Origin: Oscillospiraceae bacterium
Lineage (GTDB): Bacteria > Bacillota > Clostridia > Oscillospirales > UBA929
DNA: 36,082 nucleotides
Reading direction: 5' to 3'
NCBI GenBank assembly: GCA_031554075.1
Contig: JAVBKJ010000110.1
Span: forward strand, 1 to 36,082
In this document: positions 1-36,082 of the stretch, piece after piece
Layout of the letters: every line of letters begins with the position of its first letter
How positions within the stretch are numbered: position 1 is the stretch's first letter
Made by a program: the position numbers and the translations under genes
Notes under the pieces: model-generated
What the model was told of the DNA's origin: nothing
Seen by the model: only the letters and a program-made list of their open reading frames with translations
The model's database searches: none

Positions 1-51
1 GTCATTTATTCGCTCTAATTTCTCTACTAATTCAGAAAAATTCATTCCCAT
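1..51 (-). CDS. 5' end of an unidentified gene running off the left edge (visible: MGMNFSELVEKLERIND)
   Basis: In-frame ATGs at 51..49 and 45..43 follow a GGAG at 58..55. The frame stays open to position 1. Too short to identify. Confidence 0.25.
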   Translation of the reverse strand, partial: MGMNFSELVEKLERIND

Positions 52-123
52 CAGCTCCAAGTCAACATAATGTTATTCATTATATCAACTTACGCCACTT
101 ATTGCTACCTATTTTAACTTTTT

Positions 124-300
124 TCATGCGTTTGGCGTGCATTTCTTTGGTGATTGCTTCAATGTCCGCCGCATCATGGGGTAAAACTTATGCGAGGGTG
201 GGTCGAGTAGGCAGTCGGTAATAGGGCGTCCTGCCATAGCAGTAAGGACGCTCTCGAAGTCGCCGCGCTGCATTGGTAACAGTTTATCCAACGCCACCAC
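124..300 (-). CDS. possible small hypothetical protein (57-58 aa, GTG start), or the remnant of a longer gene
   Basis: The frame is open from 396 down to a TGA at 126..124 and has no ATG near its top. AAGGAG at 309..304 is followed by tandem GTGs at 300..298 and 297..295. It falls below the ORF-track length cutoff. I recognise no family. Confidence 0.3.
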
Positions 301-538
301 TAACTCCTTTAGGTCGGCAGTCGGCAGTTTGGGGTATAGCGCGACACCTCTTTGTGTCTTTTGTTCGTCAATAAATTGCGCATAGCGCCTGCGCCCTCAG
401 AAAACAGGTATATGTATTTCGTTTGCATACTGAGTCTGTTTAATCATGATTACAAACGCTATCACAATCCCTATAAATTACACGATTATTTTGCGATTTT
501 TTGTGCAATAATTATAGCCCCGAGTAGAGCAAAAAGAC

Positions 539-566
539 TTGACAAAGTTGAAATATCTGATATACT
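539..566 (+). promoter_or_regulatory. sigma-A type promoter for tRNA-Val
   Basis: TTGACA at 539-544, a 16-nt spacer, then TATACT at 561-566. It lies about 18 nt upstream of the mature tRNA 5' end. Confidence 0.6.
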
Positions 567-583
567 TTTACGAGTGAGAACTT

Positions 584-659
584 GGACGATTAGCTCAGCT
601 GGTAGAGCATCCGCTTGACGTGCGGAGGGTCAGCGGTTCGATCCCGTTATCGTCCACCA
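584..659 (+). tRNA. tRNA-Val, anticodon GAC, with encoded CCA
   Basis: A 76-nt cloverleaf. The acceptor stem pairs GGACGAT with ATCGTCC. D arm is GCTC/GAGC. The anticodon stem TCCGC/GCGGA carries loop TTGACGT. T arm is AGCGG-TTCGATC-CCGTT, followed by discriminator A and CCA. Confidence 0.95.
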
Positions 660-667
660 TATATAAA

Positions 668-704
668 CCCCCTAGAGCCTTTAATTGGTTCTAGGGGGTT
701 TTGT
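668..704 (+). terminator. intrinsic terminator after tRNA-Val
   Basis: CCCCCTAGA (668-676) pairs with TCTAGGGGG (690-698), followed by TTTT. Confidence 0.8.
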
Positions 705-923
705 TGCGCTAAATATTGAAAAGTGCCCTAATGTCCAACATAGTTATGCCGATTGTCTACATTGTTTAAGTTATCTGTTCTTATGGACAGTTTGACACAT
801 TCATACCCCCACATGAGGGACGACATGCTGATGGCAGTACTGACCCCATTTTTGTTATTTGAATTCTCGCTCTGCGCTCGATTACAAACCTACTTAAATA
901 AACTGGAAACGAGCAAAAGTTGA

Positions 924-1133
924 TGCCGTTCCCCACTCTTGCGAGAGTGCCGCCCATGCTTTGGCATGGGTACGATGCCTCATTGCTTGCCACAGGCAAC
1001 CAATACGCCATCTATCGGGCTTCTGCGGAATCCCGAACTGCTTCGGGGTGTTGTCCATCTATTTTCCCTCTTGCCTTTGGCAGTCGTGAAAATTTGCCTA
1101 AAGGCAACCGCCGACACCCCTTGGGGAACGGCA
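924..1133. ncRNA. candidate structured RNA of unknown class; the GC-rich block spans about 780-1160
   Basis: An 11-bp long-range helix pairs 924-934 (TGCCGTTCCCC) with 1123-1133 (GGGGAACGGCA). It encloses local hairpins at 935-948, 953-970, 987-999, 1030-1049 and 1094-1107. The only ORFs here overlap each other on both strands and give junk-like translations. The strand is unresolved; one U.G wobble at 1031/1048 weakly favours plus. Confidence 0.4.
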
Positions 1134-1730
1134 GAAAGGTTGGATGGGTGTGACAAGTGATAATTGGCGAATTAGGTAGTGAATTTGAAAGATTAATTAG
1201 TGTTCACATGAATTGGGTGGCTTGATGCATGGTTCATACAATAGGTAAAAATGCGACGACAAGTAAATGAATAAATTTGTGTCATTAGCAAGTCAAACTC
1301 TATACGTGAAAATTAATTGTATCACCAACGGTTTCTTCTTCCCTTCGGAATAATTTTCCCATAGCGCGTACGAGGAGTTTTTGCATTTTTTGTCAGTCCC
1401 GAAAGTAAACAAAGCGGCAGTAAAATCAAGAATGCAACTACAAACAACATGTTTTCCACCAAATTTTCTATAAATTTTAATTAATTAACTTGCCCCTATT
1501 GTAACAGTTAATTTTAAGATTGTAAAGCAGAATATAAACTTTTAGCTAACATCGTTTTTAGTAAAAAATGCAGTCAAAAATGCAATTCCGAAAAACAGTA
1601 ACTATCCTTTATAAACCTCGTATATCGAAGTATACGAGCAGTCCTTAGCCTAGTCTTTTTGACTTGGCATCTTTTGTCCAATCAATTATAAATGCACCAC
1701 CTCTAATCTATCATAATGAGAGGTGATTAC

Positions 1731-2207
1731 ATGCCTTTCAACTTGCGAAGCCCAACCGAGCTTACTTTACTCCTTCTCTTAGCCAAGTCAGAGGGACGGT
1801 TACAACGTAAATATTTCCCAACTAAACAACTTTTTTATAAAATGAGAAACGAGAATTTCATTAAGGCTGACAAGTTTGGCTTCAAAATTACAGAAAAGTT
1901 TAAAAAAGACTACATTTCAAGCATTGACAAGACTGCAACGTTTTCAAGCACTGGTAGCCCCACCCATGAAAAAGGAATCGTTGGGTTTCTAAAAGTTTTG
2001 CCGCCGCCTGCCCTTGCGTCCGTTGCCCCTGCCGCCACGCTTGCAGTAGAACACAAGGTACATCAATCTACAGGCGAATACAAAGCCGCAGTAGCAACAA
2101 TTCAGCAAGGGTTGGTACAACAACGGCAGACACCAGTGCGCATCTTTGCCGAACACCAACCCGTCACGTCGATTATTAAGGCGATACGCGCCTACACGAA
2201 GCACTAA
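1731..2207 (+). CDS. hypothetical protein (158 aa from the ATG at 1731)
   Basis: GAGAGGTG at 1718-1725 lies 5 nt before the ATG at 1731, so the track start at 1716 is less likely. The ORF ends 17 nt before a strong hairpin. I recognise no family. The N-terminal half is AT-rich and the C-terminal half is GC-rich and Ala/Pro/Gln-rich. Confidence 0.5.
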   Translation: MPFNLRSPTELTLLLLLAKSEGRLQRKYFPTKQLFYKMRNENFIKADKFGFKITEKFKKDYISSIDKTATFSSTGSPTHEKGIVGFLKVLPPPALASVAPAATLAVEHKVHQSTGEYKAAVATIQQGLVQQRQTPVRIFAEHQPVTSIIKAIRAYTKH

Positions 2208-2223
2208 ACATTCACACATAACA

Positions 2224-2258
2224 CAGCCGCCGTATCTCGTTTTGAGATACGGCGGCTG
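2224..2258. terminator. bidirectional terminator between the 1731-2207 ORF (+) and the MCP gene (-)
   Basis: A perfect 15-bp stem pairs CAGCCGCCGTATCTC with GAGATACGGCGGCTG around a 5-nt loop. It sits between two convergent stop codons. Confidence 0.8.
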
Positions 2259-2276
2259 TTCATTGTGCAAGACGTA

Positions 2277-4322
2277 TTAGTATTTACCGTGACCGCTTGG
2301 CAACTTCGGTTGTGCGCTACCAAGACGTTTTGGTCCCTCTTCGACTTTGAATTGAGACACCAAGCCTTCCAGTGTAGCACTTTGGCTGTTCATGGCGTCA
2401 CTGGCGGAGGCAGTTTCCTCAGATGTCGCGCTGTTTTGTTGAATCACAGAGGACACTTGGTTAATGCCCTCATTAATTTGCTCAATGGATTTCGATTGTT
2501 CGCTCGAGGAGGCGGCAATTTCGCCCACGATTTCGGTGCTCTTATTAATACCCTCGACGATTTCAGTTAGGGAGCTGGCGGTCTCCATCGCAATCCGTTC
2601 GCCAAGCTCTGACTTTTCCATCGAGTTTGCAATGAGGGTGCTGGTTTCCTTGGCGGCATTGGCAGACTTCGCGGCAAGATTCCGCACCTCTTCAGCAACG
2701 ACGGCAAATCCTTTACCATGCTGGCCTGCACGGGCGGCCTCTACCGCGGCGTTTAGCGCAAGGATATTCGTTTGGAACGCGATGTCGTCTATAACCTTAA
2801 TAACCTTGTTAATAGACAAGGAGGCTTCGCCGATTTGCTTGACAGCCTGCACCATTTGGGTCATCTGTGAGCTACCTTTTTCGGCACTAACTTTAATATC
2901 CCTGGCAAGCTTGGCGGCACGATTTGCCATATCGGCATTGTCATGCGTTTTTTCAGCCACAACAGACATCGTGGAGCTCAGCTGTTCCACCGCAGCGGCT
3001 TGCTCTGTGGAGCTTTGCGCTAAGGATTGTGAGCCTTGCTGTAGCTGTTTCGCGCCTGCGGCAACTTGGCTAGAGCTTTCGCCAATTTGCGTGACCAAGT
3101 CTTGAATGTTGTCAACCACTTGGTTGATAGCGATGCTGAGGATATCCTCTGAGGATTTTGGCGTTACCTTCACAGTGAAGTCACCTTCTGCCATGTGGCG
3201 CAGGGCGCTCACTTGCTCTTGGGTGCTCACAATGAGTTTGTTAAAATCTTCAGTCAAAACGCCTAAATCGTCGTCAGTTGTAATGTTAAGGCGTTCGGCA
3301 GGTGCGCCGATTGCTAGCTGTTTGGCTGTAACAATAATCGCTGAAATAGGCTTTAAGGGGCGAATCAATAAGAATTGTGTGGCAAACCAGATAAGCACAA
3401 TCGCCACAACGATAATCACACCGTACATAATTAATGTGGCAGAGCTGTTCTGACGTGCTGCCAATTCCGCAACGGAAACAGCCACACCGAACGTCCAGCT
3501 TGAACCTTGAAGCGGAACAGTAACAATGTACTTTTCAACGCCGTCATAATCAGTAGCCTTGACCATTTTAACGCCTGATGTTGTGTTTTCTTGTACCACT
3601 TCTTTCACAGTAACACCAAGGCTATCATACGACGTAATAATCCCTTTATCACCCTCGGCGCGTGGTCTAAAGGCTTCATTCTCGTGGGTGATAATCATAC
3701 CCTTGCTGTCCAGCAAAAAGGCGCGTGCGTTTGTGTCTTGGATAGTAAAGTTATTGCAAATGTCCATGAGTGCATCCAAGCGCATGTCGTAGGACGCGAC
3801 ACCTAGGACAGTACCCTGCGCATCGACAACCTTTTTGCTGATGGCGGCATACATAATTTTATCGCTTAAAGACAAGTAAGGGTCAAGATAATTTACTGTT
3901 GTTTTGCTGATGGCACCTTGATACCAAGGACGAGAGGTGGGGTCATAGTCAGCGCTAGGAATCCAACCAGAGGAGTCAATATACCGTTTGTCTGCATAGC
4001 CAAAGTACGCTGCCGCCAACGAGGGGTAGAGAGTATGTACATTTTCTAAGTAAGCCAGTAACTTTGCACTATCCTCCACGCCAACACTTGCAACAGCCGC
4101 GGCGTTTGTTTGTAGGCTAGATTCCAGTTTGTCCAAAAAGCCTTTGGCATCCTTGGCGGAAAGGTCAGTTGCTAACACAACAGAGTCTTCGGTGGCAGAC
4201 CAAAACGAACTATTCGAGGACACCTGTGACGCGACTACTGCAACCAGCAGAATAAATAGTGCGATGAGCAGGACACGAAGTGTAAGCTTTTTTTGCAGGC
4301 TTTTTACTTTTTTCTGACCCAT
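2277..4322 (-). CDS. methyl-accepting chemotaxis protein (TM, dCache-like sensor, TM, HAMP, MA signalling domain)
   Basis: Contains the conserved signalling hairpin [34 protein letters not shown] and the Cache-type motif DPTSRPWY. I chose the start at MGQKKVK (4322) because GGGGAGAG lies just upstream. The track start is 4355. Confidence 0.9.
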
Positions 4323-4464
4323 GGTACACTCTCCCCTTTTATGTTTATGTGTCATCGAGGCAATCGCTGCGGCAAGAAAAGCACCGCTTACCTATCGAGT
4401 GCAAAGTCAAAATTTACGATTTTTTGTTATTATCAGTTAGGCATTTTAAGGAAAAAACTGTCGC

Positions 4465-4513
4465 AAATTGTCACATTGTGAATCCATATGGTTTATTTAC
4501 ATTGTGACAATTT
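4465..4513. promoter_or_regulatory. 49-bp near-perfect palindrome upstream of the MCP gene; candidate operator
   Basis: The arm AAATTGTCACATTGTGAAT (4465-4483) and the arm at 4495-4513 are reverse complements at 17 of 19 positions. They flank CCATATGG. TCACA/TGTGA pentamers are embedded. Confidence 0.4.
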
Positions 4514-4607
4514 TACCAGATAATAGCAAAATATTGCAATTGTTTTGCACTGGCACTAAAATGATTTTACAGCTAAATTGAACAAATGTCAATATATTTA
4601 CACAAAC

Positions 4608-4652
4608 TTACGAGGTGTAATCTGTGATTATTTCACAAATTACACCTCGTAA
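4608..4652 (-). terminator. intrinsic terminator of hcp
   Basis: A 14-bp stem pairs TTACGAGGTGTAAT (4608-4621) with ATTACACCTCGTAA (4639-4652). An inner TGTGA/TCACA pairing extends it. On the minus strand it is followed by GTTTGTGT. It lies 30 nt after the hcp stop. Confidence 0.65.
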
Positions 4653-4681
4653 TATGGCGTTTCGCTATATTCGGGGCGTGG

Positions 4682-6313
4682 TTACTTGGCGGCTAGGATA
4701 TGCTCCAAATCTTCTTGTGCTGTGGCAATATGCTTTAGCTTAAAGTTATCAACCAACAGCTGTAACACATTCGGGCTCACAAACGCGGGTAGCGTTGGTC
4801 CGAGGTACACATTTTGTACATTCAGGTGCAATAGCGCCAGCAACACAGCAACCGCTTTTTGCTCGTACCATGATATAATCATCGAAAGCGGCAAGTCATT
4901 TACCGTGCAGTCAAAGGCATCCGCCAAGGCAAGGGCAATTTTCACCGCAGAGAATGCGTCGTTACACTGACCGACATCAAGCAGACGCGGCAACCCTGCC
5001 ACAGTGCCAAACTCTAAATCGTTAAAGCGATACTTGCCACAGGCAAGTGTTAGGATAATGCAATCCTGCGGCACAGCTTTGGCAAATTCTGAGTAGTAGT
5101 TACGACCCGGGCGTGCGCCGTCGCAACCACCAATAAGGAAAAATCGCTTAATCTGGCCTGCTTTAACAGCGCCAACAATCGCTTCTGCATGAGAAAGAAC
5201 CGCTTTGTGTCCAAATCCGACCGTGATTTCCTTGCGTGGCTCATCCTCTGGGAATCCGCCCAACGACAAGGCTTTTTCGATAATCACTGTGAAATCCTTG
5301 CGTCCATCTGCTTGTCTGGGCACATGCTGCAATCCCTTATGGCTGACGACACTGGTGGTATAGATTCTATCCTTGTAGGAATCTTGTGGGGTCATCAGGC
5401 AGTTTGTCGTCATCAGGATGCAACCAGGCAGGTTGTCAAATTCCTTTTGTTGGTTTTGCCATGCCGTGCCGAAGTTGCCCACAAGATGGGGGAACGCGCG
5501 CAATTTTTCGTAACCATGGGAGGGTAGCATTTCACCATGGGTGTACACATTAATACCCTTGCCTGCTGTTTGCTCTAGCAACATTTCAAGGTCGTATAGG
5601 TCATGTCCCGACACGACGATAAATGGTCCTTTGAGCTTGCGTGTGTTGACAGCGTGTGGCATCGGTGTCGCAAAATGCTCATTATTCGCAGTATCTAGCA
5701 CAGCCATAACAGCGACCGCTTTGTTGCCTGTTTCCAGCATGAGCGGCACGAGCGTATCAAGGCTTAGGGTGTCCTTTGCAATGTCCGCCAGACACGTTAC
5801 ATAGAAGTTGTCCACTGCCACATCGTTATAGTCAATCGCACGTGCTTGGTGACCATACGCGGCGATACCTTTTAGCCCATAGACAATCGTCTCACGGACA
5901 GAACGGACGTCGGCATCCATGGTTTGGTCAAACATAATGCCAGCACGCTCTGCGTCGCCTTCTGTGGTGTCCTTGTTAAAATTAAACGTCGCGTACTCGC
6001 TTGTGAGCGTCGCTCCAGTTTTCTTGCGCAGGGCCTCTTTCAACACTTGTGACTGCTCCAAGAGTGCGATGTGCGATGCCTCGTCGAAGTTGACATTTGT
6101 GAGGGTTGTAAATAACGCATCCTCAATAAAAACAACTACATCCGTTGGGGCATCCTGTCCTTTTTGAATTAGTTCATTGGCATACAACGCCAACCCCTTG
6201 CATTGATAAATCAGCAAATCCTGTAATCCTGCCACGGTATGGGTTTTGCCGCAAACACCTTGCTTTGTGCACCCCTTGCCGCCAGCGGTCTGTTCACATT
6301 GATAACAAAACAT
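4682..6313 (-). CDS. hcp: hydroxylamine reductase / hybrid-cluster protein
   Basis: N-terminal MFCYQCEQTAGGKGCTKQGVCGK is the Hcp cysteine motif. Length is 543 aa. GAGGAGGT lies 7 nt upstream of the ATG. Confidence 0.95.
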   Translation of the reverse strand: MFCYQCEQTAGGKGCTKQGVCGKTHTVAGLQDLLIYQCKGLALYANELIQKGQDAPTDVVVFIEDALFTTLTNVNFDEASHIALLEQSQVLKEALRKKTGATLTSEYATFNFNKDTTEGDAERAGIMFDQTMDADVRSVRETIVYGLKGIAAYGHQARAIDYNDVAVDNFYVTCLADIAKDTLSLDTLVPLMLETGNKAVAVMAVLDTANNEHFATPMPHAVNTRKLKGPFIVVSGHDLYDLEMLLEQTAGKGINVYTHGEMLPSHGYEKLRAFPHLVGNFGTAWQNQQKEFDNLPGCILMTTNCLMTPQDSYKDRIYTTSVVSHKGLQHVPRQADGRKDFTVIIEKALSLGGFPEDEPRKEITVGFGHKAVLSHAEAIVGAVKAGQIKRFFLIGGCDGARPGRNYYSEFAKAVPQDCIILTLACGKYRFNDLEFGTVAGLPRLLDVGQCNDAFSAVKIALALADAFDCTVNDLPLSMIISWYEQKAVAVLLALLHLNVQNVYLGPTLPAFVSPNVLQLLVDNFKLKHIATAQEDLEHILAAK

Positions 6314-6389
6314 AGTAAATACCTCCTCATTCCATTATAGTATAATAGTTTTTACAAAAACTATGTACTCAGAGTATACATCGTCCGAC

Positions 6390-6425
6390 GCGCAATGTCT
6401 GTTGCAATTGCAACAGACATTGCGC
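6390..6425. promoter_or_regulatory. 36-bp perfect palindrome in the hcp / DUF3810 divergent promoter region; candidate operator
   Basis: GCGCAATGTCTGTTGCAA|TTGCAACAGACATTGCGC has 18-nt arms and no spacer. It lies 77-112 nt upstream of the hcp ATG. Confidence 0.45.
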
Positions 6426-6543
6426 CAACATAAAACTTTTTGAGAGAACGTCCAATAAATAACAGTATCTATATTGCACAATGTATGCTACACTATGGGT
6501 ATATTTTTGAGCATTGTTGACCTAATGTTGATGAGGTGATGCG

Positions 6544-7632
6544 ATGAAACGACGTATTGGGGCAGTGATTGCGGTTTGGGTTGCCGCCATAATTCCGTTT
6601 TTCTGGGCGGCACGCGGGTCTGTCGATTTTTCAGACAGGTATGCCTCCGCTAGCAGAAGCTTTAACGCAGTTTTATCTCGTGTGACAGGGCTTGTGCCGT
6701 TTAGTGTTGGCGAATTTGGCGTGTACGCGGTCATACTCGCCTTTGCGGTGGGATGGGGCATTCTACTCTACCGATTGCGTCATGAGCTTTCTCCTGCCAA
6801 GCGAATCGGGCGCGGTCTTTTAGCGACCGCATTTGCCGCAGGCATACTGGTCTGTACTTTTGTCTGGTTTTGGGGGTTGCATTACGTCTGCCCACCTCTT
6901 AGCCAACAGTTGGGGCTATCGCCCGCCCCGCAAACCGTGCAATCCTTAACCCAAGCGGCGACAATTTATCGCGACGAGCTAAATGAACTCTGTTTGACAG
7001 TGCCGCGCACGCCAGAGGGGACAATGGCGGCAGGTGACTTTCAAACCACCGCTCGTAAGGTGCAAGAAAGCTATGACACCCTGTCAGCCACCTACCCCTT
7101 TATTGTAACAGGTGGCGCACCACCCAAACGTATCACCGCGTGGTTTATTCAATCCTATACAGGTATTTCAGGCGTTTACATACCATGGACAGCGGAGGCG
7201 TGCGTGAATCCCGATACGCCCTGGCCCACACTTCCCGCCACGATGGCGCATGAATTAGCGCACCGTCAGGGCGCGGCGGCAGAGGACGAAGCAAATTTTT
7301 TCGGTATTCTCGCCTGTGAGGCCTCGTCTGACGAATCCGTCCGCTATAGCGGCGCGTTTCTCGCCTTTTTGTACACCGCGAACGCGCTTGCGCCGCATGA
7401 CCCTGCGGCACATAGTGCGCTGTGGGAAGGGTTACAGCCCGAAGTAGTGGCAGATATGCGTGGTCTGGTGGCGCACAACGCAAAGTATGAAGGACCAATC
7501 GCAGCGGCGGGCAATGCGGTTAATGACACCTATCTTAAAGTGATGTTGCAGGAAGACGGCGTTAACAGCTATGGACGTGTTGTGGATTTATTGCTTGCCA
7601 AGCTAATCGCAGACAAACGGATTGTTGGCTAA
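6544..7632 (+). CDS. DUF3810-like membrane protein with an HEXXH metalloprotease motif
   Basis: N-terminal TM segments; the MAHELAHRQG motif followed by EDEANFFGILAC and RYSG. GAGGTGA precedes the ATG. Confidence 0.7.
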   Translation: MKRRIGAVIAVWVAAIIPFFWAARGSVDFSDRYASASRSFNAVLSRVTGLVPFSVGEFGVYAVILAFAVGWGILLYRLRHELSPAKRIGRGLLATAFAAGILVCTFVWFWGLHYVCPPLSQQLGLSPAPQTVQSLTQAATIYRDELNELCLTVPRTPEGTMAAGDFQTTARKVQESYDTLSATYPFIVTGGAPPKRITAWFIQSYTGISGVYIPWTAEACVNPDTPWPTLPATMAHELAHRQGAAAEDEANFFGILACEASSDESVRYSGAFLAFLYTANALAPHDPAAHSALWEGLQPEVVADMRGLVAHNAKYEGPIAAAGNAVNDTYLKVMLQEDGVNSYGRVVDLLLAKLIADKRIVG

Positions 7633-7816
7633 GTTTACATCACCGCACTGTCGATTGTGTCGCGTATGAAATGACGCACTGCCGCCAATACTACACCTAC
7701 ATAGAGTCGCATGATTTCTCAGCTGTGGCACTGCCGCAAGACTTGGCAACGCCGCGTCCTAACGAATGTTGGTATGTTTAGGGAGAAATCCTATTACGTC
7801 GCGTGGAGGGTTTGTC

Positions 7817-8266
7817 ATGAAAATGACTAATGTAGAATACGGTAAGTTTGCGCAGGCGCAGTCGCCTGCGTCACCACTAGGTCGCAATATGCTGTGGGCG
7901 TTTGCTGTTGGCGGCTTGATTTGCACCATCGGGCAAGGGCTAAACAGCCTGTATATGGCATGGGGGCTTACCTCGGAGGCGGCCAGCATGGCTGTGCCGA
8001 TTACGCTTGTATTTGTTGGTGCGTTCCTAACAGGGATTCATCTGTTTGATGATATTGCAAAATTTGCAGGTGCGGGTACGCTTGTGCCCATCACAGGCTT
8101 TGCCAACGCTATGGTGTCGCCTGCGATGGAGTTTAAGAGCGAGGGTCTCGTCATGGGGCTGAGTGCGCGTATGTTTAGCATCGCAGGGCCTGTACTCGTG
8201 TTTGGCATTTCCACCTCGGTGTTGTACGGGCTTGTGTTAGTGCTGCTGCAAGCACTGAAACGCTAA
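7817..8266 (+). CDS. spoVAC: stage V sporulation protein AC
   Basis: AFAVGGLICTIGQG, VPITGFANAM and KSEGLVMG match B. subtilis SpoVAC. Length is about 149 aa from MKMTN. GGAGGG lies 6 nt upstream of 7817. The track start is 7766. Confidence 0.85.
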   Translation: MKMTNVEYGKFAQAQSPASPLGRNMLWAFAVGGLICTIGQGLNSLYMAWGLTSEAASMAVPITLVFVGAFLTGIHLFDDIAKFAGAGTLVPITGFANAMVSPAMEFKSEGLVMGLSARMFSIAGPVLVFGISTSVLYGLVLVLLQALKR

Positions 8267-8298
8267 CCTTTTTGTGCATTGCGTTTCTGCCTAACTCT

Positions 8299-8340
8299 AT
8301 GGTATAATGGTCATACTTTGACTGTTATACCATTTTTTTA
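8299..8340 (+). terminator. intrinsic terminator after spoVAC
   Basis: ATGGTATAA (8299-8307) pairs with TTATACCAT (8325-8333), followed by a T7 run. The left arm also contains an extended -10-like TGGTATAAT that could serve the next gene. Confidence 0.5.
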
Positions 8341-8426
8341 TGGCAGTGCTGTTGTTCTTAGCTGTCAACATGGATAGCAGACGGATTTTCCGCAAGATGC
8401 AAACACTATATACGAAGGAGACATGC

Positions 8427-9614
8427 ATGGACAAACTAAAACACTGGTGGAAGTACGCTATTCCTTTTGCACTTGGTGTGCTTGTGTTCGCATTTATCAC
8501 GCAGTATGACCAAACGATACACATGTTAAATTCCATCTTAGGCGGTATCGTGTTTATTTTGGGTCGCTTTGCGATTGGGTTTGGCATGGCATACTTTTTG
8601 AACTTTCCCATGCGGTTTATGGAGCGTCGTCTTAAATTTAGACGTTGGCTCAGCTTTTCGCTCACCTACTTACTGTTAGCAGGTATCCTCGTACTGATGT
8701 GGTTTGTCGTTGTGCCTGCGCTCGTGGACAGTGCCCAGCAAATACGCGGCTTGCTACCCAAGTATTATCTTAACGCACAAAAACTGGTGGACGACTACTT
8801 CTCGACACTGACAGAAGCAAACCAAGTAACCTTACGTAATTTTATCAGTCAAGCGTCAATCACCATTACAAATTACGCGACAGACTTGCTAAAGGTCAGC
8901 TATGTCAGCCAATTCCTAGAAGATTTCTTGCGTAGCTTCACCAATATTGCCTTTGGTACGCTAATTTCCATGTATGCTCTTTGGACAAAGGAAAAAATCG
9001 TGCTTACCATCAAACAGTTGCTGTACGCCCTATTCCCCACCCATGTGGGCGACACCACGTTACGCATTTCCAGAGAAGCACACAAAAACTTTTCACAATA
9101 TATCGTCGGTATGGTGTGGGTTTCTGTTTGTGTGGCTATCCTTAGTTTTATAGTGTTTATTATTTTCCGCATACCGATTGCGCCGTTTTTATCCGTTGTC
9201 GCGCTCGTGTGCAATATGATACCCTATTTTGGTCCCTTTATGTCTGGTGTGATCACAGGGGTTGTGCTGCTTGTCTTTGGTCCTATGTATGCGCTGATTG
9301 GCGTTCTCATCGTCATTGTCATTCAGTGTATTGACGGTGCTATCATCAGCCCCAAAATTTTAGGCGATTCCGTGGGGATCAGCCCCCTATTAACGCTAAT
9401 TTCCATTACCGTGGCAGGCGACCTCTTTGGCTTATTGGGTATCTTTCTCGCTGTCCCTGTTGTCGGCACACTAAAGCATGTGGTGTTTGATAAGTTTATC
9501 AATGCGCGCCTTTCCTCACACGGGCTTGACCTCGTTGCTCCCGACGCACACCCTGCGCCCCCCATGCCCACATCGCCTCGTAGTAACGACAAGGGGGACC
9601 CCCCTGTTGCCTAA
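8427..9614 (+). CDS. AI-2E family transporter (PerM/UPF0118)
   Basis: Polytopic membrane protein with the C-terminal GLLGIFLAVPVVGTLKHVV motif typical of the family. I chose the start at MDKLKHW (8427) because GAAGGAGA lies upstream. The track start is 8340. Confidence 0.8.
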   Translation: MDKLKHWWKYAIPFALGVLVFAFITQYDQTIHMLNSILGGIVFILGRFAIGFGMAYFLNFPMRFMERRLKFRRWLSFSLTYLLLAGILVLMWFVVVPALVDSAQQIRGLLPKYYLNAQKLVDDYFSTLTEANQVTLRNFISQASITITNYATDLLKVSYVSQFLEDFLRSFTNIAFGTLISMYALWTKEKIVLTIKQLLYALFPTHVGDTTLRISREAHKNFSQYIVGMVWVSVCVAILSFIVFIIFRIPIAPFLSVVALVCNMIPYFGPFMSGVITGVVLLVFGPMYALIGVLIVIVIQCIDGAIISPKILGDSVGISPLLTLISITVAGDLFGLLGIFLAVPVVGTLKHVVFDKFINARLSSHGLDLVAPDAHPAPPMPTSPRSNDKGDPPVA

Positions 9615-9640
9615 ACAGGCATCTTGTTTTCGATTGTCTA

Positions 9641-9719
9641 TAAAAAAGGACCGCTCTAACGAGCGGTCAAATGTTATGGAAGCCATGCCCCCTTGCGGAG
9701 GGAGTAACCAAATATTACC
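9641..9719 (-). ncRNA. candidate small RNA (~80 nt), antisense-oriented between two plus-strand genes
   Basis: On the minus strand: an extended -10 TGTACAAT at 9733..9726; a 5-bp hairpin CCUCC-GCAA-GGGGG whose U.G wobble is valid only on the minus strand; then an 8-bp GC-rich hairpin pairing 9668..9661 with 9656..9649, followed by CUUUUUU. Confidence 0.35.
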
Positions 9720-9778
9720 ATTTTTATTGTACAAAATGAGTCGAATATTGACACCCAAAAAGATAAGGAGGCACTTTC

Positions 9779-10675
9779 ATGGATATTATTATTGTCGGCG
9801 GCGGTCCTGCTGGGTTTGCGGCTGCCATTTATGCGCGGCGCGCTGGTCTATCTGTTACCTTACTGGAAAGACTGTCCGCAGGCGGTCAGATGGCAACCAC
9901 ACCTGATATCGAAAACTACCCAGGCATCCCGCGTACAGCAGGCTACGAACTGGCGTTTGCGATGGAAAATCAAGCGCGTGAACTGGGCACAGAGATACAA
10001 TACACCGACGTTACAAAATTAACCATAGGGTCGCCGCATGAAGTACAAACCGCTGGCAAACTGCTTACCTGCCGCGCCCTCATATTAGCCATGGGCGCGA
10101 CCAGACGCACCTTGGGCTGTGCAGGGGAAGCCGCCTTCACAGGGCGCGGCGTTTCCTACTGCGCCACCTGTGATGGCTCATTTTTTAAGGGGCAAACGGT
10201 CGCCGTTGTCGGCGGTGGCAACACAGCACTAGAAGATGCCCTCTACATGGCAGGGCTTGGCTGTGAAGTGTACGTAATTCACAGGCGCACAGGCTTTCGC
10301 GGCAATGCTATCTTAGAAGAGCGCGTCCATCGTGAGCCGCGCATTAAGCTCCTATTAGAACAAACCGTGACGGCTATCGAGGGCAACCAAAAGGTCGAAC
10401 GCATTGTGCTGACACATGCCCAAACCCGAGAAACGACTTCTATCCCTGTGGCTGGCGTTTTTATTGCCGTGGGTGTTCTGCCGCAAACTGAGCTAGTGCG
10501 CGACATCCTCCCCCTCACCGCCTCTGGTCATGTCGCCGCTGACGAAACCTGCCACACCCCTTTTGCAGGCGTCTTTGTCGCTGGCGATTTGCGCCAAAAA
10601 CCATTGTATCAAATTGTCACCGCCTGTTCGGATGGCGCGGTGGCCGCGAGTGCTGCAGCGCACTTTTTGCAGTAG
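9779..10675 (+). CDS. trxB: thioredoxin-disulfide reductase
   Basis: GGGPAG FAD motif, CATCDG redox centre, GGGNTALEDA and HRR NADPH motifs. AAGGAGG lies upstream. Confidence 0.95.
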   Translation: MDIIIVGGGPAGFAAAIYARRAGLSVTLLERLSAGGQMATTPDIENYPGIPRTAGYELAFAMENQARELGTEIQYTDVTKLTIGSPHEVQTAGKLLTCRALILAMGATRRTLGCAGEAAFTGRGVSYCATCDGSFFKGQTVAVVGGGNTALEDALYMAGLGCEVYVIHRRTGFRGNAILEERVHREPRIKLLLEQTVTAIEGNQKVERIVLTHAQTRETTSIPVAGVFIAVGVLPQTELVRDILPLTASGHVAADETCHTPFAGVFVAGDLRQKPLYQIVTACSDGAVAASAAAHFLQ

Positions 10676-10683
10676 GTGACGAT

Positions 10684-11808
10684 ATGGTATTATATAATGC
10701 GCAACTCTACACGATGTCAGATGGCATACTGTCAGACGGCTGGGTTCGGTTTGAAAATGGGCTCATTGTCGCCTTGGGCGAGGCAAACACCGCGCCAACA
10801 CCGACAGCAGACGATATAGATTGTCAAGGGCAGCCCGTTACCCCAGGGCTTGTGGATGCCCACTGCCATATTGGCATGATGGGGGATAGCCTCGGCTTTG
10901 AGGCGACAGACGATGCCAACGAATGGGGTGACCCTGTGTCGCCACATGTGCGCGCGCTCGACGCGATTAATCCGATGGACAGAACGTTTGAGGACGCGGT
11001 GCGCGGCGGTGTGACCACTGTGTGCGTCGGTCCTGGCAGTGGCAATCCCATAGGGGGACAGGTGTCTGTGCTTAAAACCGTTGGCAACCAAGTAGACAGT
11101 ATGCTACTTTTACCAACAGCGGCCATCAAGATTGCGTTCGGTGAAAATCCACGTCTGCATGGCAAAAAAGGTCACGCCCCCTACACCCGTATGGCGGCGG
11201 CGGCGATGATTCGTGAAGCATTATTGACAGCGCAAGACTACCAACAGCACCATGAACACTTCAATATGAAATCAGAAGCGCTGTTGCCTGTCCTTGCAAA
11301 GCGGATGCCCTTTCATGCCCACTGTCACCGTGCTTCCGATATTTTTACCGCGTTACGCATAGCGCAAGAGTTTGCGGTTGACATCGTCCTCGTACACGCC
11401 ACCGAGGCTCACCTGATTGCGTCGGCACTCGCGGCGGCGAATGTCCCCATCATTACAGGTCCTTCGATGCTCACCCGCGCCAAGCCCGAGCTAACGAATA
11501 TTAGCTTTCAAACCCCTGTTACCCTCTCTCAACACGGCTTGCGTCCTAGTATTTGCACTGACGCGCCCGAAACCTCAATTGATTATTTACCGCTTTGTGC
11601 CGCGCTGGCGGTCAAGGCTGGCATGTCCCCCTATGAGGCGCTCCGCGCCATCACATGGTATCCTGCCACCACATTGGGGGTTGGGCATCGTGTGGGGGCT
11701 TTGCGCCCCGGCATGGAGGCTGATATCGTATTATGGACAGAACACCCCTTGTTGCTCGACAGTCGTCCCCAAACGGTTTGGTCGTCTGGGACGCGTGTAT
11801 TTTCGTAA
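10684..11808 (+). CDS. metal-dependent amidohydrolase family protein
   Basis: PGLVDAHCHIG metal-binding motif near the N-terminus, plus later His/Asp ligand regions. It starts 9 nt after trxB, so co-transcription is likely. Confidence 0.8.
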   Translation: MVLYNAQLYTMSDGILSDGWVRFENGLIVALGEANTAPTPTADDIDCQGQPVTPGLVDAHCHIGMMGDSLGFEATDDANEWGDPVSPHVRALDAINPMDRTFEDAVRGGVTTVCVGPGSGNPIGGQVSVLKTVGNQVDSMLLLPTAAIKIAFGENPRLHGKKGHAPYTRMAAAAMIREALLTAQDYQQHHEHFNMKSEALLPVLAKRMPFHAHCHRASDIFTALRIAQEFAVDIVLVHATEAHLIASALAAANVPIITGPSMLTRAKPELTNISFQTPVTLSQHGLRPSICTDAPETSIDYLPLCAALAVKAGMSPYEALRAITWYPATTLGVGHRVGALRPGMEADIVLWTEHPLLLDSRPQTVWSSGTRVFS

Positions 11809-11849
11809 TGCCATGTTTTTAATATACGATACGGTCCTTTAGGAGGTAC

Positions 11850-14303
11850 TTGGGATTGAAGGTTAGAGAGAAAATTCTACTTATGTTGGTCGCATTTGCC
11901 ATTATCCCGACAGTGTTTATTATTGGTGTGCATCTGCCGTCAGATAGCAAGACAATCGAAAACCTGCAAATCAACCGTATGACAGCGGTGATGCGCACCT
12001 CTGCCGCCGCCTTTTCCGAAATTATGGGGCTTCGCAAAGAGGAGTTCGGCCTGGTATCTGCTAACTGGAGCGTGCGCGACTATGTCGAAGCAAAAGGGCG
12101 CTCTGGTCCTCGTCACGCTGAGACAATCGAGGCATTAAAGGGTGTCAAAACCTATTTTAATACCTATGTGAGTACGATACGCACGTTTGACGACTTATTA
12201 TTTTTAGATGAAAACGGTGTCGTTGTGGCGGGTGTGCATCCCGAAACCATCGGGATGGATTTGTCGGAAAGCGATTATTTTACACGTGCGTTTGAACCTG
12301 CCTATGCCAACAAAGTCTTTAGCAGTACCGTACATGAACCCTTGGCAAGCGAGGCAAACCCCGACGAACGATACCTTGCGCTTAGTTCCGTTTTGTATAG
12401 CGCAGATGGGGAAGTGGCTGGAGTACTCGTCGCCTATCTCAGCACCAGTATCATTGCGGAATTTTCGCGCAATATCCATTTTGGCGAAACTGGCATTGCT
12501 TTTGTGACAGATTCGCGCAATTATATTCTCTTTCACCCCGAGCCACGTTTCTTTAATGCCTATACCGCTGCCCCAAAGCTAACCACTCTTTTTCAGAAGT
12601 GGCGGCAAGGGTCTGGCGATGGCACCGGTCTCATTGATGATCGGCTAGGTAGTCAACGTTTTATTATGTATTATCAAATCATGCCAGATTGTGAACTGAT
12701 GTTGGTGCTACGGCAGGATTACGAGGAATTTGTTGCCGACCGCAATGCCATGGCTCAATCCGCACTTATCGCCATAGGCGTTGCCACCGTACTTGCCTGC
12801 CTTGTTGGTTTCTTCTTTGCCAAAAGTTTTATGCGTCCTGTGCAACAATTACATAAGGCGTTTACCTCGGGCAGGCAAGAGGGATCCTATGTGGAGTGTC
12901 ATTTGACGCGTGATGATGAATTTGGAGAACTTGCGCGCTGTTACAACGATATGATCTCCAAGCTTTCGCTACAGCACCAGCTGACAGAACAGGAAAAAGA
13001 CAAGAACATATTTATGGCAACCCACGACAGGGTGACAGGTCTGCCCAACCGTGTTTCCTTTGAAAAGAATTTACAAACGATGCTAACAGCGGATGTACAG
13101 GGTGCTGTCTTTTATGCGGATATCGACAACATGAAGCAGGTAAACGAAGTGTATGGTCATCCCGCAGGAGATGCTGTGCTGTGCGAGGTGGCAAAACGCA
13201 TGAAAGCCCTCGGGTTTGATGAATGCGCGCGTGTTGGCGGTGATGAGTTTGTCCTCATTCTTAAAGGGAACGCCACAGATATTTCCCAAATGTCGCAACG
13301 CTTTTTGGAGTCGATGCTTACCCCCTTTGAGCTGGCCGACCTAACCCTACAGGTCAGTATTAGTGCGGGCATTGCTGCCTTTCCCGAACACGGACAGTCG
13401 CCCGATGCGCTCATAACCAACTCTGATATGGCGATGCACGTAGCCAAAGCCAATGGCAAAAAGCAAATTTCCTTCTTTAATGAGGCAATGCGAAGTCGTG
13501 TTTCTCGTCAAAATGCCGTCATGCGCATACTACGCGACAGTTTTGATAACAGCGAAGCGTTCTTAATGTATCAACCCATCTTTAAGCCGTCTGACAAGAG
13601 TATCGTCGGGTTTGAGGCGCTCATGCGTATTAAAAGTACGCAAGTGGGGTTAATTAGTCCCACCGAATTTATCCCTGTAGCCGAAAGTGATATATCTGTC
13701 ATTTTGCAGTTAGGCGAGTGGTGTATCCGCACGGCGTTGCAGTTTATGTCACGTTTACAACGTGAAGCGAATTTTACAGGTTACATTGCGGTGAATATCT
13801 CACTGGCGCAAATTCGTCATCCAGATTTCGTTCAGTCTGTGCTGGCGCTGTTGGCAAATGAGGGCATTGCGCCGCGCCAATTACAGCTTGAAATCACCGA
13901 AACAATTGTGTTAGGCTGCGTGGAAGACCTCAAAGAGCAACTTGCGGCACTACGGCAAGCAGGCGTTCGCATCGCGCTCGACGACTTTGGCACGCAATCC
14001 TCGTCACTGTACTACTTAATCCATATCCCCTTGGACGTTGTCAAGGTAGACCCCGCTTTCTTTAAGAATATACATAATGATAGGCGCATTGCCATCATCA
14101 ATCGCACGGTGGTCGATTTGGCGCATAGCTTTGGCATTACCATTGCGGCAGAGGGCGTAGAGAGACAGTTAGAATACGAAGAGCTGACCCCCTTGGGCTT
14201 TGACGAAATGCAAGGATTCTATTGTTACCGCCCTGTCATGGCGGACGGCGCCGTGCAAACGCTTAAAGCACTCGAACAGCAAACGAATCCGTCCCCAACA
14301 TAA
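11850..14303 (+). CDS. Cache-like sensor / HAMP / GGDEF / EAL protein (diguanylate cyclase-phosphodiesterase)
   Basis: RVGGDEF; EALMRI, QLEITE, DDFGT and EGVE motifs; TM-flanked periplasmic domain. AGGAGG at 11841-11846 precedes a TTG start at 11850. The TTG at 11856 has better spacing. Confidence 0.9.
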   Translation: MGLKVREKILLMLVAFAIIPTVFIIGVHLPSDSKTIENLQINRMTAVMRTSAAAFSEIMGLRKEEFGLVSANWSVRDYVEAKGRSGPRHAETIEALKGVKTYFNTYVSTIRTFDDLLFLDENGVVVAGVHPETIGMDLSESDYFTRAFEPAYANKVFSSTVHEPLASEANPDERYLALSSVLYSADGEVAGVLVAYLSTSIIAEFSRNIHFGETGIAFVTDSRNYILFHPEPRFFNAYTAAPKLTTLFQKWRQGSGDGTGLIDDRLGSQRFIMYYQIMPDCELMLVLRQDYEEFVADRNAMAQSALIAIGVATVLACLVGFFFAKSFMRPVQQLHKAFTSGRQEGSYVECHLTRDDEFGELARCYNDMISKLSLQHQLTEQEKDKNIFMATHDRVTGLPNRVSFEKNLQTMLTADVQGAVFYADIDNMKQVNEVYGHPAGDAVLCEVAKRMKALGFDECARVGGDEFVLILKGNATDISQMSQRFLESMLTPFELADLTLQVSISAGIAAFPEHGQSPDALITNSDMAMHVAKANGKKQISFFNEAMRSRVSRQNAVMRILRDSFDNSEAFLMYQPIFKPSDKSIVGFEALMRIKSTQVGLISPTEFIPVAESDISVILQLGEWCIRTALQFMSRLQREANFTGYIAVNISLAQIRHPDFVQSVLALLANEGIAPRQLQLEITETIVLGCVEDLKEQLAALRQAGVRIALDDFGTQSSSLYYLIHIPLDVVKVDPAFFKNIHNDRRIAIINRTVVDLAHSFGITIAAEGVERQLEYEELTPLGFDEMQGFYCYRPVMADGAVQTLKALEQQTNPSPT

Positions 14304-14307
14304 CAAC

Positions 14308-14351
14308 AAAAAGGGAGTGGTAGACCAAACGGCTTACCACTCCCTTTTTTG
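14308..14351. terminator. bidirectional terminator between the GGDEF-EAL gene and the hemerythrin gene
   Basis: A 12-bp stem pairs AAGGGAGTGGTA with TACCACTCCCTT. An A-run lies on one side and a T-run on the other. Confidence 0.85.
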
Positions 14352-14377
14352 TTTGAGAAGCATAGATTTCAAACTAG

Positions 14378-14776
14378 TTATTTGCCCTTCAAAAACTCGC
14401 CAACTTTTTTATCTTCGATTGTAATATGTTTAATCAGCCAGTCTATCAACACCTTGTTAATCTGCGCGGTTAACGCAATGCTCGGTCCCGTTGCCTTATA
14501 TTCTGCCTCAAGCTTGGTAATATTATTAATAAATAGTGTGTGCAGTTGCTTGTGGGCGGCGGCGGTGGGATAGCCGTGCTTGGCTTGTAACTGTTCTTCG
14601 TCTCTGAAATGCTCTTTGGTGTATTCTACCACAAAATGCAGTGTCTCGCCGACGCGGGCGCGCCCCTGCCCCTTTGTACATGCTTCCATCAAATCATCAA
14701 TTGCCAGTACCAGTTTTTTGTGCTGTGTGTCAATTTTGTCGTTCCCGACAAGTAGTGAATCTCTCCAATACGTCAT
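14378..14776 (-). CDS. bacteriohemerythrin (hemerythrin-like metal-binding protein)
   Basis: W-x-D-x-L-x-VGNDKIDTQHKKL, HFRDEE, HKQLH and DWLIKHI carry the His/Glu/Asp ligands. Confidence 0.9.
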   Translation of the reverse strand: MTYWRDSLLVGNDKIDTQHKKLVLAIDDLMEACTKGQGRARVGETLHFVVEYTKEHFRDEEQLQAKHGYPTAAAHKQLHTLFINNITKLEAEYKATGPSIALTAQINKVLIDWLIKHITIEDKKVGEFLKGK

Positions 14777-14956
14777 ATGTAATACCCCCTTTAATGATAT
14801 TGTACCACAACATTACCATCAGCAACTAGCATAACATTACGGTATTTTAGCAAAAAGTTGTACACATTCTTGACATTTGTTGCAAATATTGTAAATTACC
14901 CACAACCACTGCCACCAACACAATCGTTTCAGAACCACAAAACCGCACTGCCTGTT

Positions 14957-15715
14957 TTACAATTTAGCCAGCGCCAGCCCAACAGGGCAGTGGTCACTGC
15001 CGTAAATATCTGCATGAATGGTTGCGTCCTTCACTTGAGGCATCAGCCGTTCTGACACTAAAAAGTAGTCAATCCGCCAACCGACATTTTTCTCACGCAC
15101 GCCCGGCATGTACGACCACCATGTATAGGCATCGTGTCTGTCTGGATACAGCACGCGAAAGGTATCCGAAAAGCCAGAGGACAACAGTTCGGTCATTTTT
15201 GAGCGCTCCTCATCTGTAAACCCTGCATTACGGCGGTTGGATTTCGCATTCTTAATGTCAACTTCTTGATGGGCTACATTCAAATCGCCACATACGATAA
15301 CAGGCTTGCGGCTGTCTAGGTCTTGTAGATAGCCCTTAAATGCTTCTTCCCATGTCATTCGATAGGACAGACGCGCCAACTCTCGTTGGGAATTGGGGGT
15401 ATACACACAGACAAAATAGAACTCCTCAAACGCCAGCGTAATAACGCGCCCCTCTTTGTCATGTTCCTCTACGCCTATGCCATACTGAACCGATAGCGGC
15501 GCTTCTTTTGTAAAGACGGCTGTACCCGAGTAACCGCGCTTTTGCGCGCTATTCCAGTACTCATGATACCCCGCTAGATCAAAGGAGGCTTGTCCCTGCT
15601 CCATTTTGGTTTCCTGCAAGCAAAAGATATCGGCGTCCATATCTTTGAATATAGTTTCAAACCCCTTGCCTAAGCTGGCGCGCAGTCCATTCACATTCCA
15701 CGATACAAGTTTCAT
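14957..15715 (-). CDS. xth: exodeoxyribonuclease III
   Basis: MKLVSWNVNGLRA, CLQETK, GDLNVAH and SDHCPV motifs. Confidence 0.95.
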   Translation of the reverse strand: MKLVSWNVNGLRASLGKGFETIFKDMDADIFCLQETKMEQGQASFDLAGYHEYWNSAQKRGYSGTAVFTKEAPLSVQYGIGVEEHDKEGRVITLAFEEFYFVCVYTPNSQRELARLSYRMTWEEAFKGYLQDLDSRKPVIVCGDLNVAHQEVDIKNAKSNRRNAGFTDEERSKMTELLSSGFSDTFRVLYPDRHDAYTWWSYMPGVREKNVGWRIDYFLVSERLMPQVKDATIHADIYGSDHCPVGLALAKL

Positions 15716-15807
15716 AGTAAACCCTCATAACCACTTTTCATGTTTTTTTCTTAGGATACAGCCAGCGTTACCCCTTGTCTGTAGTATGCTTGATTTGCTT
15801 TTAGGTA

Positions 15808-15849
15808 TACGTACAAACAAGCCCCAAGACGTTACCGCCTTGGAGCTTG
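15808..15849 (-). terminator. intrinsic terminator of the opp operon
   Basis: An 11-bp stem (15818-15828 / 15839-15849) has a single U.G wobble that is valid only on the minus strand. On that strand it is followed by UUUGUUUGU. Confidence 0.7.
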
Positions 15850-15862
15850 GTCTCAAAACTGG

Positions 15863-17521
15863 TTAGGGAACAATGTAGCCAGCGTCTTTTAGAATTTGTT
15901 TTGCTTCTGCCATGTCAGCAACAGGATCGCCAGAGCCGAAGTAGTTACCACCGTTAGTACGGAAGTCGCCGCCGTCAGCATCAACAAAGCCGCCTGGAAC
16001 AAACGCGTAGGCAGGTTGTGCATTGTTCTTGACAACGTCGATAACGTCTTGACGGTCAATCGCTAGTGCCAATGCCTTACGAATGGCTGGGTCTTGCATA
16101 GCTGGATCTTCCATGTTAACGGAAGCATAGTAGACACCTAAAGAGGAGTCGATTTCAAAGAAACCAGCAGTTTTCATACGGTCTGTTTCTTCAGATGGGA
16201 AGGTTTCGCAGATATCAATTTCGCCAGTCTCAAACGCAGCCAAGGCAGCAGCATCGTCGTCTGTCAGCCAATTGATAACTTTTGGGCAAAGTACGTTTGC
16301 AGCATCCCAGTATTGGTCATTTTTCTCAAGCACCATCTTGTCTTGTGCGGTGTAAGAGGTAATTTTATAAGCACCATTAACAATATAGGTTTCTGCTTTG
16401 TTCGCCCAGCCTTCGTTAGCGACAATGTCCTCACGTACTGGGTAGTATGTTGGGAAAGCAACCATTTCGGTGAAGTAAGCGCAAGGACCAGCTAGGACGA
16501 TTTCTAGGGTTTTGTCGTCAATAGCCTTAACGCCAAGGGTTTCAGGAGCGGCTGTGCCAGCGATAATCTCAGAAGCACCCTTGATGTATTCCATTTGGTA
16601 CGCATATTCAGCACCAGTAAGTGGGTTGACTGCGCGCTTCATAGCAAATTCAAAGTTTTGAGCTGTTACTGGCTTGCCATCAGACCACTTTGTATCACGC
16701 AGATGGAATGTCCATGTAAGACCATCAGCAGAGATATCCCAGCTTTCGGCAACGGCAGGGACAATTTTACCATCTTTATCACGGCGAGTTAAACCGTCAA
16801 AGCACTGTTGGATGACAGAAGCACCATCAGTTGCGTTGTTTAGCGCGGGGTCAAGAGACTTAGGGGTAGCACCCAATTGATAGTTAATGGGCGTGCCATC
16901 AGCCTTGGAGGCCCACTTGAAGTTCAAGTGATTAATCAGCGCATCATGGGTAGCACCTGTCACTTTGTGGTTGTTTAGGCGCAAATCTGTGTAGTAGTAA
17001 ATTGGCAACACAGCAAAGGATTCGACTAACAACTTTTCAGCATCGTGCATTGCTTGCATACGAACAGCAACGTCGTTGGAAGCCTTAGCGGTTTTGATTA
17101 GTGCGTCAAATTCTTCATTCTTGTAGTTAGGGTCATTTTGTGCAGAGTAGGATAGGAATAAATCCAAGAAGGTCATTGGGTCGATGTAGTCGCCCAACCA
17201 GCCGTGACGAGACACCATGTAGTTGCCTTCGGTACGTGAAGTTTGGAACACAGCCCACTCTTGGTTTTCAATGGTGACATTGAAGCCAAGCTCACCCCAG
17301 TAAGCTTGTAGTAACTCAGCAATTTGCTGATGTCCTGCGTTTGTGTTAAAGATGTACTTGATTTCTGGTAGTGGCTTAGGTTCAGCAGTTGCTGGTGTAG
17401 CTTCCACTGCTGGGGTAGCGTCACCAGTTGGGGACGCTTCGGGCGCTGCGGCAGGCGCACAGGCAGCCATAACACCCATTAGCATCAAAGCAGCTAACAG
17501 AATTGAGAATGTCTTTTTCAT
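15863..17521 (-). CDS. oppA: peptide ABC transporter substrate-binding lipoprotein (family 5 / OppA-type), circularly permuted
   Basis: Signal peptide with a VMAAC lipobox, then an Ala/Pro/Thr linker. The motifs NTNAGHQQIAE..W..LGFNVTIENQEW, GWLGDYIDPMTFLDLF and LPIYYYTD come BEFORE INYQLGATPKSLDP, FDGLTRRDKDGKIVPAVAESW and WSDGKPVTAQNFEF. Confidence 0.85.
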   Translation of the reverse strand: MKKTFSILLAALMLMGVMAACAPAAAPEASPTGDATPAVEATPATAEPKPLPEIKYIFNTNAGHQQIAELLQAYWGELGFNVTIENQEWAVFQTSRTEGNYMVSRHGWLGDYIDPMTFLDLFLSYSAQNDPNYKNEEFDALIKTAKASNDVAVRMQAMHDAEKLLVESFAVLPIYYYTDLRLNNHKVTGATHDALINHLNFKWASKADGTPINYQLGATPKSLDPALNNATDGASVIQQCFDGLTRRDKDGKIVPAVAESWDISADGLTWTFHLRDTKWSDGKPVTAQNFEFAMKRAVNPLTGAEYAYQMEYIKGASEIIAGTAAPETLGVKAIDDKTLEIVLAGPCAYFTEMVAFPTYYPVREDIVANEGWANKAETYIVNGAYKITSYTAQDKMVLEKNDQYWDAANVLCPKVINWLTDDDAAALAAFETGEIDICETFPSEETDRMKTAGFFEIDSSLGVYYASVNMEDPAMQDPAIRKALALAIDRQDVIDVVKNNAQPAYAFVPGGFVDADGGDFRTNGGNYFGSGDPVADMAEAKQILKDAGYIVP

Positions 17522-17574
17522 GTATGTTCCTCCAAAAAAATATTTATCAAAAGGCAGGCAGCCTTAAGAACAAG

Positions 17575-18546
17575 TTAAGCCTTTTGCGGCTTTACATCGT
17601 GGCACGCCACAAAATGCGCAGGGGCAACCTCTAGCAACTCTGGTATCGTTTGGCGGCAGATATCCATCGCTCTAGGGCAACGGCTGGCAAACGCACAGCA
17701 GGCGGGGGGATTCACGGGCGTTGGGACGTCACCCTGCAAAATAATGCGCTTATTGGCTTTTGCGGCATCGGGGTCGGGCAACGGAATGGCCGACAGCAAC
17801 GCAATGGTATAGGGGTGCAGTGGCTGACTATACAGGGTGTCAGACTCAGTAAGCTCCATCATATGCCCCAGATACATAACGCCTACGCGGTTTGAAATGT
17901 GCTGCACCATCGACAAGTCGTGAGCAATAAACAGGTATGTCAACCCTTTTTGCGCTTGCAAATCCTCCAACAGGTTCACAACCTGCGCTTGGATAGACAC
18001 GTCAAGCGCCGAGATAGGTTCATCGCAAACAATCAGTTCAGGGTCCGAGGCGAGCGCACGCGCACTGCCAATACGCTGACGTTGACCGCCAGAAAACTCA
18101 TGGGGATAGCGAGACGCATGAGAACGCGCCAAGCCAACTGATTCGAGCAATTCAAAAATCTTTTTCGTGCGCGCTTCCCCTTTGTACAAGCGGTGGATGT
18201 CAATCGGCTCTGCGACGATGTCACCAACAGGCATACGGGGGTTCAAGGACGCATAGGGGTCTTGAAATATAATCTGGATTCTGCTGCGGTAGGGCATTAA
18301 GCCACGAGTACTCAAACGGGCAATATTCGCACCGTCAAAGTAAATATCGCCGCCCGTTGGCTTATAAAGACGGACAATCGAGCGCCCGACAGTTGTTTTA
18401 CCACAGCCAGACTCGCCGACCAAGCCGAGTGTTTCCCCTTTATGAATGGCAAACGAGACATTATCGACTGCTTTTAATGTGCCGCCCTTCACCTTAAAAT
18501 ACTTTTTAAGGTTCTGAACGTCAATGAGAACTTCATTACTTGACAT
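17575..18546 (-). CDS. oppF: oligopeptide ABC transporter ATP-binding protein
   Basis: Walker A GESGCGKTT, signature FSGGQRQR and Walker B LIVCDEP. The C-terminal Cys-rich oligopeptide-type extension is present. Confidence 0.9.
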   Translation of the reverse strand: MSSNEVLIDVQNLKKYFKVKGGTLKAVDNVSFAIHKGETLGLVGESGCGKTTVGRSIVRLYKPTGGDIYFDGANIARLSTRGLMPYRSRIQIIFQDPYASLNPRMPVGDIVAEPIDIHRLYKGEARTKKIFELLESVGLARSHASRYPHEFSGGQRQRIGSARALASDPELIVCDEPISALDVSIQAQVVNLLEDLQAQKGLTYLFIAHDLSMVQHISNRVGVMYLGHMMELTESDTLYSQPLHPYTIALLSAIPLPDPDAAKANKRIILQGDVPTPVNPPACCAFASRCPRAMDICRQTIPELLEVAPAHFVACHDVKPQKA

Positions 18547-18547
18547 G

Positions 18548-19558
18548 TTATACCTCCGCCTTTGCCGCCGCTAACCGTTCTGCGGCATCAGGATGATGCA
18601 GCCAGCAGGTAGCCCGATGCTCTGTTCCAACTGTAAAGAACGGCGGTTGTTGGTCTAGGCACACACGCATCGCATGAGGGCAACGCTGTGCAAAGCCGCA
18701 TCCAACAGGGGGCTTAATTAAATCTGGTGGTTGTCCGTCAATCGGCACAAGCCTTGTGCGTGTACCAATCGTCACTCGGGGGATGGATTTGAGCAAGCCC
18801 CAAGTATAGGGATGTGCTGGCTGGTAAAATATATCGCGAATGGGCGATTCTTCGCAAATCAGCCCAGCGTACATAACCTTTACTTCTTCGCAAAGGTCGG
18901 CAACGACGCCTAAGTCATGCGTAATCAATATAATAGATGTTTGGAATTTTGTTCGCAAATCCTTCATTAAGTCCAAAATCTGTGCTTGTATGGTAACGTC
19001 CAACGCGGTCGTTGGTTCGTCTGCTATCAGCAATTGCGGATTATTAGCAAGCGACATCGCAATCATAGCGCGCTGACGCATACCGCCAGAAAATTCGTAC
19101 GCATACTGCTTAATACGCGTGGCAGGGTCAGGAATCCCTACCAGACCGAGCATTTCAATACTGCGCTCGCGGATTTCCTGCTTGGACATGCCGCGGTTAT
19201 GCTCTTTTATCGCCTCGTGCATTTGATTGCCAATGGTGTACACGGGGTTGAGTGAGGTCATTGGGTCCTGAAAAATCATAGCAATGCGATTGCCACGTAT
19301 GGTGCGCATTTCTTTATGTGTCTTTTTGAGTAGGTCATTGCCCTCAAAGATAATTTCGCCGCCTACCACCTTACCAGGTTGGGGAATCAGCCCCATAATA
19401 CCCATAGAGGTAACGCTTTTGCCGCAACCAGACTCGCCGACAAGCCCCACGGTTGAATTGGGCTTGACTTTGAAGTCGATGCCACGCACAGCTTTCACTT
19501 CGCCTACGCTCGTAAAGAAGCTGACTTTCAAATCTCGAATATCGAGTATATGTTCCAT
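18548..19558 (-). CDS. oppD: oligopeptide ABC transporter ATP-binding protein
   Basis: Walker A GESGCGKSV, signature FSGGMRQR and Walker B LLIADEPTTALD. Confidence 0.9.
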   Translation of the reverse strand: MEHILDIRDLKVSFFTSVGEVKAVRGIDFKVKPNSTVGLVGESGCGKSVTSMGIMGLIPQPGKVVGGEIIFEGNDLLKKTHKEMRTIRGNRIAMIFQDPMTSLNPVYTIGNQMHEAIKEHNRGMSKQEIRERSIEMLGLVGIPDPATRIKQYAYEFSGGMRQRAMIAMSLANNPQLLIADEPTTALDVTIQAQILDLMKDLRTKFQTSIILITHDLGVVADLCEEVKVMYAGLICEESPIRDIFYQPAHPYTWGLLKSIPRVTIGTRTRLVPIDGQPPDLIKPPVGCGFAQRCPHAMRVCLDQQPPFFTVGTEHRATCWLHHPDAAERLAAAKAEV

Positions 19559-19571
19559 GTGCCGCTGTGCC

Positions 19572-20543
19572 TCACTTTCTCATCTTTGGGTCTAACGCAT
19601 CACGCAAACCATCACCCAAGATGTTAAAGGCTAACATGGTGATACTAATGGCTGCCGCAGGGAAAAATAATAGGTGCGGTGCGCTTTGTAACGCTTTGTA
19701 TGATTCACTGCACAACGAACCCCATGAAGCCATGGGTGCGCTAACACCAATGCCCAAAAAGCTCAAAAATGCTTCGGTAAAAATCGCAGAGGGAATGGCC
19801 ATAGTAACCATAACAATGATGGGTCCAATAGAGTTTGGCACAAGGTGCTTCATAATCATACGGATTGTCTTTGTGCCTTGGCTGCGCGCCGCCATAACGT
19901 ATTCTTGATTTTTAAGGGACAATACTTGACCGCGTACCACGCGCGCCATGTTGACCCAGAAAACCAAGCCTAACACTAAATAGACCAAAATCAGCTGATA
20001 CCCCAGCGGCTTAAACATCATCCAAAACGGATTCGTTTTGAAAGCGTCCTCTATGGGTGCTTGCAGCGTAACCTGCAGGAGGATAACATACAGAAGCATT
20101 GGGATAATATACAAAATTTCAACAATACGCATCATGAGGTTGTCAAGCCAACCGCCGATGTAGCCCGAAATACCGCCGTAAAGAACGCCGATTGTCAGGT
20201 TAATCAAGCTGGCAACAATACCAATGGATAGCGAAATACGAGCGCCGTATACCACACGGATAAACAAATCGCGCCCCAAGGCATCTGTTCCAAACACATG
20301 CTCAGACGACGGTCCTTGGTTTCGGTCTGCACGTATTTGTTGCTTATAATCATATTTCCAAAAAAACGGAATGACTATACTACCAACAATTAGAAAAATA
20401 ACAGCCACCATGGCAATCATAGACGGTACGTTTTTGCGAAGTCTGCGCCACGCATCCTGCCAGTAGGTAAGAGAGGGGCGGACAATAATGTCCCCTTTTT
20501 CCTCTGCAGCAACTGGTTCGAGCATTTCTCTTGTTAAGTTCAT
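19572..20543 (-). CDS. oppC: oligopeptide ABC transporter permease
   Basis: BPD-type permease. I chose the start at MNLTREM (20543) because GGAGG lies upstream and it begins 5 nt after the oppB stop. The track start is 20591. Confidence 0.85.
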   Translation of the reverse strand: MNLTREMLEPVAAEEKGDIIVRPSLTYWQDAWRRLRKNVPSMIAMVAVIFLIVGSIVIPFFWKYDYKQQIRADRNQGPSSEHVFGTDALGRDLFIRVVYGARISLSIGIVASLINLTIGVLYGGISGYIGGWLDNLMMRIVEILYIIPMLLYVILLQVTLQAPIEDAFKTNPFWMMFKPLGYQLILVYLVLGLVFWVNMARVVRGQVLSLKNQEYVMAARSQGTKTIRMIMKHLVPNSIGPIIVMVTMAIPSAIFTEAFLSFLGIGVSAPMASWGSLCSESYKALQSAPHLLFFPAAAISITMLAFNILGDGLRDALDPKMRK

Positions 20544-20547
20544 TTTG

Positions 20548-21486
20548 TTACGCCTCCGATTCCCCACCCATACGAATACGGGGGTCAACAAACATATAGA
20601 TAATATCTACAATAAACGTCATAATAACCAATAACACTGCGTCAAAAATCGTGACACCCATAATCATCGTATAGTCACGATTGCTGATAGATTCAACGAA
20701 CATGCGACCAACGCCAGGAATGGTAAAAAACTTTTCGATAACAAATGAGCCTGTTAAGAGCGTGGCAATCATCGGCCCGATGTAAGTAACAACAGGCATA
20801 ACGGCATTCTTAAATGCGTGTTTCATGATAACCTTCACTTCCGAAATACCCTTGGCACGGGCGGTACGCACATAGTCCTGTTGTGTTACGTCAAGCATGG
20901 ACGAGCGCATGAGCCGCACAATAAAGGAAAGTGAGTAGCCCGACACCGCGAGAACAGGCAACACCATCGCCATAGGATTATCCAATGAGGACGAAATGAC
21001 AGGAAACCACGGCAGTTTTATCGCAAAGACGTAGATAAGTAGCATCGCAAGCACGAAACTAGGGATGCAAACACCAAATGTGGTAATAAACATTATAAAC
21101 GAATCTGCCGGCTTATTCTGCTTAAGGGCGGCAATAACACCAAGCGGTATCCCAAGCACCAACACGACAATAATGGCTACCCCGCCTATTTTAGCAGTGT
21201 GAGGTAAGCCGCTCATAATACGGTCAGTTACCTGCACGTTGGCAAGCTGGAACGAGGGTCCCATATCGCCTTGGAGCAACCCAAACAAGTAATCGGTGTA
21301 CTGCTCAAACAGCGGCGCATCTAAATTAAATTTTTCATTAAGTGCTTTTACAATAGCTTCGGGAAGCGGACGTTCGCGCGTAAATGGTCCGCCGGGTACT
21401 GAGTGCATTAGAAAAAATGTAATTGTAATAATACACAGTAGTGTCAGAATCATCGATCCAATGCGTTGTAAAACAAATTTTAGCAT
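20548..21486 (-). CDS. oppB: oligopeptide ABC transporter permease
   Basis: MLKFVLQRI...VPGGPF N-terminus and the ARAKG EAA-loop region, both typical of OppB/DppB. Confidence 0.9.
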   Translation of the reverse strand: MLKFVLQRIGSMILTLLCIITITFFLMHSVPGGPFTRERPLPEAIVKALNEKFNLDAPLFEQYTDYLFGLLQGDMGPSFQLANVQVTDRIMSGLPHTAKIGGVAIIVVLVLGIPLGVIAALKQNKPADSFIMFITTFGVCIPSFVLAMLLIYVFAIKLPWFPVISSSLDNPMAMVLPVLAVSGYSLSFIVRLMRSSMLDVTQQDYVRTARAKGISEVKVIMKHAFKNAVMPVVTYIGPMIATLLTGSFVIEKFFTIPGVGRMFVESISNRDYTMIMGVTIFDAVLLVIMTFIVDIIYMFVDPRIRMGGESEA

Positions 21487-21624
21487 AAATTGTCCTCCTG
21501 AGACCCTGGATACACAAGATAATCACGTATACTGTCGGGCATTTTCATCTATATTACACCAATTGGCGTCGTGCGTCAAGGTATTTTTGCAATTTTATTT
21601 CTGGAAAATTGCATTTTTTGTTTC

Positions 21625-21653
21625 TTGCAAAATAATTTACTTTGGATTATACT
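21625..21653 (+). promoter_or_regulatory. sigma-A type promoter of the guaA-like gene
   Basis: TTGCAA at 21625-21630, a 17-nt spacer, then TATACT at 21648-21653. This predicts a 5' UTR of about 80 nt. The track's upstream ORF start at 21642 falls inside this promoter. Confidence 0.5.
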
Positions 21654-21737
21654 AGAGGTGCGCTAAGGCAAGTGCCGTGTCAATGCGGTTTTTGCTGCAG
21701 GATAATTGCAGCACACACACAAAGGAGAAGGAATAGA

Positions 21738-22961
21738 ATGGATACCATAGCAATTTTGGATTTCGGCGGTTTCAATAGTCACCCTGTCACAAGGCAAGTT
21801 CGTCAGCTGGGCGTTTTTGCCGTCCTATTGCCATATACTATTAATATATCTGCGCTTACAGACTATCGCGGACTTATCTTAGTCGGCGGTTCTGGCAAGG
21901 AGCTCACTGCCGATTTCGCCACATTGTCGCTCCCTCTGCTAGATATTCGCGGCGACGCGCCCTGTCACGAGACATTGTTACGAGACTTTGCGCTGACACA
22001 ATGCGCCTGCCAAACCGAATGGGATATGCAGTCCTACGCCACGAAAGCCATCGCCACTATTAAGGATACCGTGGGTGAGGGACGTGTTGTCTGCGCACTT
22101 TCGGGTGGTGTGGATTCCGCTGTCTCCGCCTTGCTGGCACATAAAGCGATTGGCGACCGTCTTACCTGCTTGTTTGTTGACCACGGTTTGATGCGCAAGG
22201 ATGAAGGCGACCAGATTATGTCCGTATTTTGCGACCGTTTCCAGATGAATGTCCTTCGTGTCGATGCTGGCGCACGCTTTTTGTCGGCACTGGCGGGCGT
22301 TGACAACCCCGAACAAAAGCGCAAGATTATCGGCGAGCAGTTTATCCGTGTATTTGAGGAAGAGGGGCGCAAGCTAGGGCAAGTCGAATACCTCATGCAG
22401 GGTACGATTTATCCCGATGTTATCGAAAGCGGCTTGGGCACAGGCGGCGTTATTAAAAGCCATCATAATGTGGGCGGCTTGCCTGCGGTTATTGACTTTA
22501 AGGGCATCTTAGAGCCGTTGCGCGATTTATTTAAGGACGAAGTACGCGACTTAGGGCGTGTATTGGGTCTGCCCGAGGATATCGTGGGGCGTCAACCCTT
22601 TCCAGGACCTGGTCTTGCCGTACGCTGTCTTGGGGAAGTGACTGAGGCTAAGCTGTCCATTTTGCGCGAAGCCGATGCCATCTTCCGTCGTCACATGATA
22701 GACGCGAAGGTGTCGGCTGACCAATTTTTTGCCGTGTTGACAAATTTGCGCAGTGTGGGTGTCAAAGCCGAACAGCGCACGTATGATTACACCATTGCCC
22801 TCCGCGCTGTGAAAACCACTGATTTTATGGCGGCACAATGGGTGCCTGTCCCCTTCGAAGTGTTACGCGCCGCCTCGACTTCGATTACGGAACTAACAGG
22901 CGTGAACCGCGTCGTGCTGGATGTGACGGACAAGCCCCCCTCGACGATAGAGTGGGAATAG
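21738..22961 (+). CDS. guaA: GMP synthase homologue with an intact ATP-pyrophosphatase and dimerisation region but a vestigial glutaminase domain (407 aa)
   Basis: SGGVDS P-loop, FVDHGLMRK, KSHHNVGGLP, RQPFPGPGL and C-terminal KPPSTIEWE are present. The N-terminal ~95 aa keep ILDFGG and GLILVGG but lack the GICYGMQ Cys and the HPE His/Glu. AAGGAGAAGG precedes the ATG at 21738. Confidence 0.85.
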   Translation: MDTIAILDFGGFNSHPVTRQVRQLGVFAVLLPYTINISALTDYRGLILVGGSGKELTADFATLSLPLLDIRGDAPCHETLLRDFALTQCACQTEWDMQSYATKAIATIKDTVGEGRVVCALSGGVDSAVSALLAHKAIGDRLTCLFVDHGLMRKDEGDQIMSVFCDRFQMNVLRVDAGARFLSALAGVDNPEQKRKIIGEQFIRVFEEEGRKLGQVEYLMQGTIYPDVIESGLGTGGVIKSHHNVGGLPAVIDFKGILEPLRDLFKDEVRDLGRVLGLPEDIVGRQPFPGPGLAVRCLGEVTEAKLSILREADAIFRRHMIDAKVSADQFFAVLTNLRSVGVKAEQRTYDYTIALRAVKTTDFMAAQWVPVPFEVLRAASTSITELTGVNRVVLDVTDKPPSTIEWE

Positions 22962-22973
22962 GGTAGAAGAATG

Positions 22974-23013
22974 CCCCCGAAAAGCCGATGTATTAAGGCT
23001 TTTCGGGGGTTTT
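22974..23013 (+). terminator. intrinsic terminator of guaA
   Basis: CCCCCGAAAAGCC pairs with GGCTTTTCGGGGG (13 bp), followed by TTTT. Confidence 0.9.
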
Positions 23014-23052
23014 ACTTTGGACGTTGATACTGTTTTGATACCTTAAGGATTT

Positions 23053-23937
23053 TTATTTTAAGTCCAGTGTTATCTGATAAGGTTCTCCCATTGATTTTTT
23101 AAAAAGTCGTTCAAATTCATCCCATGTATCAGATGCTTTCATTAAAGCGATTGTCTGTTGTAGCTGCCTATCAAGATTTGGTATCCCTGTGTCCTTAGTG
23201 AGGTGTTGGTGGTATCTTTCTTTACGTTTGCCTTTGTTAATACCTTCTTTGGACTTTTCCTTTAATTCTTTAAGAACACCCGGTGGTAAATAGTCATAAA
23301 TATATTCATTGGTTAATTTACCAGCATATGGAGGCTTGCTTTTTCCACGATATTCCCACCCTCTTAGTCTAAACATTTGTTTATAAAACTCGTCCGGAAA
23401 TCGTTTTGTCCAAGGTAATAATTCTTCGCTAATATATTTTGATAAGATTTTCTGTAATTCGTTCCTATCGCGCTCCTCTTGATATCCAGTAACTTCATCA
23501 ATTACTGCAATCAAACCGACTTTAGCAAATGCTGTCATTATGCCGTAAAGCTTTTGTGCAATTTCTTTTTGTGAATCAAGATTCAATGAATTAGCGTGCA
23601 AAGCATCAACGTATGCCTTGCATAAATCAACAAAAAGAGATGCTTCAAAAGGTGTAAAGTTCCTGCCTTTATCAGTAAGGTAATTAGGCAGTTCATTTCT
23701 ACCTGCCATATATAGCCACTCTTTAAGTGGTTCACTCAAGTACGGACTTATCCATTTTGCGTTCAAGTTACGAACGAGCGCGCCGCTTCCGCCACCTTGT
23801 AAACCCATTGTTTTAGATGCGCCTCTTAAAGACAAAACTCTTTCACCGTTATCCATTACATAACACTGCATTGTTAGAGAACCTTCTTCATTTAAAGACC
23901 AATTTCCACTATGTGTTGCTTTTGGCATATTTGACAT
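23053..23937 (-). CDS. P63C domain-containing protein (phage-derived family, function unknown)
   Basis: WTKRFPDEFYKQMFRLRGW ... YAGKLTNEYIYDYLPPGVLKEL ... RYHQHLTKDTGIPNL matches my recollection of the P63C domain pattern. GGGAGAAG lies 7 nt before the ATG at 23937. The track's TTG start is 23952. Confidence 0.7.
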   Translation of the reverse strand: MSNMPKATHSGNWSLNEEGSLTMQCYVMDNGERVLSLRGASKTMGLQGGGSGALVRNLNAKWISPYLSEPLKEWLYMAGRNELPNYLTDKGRNFTPFEASLFVDLCKAYVDALHANSLNLDSQKEIAQKLYGIMTAFAKVGLIAVIDEVTGYQEERDRNELQKILSKYISEELLPWTKRFPDEFYKQMFRLRGWEYRGKSKPPYAGKLTNEYIYDYLPPGVLKELKEKSKEGINKGKRKERYHQHLTKDTGIPNLDRQLQQTIALMKASDTWDEFERLFKKSMGEPYQITLDLK

Positions 23938-23966
23938 AATATCTTCTCCCAATATAATTTAAAAAT

Positions 23967-23995
23967 ATCATATCACTTATTTAAGGACCTGTCAA
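23967..23995 (-). promoter_or_regulatory. near-consensus sigma-A promoter of the P63C gene
   Basis: On the minus strand: TTGACA (23995..23990), a 17-nt spacer, then TATGAT (23972..23967). Confidence 0.55.
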
Positions 23996-24166
23996 TGGCT
24001 AATAACCATCTATTACAGGTCCCGATAGGAAAGGTGTTTTTAACACATAAAAATTATGATAGGCTTAGGTTCAAATTTACCACAGGATCACGTGTCGGTG
24101 GCCAATGCAACTACCATTCAAAATACTCGTCCCGTGTAATTGACAACACAAACTAACCCTTCCCCC

Positions 24167-25084
24167 CTACTGCGCGGCTAAAAACGCATCGACCTCCGCG
24201 GGTGTCGGCATGACTTCCATCGCCCCCATGCGGCTCACCACTAACGAGGCGGCGGCGTGGCTATAGCGCAACATACGCGTTAAATCCCGCTCGTTTGTGG
24301 GTAACCCGCCACCTGCTTGTAGAATGCTGGCTAAAAACGAACCGATAAAGGAATCCCCTGCGCCTGTTGTGTCTATGGCTGGTGTGGCAAACCCTTTCAC
24401 GGTGCAATCTATGTCCTTTGTGATGTACCGTGCGCCGTGTTTGCCCATGGTTATCAGCTTGCAGCTTGAGGCAAAGTCACCCAAAAAGGCAAGTTCATCG
24501 TCACTCACCTTGACAATATCCGCCATGGGTATGTAGTGTAGTACCGTTTCTTTTAAGTCGTCAGCGCTAGGCCATAGCGAAAAGCGTAAATTGACATCAA
24601 AACTGATAAGACACCCTTTTTCCTTAGCAATGGCTATCGCGCGGTCATGCGCTTTTCGGCAGGGCGCGTCCACCAATGCGACAGAGCAAAAGTGGAGTAC
24701 ATCGCCTGTTTCAAACCAATCAGGGTCTATATCTTCTGGTGATAGCAACATATCGGCAGAGGGATTGCGATAAAACAGAAAATCACGTTCGCCGTCTGCT
24801 GTGTGCGACACAAAGGCAAGCCCTGTGTTTGCCTTGTCTGTGCGCAGTAGCGCTGTGGTGCGCACGCCTGCCTTTGCAATCGCGGACACCAAAAAGTCGC
24901 CAAACGCATCCTTCCCCAACATGGAAATCATAAGGCTTTCCACCCCCAAATGCGCCACAGCCGATGCGGCATTCGCCGTTGAGCCACCTGCACATTTGCG
25001 AAAGGATTCTATGTCGGAAAGTCGCCCTTGCGCACTGGGCATGAAATCAATCAGAGCTTCGCCAATTGTAATAAATTTAGACAT
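24167..25084 (-). CDS. PfkB-family carbohydrate kinase (fructokinase-like)
   Basis: GEALIDF, GGSTANAASA and DTTGAGDSF motifs. I chose the start at MSKFITIGE (25084) because AAGGTGG lies upstream. The track start is 25120. Confidence 0.85.
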   Translation of the reverse strand: MSKFITIGEALIDFMPSAQGRLSDIESFRKCAGGSTANAASAVAHLGVESLMISMLGKDAFGDFLVSAIAKAGVRTTALLRTDKANTGLAFVSHTADGERDFLFYRNPSADMLLSPEDIDPDWFETGDVLHFCSVALVDAPCRKAHDRAIAIAKEKGCLISFDVNLRFSLWPSADDLKETVLHYIPMADIVKVSDDELAFLGDFASSCKLITMGKHGARYITKDIDCTVKGFATPAIDTTGAGDSFIGSFLASILQAGGGLPTNERDLTRMLRYSHAAASLVVSRMGAMEVMPTPAEVDAFLAAQ

Positions 25085-25259
25085 ATAGTAAACCACCTTT
25101 TTTTGATACCAGTATAGCATAGCCCCTCTGTCATTTCAACAATGGTTGCAAACAAAACACGACCAATGAGACGCCGCACAGATTGTATTTGCATTCTCTT
25201 CGTGATATACTCTCATCATAGAATGCCCAATACGCCTTTAGCAACAGGGAGGCACCTAC

Positions 25260-28200
25260 ATGAGACGATTTTCGATACTGCGTTTACTGCCGCTTATCAC
25301 AAGCGGTTTTATGATACTAACCATTGCTTTTACTGGGGTTGCCGTCGTTGCTGTGCGAGATATGCGCGAACGTGAATTTACCACACAGGCACTGTTTACG
25401 GAGCTTGCTTCTGCCAGCGAACACCCTATCGAACAAGTGCGCGGCTATGCGCAATTCGGCGATGTCGCTTACAAGGATGCCTACAGCAAGGAAGTGCTAG
25501 AAACCAAGCACAGAGAACGGGTAATGCAACAATTGTCACACAACATGGAGGCGAGTAGCGAACTGTCTCTCCTGTTAGAATTGCGCAACCTGTATAACAG
25601 CTTACTGACGCTCGACCGAGAGGCCATAGCGGCGGCGGATAATTACAATTTTGATGCCGCGCGGCTCATCGTCTATGGTGACGAATACTGCCATACAGAG
25701 GCGCAAGCGGCGGAAAAACTACAATTGTTACAGCAAAAAATGACCGAGCGAACAGCCAAGGAAGCGCACGAAGCGCAAATGCTGATGCCGATTGCCTTTA
25801 CCCTGTTAAGCTTCGTAACCTTACTCCAGCTGTTATTCATCACCATGAACCGCCGTCGTGTGCACAAGCGCAACGCGTCTATCAAAGCAATGGCAGCAGT
25901 AGCCGCGAACATTGCCCAAGGACATATCCAGACCCCTGTGGTAGATTATCCCCTTAATGATGAGTGTAGCCTTTTGGCAACAAGCCTAACCGATATGATG
26001 CAGCGTGTGCAAGCGGTCACTGATGACATGCACAGCCTATTAACCGTTACCGCCTGTGGCAATCTTTCGCAACCCATTGATACTAGCAAACACACAGGTG
26101 TGTGGCGGGATTTGTTGCAGGGCTATAACACATTACTCGAAACCATACACTATGTCATCCTCGATAACGCGCCTGTGGCGTATGTCTATTTGGAGGACGG
26201 CTTTGTCGTTAGCTGTAATCGTTGTGCCACGACACGCGTTGGTGTCAAGGTGGGCGACCATATGTCCCAATTTACAGTGAATACCGCTCAATGGCACGGC
26301 GCAATGCAACTTTTAATGTCGCGGCGGCAGTTATCCGATCTATTAGCGCAAGTTCGTGTGCGCACAGGGCAAATTCGCCGTTTTCGTCTGTATGGCGTGC
26401 GGATGCCCCATGAAAACAAAGTAGCGATTGCACTATGGGGCGTAGACGTAGAAGACAACGAGCAAAAAAATGCGTCACTTCTGAAAAGTGAGACAGACTT
26501 AGCGCAGTTGATAGATGCCCTGCCCATAGCGATGATTATTGTGGATGCTTCAAACGAGGAAATTGTCTACGCCAACGATGCCTATGCCAAACTCTTCTCA
26601 TGGCAACAAACAAGTGACTGCATTGGGTACACCGAAAATCGGTTATTTGCCATTGACACCTCCTCGCAACCGCGCTCAGGCACCTTTGAGTTTACGTATC
26701 AGTCCGCCACGCAAACCATCGTAGTGGCGCGTGTCACAGCGCGTGTTATTCATTGGCAGGATAGGGAATGTATTCTCAAAATTGTGCAAGATATCGGGGC
26801 GGACAAGCATCGTCAGTCAGCCTTGCAACAAATTGCAGAGCAAGAACGCGAAGCGAACGAGTTGAAAAGCCGTTTCCTAGTCAATATGAACCATGAAATC
26901 CGCACCCCGTTAAATGCGATTATTGGGCTATCACAACTTAGTTTATTGCAGGAGACAGTGACCCCACCCAAGGAGAGCTTTCGCAAAATCAACGTGGCGG
27001 CACGAAATCTGCTCACTATTTTGAATGATATACTCGATTTTTCTAAAATCGACACGCAGTCCATCGACCTTGTGGAGGATGATTTTAATTTAGAGGACAT
27101 TATTGCGAGTGCGTTTTTGGTGGCTGGTGAGCGTATCGAAAAGAAGCGCGTCGAAATGTTGCTTGACCTAAAGCCGACTGTGCCTTGCTTCTTGTACGGC
27201 GACAAGACGCGTCTATGGCAGATTCTTAAAAATCTGCTGGACAACGCCGCGAAATACACCACGAATGGACATGTCATTTTGAAGGTAACACCCCTGCATA
27301 CGCTTGATGACAGAATACACATCTCGTTTAAGGTATCCGACACAGGCATCGGCATGACAGACGAGCAGTTAGAACGTATCTTTGACCCGTTTACGCAGTT
27401 TGATGAACAAGGCAAGTATCAAAACACAGGCACAGGGCTTGGCATGTCGATTATCAAGCAACTTGTGACCTTGATGGGCGGCAGTATCAAAATGCGCAGT
27501 ACGCCCGATGTGGGCACAGATGTTGAGGTCATCATTGGATTTCAAATTGTGAGTACCAGCGCGGTGGTGCAAGCACAGCAGCACCAGAGTTTCGCGCCCG
27601 ACACCCTTGTGTTGGTGGCGGACGATGACGACAACGCTTGCTACATTGCTAAAAATTTGCTAGACTCCATCGGCTTACGTGTCGAGTGTGTGCAGGAGGG
27701 ACCAGCCGTGCTAACCACGTGCCAACAGTATCAAGCGGCAGGCACGCCCGTTTCGTTAGCGATTATCGACTACCACTTGGGGCATGAAAACGGTTTGCAA
27801 ATTGCCAAAAATCTGCTGGCGACCATCCCTGACATAAAAATACTAATCCTAACAGCGTATGCCGACGAACTAAATAAAGAAATCGAGCCGCTTTCTGGTG
27901 TCAAGGATATCATCGCCAAACCCTTTATCCCTACTTCATTTATCCGCAAAATACACGAATGTCTCGACATGCCAACTGCGGTCGATTCATGGACACATGT
28001 GCAGTTTACAGGGGCGCGCGTGTTGCTCTGTGAGGACAATTTTATCAACCAAGAGGTGGCCATCGGCATTTTAGAAATGCTGGGCATCACCCCCACTGTC
28101 TGCGAAAACGGCGCAGAGGCGCTCACCTTACTCGACACACAGCCTTTCGATTTGATTCTCATGGATATCCTCATGCCTATTATGGACGGCTTAGAGGCGA

Positions 28201-28763
28201 CAAAGCGCATTCGTAGCAGCGGAAAGCCCTATCAAGATATTCTTATCTTGTCGATGACCGCCAACGTCCTGAGTACGCAAGTGGCAGAATTTATGGCGGC
28301 AGGCATGAATGGTCATGTCCCCAAACCCATTGATTTTGAGCAGCTACATACCATGCTCCTACAGTTTTTGCCGCCGCACACGTATCAAGCGCGTGCCAAT
28401 AGCGCCGACACGACCCCCACCGTAACCATAGAAGGGGTCAACACCGTAGAGGCGTTGGCGCGTTTTGGTGGCAATCTGCCGCGCTACCGCGCCGCCTTAG
28501 CCGATTTTTGTACTATGGCGACACAACTTATGCCCTTTGAGGATATGCAAACAGACTTGCAATCCGCCATCTTGCACTACCATGCCCTCATCGGGGTTTC
28601 TGGCAATTTGGGCATAACCGATGTACATGCCCTGTCCCAAACATTTGAAGCGACGTTGGTGCGTGGCGCGCCCGATGCCACTGTTTGGCATACCTTACAC
28701 GAATCATGTGCGACCGCGCGCTCTGCCATTCAAGCCGCACTTGATAAATTAGCGCAATTGTGA
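25260..28763 (+). CDS. hybrid sensor histidine kinase (TM / helical sensor, PAS x2, HisKA, HATPase_c, REC, REC, Hpt)
   Basis: H-box NHEIRTPLNAIIG; N, G1 and G2 boxes (DNAAKYT, DTGIGM, GTGLGMS). REC1 has DDDD..IIDYHL..LTAY..AKPF. REC2 has CEDN..LILMDILMP..SMTAN..PKP. The C-terminal Hpt motif is HALIGVSGNLG. Confidence 0.9.
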   Translation: MRRFSILRLLPLITSGFMILTIAFTGVAVVAVRDMREREFTTQALFTELASASEHPIEQVRGYAQFGDVAYKDAYSKEVLETKHRERVMQQLSHNMEASSELSLLLELRNLYNSLLTLDREAIAAADNYNFDAARLIVYGDEYCHTEAQAAEKLQLLQQKMTERTAKEAHEAQMLMPIAFTLLSFVTLLQLLFITMNRRRVHKRNASIKAMAAVAANIAQGHIQTPVVDYPLNDECSLLATSLTDMMQRVQAVTDDMHSLLTVTACGNLSQPIDTSKHTGVWRDLLQGYNTLLETIHYVILDNAPVAYVYLEDGFVVSCNRCATTRVGVKVGDHMSQFTVNTAQWHGAMQLLMSRRQLSDLLAQVRVRTGQIRRFRLYGVRMPHENKVAIALWGVDVEDNEQKNASLLKSETDLAQLIDALPIAMIIVDASNEEIVYANDAYAKLFSWQQTSDCIGYTENRLFAIDTSSQPRSGTFEFTYQSATQTIVVARVTARVIHWQDRECILKIVQDIGADKHRQSALQQIAEQEREANELKSRFLVNMNHEIRTPLNAIIGLSQLSLLQETVTPPKESFRKINVAARNLLTILNDILDFSKIDTQSIDLVEDDFNLEDIIASAFLVAGERIEKKRVEMLLDLKPTVPCFLYGDKTRLWQILKNLLDNAAKYTTNGHVILKVTPLHTLDDRIHISFKVSDTGIGMTDEQLERIFDPFTQFDEQGKYQNTGTGLGMSIIKQLVTLMGGSIKMRSTPDVGTDVEVIIGFQIVSTSAVVQAQQHQSFAPDTLVLVADDDDNACYIAKNLLDSIGLRVECVQEGPAVLTTCQQYQAAGTPVSLAIIDYHLGHENGLQIAKNLLATIPDIKILILTAYADELNKEIEPLSGVKDIIAKPFIPTSFIRKIHECLDMPTAVDSWTHVQFTGARVLLCEDNFINQEVAIGILEMLGITPTVCENGAEALTLLDTQPFDLILMDILMPIMDGLEATKRIRSSGKPYQDILILSMTANVLSTQVAEFMAAGMNGHVPKPIDFEQLHTMLLQFLPPHTYQARANSADTTPTVTIEGVNTVEALARFGGNLPRYRAALADFCTMATQLMPFEDMQTDLQSAILHYHALIGVSGNLGITDVHALSQTFEATLVRGAPDATVWHTLHESCATARSAIQAALDKLAQL

Positions 28764-28798
28764 TAACATTATGATATAAGATAAGAGAGGTGTTCACA

Positions 28799-29110
28799 AT
28801 GCTGCAAATTAGACCCGTATCAGATTTGAGAAACAACTTTGCCGATATTTCAAGAATTGTCCATGAAACTTCACAGCCTGTGTTTCTAACCAAGAATGGT
28901 TATGGTGATATGGTTGTCATGAGCATGGAAGCTTTTGAGCGTCATCACTTTGAAAGTGATATGTACCTAAAACTGAAAGAAGCTGAGTTGGAATCAAAGG
29001 CAACACAAAAGCGGTTTTCCCATAAAGAAGTATTTGATGAATTGCGGGCAAGCCTGACCGAAAGGGCTGATGCCCGTGAAGAATTATATTGTATTTTATA
29101 CAGTGAATGA
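28799..29110 (+). CDS. Phd/YefM-family type II antitoxin
   Basis: MLQIRPVSDLRNNFADISRIV...PVFLTKNGYGDMVVMSMEAFE is the canonical Phd/YefM N-terminal fold signature. GAGAGG lies 8 nt upstream. Confidence 0.8.
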   Translation: MLQIRPVSDLRNNFADISRIVHETSQPVFLTKNGYGDMVVMSMEAFERHHFESDMYLKLKEAELESKATQKRFSHKEVFDELRASLTERADAREELYCILYSE

Positions 29111-29180
29111 ACCGGATAAAATTGTTGAAATTCAAAGGGTCATTTATGCCAAGATGGACTTGACGAAGATAATCGGGTAA
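29070..29180 (+). pseudogene. 5'-truncated RelE/ParE-family toxin remnant (last ~35 codons only)
   Basis: In the frame overlapping the antitoxin's 3' end, the translation is MPVKNYIVFYTVNEPDKIVEIQRVIYAKMDLTKIIG. This matches the C-terminal beta-strands of ParE/RelE toxins. The frame is closed by a TGA at 29055-29057, so the N-terminal ~60 aa are absent. Confidence 0.6.
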
Positions 29181-29228
29181 TGCACACTGAGGGACTGACA
29201 ACGTTAAAATAATAGCCACATCAGCAAA

Positions 29229-29266
29229 CATCAGCCCTACCGAAAAAGGTAAGGCTGATGTTTTTT
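29229..29266 (+). terminator. intrinsic terminator after the TA remnant
   Basis: CATCAGCC..GGCTGATG outer stem with inner CTACC/GGTA pairing, followed by TTTTTT. Confidence 0.75.
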
Positions 29267-29322
29267 GTCGCTATCCTGTAACTACCCCCACTGGTTTTCG
29301 CGGCAAGCGGCGGTGGTTTTTG

Positions 29323-31833
29323 TTAGTCCACTAGCCCCAAGGTTCTGGCTTTGCTGACGGCGTCTAAATAATTGTTTACCTGTAATTTCGTGTAGATGAG
29401 CGACGTGTGGGATTTCACCGTGGTAATCTTAAGCCCTAGTGCTTGGCAAATTTGGGCGTTGGTGTGACCCTTTGCCAACAGGCTGAGTATCATTTTTTGC
29501 TGTTTGGACAGCTTCACACGTTTGGGCGTTTGGTTGCCCGCCGTGATGCCTGCGTAGTGCTTGCTTTGCTCATATGCCGCCACATACACCGCATTGACAA
29601 AGGCGGTATCGAGCGCGCTATCTTGTTCGCGTGCTAGCTTGGCGACTATTTTCTTTAGCACTGGCAGTATAGCCGCCCCTTCGTTGGCAATGACGCGGAG
29701 AAAACCAAAGGGCGCCACCGTTGTGAGGGCCGTTTCGAGTAATTGCTGTGCCTCCTCGGCTTTGCCCTCCTGCCAGCTAACAACAGCGAGTAACATGGTC
29801 GCTTCTGCTAAGTCCATCGGACGGCGAAAGTCCGTCGCCAATTGAATGAGTTTCTGAATTTCGACACGTGCTTTGTCTAGCTGTGCTAACACGATGTACG
29901 CACGTACCGTCGTAAACTGCTGAAACACGCGATACAATGCAAGCTGTGTCGTTTCAATAACAAAAAACGAGGCAAGCCACGCTTTTGCGGCAGTTACGTC
30001 ACCATGTAGCAATGTTTGCCACATAAGATACGCTTTCAGATTGGCACGTAAATAATAGGCTTTTGTTTCCTCAATAAACGCGGTTACGTTGTCAACAGCG
30101 CGTGCATATGCCTCTTGCTGTTGCAACACCGCATACGTGGCTATGAGATTCATATGCGCGCAAAAGGCAACCTCGCTAGCACTTGACGCGGTGATACAGG
30201 CAACCCCGCGCAGTGACAATGACAACGCCTCCTGCAACGCATTGCGCTCTAGGGCAAAGCAAGCGTTAAAGTTGGTTTGTATGATGTCATAGTTCCCTTT
30301 GAGTAATTTCCCAAAGCTTTTTTCAAACCGTTTCATCATGGCATCGTCGGATAAACAGCTGTAATCGCGGTTTGTTCGGTGCATAAAGGGCAGATTAGCG
30401 GTCACTGACGTGCCTTGCTGTGTGTCTACCTTGGTGGTGACAGGGGGCAAAAATCGAAATTGCTCTATCTGTTTGGCAAACGGCGTACGATGGTCAAGAC
30501 TAATAACCAATATGGCGGTTTCAAGCAATTTGGGATACTGGATGGCGATGCGCGGCAAGGCTTGGTACAGCTTATCCATGTAAAACTCCATTTTAGGGGC
30601 ATTACCAATCAGATAGTTATACCAAACATGTGTAATGTTCGTATGAGGGATATTTAGTTTTTCGGGCTGTGTGCTGTTGATAAAGTAACTTTTGCAGGAG
30701 GTAACAAAATCTTCAATAGAGGCGTATTTAGCATTATTTTGGTTTAGTAACCAAAAGACCTTTACAATTAGGCTCTTTTTCTCACTTTCATAGGCATACC
30801 GTGTCGCCAGATAGTACTCATCTTTTGCCAGATAGTATTCGGCGGCAATGGCAAATAGTTTTTTCCTATCCACCTGCGGGGTTTGACAATTGCGCAAAAA
30901 CTCTAGCAACAGATGGTGATAGTGGTACGTACCATCCGGCATGTTGCGGACAAAGGAGATTGTACGGCAGAGGGTATATAGCACCGCTTCTGCGTCTGCC
31001 CTGCCTGTGAGGGCTTGGCATAGGGCAGGGGTCACTTCTTCCACAATGGCGGTTTGCAGCAAAAAGTATTGAAGCGGCTCTTCGAGGTCGTTCCAAATCT
31101 GTTTTTGGATGTATTGGGTTAGGTTCCCGCTCGGGCCGTCTCCCAATTCTCCACTTTTTGCCACAGCTGTTATGCCAATCGCCCAGCCTTGGGTCACAGT
31201 GAGAATCTCTTGTGCGTCTTCTGCTGAAATACACTTCCCAAGGGCTTGAAAATAATCATTTATGTCGTCTAGCTGAAAACTTAGCTGGTCGGCGGTAATA
31301 TGTTGAAATCGGCTCGCCCCGAGTGTGTCCTCAAACAGTGGCGGTAAGGGGCGGCGCGACAGGACAAACAGGCTCATATTGCTAGGCAACCGTTTGATAA
31401 CATAGGGCAATGATTTCAGAATTTCCTCGCTTGTGATGAAGTGTAGGTCATCCAACACCACCGCAAACTGGCGGTCACATGGCTCAAATTCCAACAGCAG
31501 TTTCATGGTGCTGTCTACAGGATTGGCGGCAAAATAAGGACTTTTTAAGATATCTCGCATTTGGGTGTTATCGGGCTGTGCCGATACAATCCCCTTGCAC
31601 AGCAATTTGTAAAAAACAGTCGGTGCATTGTCGTATATGTCAAGCCCAATCCAAATGCTCTCGCGCTTGGCGGCAGAAAGCCACAACAGTGTTGATACTG
31701 ATTTCCCATACCCCGCTGGTGCGACTACGCTCACGTAACGACTTTGCGCCGCATTTGTCATCATTTTCATCAGTGTACGACGCGGCGCCAGTATGTCGGG
31801 CAACGCAATCGGCAAAAACTTATCACTCAACAT
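29323..31833 (-). CDS. MalT-like STAND ATPase with a C-terminal LuxR-type HTH (LuxR family transcriptional regulator)
   Basis: Walker A APAGYGKSV and Walker B VVLDDLH. The N-terminal region is collinear with E. coli MalT. A long helical-repeat middle follows. The C-terminus LSKQQKMILSLLAKGHTNAQICQALGLKITTVKSHTSLIYTKL is a GerE/LuxR HTH. I chose the start at 31833 (GAGG 6 nt upstream). The track start is 31845. Confidence 0.85.
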   Translation of the reverse strand: MLSDKFLPIALPDILAPRRTLMKMMTNAAQSRYVSVVAPAGYGKSVSTLLWLSAAKRESIWIGLDIYDNAPTVFYKLLCKGIVSAQPDNTQMRDILKSPYFAANPVDSTMKLLLEFEPCDRQFAVVLDDLHFITSEEILKSLPYVIKRLPSNMSLFVLSRRPLPPLFEDTLGASRFQHITADQLSFQLDDINDYFQALGKCISAEDAQEILTVTQGWAIGITAVAKSGELGDGPSGNLTQYIQKQIWNDLEEPLQYFLLQTAIVEEVTPALCQALTGRADAEAVLYTLCRTISFVRNMPDGTYHYHHLLLEFLRNCQTPQVDRKKLFAIAAEYYLAKDEYYLATRYAYESEKKSLIVKVFWLLNQNNAKYASIEDFVTSCKSYFINSTQPEKLNIPHTNITHVWYNYLIGNAPKMEFYMDKLYQALPRIAIQYPKLLETAILVISLDHRTPFAKQIEQFRFLPPVTTKVDTQQGTSVTANLPFMHRTNRDYSCLSDDAMMKRFEKSFGKLLKGNYDIIQTNFNACFALERNALQEALSLSLRGVACITASSASEVAFCAHMNLIATYAVLQQQEAYARAVDNVTAFIEETKAYYLRANLKAYLMWQTLLHGDVTAAKAWLASFFVIETTQLALYRVFQQFTTVRAYIVLAQLDKARVEIQKLIQLATDFRRPMDLAEATMLLAVVSWQEGKAEEAQQLLETALTTVAPFGFLRVIANEGAAILPVLKKIVAKLAREQDSALDTAFVNAVYVAAYEQSKHYAGITAGNQTPKRVKLSKQQKMILSLLAKGHTNAQICQALGLKITTVKSHTSLIYTKLQVNNYLDAVSKARTLGLVD

Positions 31834-31901
31834 GGTGAACCTCATTCACAGTATTGTAAGCTAACTATAAAATTTCCAAAACCTCATACCAGTAGGATTT
31901 T

Positions 31902-31940
31902 TATAGTAAGCGAGTTGCGATATACTAAACGGTATAGTAA
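31902..31940. repeat. three direct copies of TATAGTAA / TATACTAA in the divergent promoter region
   Basis: TATAGTAA at 31902-31909, TATACTAA at 31921-31928 and TATAGTAA at 31933-31940. They lie between the MalT-like gene and the LytTR gene. Confidence 0.35.
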
Positions 31941-32101
31941 CATACACTACCCAGAAATGCAAACATTGAGATAACTTTTATGTAAAATTCAATTTGAAAC
32001 GCATACAAACGCTCTCTAAACAAGTGTCACAGGTTGCAGTTAGACGTCACGACGCATGTTTTTGCGCAGTATACCCAAAAAAATCCTTAGGGAGGACCGA
32101 C

Positions 32102-32842
32102 ATGAATAAGACCGTGCAGATAGCCATCTGTGACACAAATGAGGACGATTTGGGGCTAATATGCTCGATATTAACAGACATAGATACACATAACTTTGAG
32201 ATAACGCGGTTTAGAACTGCCAAGTCCTTTTTGTTGGCGTGCAAACCAAACAGATTCCAACTTGTTTTTGTTGCTTGGACGTTTGACACCCCTGCCGCCC
32301 TCCAAATAGCCGCGCACTTGCGCCATAACGCCCCCACCTGCGGTTTGGTAGTAACAACACATGCGCCCATCGAGCAAATTAATAGCGAGCTGCTACATAA
32401 CGCAGATATATTGCAGTATCCCATTGTGCGTCGTGATATCATCAATGTGCTGTATCGATTAGGGTTGCAACAGCAACGTCGTATATGCACAGTGAAAATC
32501 GGTAGAGCCCGCCAAAGTATTTGTGTGGACGATTTGCAGTTTGTCGAGGTAACTGACAAACATTGCCTGTTATACATGACAGACGGGGTCTTGCTTGCCA
32601 CCCAAACACTGCAAGACATCTTTGAGCTGATCGACGCGCCGCAGTTTGTCAAATGTCATCGCAGTTATATTGTCAACTTGGATTATGTCTTGCAGTTGCA
32701 TCGAGATTTTACTATGGTATCTGGGGATACTGTCTACATAAGCCGTTTGGAATACTGGCGTGTAAAGCGCGCCTTTGCCGCCCATCAGCTTTTGAAAAAG
32801 CAACGCGCCAAGATGGCGCTGGGGCTGGAGTGCACCTCCTGA
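32102..32842 (+). CDS. LytTR-family DNA-binding protein with a degenerate (pseudo-)receiver domain
   Basis: The C-terminal LytTR domain reads VEVTDKHCLLYMTDG...FVKCHRSYIVNLDYV. The N-terminal receiver-like fold has Ala58 where the phospho-Asp is expected (LVFVAW) and Tyr106 where the conserved Lys is expected (QYP). GGGAGG precedes the ATG at 32102. The track start is 31994. Confidence 0.8.
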   Translation: MNKTVQIAICDTNEDDLGLICSILTDIDTHNFEITRFRTAKSFLLACKPNRFQLVFVAWTFDTPAALQIAAHLRHNAPTCGLVVTTHAPIEQINSELLHNADILQYPIVRRDIINVLYRLGLQQQRRICTVKIGRARQSICVDDLQFVEVTDKHCLLYMTDGVLLATQTLQDIFELIDAPQFVKCHRSYIVNLDYVLQLHRDFTMVSGDTVYISRLEYWRVKRAFAAHQLLKKQRAKMALGLECTS

Positions 32843-32861
32843 TTTGCGCCCCATCACAACA

Positions 32862-32917
32862 CAGATATACGAAAGCGGCATGGTACTGCATTGTACCATG
32901 CCGCTTTCGTATATCTG
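32862..32917. repeat. perfect 25-bp inverted repeat (6-nt loop) between convergent genes
   Basis: CAGATATACGAAAGCGGCATGGTAC (32862-32886) pairs with GTACCATGCCGCTTTCGTATATCTG (32893-32917). It abuts the Hpt gene stop codon at 32918. There is no U-tract on either strand. Confidence 0.7.
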
Positions 32918-33898
32918 CTATTCTGCCACAAAAAAGCCTTGTACTTGCCGCTTTTGCTTATTGAGAATCAATGTCATTTCCACAGATATCTCATGTCCGT
33001 TAACGTCCCAAAACGTCCACATGCAGACATGCAGGCTATCGCGTATCGCGCGATCTAAATTCATACGATGTGCTTCCTTCGATAGTTGCAATTGTGCCTG
33101 CTTCGGAGGCGCAAAATCAAAAAAATGTCCAATAAAATCCTCTTTTGCCGTTAGCCCCAACATGGTTAGGACATCTTCATTGCAATCTATCAAATTTTTT
33201 TGTGCATCCCACAAAAGATAACTCACTGGCTTATCACTAAGCTGTATCCCCGCTCGCGCCTGTTGCTCGTAGTCCTCATCGTTTTGCCCCTGCTCGCATA
33301 GCGGTAGCAATTTGTCAACAATGGCTATGCCAGCTTTGTACTCTATGGCGGATAACGCCGTGTGCAGCTGCTTTAACTGTTGGTCTATGGCTTTGGTAAA
33401 CGTAAAGTGCCGCACCTCATTCAGTAAGTCCATCGGCTGTTCCAGCTCATACAGCTCTAGCCCCTCGCGTATGGCTTGCAACTTTGCTGGCAGGCTCGTG
33501 ATATCCCCTAACACCTTTGTGTCCTGCGCCATGCCATTGAGTATGCCATCTAGCTTACGCCCTAATTCTTTCAATCGCGTCAAAAATGGGGGCAGCAGAT
33601 GTGCATAGGCTTCCCCTTTGCGCGCCGCCATCTCCATGCGCAACGCCATTTCCGCCAAGGCAAGACCGCCGACAGTGGAAAGCCCGCCTTTAATCCCATG
33701 TATATGAACCGCAAACGCATCACTCTGGTTTACGGAGTCAGACAGCTGACGACACACAGGCTCGACTTGGTTGACGAGACTGCGTAGCGCGTCCTCATAC
33801 ACTGATTGTATATTGCTCATACGCTCTAATGCCACAGGTACATTTAATTCCGTCAGCCTTGCCAGTGCTGCCAAACGTCCCTTGTCGTCCAAATTCAT
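32918..33898 (-). CDS. stand-alone Hpt domain protein with a C-terminal PAS-like domain
   Basis: The N-terminal four-helix Hpt signature is AVHIHGIKGGLSTVGG. The C-terminus YLLWDAQKNLIDCNEDVLTMLGLTAKEDFIGHFFDFAPPKQ...WTFWDVNGHEISVEMTL is PAS-like. Confidence 0.75.
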   Translation of the reverse strand: MNLDDKGRLAALARLTELNVPVALERMSNIQSVYEDALRSLVNQVEPVCRQLSDSVNQSDAFAVHIHGIKGGLSTVGGLALAEMALRMEMAARKGEAYAHLLPPFLTRLKELGRKLDGILNGMAQDTKVLGDITSLPAKLQAIREGLELYELEQPMDLLNEVRHFTFTKAIDQQLKQLHTALSAIEYKAGIAIVDKLLPLCEQGQNDEDYEQQARAGIQLSDKPVSYLLWDAQKNLIDCNEDVLTMLGLTAKEDFIGHFFDFAPPKQAQLQLSKEAHRMNLDRAIRDSLHVCMWTFWDVNGHEISVEMTLILNKQKRQVQGFFVAE

Positions 33899-34060
33899 AT
33901 CGTAACCTCCTTGGCATTTTTGTTATTCTACCATAACAAGATACATTTTGCAATTTTTGTTTTAGCGTATGTCTACCGTTGCTTTGCAGAAGACGGCGTT
34001 TACATTACTTGCATATGCACCCCCCATGTGGTACACTGTTAAACAATAGGGGGTATGCGT

Positions 34061-35944
34061 ATGTCAACCGATGAACATGAATATTTAGCCAAAACACTGG
34101 TTTGGCTTGCTACAGAAAAAGAGAATATTGACCGCCGTTTTGCCGATGGCGTCGAAGCTGGCGACGAAAATGCCGCGGAAAGTATCCGCAAAATGCTCGA
34201 GACACGTTTTCGTCAACTGCGGCTTGTGCAGCATACACCGTATTTTGCGCGCATTGATTTTACCGAAACGGACTGTCATGGTACGCGCATGTATTTGGGC
34301 AAAACAACCCTGTACGATGATAATAACGATATCGTGGTGGCCGACTGGCGTGCGCCTATGGCAACCCTGTATTACGAAAACCGCTTAGGCGCTGCCGCTT
34401 ACGACTGTCTTGACGGTCATATCGAGGGGGAACTCACCCTAAAGCGTCAATTAACCATCCAAAACGGGACACTACTGCACTACGAGGACATCGACATCAC
34501 GTCCGACGACGAACTATTGCGCCCGTATCTCTCTGTGAGTGCTGACTCACGCCTTAAAAACATTATCGCGACAATTCAAGGCGAGCAAAACCGCATTATC
34601 CGCGCTGACCTCAACCGTCCGCTCATCGTGCAGGGCGTGGCAGGTAGCGGCAAGACCACCGTCGCCCTGCACCGCATCGCTTATCTGGTGTATACGTACG
34701 CACAAAGTTTTCAGCCTGACCGTTTTATGATTTTAGCGCCCGGCGGCTTCTTTTTGCGATACATCGCCAATGTGCTGCCCGATTTAGGTGTCGAAGATGT
34801 TGTGCAAGTAAGCTTTGATGAGCTTGTTAGCCGCCATGTTAAAACAAAGTGGAAACTGGCTGACCAAAATGAACGCTTGTTTGATTGTGTCCACGCCGAG
34901 ACAGCACGGTATAAAAGCTCCCATCAGATTTTCAAGGATATTGACGCTTTCTTAGTTACCAACATTGCTCGTTTTTTTCCAAAAAAGGATTTTGTGGCAG
35001 GTGTCCTCACTGTCGCAACGCGCGACGCGCTATTTAACCGTTTTTGCAGGGAGAATACACATTTGCCGCTGTTTGAACGCTTGGCACGTATCGGCGACAT
35101 GATTACCTTAATGTCAGCGGGCATTGAAAATAGCAAAAAGTCTGTCAGTGCTTATTTGAAAACGGTGCAAAAGCCAAGTACGATGGCACTCTATCGTGAG
35201 TTTTTGCAGCAACCGATTGATAGCAAGCAAGCCTTGGAATACGAGGATTTAACACCACTGCTGTACCTGCATCACCGTGTGTATGGCGCGCGTGACCGCT
35301 TTATGCGTCATATTGTTATCGACGAAGCGCAGGATTTCTCCCCCGCGCAACTTTGGTTGCTCACTGAATTATTTCCCTCTGCGTCGTTCACAAGTTTGGG
35401 CGATTTGGCGCAGGGTATCTACCAAAACCGCAATGTCACGGATTGGGAAACGGTAAACCAACAAGTTTGGAAGGGCGAAGCGCAAATTGCCCTTCTGCAA
35501 AAAAGCTATCGTACCACCATAGAGATTATGGCAGAAGCCAATACAGTGTTGGCGCAGCTGCCTGGTATACCGCCAGGGGAAGCAGTGATTCGTCACGGCG
35601 AACCTGTGCGCTATCTCGACGCCACCGAAAATCGTGCCGCCCAATGTGAAGCGGTACTAGCAACGTTAACGGGGCATCAGAACATCGCCATCATCTGCAA
35701 AGACATTCCTGCTTGCAAGCTGCTTGCCAAGGCGTTGACCCTGCCGAAAGTACAATTGTTACTGGGCGGTTTGGTGGATTACACAGGCGGCGTCTGCATC
35801 CTACCTGCCGCGTTGTCAAAGGGCTTGGAGTTTGACGCGGTGATTATCGCCGACGCGGATTCATACGGCGACGACAAGACAAGCTTGCACTTGCTGTATG
35901 TTGCCATGACGCGCGCCATGCACGACTTAACCATCATACGCTAA
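34061..35944 (+). CDS. helD: UvrD-family helicase, HelD-like (helicase IV / RNAP-recycling ATPase type)
   Basis: HelD-type N-terminal region YFARIDF...YLGK...VADWRAPMATLYY; Walker A GVAGSGKTT; DEAQD; C-terminal KGLEFD and YVAMTRA. The ATG at 34061 has better SD spacing than 34055. Confidence 0.8.
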   Translation: MSTDEHEYLAKTLVWLATEKENIDRRFADGVEAGDENAAESIRKMLETRFRQLRLVQHTPYFARIDFTETDCHGTRMYLGKTTLYDDNNDIVVADWRAPMATLYYENRLGAAAYDCLDGHIEGELTLKRQLTIQNGTLLHYEDIDITSDDELLRPYLSVSADSRLKNIIATIQGEQNRIIRADLNRPLIVQGVAGSGKTTVALHRIAYLVYTYAQSFQPDRFMILAPGGFFLRYIANVLPDLGVEDVVQVSFDELVSRHVKTKWKLADQNERLFDCVHAETARYKSSHQIFKDIDAFLVTNIARFFPKKDFVAGVLTVATRDALFNRFCRENTHLPLFERLARIGDMITLMSAGIENSKKSVSAYLKTVQKPSTMALYREFLQQPIDSKQALEYEDLTPLLYLHHRVYGARDRFMRHIVIDEAQDFSPAQLWLLTELFPSASFTSLGDLAQGIYQNRNVTDWETVNQQVWKGEAQIALLQKSYRTTIEIMAEANTVLAQLPGIPPGEAVIRHGEPVRYLDATENRAAQCEAVLATLTGHQNIAIICKDIPACKLLAKALTLPKVQLLLGGLVDYTGGVCILPAALSKGLEFDAVIIADADSYGDDKTSLHLLYVAMTRAMHDLTIIR

Positions 35945-35952
35945 CGAATGCC

Positions 35953-35992
35953 ACACCGCGACAATGGGTTCATTGTCGCGGTGTATTTATTT
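35953..35992 (+). terminator. intrinsic terminator after helD
   Basis: ACACCGCGACAATG pairs with CATTGTCGCGGTGT (14 bp, GGTT loop), followed by ATTTATTT. Confidence 0.8.
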
Positions 35993-36082
35993 CTGGGTGC
36001 TGCATATTAACGACGGTGCAATCACACCGTTATGAATTACACGCTAGTACTTTCTTGCCTTTAAAATACAACATAAGCCTAT

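Follow-up and report, generated by a model that had tools for sequence, protein, structure and literature searches.

The gene described here encodes a natural circular permutant of OppA, and we are confident, though not certain, of the explanation as a whole, origin included, in which its product, anchored by a lipid, serves as peptide receptor for the neighboring OppBCDF ABC importer. It lies in a window of 36,082 nucleotides (the whole stretch of DNA that was analysed). A first-pass annotation of this window had read in the gene a binding protein with its two parts in reversed order, and all the motifs quoted in support were found where it had placed them in the 552-aa ORF. In a phmmer search against PDB sequences, residues 209-523 of the query matched residues 19-344 of B. 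subtilis OppA (8ARE) while residues 48-189 matched 8ARE 365-508, and the same swap was obtained with DppE (8AY0) and with the OppA proteins of Y. pestis, E. coli and Salmonella. As far as sequence alignment goes, the correspondence of residues 48-206 and 209-550 to the C-terminal third and the N-terminal two thirds, respectively, of canonical OppA/DppE can be regarded as confirmed. The match to the Pfam model SBP_bac_5 (PF00496) scores 286 bits (curated cut-off 32.4, E = 6e-85), which satisfies membership of the family. The native protein does not keep the collinear order of that family, and the match falls, as had been predicted, into two swapped stretches, residues 51-129 on HMM positions 288-367 and residues 252-549 on positions 1-278. 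When the protein was rotated in silico (residues 207-552 followed by 48-206) a single stretch over HMM 1-367 was obtained, with 297.5 bits as against 286 for the native order. The NCBIfam model of the enterobacterial OppA equivalog (NF011684) was also matched in two stretches, with 314.7 bits, below its cut-off of 947; judged by such profile scores, the permuted protein is a family-level relative of E. coli OppA and not an equivalog.

The cut lies in the canonical loop 'AGY-PDGKG-FP', of which '...AGYIVP' has become C-terminal and 'PKPLPEIKY...' N-terminal. No residues were lost or duplicated at this site, and the old termini are joined through only 5 residues. The swap relative to both PDB and Pfam, the intact cut and the same order in 24 other protein clusters (see below) uphold the earlier reading of a clean circular permutation, as opposed to a truncation, a fusion or a misassembly. 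Positions of the features are collected in Table 1.

Table 1. Positions of the permuted oppA gene, its segments and the neighboring opp genes in the window.
Feature	Position	Strand	Basis
oppA(cp), complete gene, circularly permuted OppA-type substrate-binding lipoprotein	15863..17521	(-)	ORF and translation, PF00496, phmmer against PDB
Signal peptide and lipobox, residues 1-21, MKKTFSILLAALMLMGVMAAC	17459..17521	(-)	read from the sequence by inspection
Ala/Pro/Thr-rich flexible tether, residues 22-47	17381..17458	(-)	AF2 pLDDT <50 for residues 1-44
Block A, residues 48-206 (canonical OppA ~358-520)	16904..17380	(-)	8ARE 365-508, 2Z23 358-505; HMM 288-367
Junction, residues 207-211, ADGTP	16889..16903	(-)	clade alignment, AF2 pLDDT
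Block B, residues 212-552 (canonical OppA ~19-355)	15866..16888	(-)	8ARE 19-344, 3TCF 21-355; HMM 1-278
oppF, ABC ATPase with oligo_HPY C-terminal region	17575..18546	(-)	Pfam ABC_tran and oligo_HPY
oppD, ABC ATPase with oligo_HPY	18548..19558	(-)	Pfam ABC_tran and oligo_HPY
oppC, permease	19572..20591	(-)	Pfam OppC_N and BPD_transp_1
oppB, permease, first gene of the operon	20548..21486	(-)	Pfam BPD_transp_1_N and BPD_transp_1

The ORF is uninterrupted, with its stop codon at 15863-15865. Cys21 is the predicted lipidation site in MKKTFSILLAALMLMGVMAAC; a signal peptide ending in a lipobox Cys, by which a lipoprotein is recognised, was judged to be present by inspection. Among the 25 clade members, three of which are N-terminally truncated, 21 possess a Cys at position 18-24 after a lipobox-like tetrapeptide, that is, every member with an intact N-terminus (P0040 was counted by eye). 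The length of the tether varies between 5 and 35 aa across the clade, while the junction is 5 aa long in 22 members and 4 aa in three. In the protein studied here the chain passes at the junction from its former C-terminus (...FKWASK) straight into the former N-terminus of the mature part (INYQLGATPKSLDP), with AF2 pLDDT >90 over residues 198-215, and the C-terminal end of block B (...AKQILKDAGYIVP) is situated within the loop which in canonical proteins leads to block A. The genes oppB-C-D-F are present immediately upstream on the same strand, so the set expected of an OppA-type system, OppB/OppC permeases and OppD/OppF ATPases with oligo_HPY, is complete. The mechanically called ORF of oppC overlaps the end of oppB, and the real start of oppC is therefore probably further downstream. 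The position of the permuted gene as the last in an oppB-C-D-F-A array was thus described correctly before, but this arrangement is not distinctive, as canonical relatives typically have the same order.

The AF2 model (pLDDT 88, pTM 0.83) confined disorder to the signal peptide and the tether. Foldseek searches with this model gave B. subtilis OppA/DppE as the top matches, but over only ~360 columns (TM 0.54-0.60, 31-34% identity), and collinear alignments to any PDB chain did not exceed ~396 columns, most of them being ~360. For the canonical sister P0011, used as a control, the alignments span ~517 columns and TM reaches 0.93. Comparison of the rotated DSSP string with the P0011 model, which is a comparison of strings and not a superposition of coordinates, gave agreement at 481 of 504 aligned positions (95.4%). 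On these models the permuted protein is predicted to fold like a normal OppA, which has three domains in two lobes. In the 2Z23 alignment His64, Arg105 and Asp111 of block A correspond to His371, Arg413 and Asp419 of enterobacterial OppA (Salmonella numbering), the residues that anchor the peptide termini. Arg105 and Asp111 are invariant in the permuted family and His64 is at least 90% conserved.

Conservation of the permuted order in a clade was shown by 24 further protein clusters from many independent assemblies (NCBI, ENA, JGI and Logan, contigs of 0.65-1.06 Mb included), which can be aligned end to end with 47-67% identity per block and have the same ends and a junction of 4-5 residues. 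The order oppBCDF-A was found for P0006 (8 contigs), P0009, P0005 and P0002, and oppA is convergent with oppFDCB in P0016 and L008. The latter was the only clearly collinear locus among the matches listed in a scan of genome contigs, which was not a census. Judging from the one pair of coding sequences compared (P0005 and P0006, dN/dS = 0.076/0.578 = 0.13), the permuted genes evolve under purifying selection; the three P0006 contigs compared have oppA DNA without any difference and were uninformative about synonymous-only variation. One could still suppose that the gene is a chimera of two oppA copies, the 3' portion of the first running into the 5' portion of the second, and that it arose when reads were misassembled or when a tandem pair was wrongly called as one gene, since tandem oppA genes are present in relatives and the source stretch seems to be an assembled contig with unknown read support. 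We give this practically no credit. The same order, junction length and ends recur in the 24 clusters at the above identities, and the gene is under purifying selection. The junction is free of stop codons and intergenic sequence and lacks a further signal peptide, and the gene has an even base composition without notable repeats of DNA inside it; conservation in independent assemblies, even composition and the absence of repeats together effectively rule out misassembly. It is also very improbable that the gene is a non-functional relic, a decaying oppA that neither folds nor binds ligand while another binding protein serves OppBCDF. There are no experimental data to set against this, and other oppA copies cannot be excluded, the visible part of the genome being no more than 36 kb. 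However, the permuted family is conserved over its full length (68% mean column identity, about 90 invariant columns), which together with the dN/dS of 0.13, the invariant ligand-anchoring residues and the confidently predicted fold speaks against decay, and at every clade locus examined this is the sole binding-protein gene beside oppBCDF.

As a functional receptor, the permutant would start with the signal peptide, the lipidated Cys21 and a flexible tether of ~26 residues. Its mature fold would begin midway through the second lobe, near canonical residue 358 and shortly ahead of the strand bearing the ligand-contacting His, reach the canonical C-terminus, pass through the 5-residue junction into the canonical N-terminus, then build the first lobe and stop at about canonical residue 355. 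We expect it to match ordinary OppA in fold, in the two hinge crossings and in the peptide-binding cleft, and the protein should therefore bind oligopeptides, by inference in the manner of a Venus flytrap, and hand them over to OppBC. Going by the domain boundaries of OppA, the cut and the join each presumably lie within one lobe, and the number of lobe crossings should therefore be unchanged. The sole physical difference predicted is in the departure of the membrane tether: as the chain is rotated, the lipid tether would be attached to the lobe opposite to that in canonical OppA. Ligand binding and specificity, docking to OppBC and the geometry of the tether are all inferred, as is the duplication pathway discussed below, and no biochemical data are available. 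The placement of the tether provides a natural experiment on any influence of tether geometry on docking to the translocator, and designers of OppA-type biosensors made by permutation or domain insertion can take natural guidance from the cut sites and the 5-residue join.

The origin of this order could be explained by the permutation-by-duplication model, in which a gene is duplicated and fused in place and new ends remove the redundant parts, and which predicts functional duplicated intermediates (PMC3320104). We infer that the mature coding part underwent an in-frame tandem duplication or fusion, and that redundant 5' and 3' portions were then lost while the original signal peptide was retained. 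This would have happened once, because the junction is uniform, at the root of the clade, whose members are uncultured Bacillota/Eubacteriales, with the P0011 and P0023 lineages later returning to the canonical order. A single origin is not certain because permutation in the same loop evidently occurred independently elsewhere: P0252 is cut in this loop and has an unrelated 12-aa junction. The tandem duplication with loss of both ends suggested by the first-pass annotation remains plausible, with indirect support from tandem oppA pairs (L010, L023 and L094) and from fused B-A-B-A proteins such as P0132, but it is not proven, as neither partially duplicated intermediates (A-B-A or B-A-B, ~700-900 aa) nor a DNA remnant of the lost block was found in the clade. 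A tblastn search of the source stretch with the protein returned only the gene itself, and the 147-nt spacer downstream was empty. Remnants were also sought after the stop codons of canonical relatives. Two protein-level hints, 'AE*GHPLN' (L006) compared with the junction 'ADGTPIN' and 'TA*SSAYN' (L004) compared with its own N-terminal 'GDSSAIYY', were attributed to chance, local DNA alignments being no better than those of shuffled sequences. A 445-aa ORF that follows oppF in L004, at the position of oppA, is actually an LRR/Big_2 protein and not an OppA remnant. Five proteins of ~680 aa (P0148, P0158, P0180, P0183 and P0275), considered as A-B-A intermediates, turned out to have the canonical order and unrelated N-terminal extensions. 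Origin by fission and fusion was rejected since in no case were the two halves seen to be encoded by separate genes; the short 'halves' P0040 and P0067 come from contigs of 1.2-3.2 kb and were probably cut by the contig ends.

The canonical-order P0011 and P0023 nest, together with their oppCDF genes, inside the permuted clade. In the OppA tree the grouping of P0009 with P0011 has a bootstrap support of 94%, P0023 with the P0016 group 100% and monophyly of the permuted proteins alone 0%, separate analyses of blocks A and B agree on the nesting, and the corresponding supports in the concatenated OppC+D+F tree are 99%, 88% and 0%; all trees were made by neighbour-joining only. The loci L088 and L004 are orthologous, with a common neighboring EAL/HDOD gene and a near-identical signal peptide; permuted P0009 and canonical P0011 have nearly identical signal peptides. 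Related bacteria appear to have switched repeatedly between the two orders. The cut-site loops of P0023 (GAGIP) and P0011 (GKALP) keep the Gly typical of outgroup canonical G(K/E)GFP, and to judge from these few residues they would be as compatible with ancestral retention as with reversion. It is conceivable, though in our opinion rather improbable, that the canonical order was never lost from the backbone of the clade and survives in P0011 and P0023, and that cutting at this loop, with joining of the same two termini, happened 5-6 separate times. Besides the resemblance of the two loops to the outgroup, recurrence is demonstrable in the wider family, where T2 representatives share 38-44% identity mutually and 50-69% with canonical relatives, and P0252 shows that this very loop can be cut anew; but 5-6 events would be required instead of 3, and the 4-5-aa Asp/Glu/Gly-rich junction is found in all 25 permuted members, deep P0024, P0028 and P0134 included, while the junctions of events that are demonstrably independent measure 5, 7, 9 and 12 aa and those of T2 vary by ~3 aa. 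Possible but still unlikely is long coexistence after one event, with canonical and permuted paralogues homogenised blockwise by gene conversion and then differentially lost. This would account for both the uniform junction and the ancestral-looking loops, and in one operon of L094 a type 2 permuted oppA lies in tandem with a canonical one. The L094 pair is, however, only ~51% identical and without any sign of conversion, no clade genome or contig with both forms was seen, and the oppCDF topology is the same, as expected from simple vertical descent of one locus. We favor a single permutation with later returns to the canonical order. The nested canonical genes, independently supported by oppCDF, and the many permuted/canonical pairs of 50-69% identity form an unusually well-populated natural system in which the origin of permutation, its reversion and the viability of partially duplicated intermediates can be tested. 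The same route has been proposed for DNA methyltransferases and saposin/swaposin (PMC3320104), and here too fused proteins, OppA-like in this case, and tandem pairs exist. Unlike them, permuted OppA is a secreted lipoprotein whose signal peptide must remain at the 5' end as the mature part rotates, and the nesting of canonical forms among the permuted ones suggests switching both ways, which also differs from these classical families.

Full-text literature searches gave no paper on permuted OppA or other cluster-C binding proteins, in accordance with the earlier impression that none had been described, and the permuted OppA represents a genuinely new topology within an already known family. 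Compared with the canonical references (B. subtilis OppA 8ARE/8ARN and DppE 8AY0/8AZB; Salmonella, E. coli and Yersinia OppA 1OLA, 3TCF and 2Z23) it shows homology along the entire mature chain (phmmer E about 1e-88) and has in common with them PF00496, the conserved Arg, Asp and His, the OppBCDF partners and the predicted secondary-structure elements. It is a lipoprotein, as in other Gram-positives, but unlike canonical OppA it starts at ~358, ends at ~355 and has the old termini fused by 5 residues. The nearest precedent found belongs to cluster B: TpMglB-2 (Tp0684) of Treponema pallidum, a naturally permuted ligand-binding lipoprotein of an ABC transporter which keeps its bilobed fold and ligand binding and is the founding member of the proposed 'Type Ic / Cluster Bc' (PMC4990184). 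Its homologues occur mostly in organisms with tethered binding proteins, and its permutation shifts three strands of the N-lobe and needs a fourth hinge crossing; because the permuted part has diverged to 13% identity, acquisition from another gene was not excluded by the authors (PMC4990184). Both proteins are circularly permuted relative to canonical members of their own cluster. However, TpMglB-2 is a sugar-binding protein without sequence homology to OppA, while both blocks of the permuted OppA are 50-60% identical to canonical relatives. Homology to MglB-type cluster-B proteins was not supported, all sequence and structure matches being cluster-C peptide or nickel binders. Permuted OppA is not a member of Cluster Bc, and the name 'cluster Cc', given by analogy only, would denote an added topological subclass of cluster-C substrate-binding proteins, the searched literature having given only the cluster-B example. 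Domain-based annotation splits or truncates the permuted proteins, and pipelines may therefore under-call them or mislabel them as fragments.

The phenomenon is much wider than this single gene. At least four further cut sites are used by other permuted OppA-like lipoproteins, each of which has a canonical protein closely related to it; by Pfam HMM position cuts are at ~57, ~209, ~253 and ~279-287, and one is beyond the Pfam model. The site at ~209 probably falls at the inter-lobe hinge, going by the domain boundaries. That circular permutation of OppA-type (cluster C) proteins is recurrent and reversible, with at least five cut sites, switching at 50-70% identity and fused multi-SBP proteins as possible intermediates, is a proposal which could at present go either way. 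If true, the OppA-type family would be one of the most permutation-prone natural protein families and would provide, ready-made by nature, a map of the places in a large bilobed receptor that tolerate new termini. Tandem-fused multi-SBP proteins were also observed in the family.

The oppA gene of the window is a real and conserved circular permutant of OppA, apparently functional, in the absence of experimental data, and adds a new topological variant to a well-known family. The lipoprotein signal peptide MKKTFSILLAALMLMGVMAAC, Cys21 and an Ala/Pro/Thr-rich stretch are followed by block A (residues 48-206, roughly the canonical C-terminal third) and only then by block B (residues 212-552, roughly the N-terminal two thirds), the reverse of the canonical order B-A. 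When all PDB sequences were searched with phmmer, every OppA/DppE/MppA entry aligned twice with the order swapped; in B. subtilis OppA (8ARE), for example, query residues 209-523 correspond to residues 19-344 and query residues 48-189 to residues 365-508. The first-pass annotation had read the gene as a circular permutation and forecast two swapped matches to Pfam SBP_bac_5 (PF00496). Since the test returned exactly these, residues 252-549 matching HMM positions 1-278 and residues 51-129 (segment scanned alone) HMM positions 288-367, the forecast can be considered fulfilled. A sequence rotated in silico (207-552 followed by 48-206) gave a single collinear stretch over HMM 1-367 with 297.5 bits, against 286 for the native one, which together with the swapped matches upholds the permutation. 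The protein meets PF00496 membership by sequence but not its collinearity, and in the profile comparison it was not an equivalog of E. coli OppA. No residues were lost or doubled at the cut site: canonical relatives read '...AKKLLAEAGY-PDGKG-FPxIxLxYNT' at this loop, while the window protein ends in '...AKQILKDAGYIVP' and its mature part starts with 'PKPLPEIKYIFNT'. A junction of five residues, ADGTP, connects the old C-terminus (...FKWASK) to the old mature N-terminus INYQLGATPKSLDP.

The same block order was found in at least 24 further clusters among the best 120 matches of a search of 5.8 billion clustered proteins, a conserved clade of the kind that the first-pass annotation had proposed to look for. 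These clusters align end to end with the query (43-67% identity in block A, 51-64% in block B) and share one layout: a signal peptide and lipobox Cys in members with an intact N-terminus, a tether of 5-35 residues, block A, the junction (five residues in 22 of 25 proteins, four in the other three), and block B, ending 3-6 residues past the 'AGY' motif. They originate from NCBI, ENA, JGI and Logan assemblies, the few named records being uncultured Eubacteriales/Bacillota MAGs, and one of them, P0006 (P numbers denote protein clusters or their representatives, L numbers genomic loci), is present on 8 contigs, the longest of 1.06 Mb. Misassembly of two oppA copies, which would have refuted the permutation, is contradicted by the same order in independent assemblies; with the even base composition across the gene and no internal repeats found in it, an assembly artefact is ruled out. 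The closest pair with DNA sequences, P0005 and P0006, has dN/dS = 0.076/0.578 = 0.13. The oppA gene immediately follows oppBCDF in the window and in the P0006, P0005, P0002 and P0009 loci, an order also common among canonical relatives, and is convergent with oppFDCB in the P0016 and L008 loci.

The AlphaFold2 model of the window protein, built from a 23-sequence permuted alignment, reached pLDDT 88 and pTM 0.83, with disorder predicted only at residues 1-44 and pLDDT >90 in the junction region. Its best Foldseek PDB matches were B. subtilis OppA/DppE (E ~5e-28) with a coverage of only ~360 columns and TM 0.54-0.60, as expected from a sequential aligner, whereas the control model of P0011, a canonical sister ~62% identical to the window protein, aligned over 517 columns with DppE 8AZB (TM 0.93) and 519 columns with OppA 8ARE (TM 0.83). 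DSSP strings of the rotated window protein and P0011 agree at 481 of 504 aligned positions (95.4%), while just 345 positions were alignable without rotation. In the phmmer alignment Arg105, Asp111 and His64 correspond to Arg413, Asp419 and His371 of enterobacterial OppA, presumably the residues that bind the peptide termini; across the permuted family Arg105 and Asp111 do not vary, and His64 has a conservation of at least 90%. Because of these conserved residues and the agreement of models and DSSP strings, we infer an ordinary Venus-flytrap oligopeptide receptor, for which there are no peptide-binding data. If the domains of Salmonella OppA are, as we assume, I = 1-44, 169-270 and 487-517, II = 45-168 and III = 271-486, the cut falls inside one lobe and the join inside the other, so the two lobe crossings should be unchanged, and what is physically new is that the lipid tether exits domain III and not domain I.

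The open-access literature searched yielded no account of circular permutation in OppA, DppA or any other cluster-C binding protein, in agreement with the earlier impression that none had been described. The sole natural precedent found there, TpMglB-2, is a glucose-binding lipoprotein of cluster B from Treponema pallidum; the authors who described it put forward a 'Type Ic / Cluster Bc' subclass and noted that most of its homologues belong to organisms that tether their binding proteins (PMC4990184). The window protein belongs to a different cluster and is therefore not a member of that family, but by analogy can be regarded as its cluster-C counterpart. While the inferred function is ordinary, interest is added by canonical forms nested in the permuted clade and by recurrent permutation at several cut sites.

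The canonical order is present in two of the best matches, P0011 (574 aa) and P0023 (557 aa), which are as close to the query as permuted proteins are (61-62% and 55-56% identity, respectively, in the two blocks). In a neighbour-joining OppA tree of rotated permuted and canonical sequences (200 bootstraps) the permuted proteins plus these two were supported by 98% and the permuted proteins alone by 0%; P0011 was sister to permuted P0009 (94%) and P0023 to the permuted P0016 group (100%). Trees of separate blocks recovered the same pairings, with 76% (block A) and 91% (block B) for the former and 92% and 96.5% for the latter. An independent neighbour-joining tree of concatenated OppC, OppD and OppF from the same loci (930 columns, 300 bootstraps) gave 100% for the ingroup, 0% for permuted only, 99% for P0009 with P0011 and 88% for P0023 with P0016 and P0127. 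The P0009 and P0011 loci are orthologous (identity of oppB 60%, oppC 68%, oppD 74%, oppF 81%, and 68% for the adjoining EAL/HDOD gene), and their signal peptides are almost identical (MKKTRILALLLAVVMLVALLGACG vs MMKKTRILALLMAVALLVGLLGACG), therefore the signal peptide stays put and the two mature blocks swap. In the canonical P0011 locus (L004:3991-7314) oppF and oppA are separated by an LRR/Big_2 protein, the EAL/HDOD gene and a 188-aa ORF, while in the permuted P0009 locus (L088:8750-11975) oppA directly follows oppF with the EAL/HDOD gene beyond it. A local rearrangement accompanies the difference in block order.

Such nesting could possibly have arisen by one permutation and two returns to canonical order (three events), by one permutation after which both forms coexisted for long, underwent gene conversion and were lost differentially, or by five or six independent permutations. 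All subclades, even the deep P0024, P0028 and P0134, share a uniform junction, as both single-permutation histories would have it, which speaks against independent permutations, since events elsewhere that are demonstrably independent show junctions of 5, 7, 9 and 12 residues. For this reason a single origin of the junction is favoured, although the three histories are not resolved. At their cut sites, the loops of P0011 and P0023 retain Gly residues as in outgroup canonical proteins, which fits coexistence, independent permutations or convergence. No DNA remnants of the lost block were found in the window or after the stop codons of canonical relatives.

For the wider family, 1.84 billion representatives at 50% identity were searched exhaustively with phmmer, which is not a full census, and five query segments (B1, B2, B3, A1 and A2 in canonical order) were mapped onto 148 newly returned matches. 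These comprised 105 canonical orders and several rotated ones, listed by type in the table. Types 1-3 were confirmed by Pfam coordinates, while type 4 is based on the BLAST segment map only because P0254 gives one collinear Pfam match.

Genes of the window, a tandem oppA pair and OppA permutation types (positions in the window unless a locus or HMM is named)
Feature	Position or cut site	Strand	Remarks
oppA(cp), 552 residues	15863..17521	minus	uninterrupted ORF, translated
oppC, mechanical call with TTG start	19572-20591	minus	44-nt overlap with oppB 3' end
oppB	20548-21486	minus	3' end overlapped by called oppC
439-aa ORF, divergent from oppB	21642-22961	plus	NAD_synthase-like ATP-pyrophosphatase and GMP synthase C-terminal domains
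299-aa ORF, P63C domain	23053-23952	minus	between guaA-like and pfkB-family kinase genes
Tandem oppA pair, type 2 then canonical	L094:6001-7656 and L094:7796-9445		GCA_964511875.1
Type 1a, A-B	HMM ~279-287		window clade, deep member P0134, P0252 (unrelated 12-aa junction)
Type 1b, A-B, cut one helix earlier	HMM ~253		P0151, P0156/P0282, P0240
Type 2, B3-A-B1B2	HMM ~209		P0137, P0153, P0165, P0167, P0186
Type 3, B2B3-A-B1	HMM ~57-60		P0160, P0171
Type 4, A2-B-A1	beyond Pfam model		P0242, P0254, P0277, P0250

If the domain boundaries assumed for Salmonella OppA apply, the type 2 cut is placed at or close to the hinge between the lobes, and only one lobe crossing would remain. A signal peptide with a lipobox Cys opens every ordinary-length permutant of types 1-3 as well as P0250, the sequence of P0160 starting inside its own signal peptide. 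These permutants are real genes in opp operons: P0282 occurs on 22 contigs in the arrangement oppA-oppBCDF, and at the P0137 locus oppBCDF is followed by a type 2 oppA and immediately by a canonical one (~51% identical), so both orders coexist in one genome. Another locus, L095, was also noted for OppA permuted at other cut sites. From sequence comparison, block order appears to have switched many times in the family, because for every permuted representative there is a canonical relative 44-69% identical to it (P0165/P0199 69% and 61%, P0186/P0251 63% and 58%, P0153/P0139 60% and 60%, P0156/P0161 62% and 58%) while type 2 representatives, whose junction lengths differ, are only 38-44% identical to one another. 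P0254 (870 aa), P0242 (865 aa) and P0277 (1123 aa) have the C-terminal ~75 residues in front and a long N-terminal extension before the SBP_bac_5 part; S-layer homology (SLH) domains in P0254 suggest a cell-wall-anchored and not a lipid-anchored binding protein.

The permutation-by-duplication model requires duplicated substrates and intermediates (PMC3320104), and both are represented. P0132 (1238 aa) is a B-A-B-A fusion with a lipoprotein signal peptide, and other tandem-fused arrays are P0140, P0185 and the giants P0131 (2704 aa) and P0133 (2843 aa); such proteins may be fusion intermediates. Two to about five tandem SBP_bac_5 units per chain were seen in P0131-P0133, P0140, P0185, P0202, P0205, P0206, P0220, P0226 and P0270. 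Tandem canonical oppA pairs (L010:5821-9377, L023:4813-8727) in Peptostreptococcaceae and Clostridium genomes indicate that adjacent duplicates are common in relatives. None of the arrays or pairs found belongs to the window's own clade.

Among the other window genes, no glutamine amidotransferase domain was detected in the 439-aa ORF, which could represent a split GMP synthase of the subunit B type; alternatively, its mechanical TTG start may be wrong. The P63C domain of the 299-aa ORF is one linked to phages and mobile elements. Since the called oppC ORF overlaps oppB, translation of oppC probably starts at a codon inside it.
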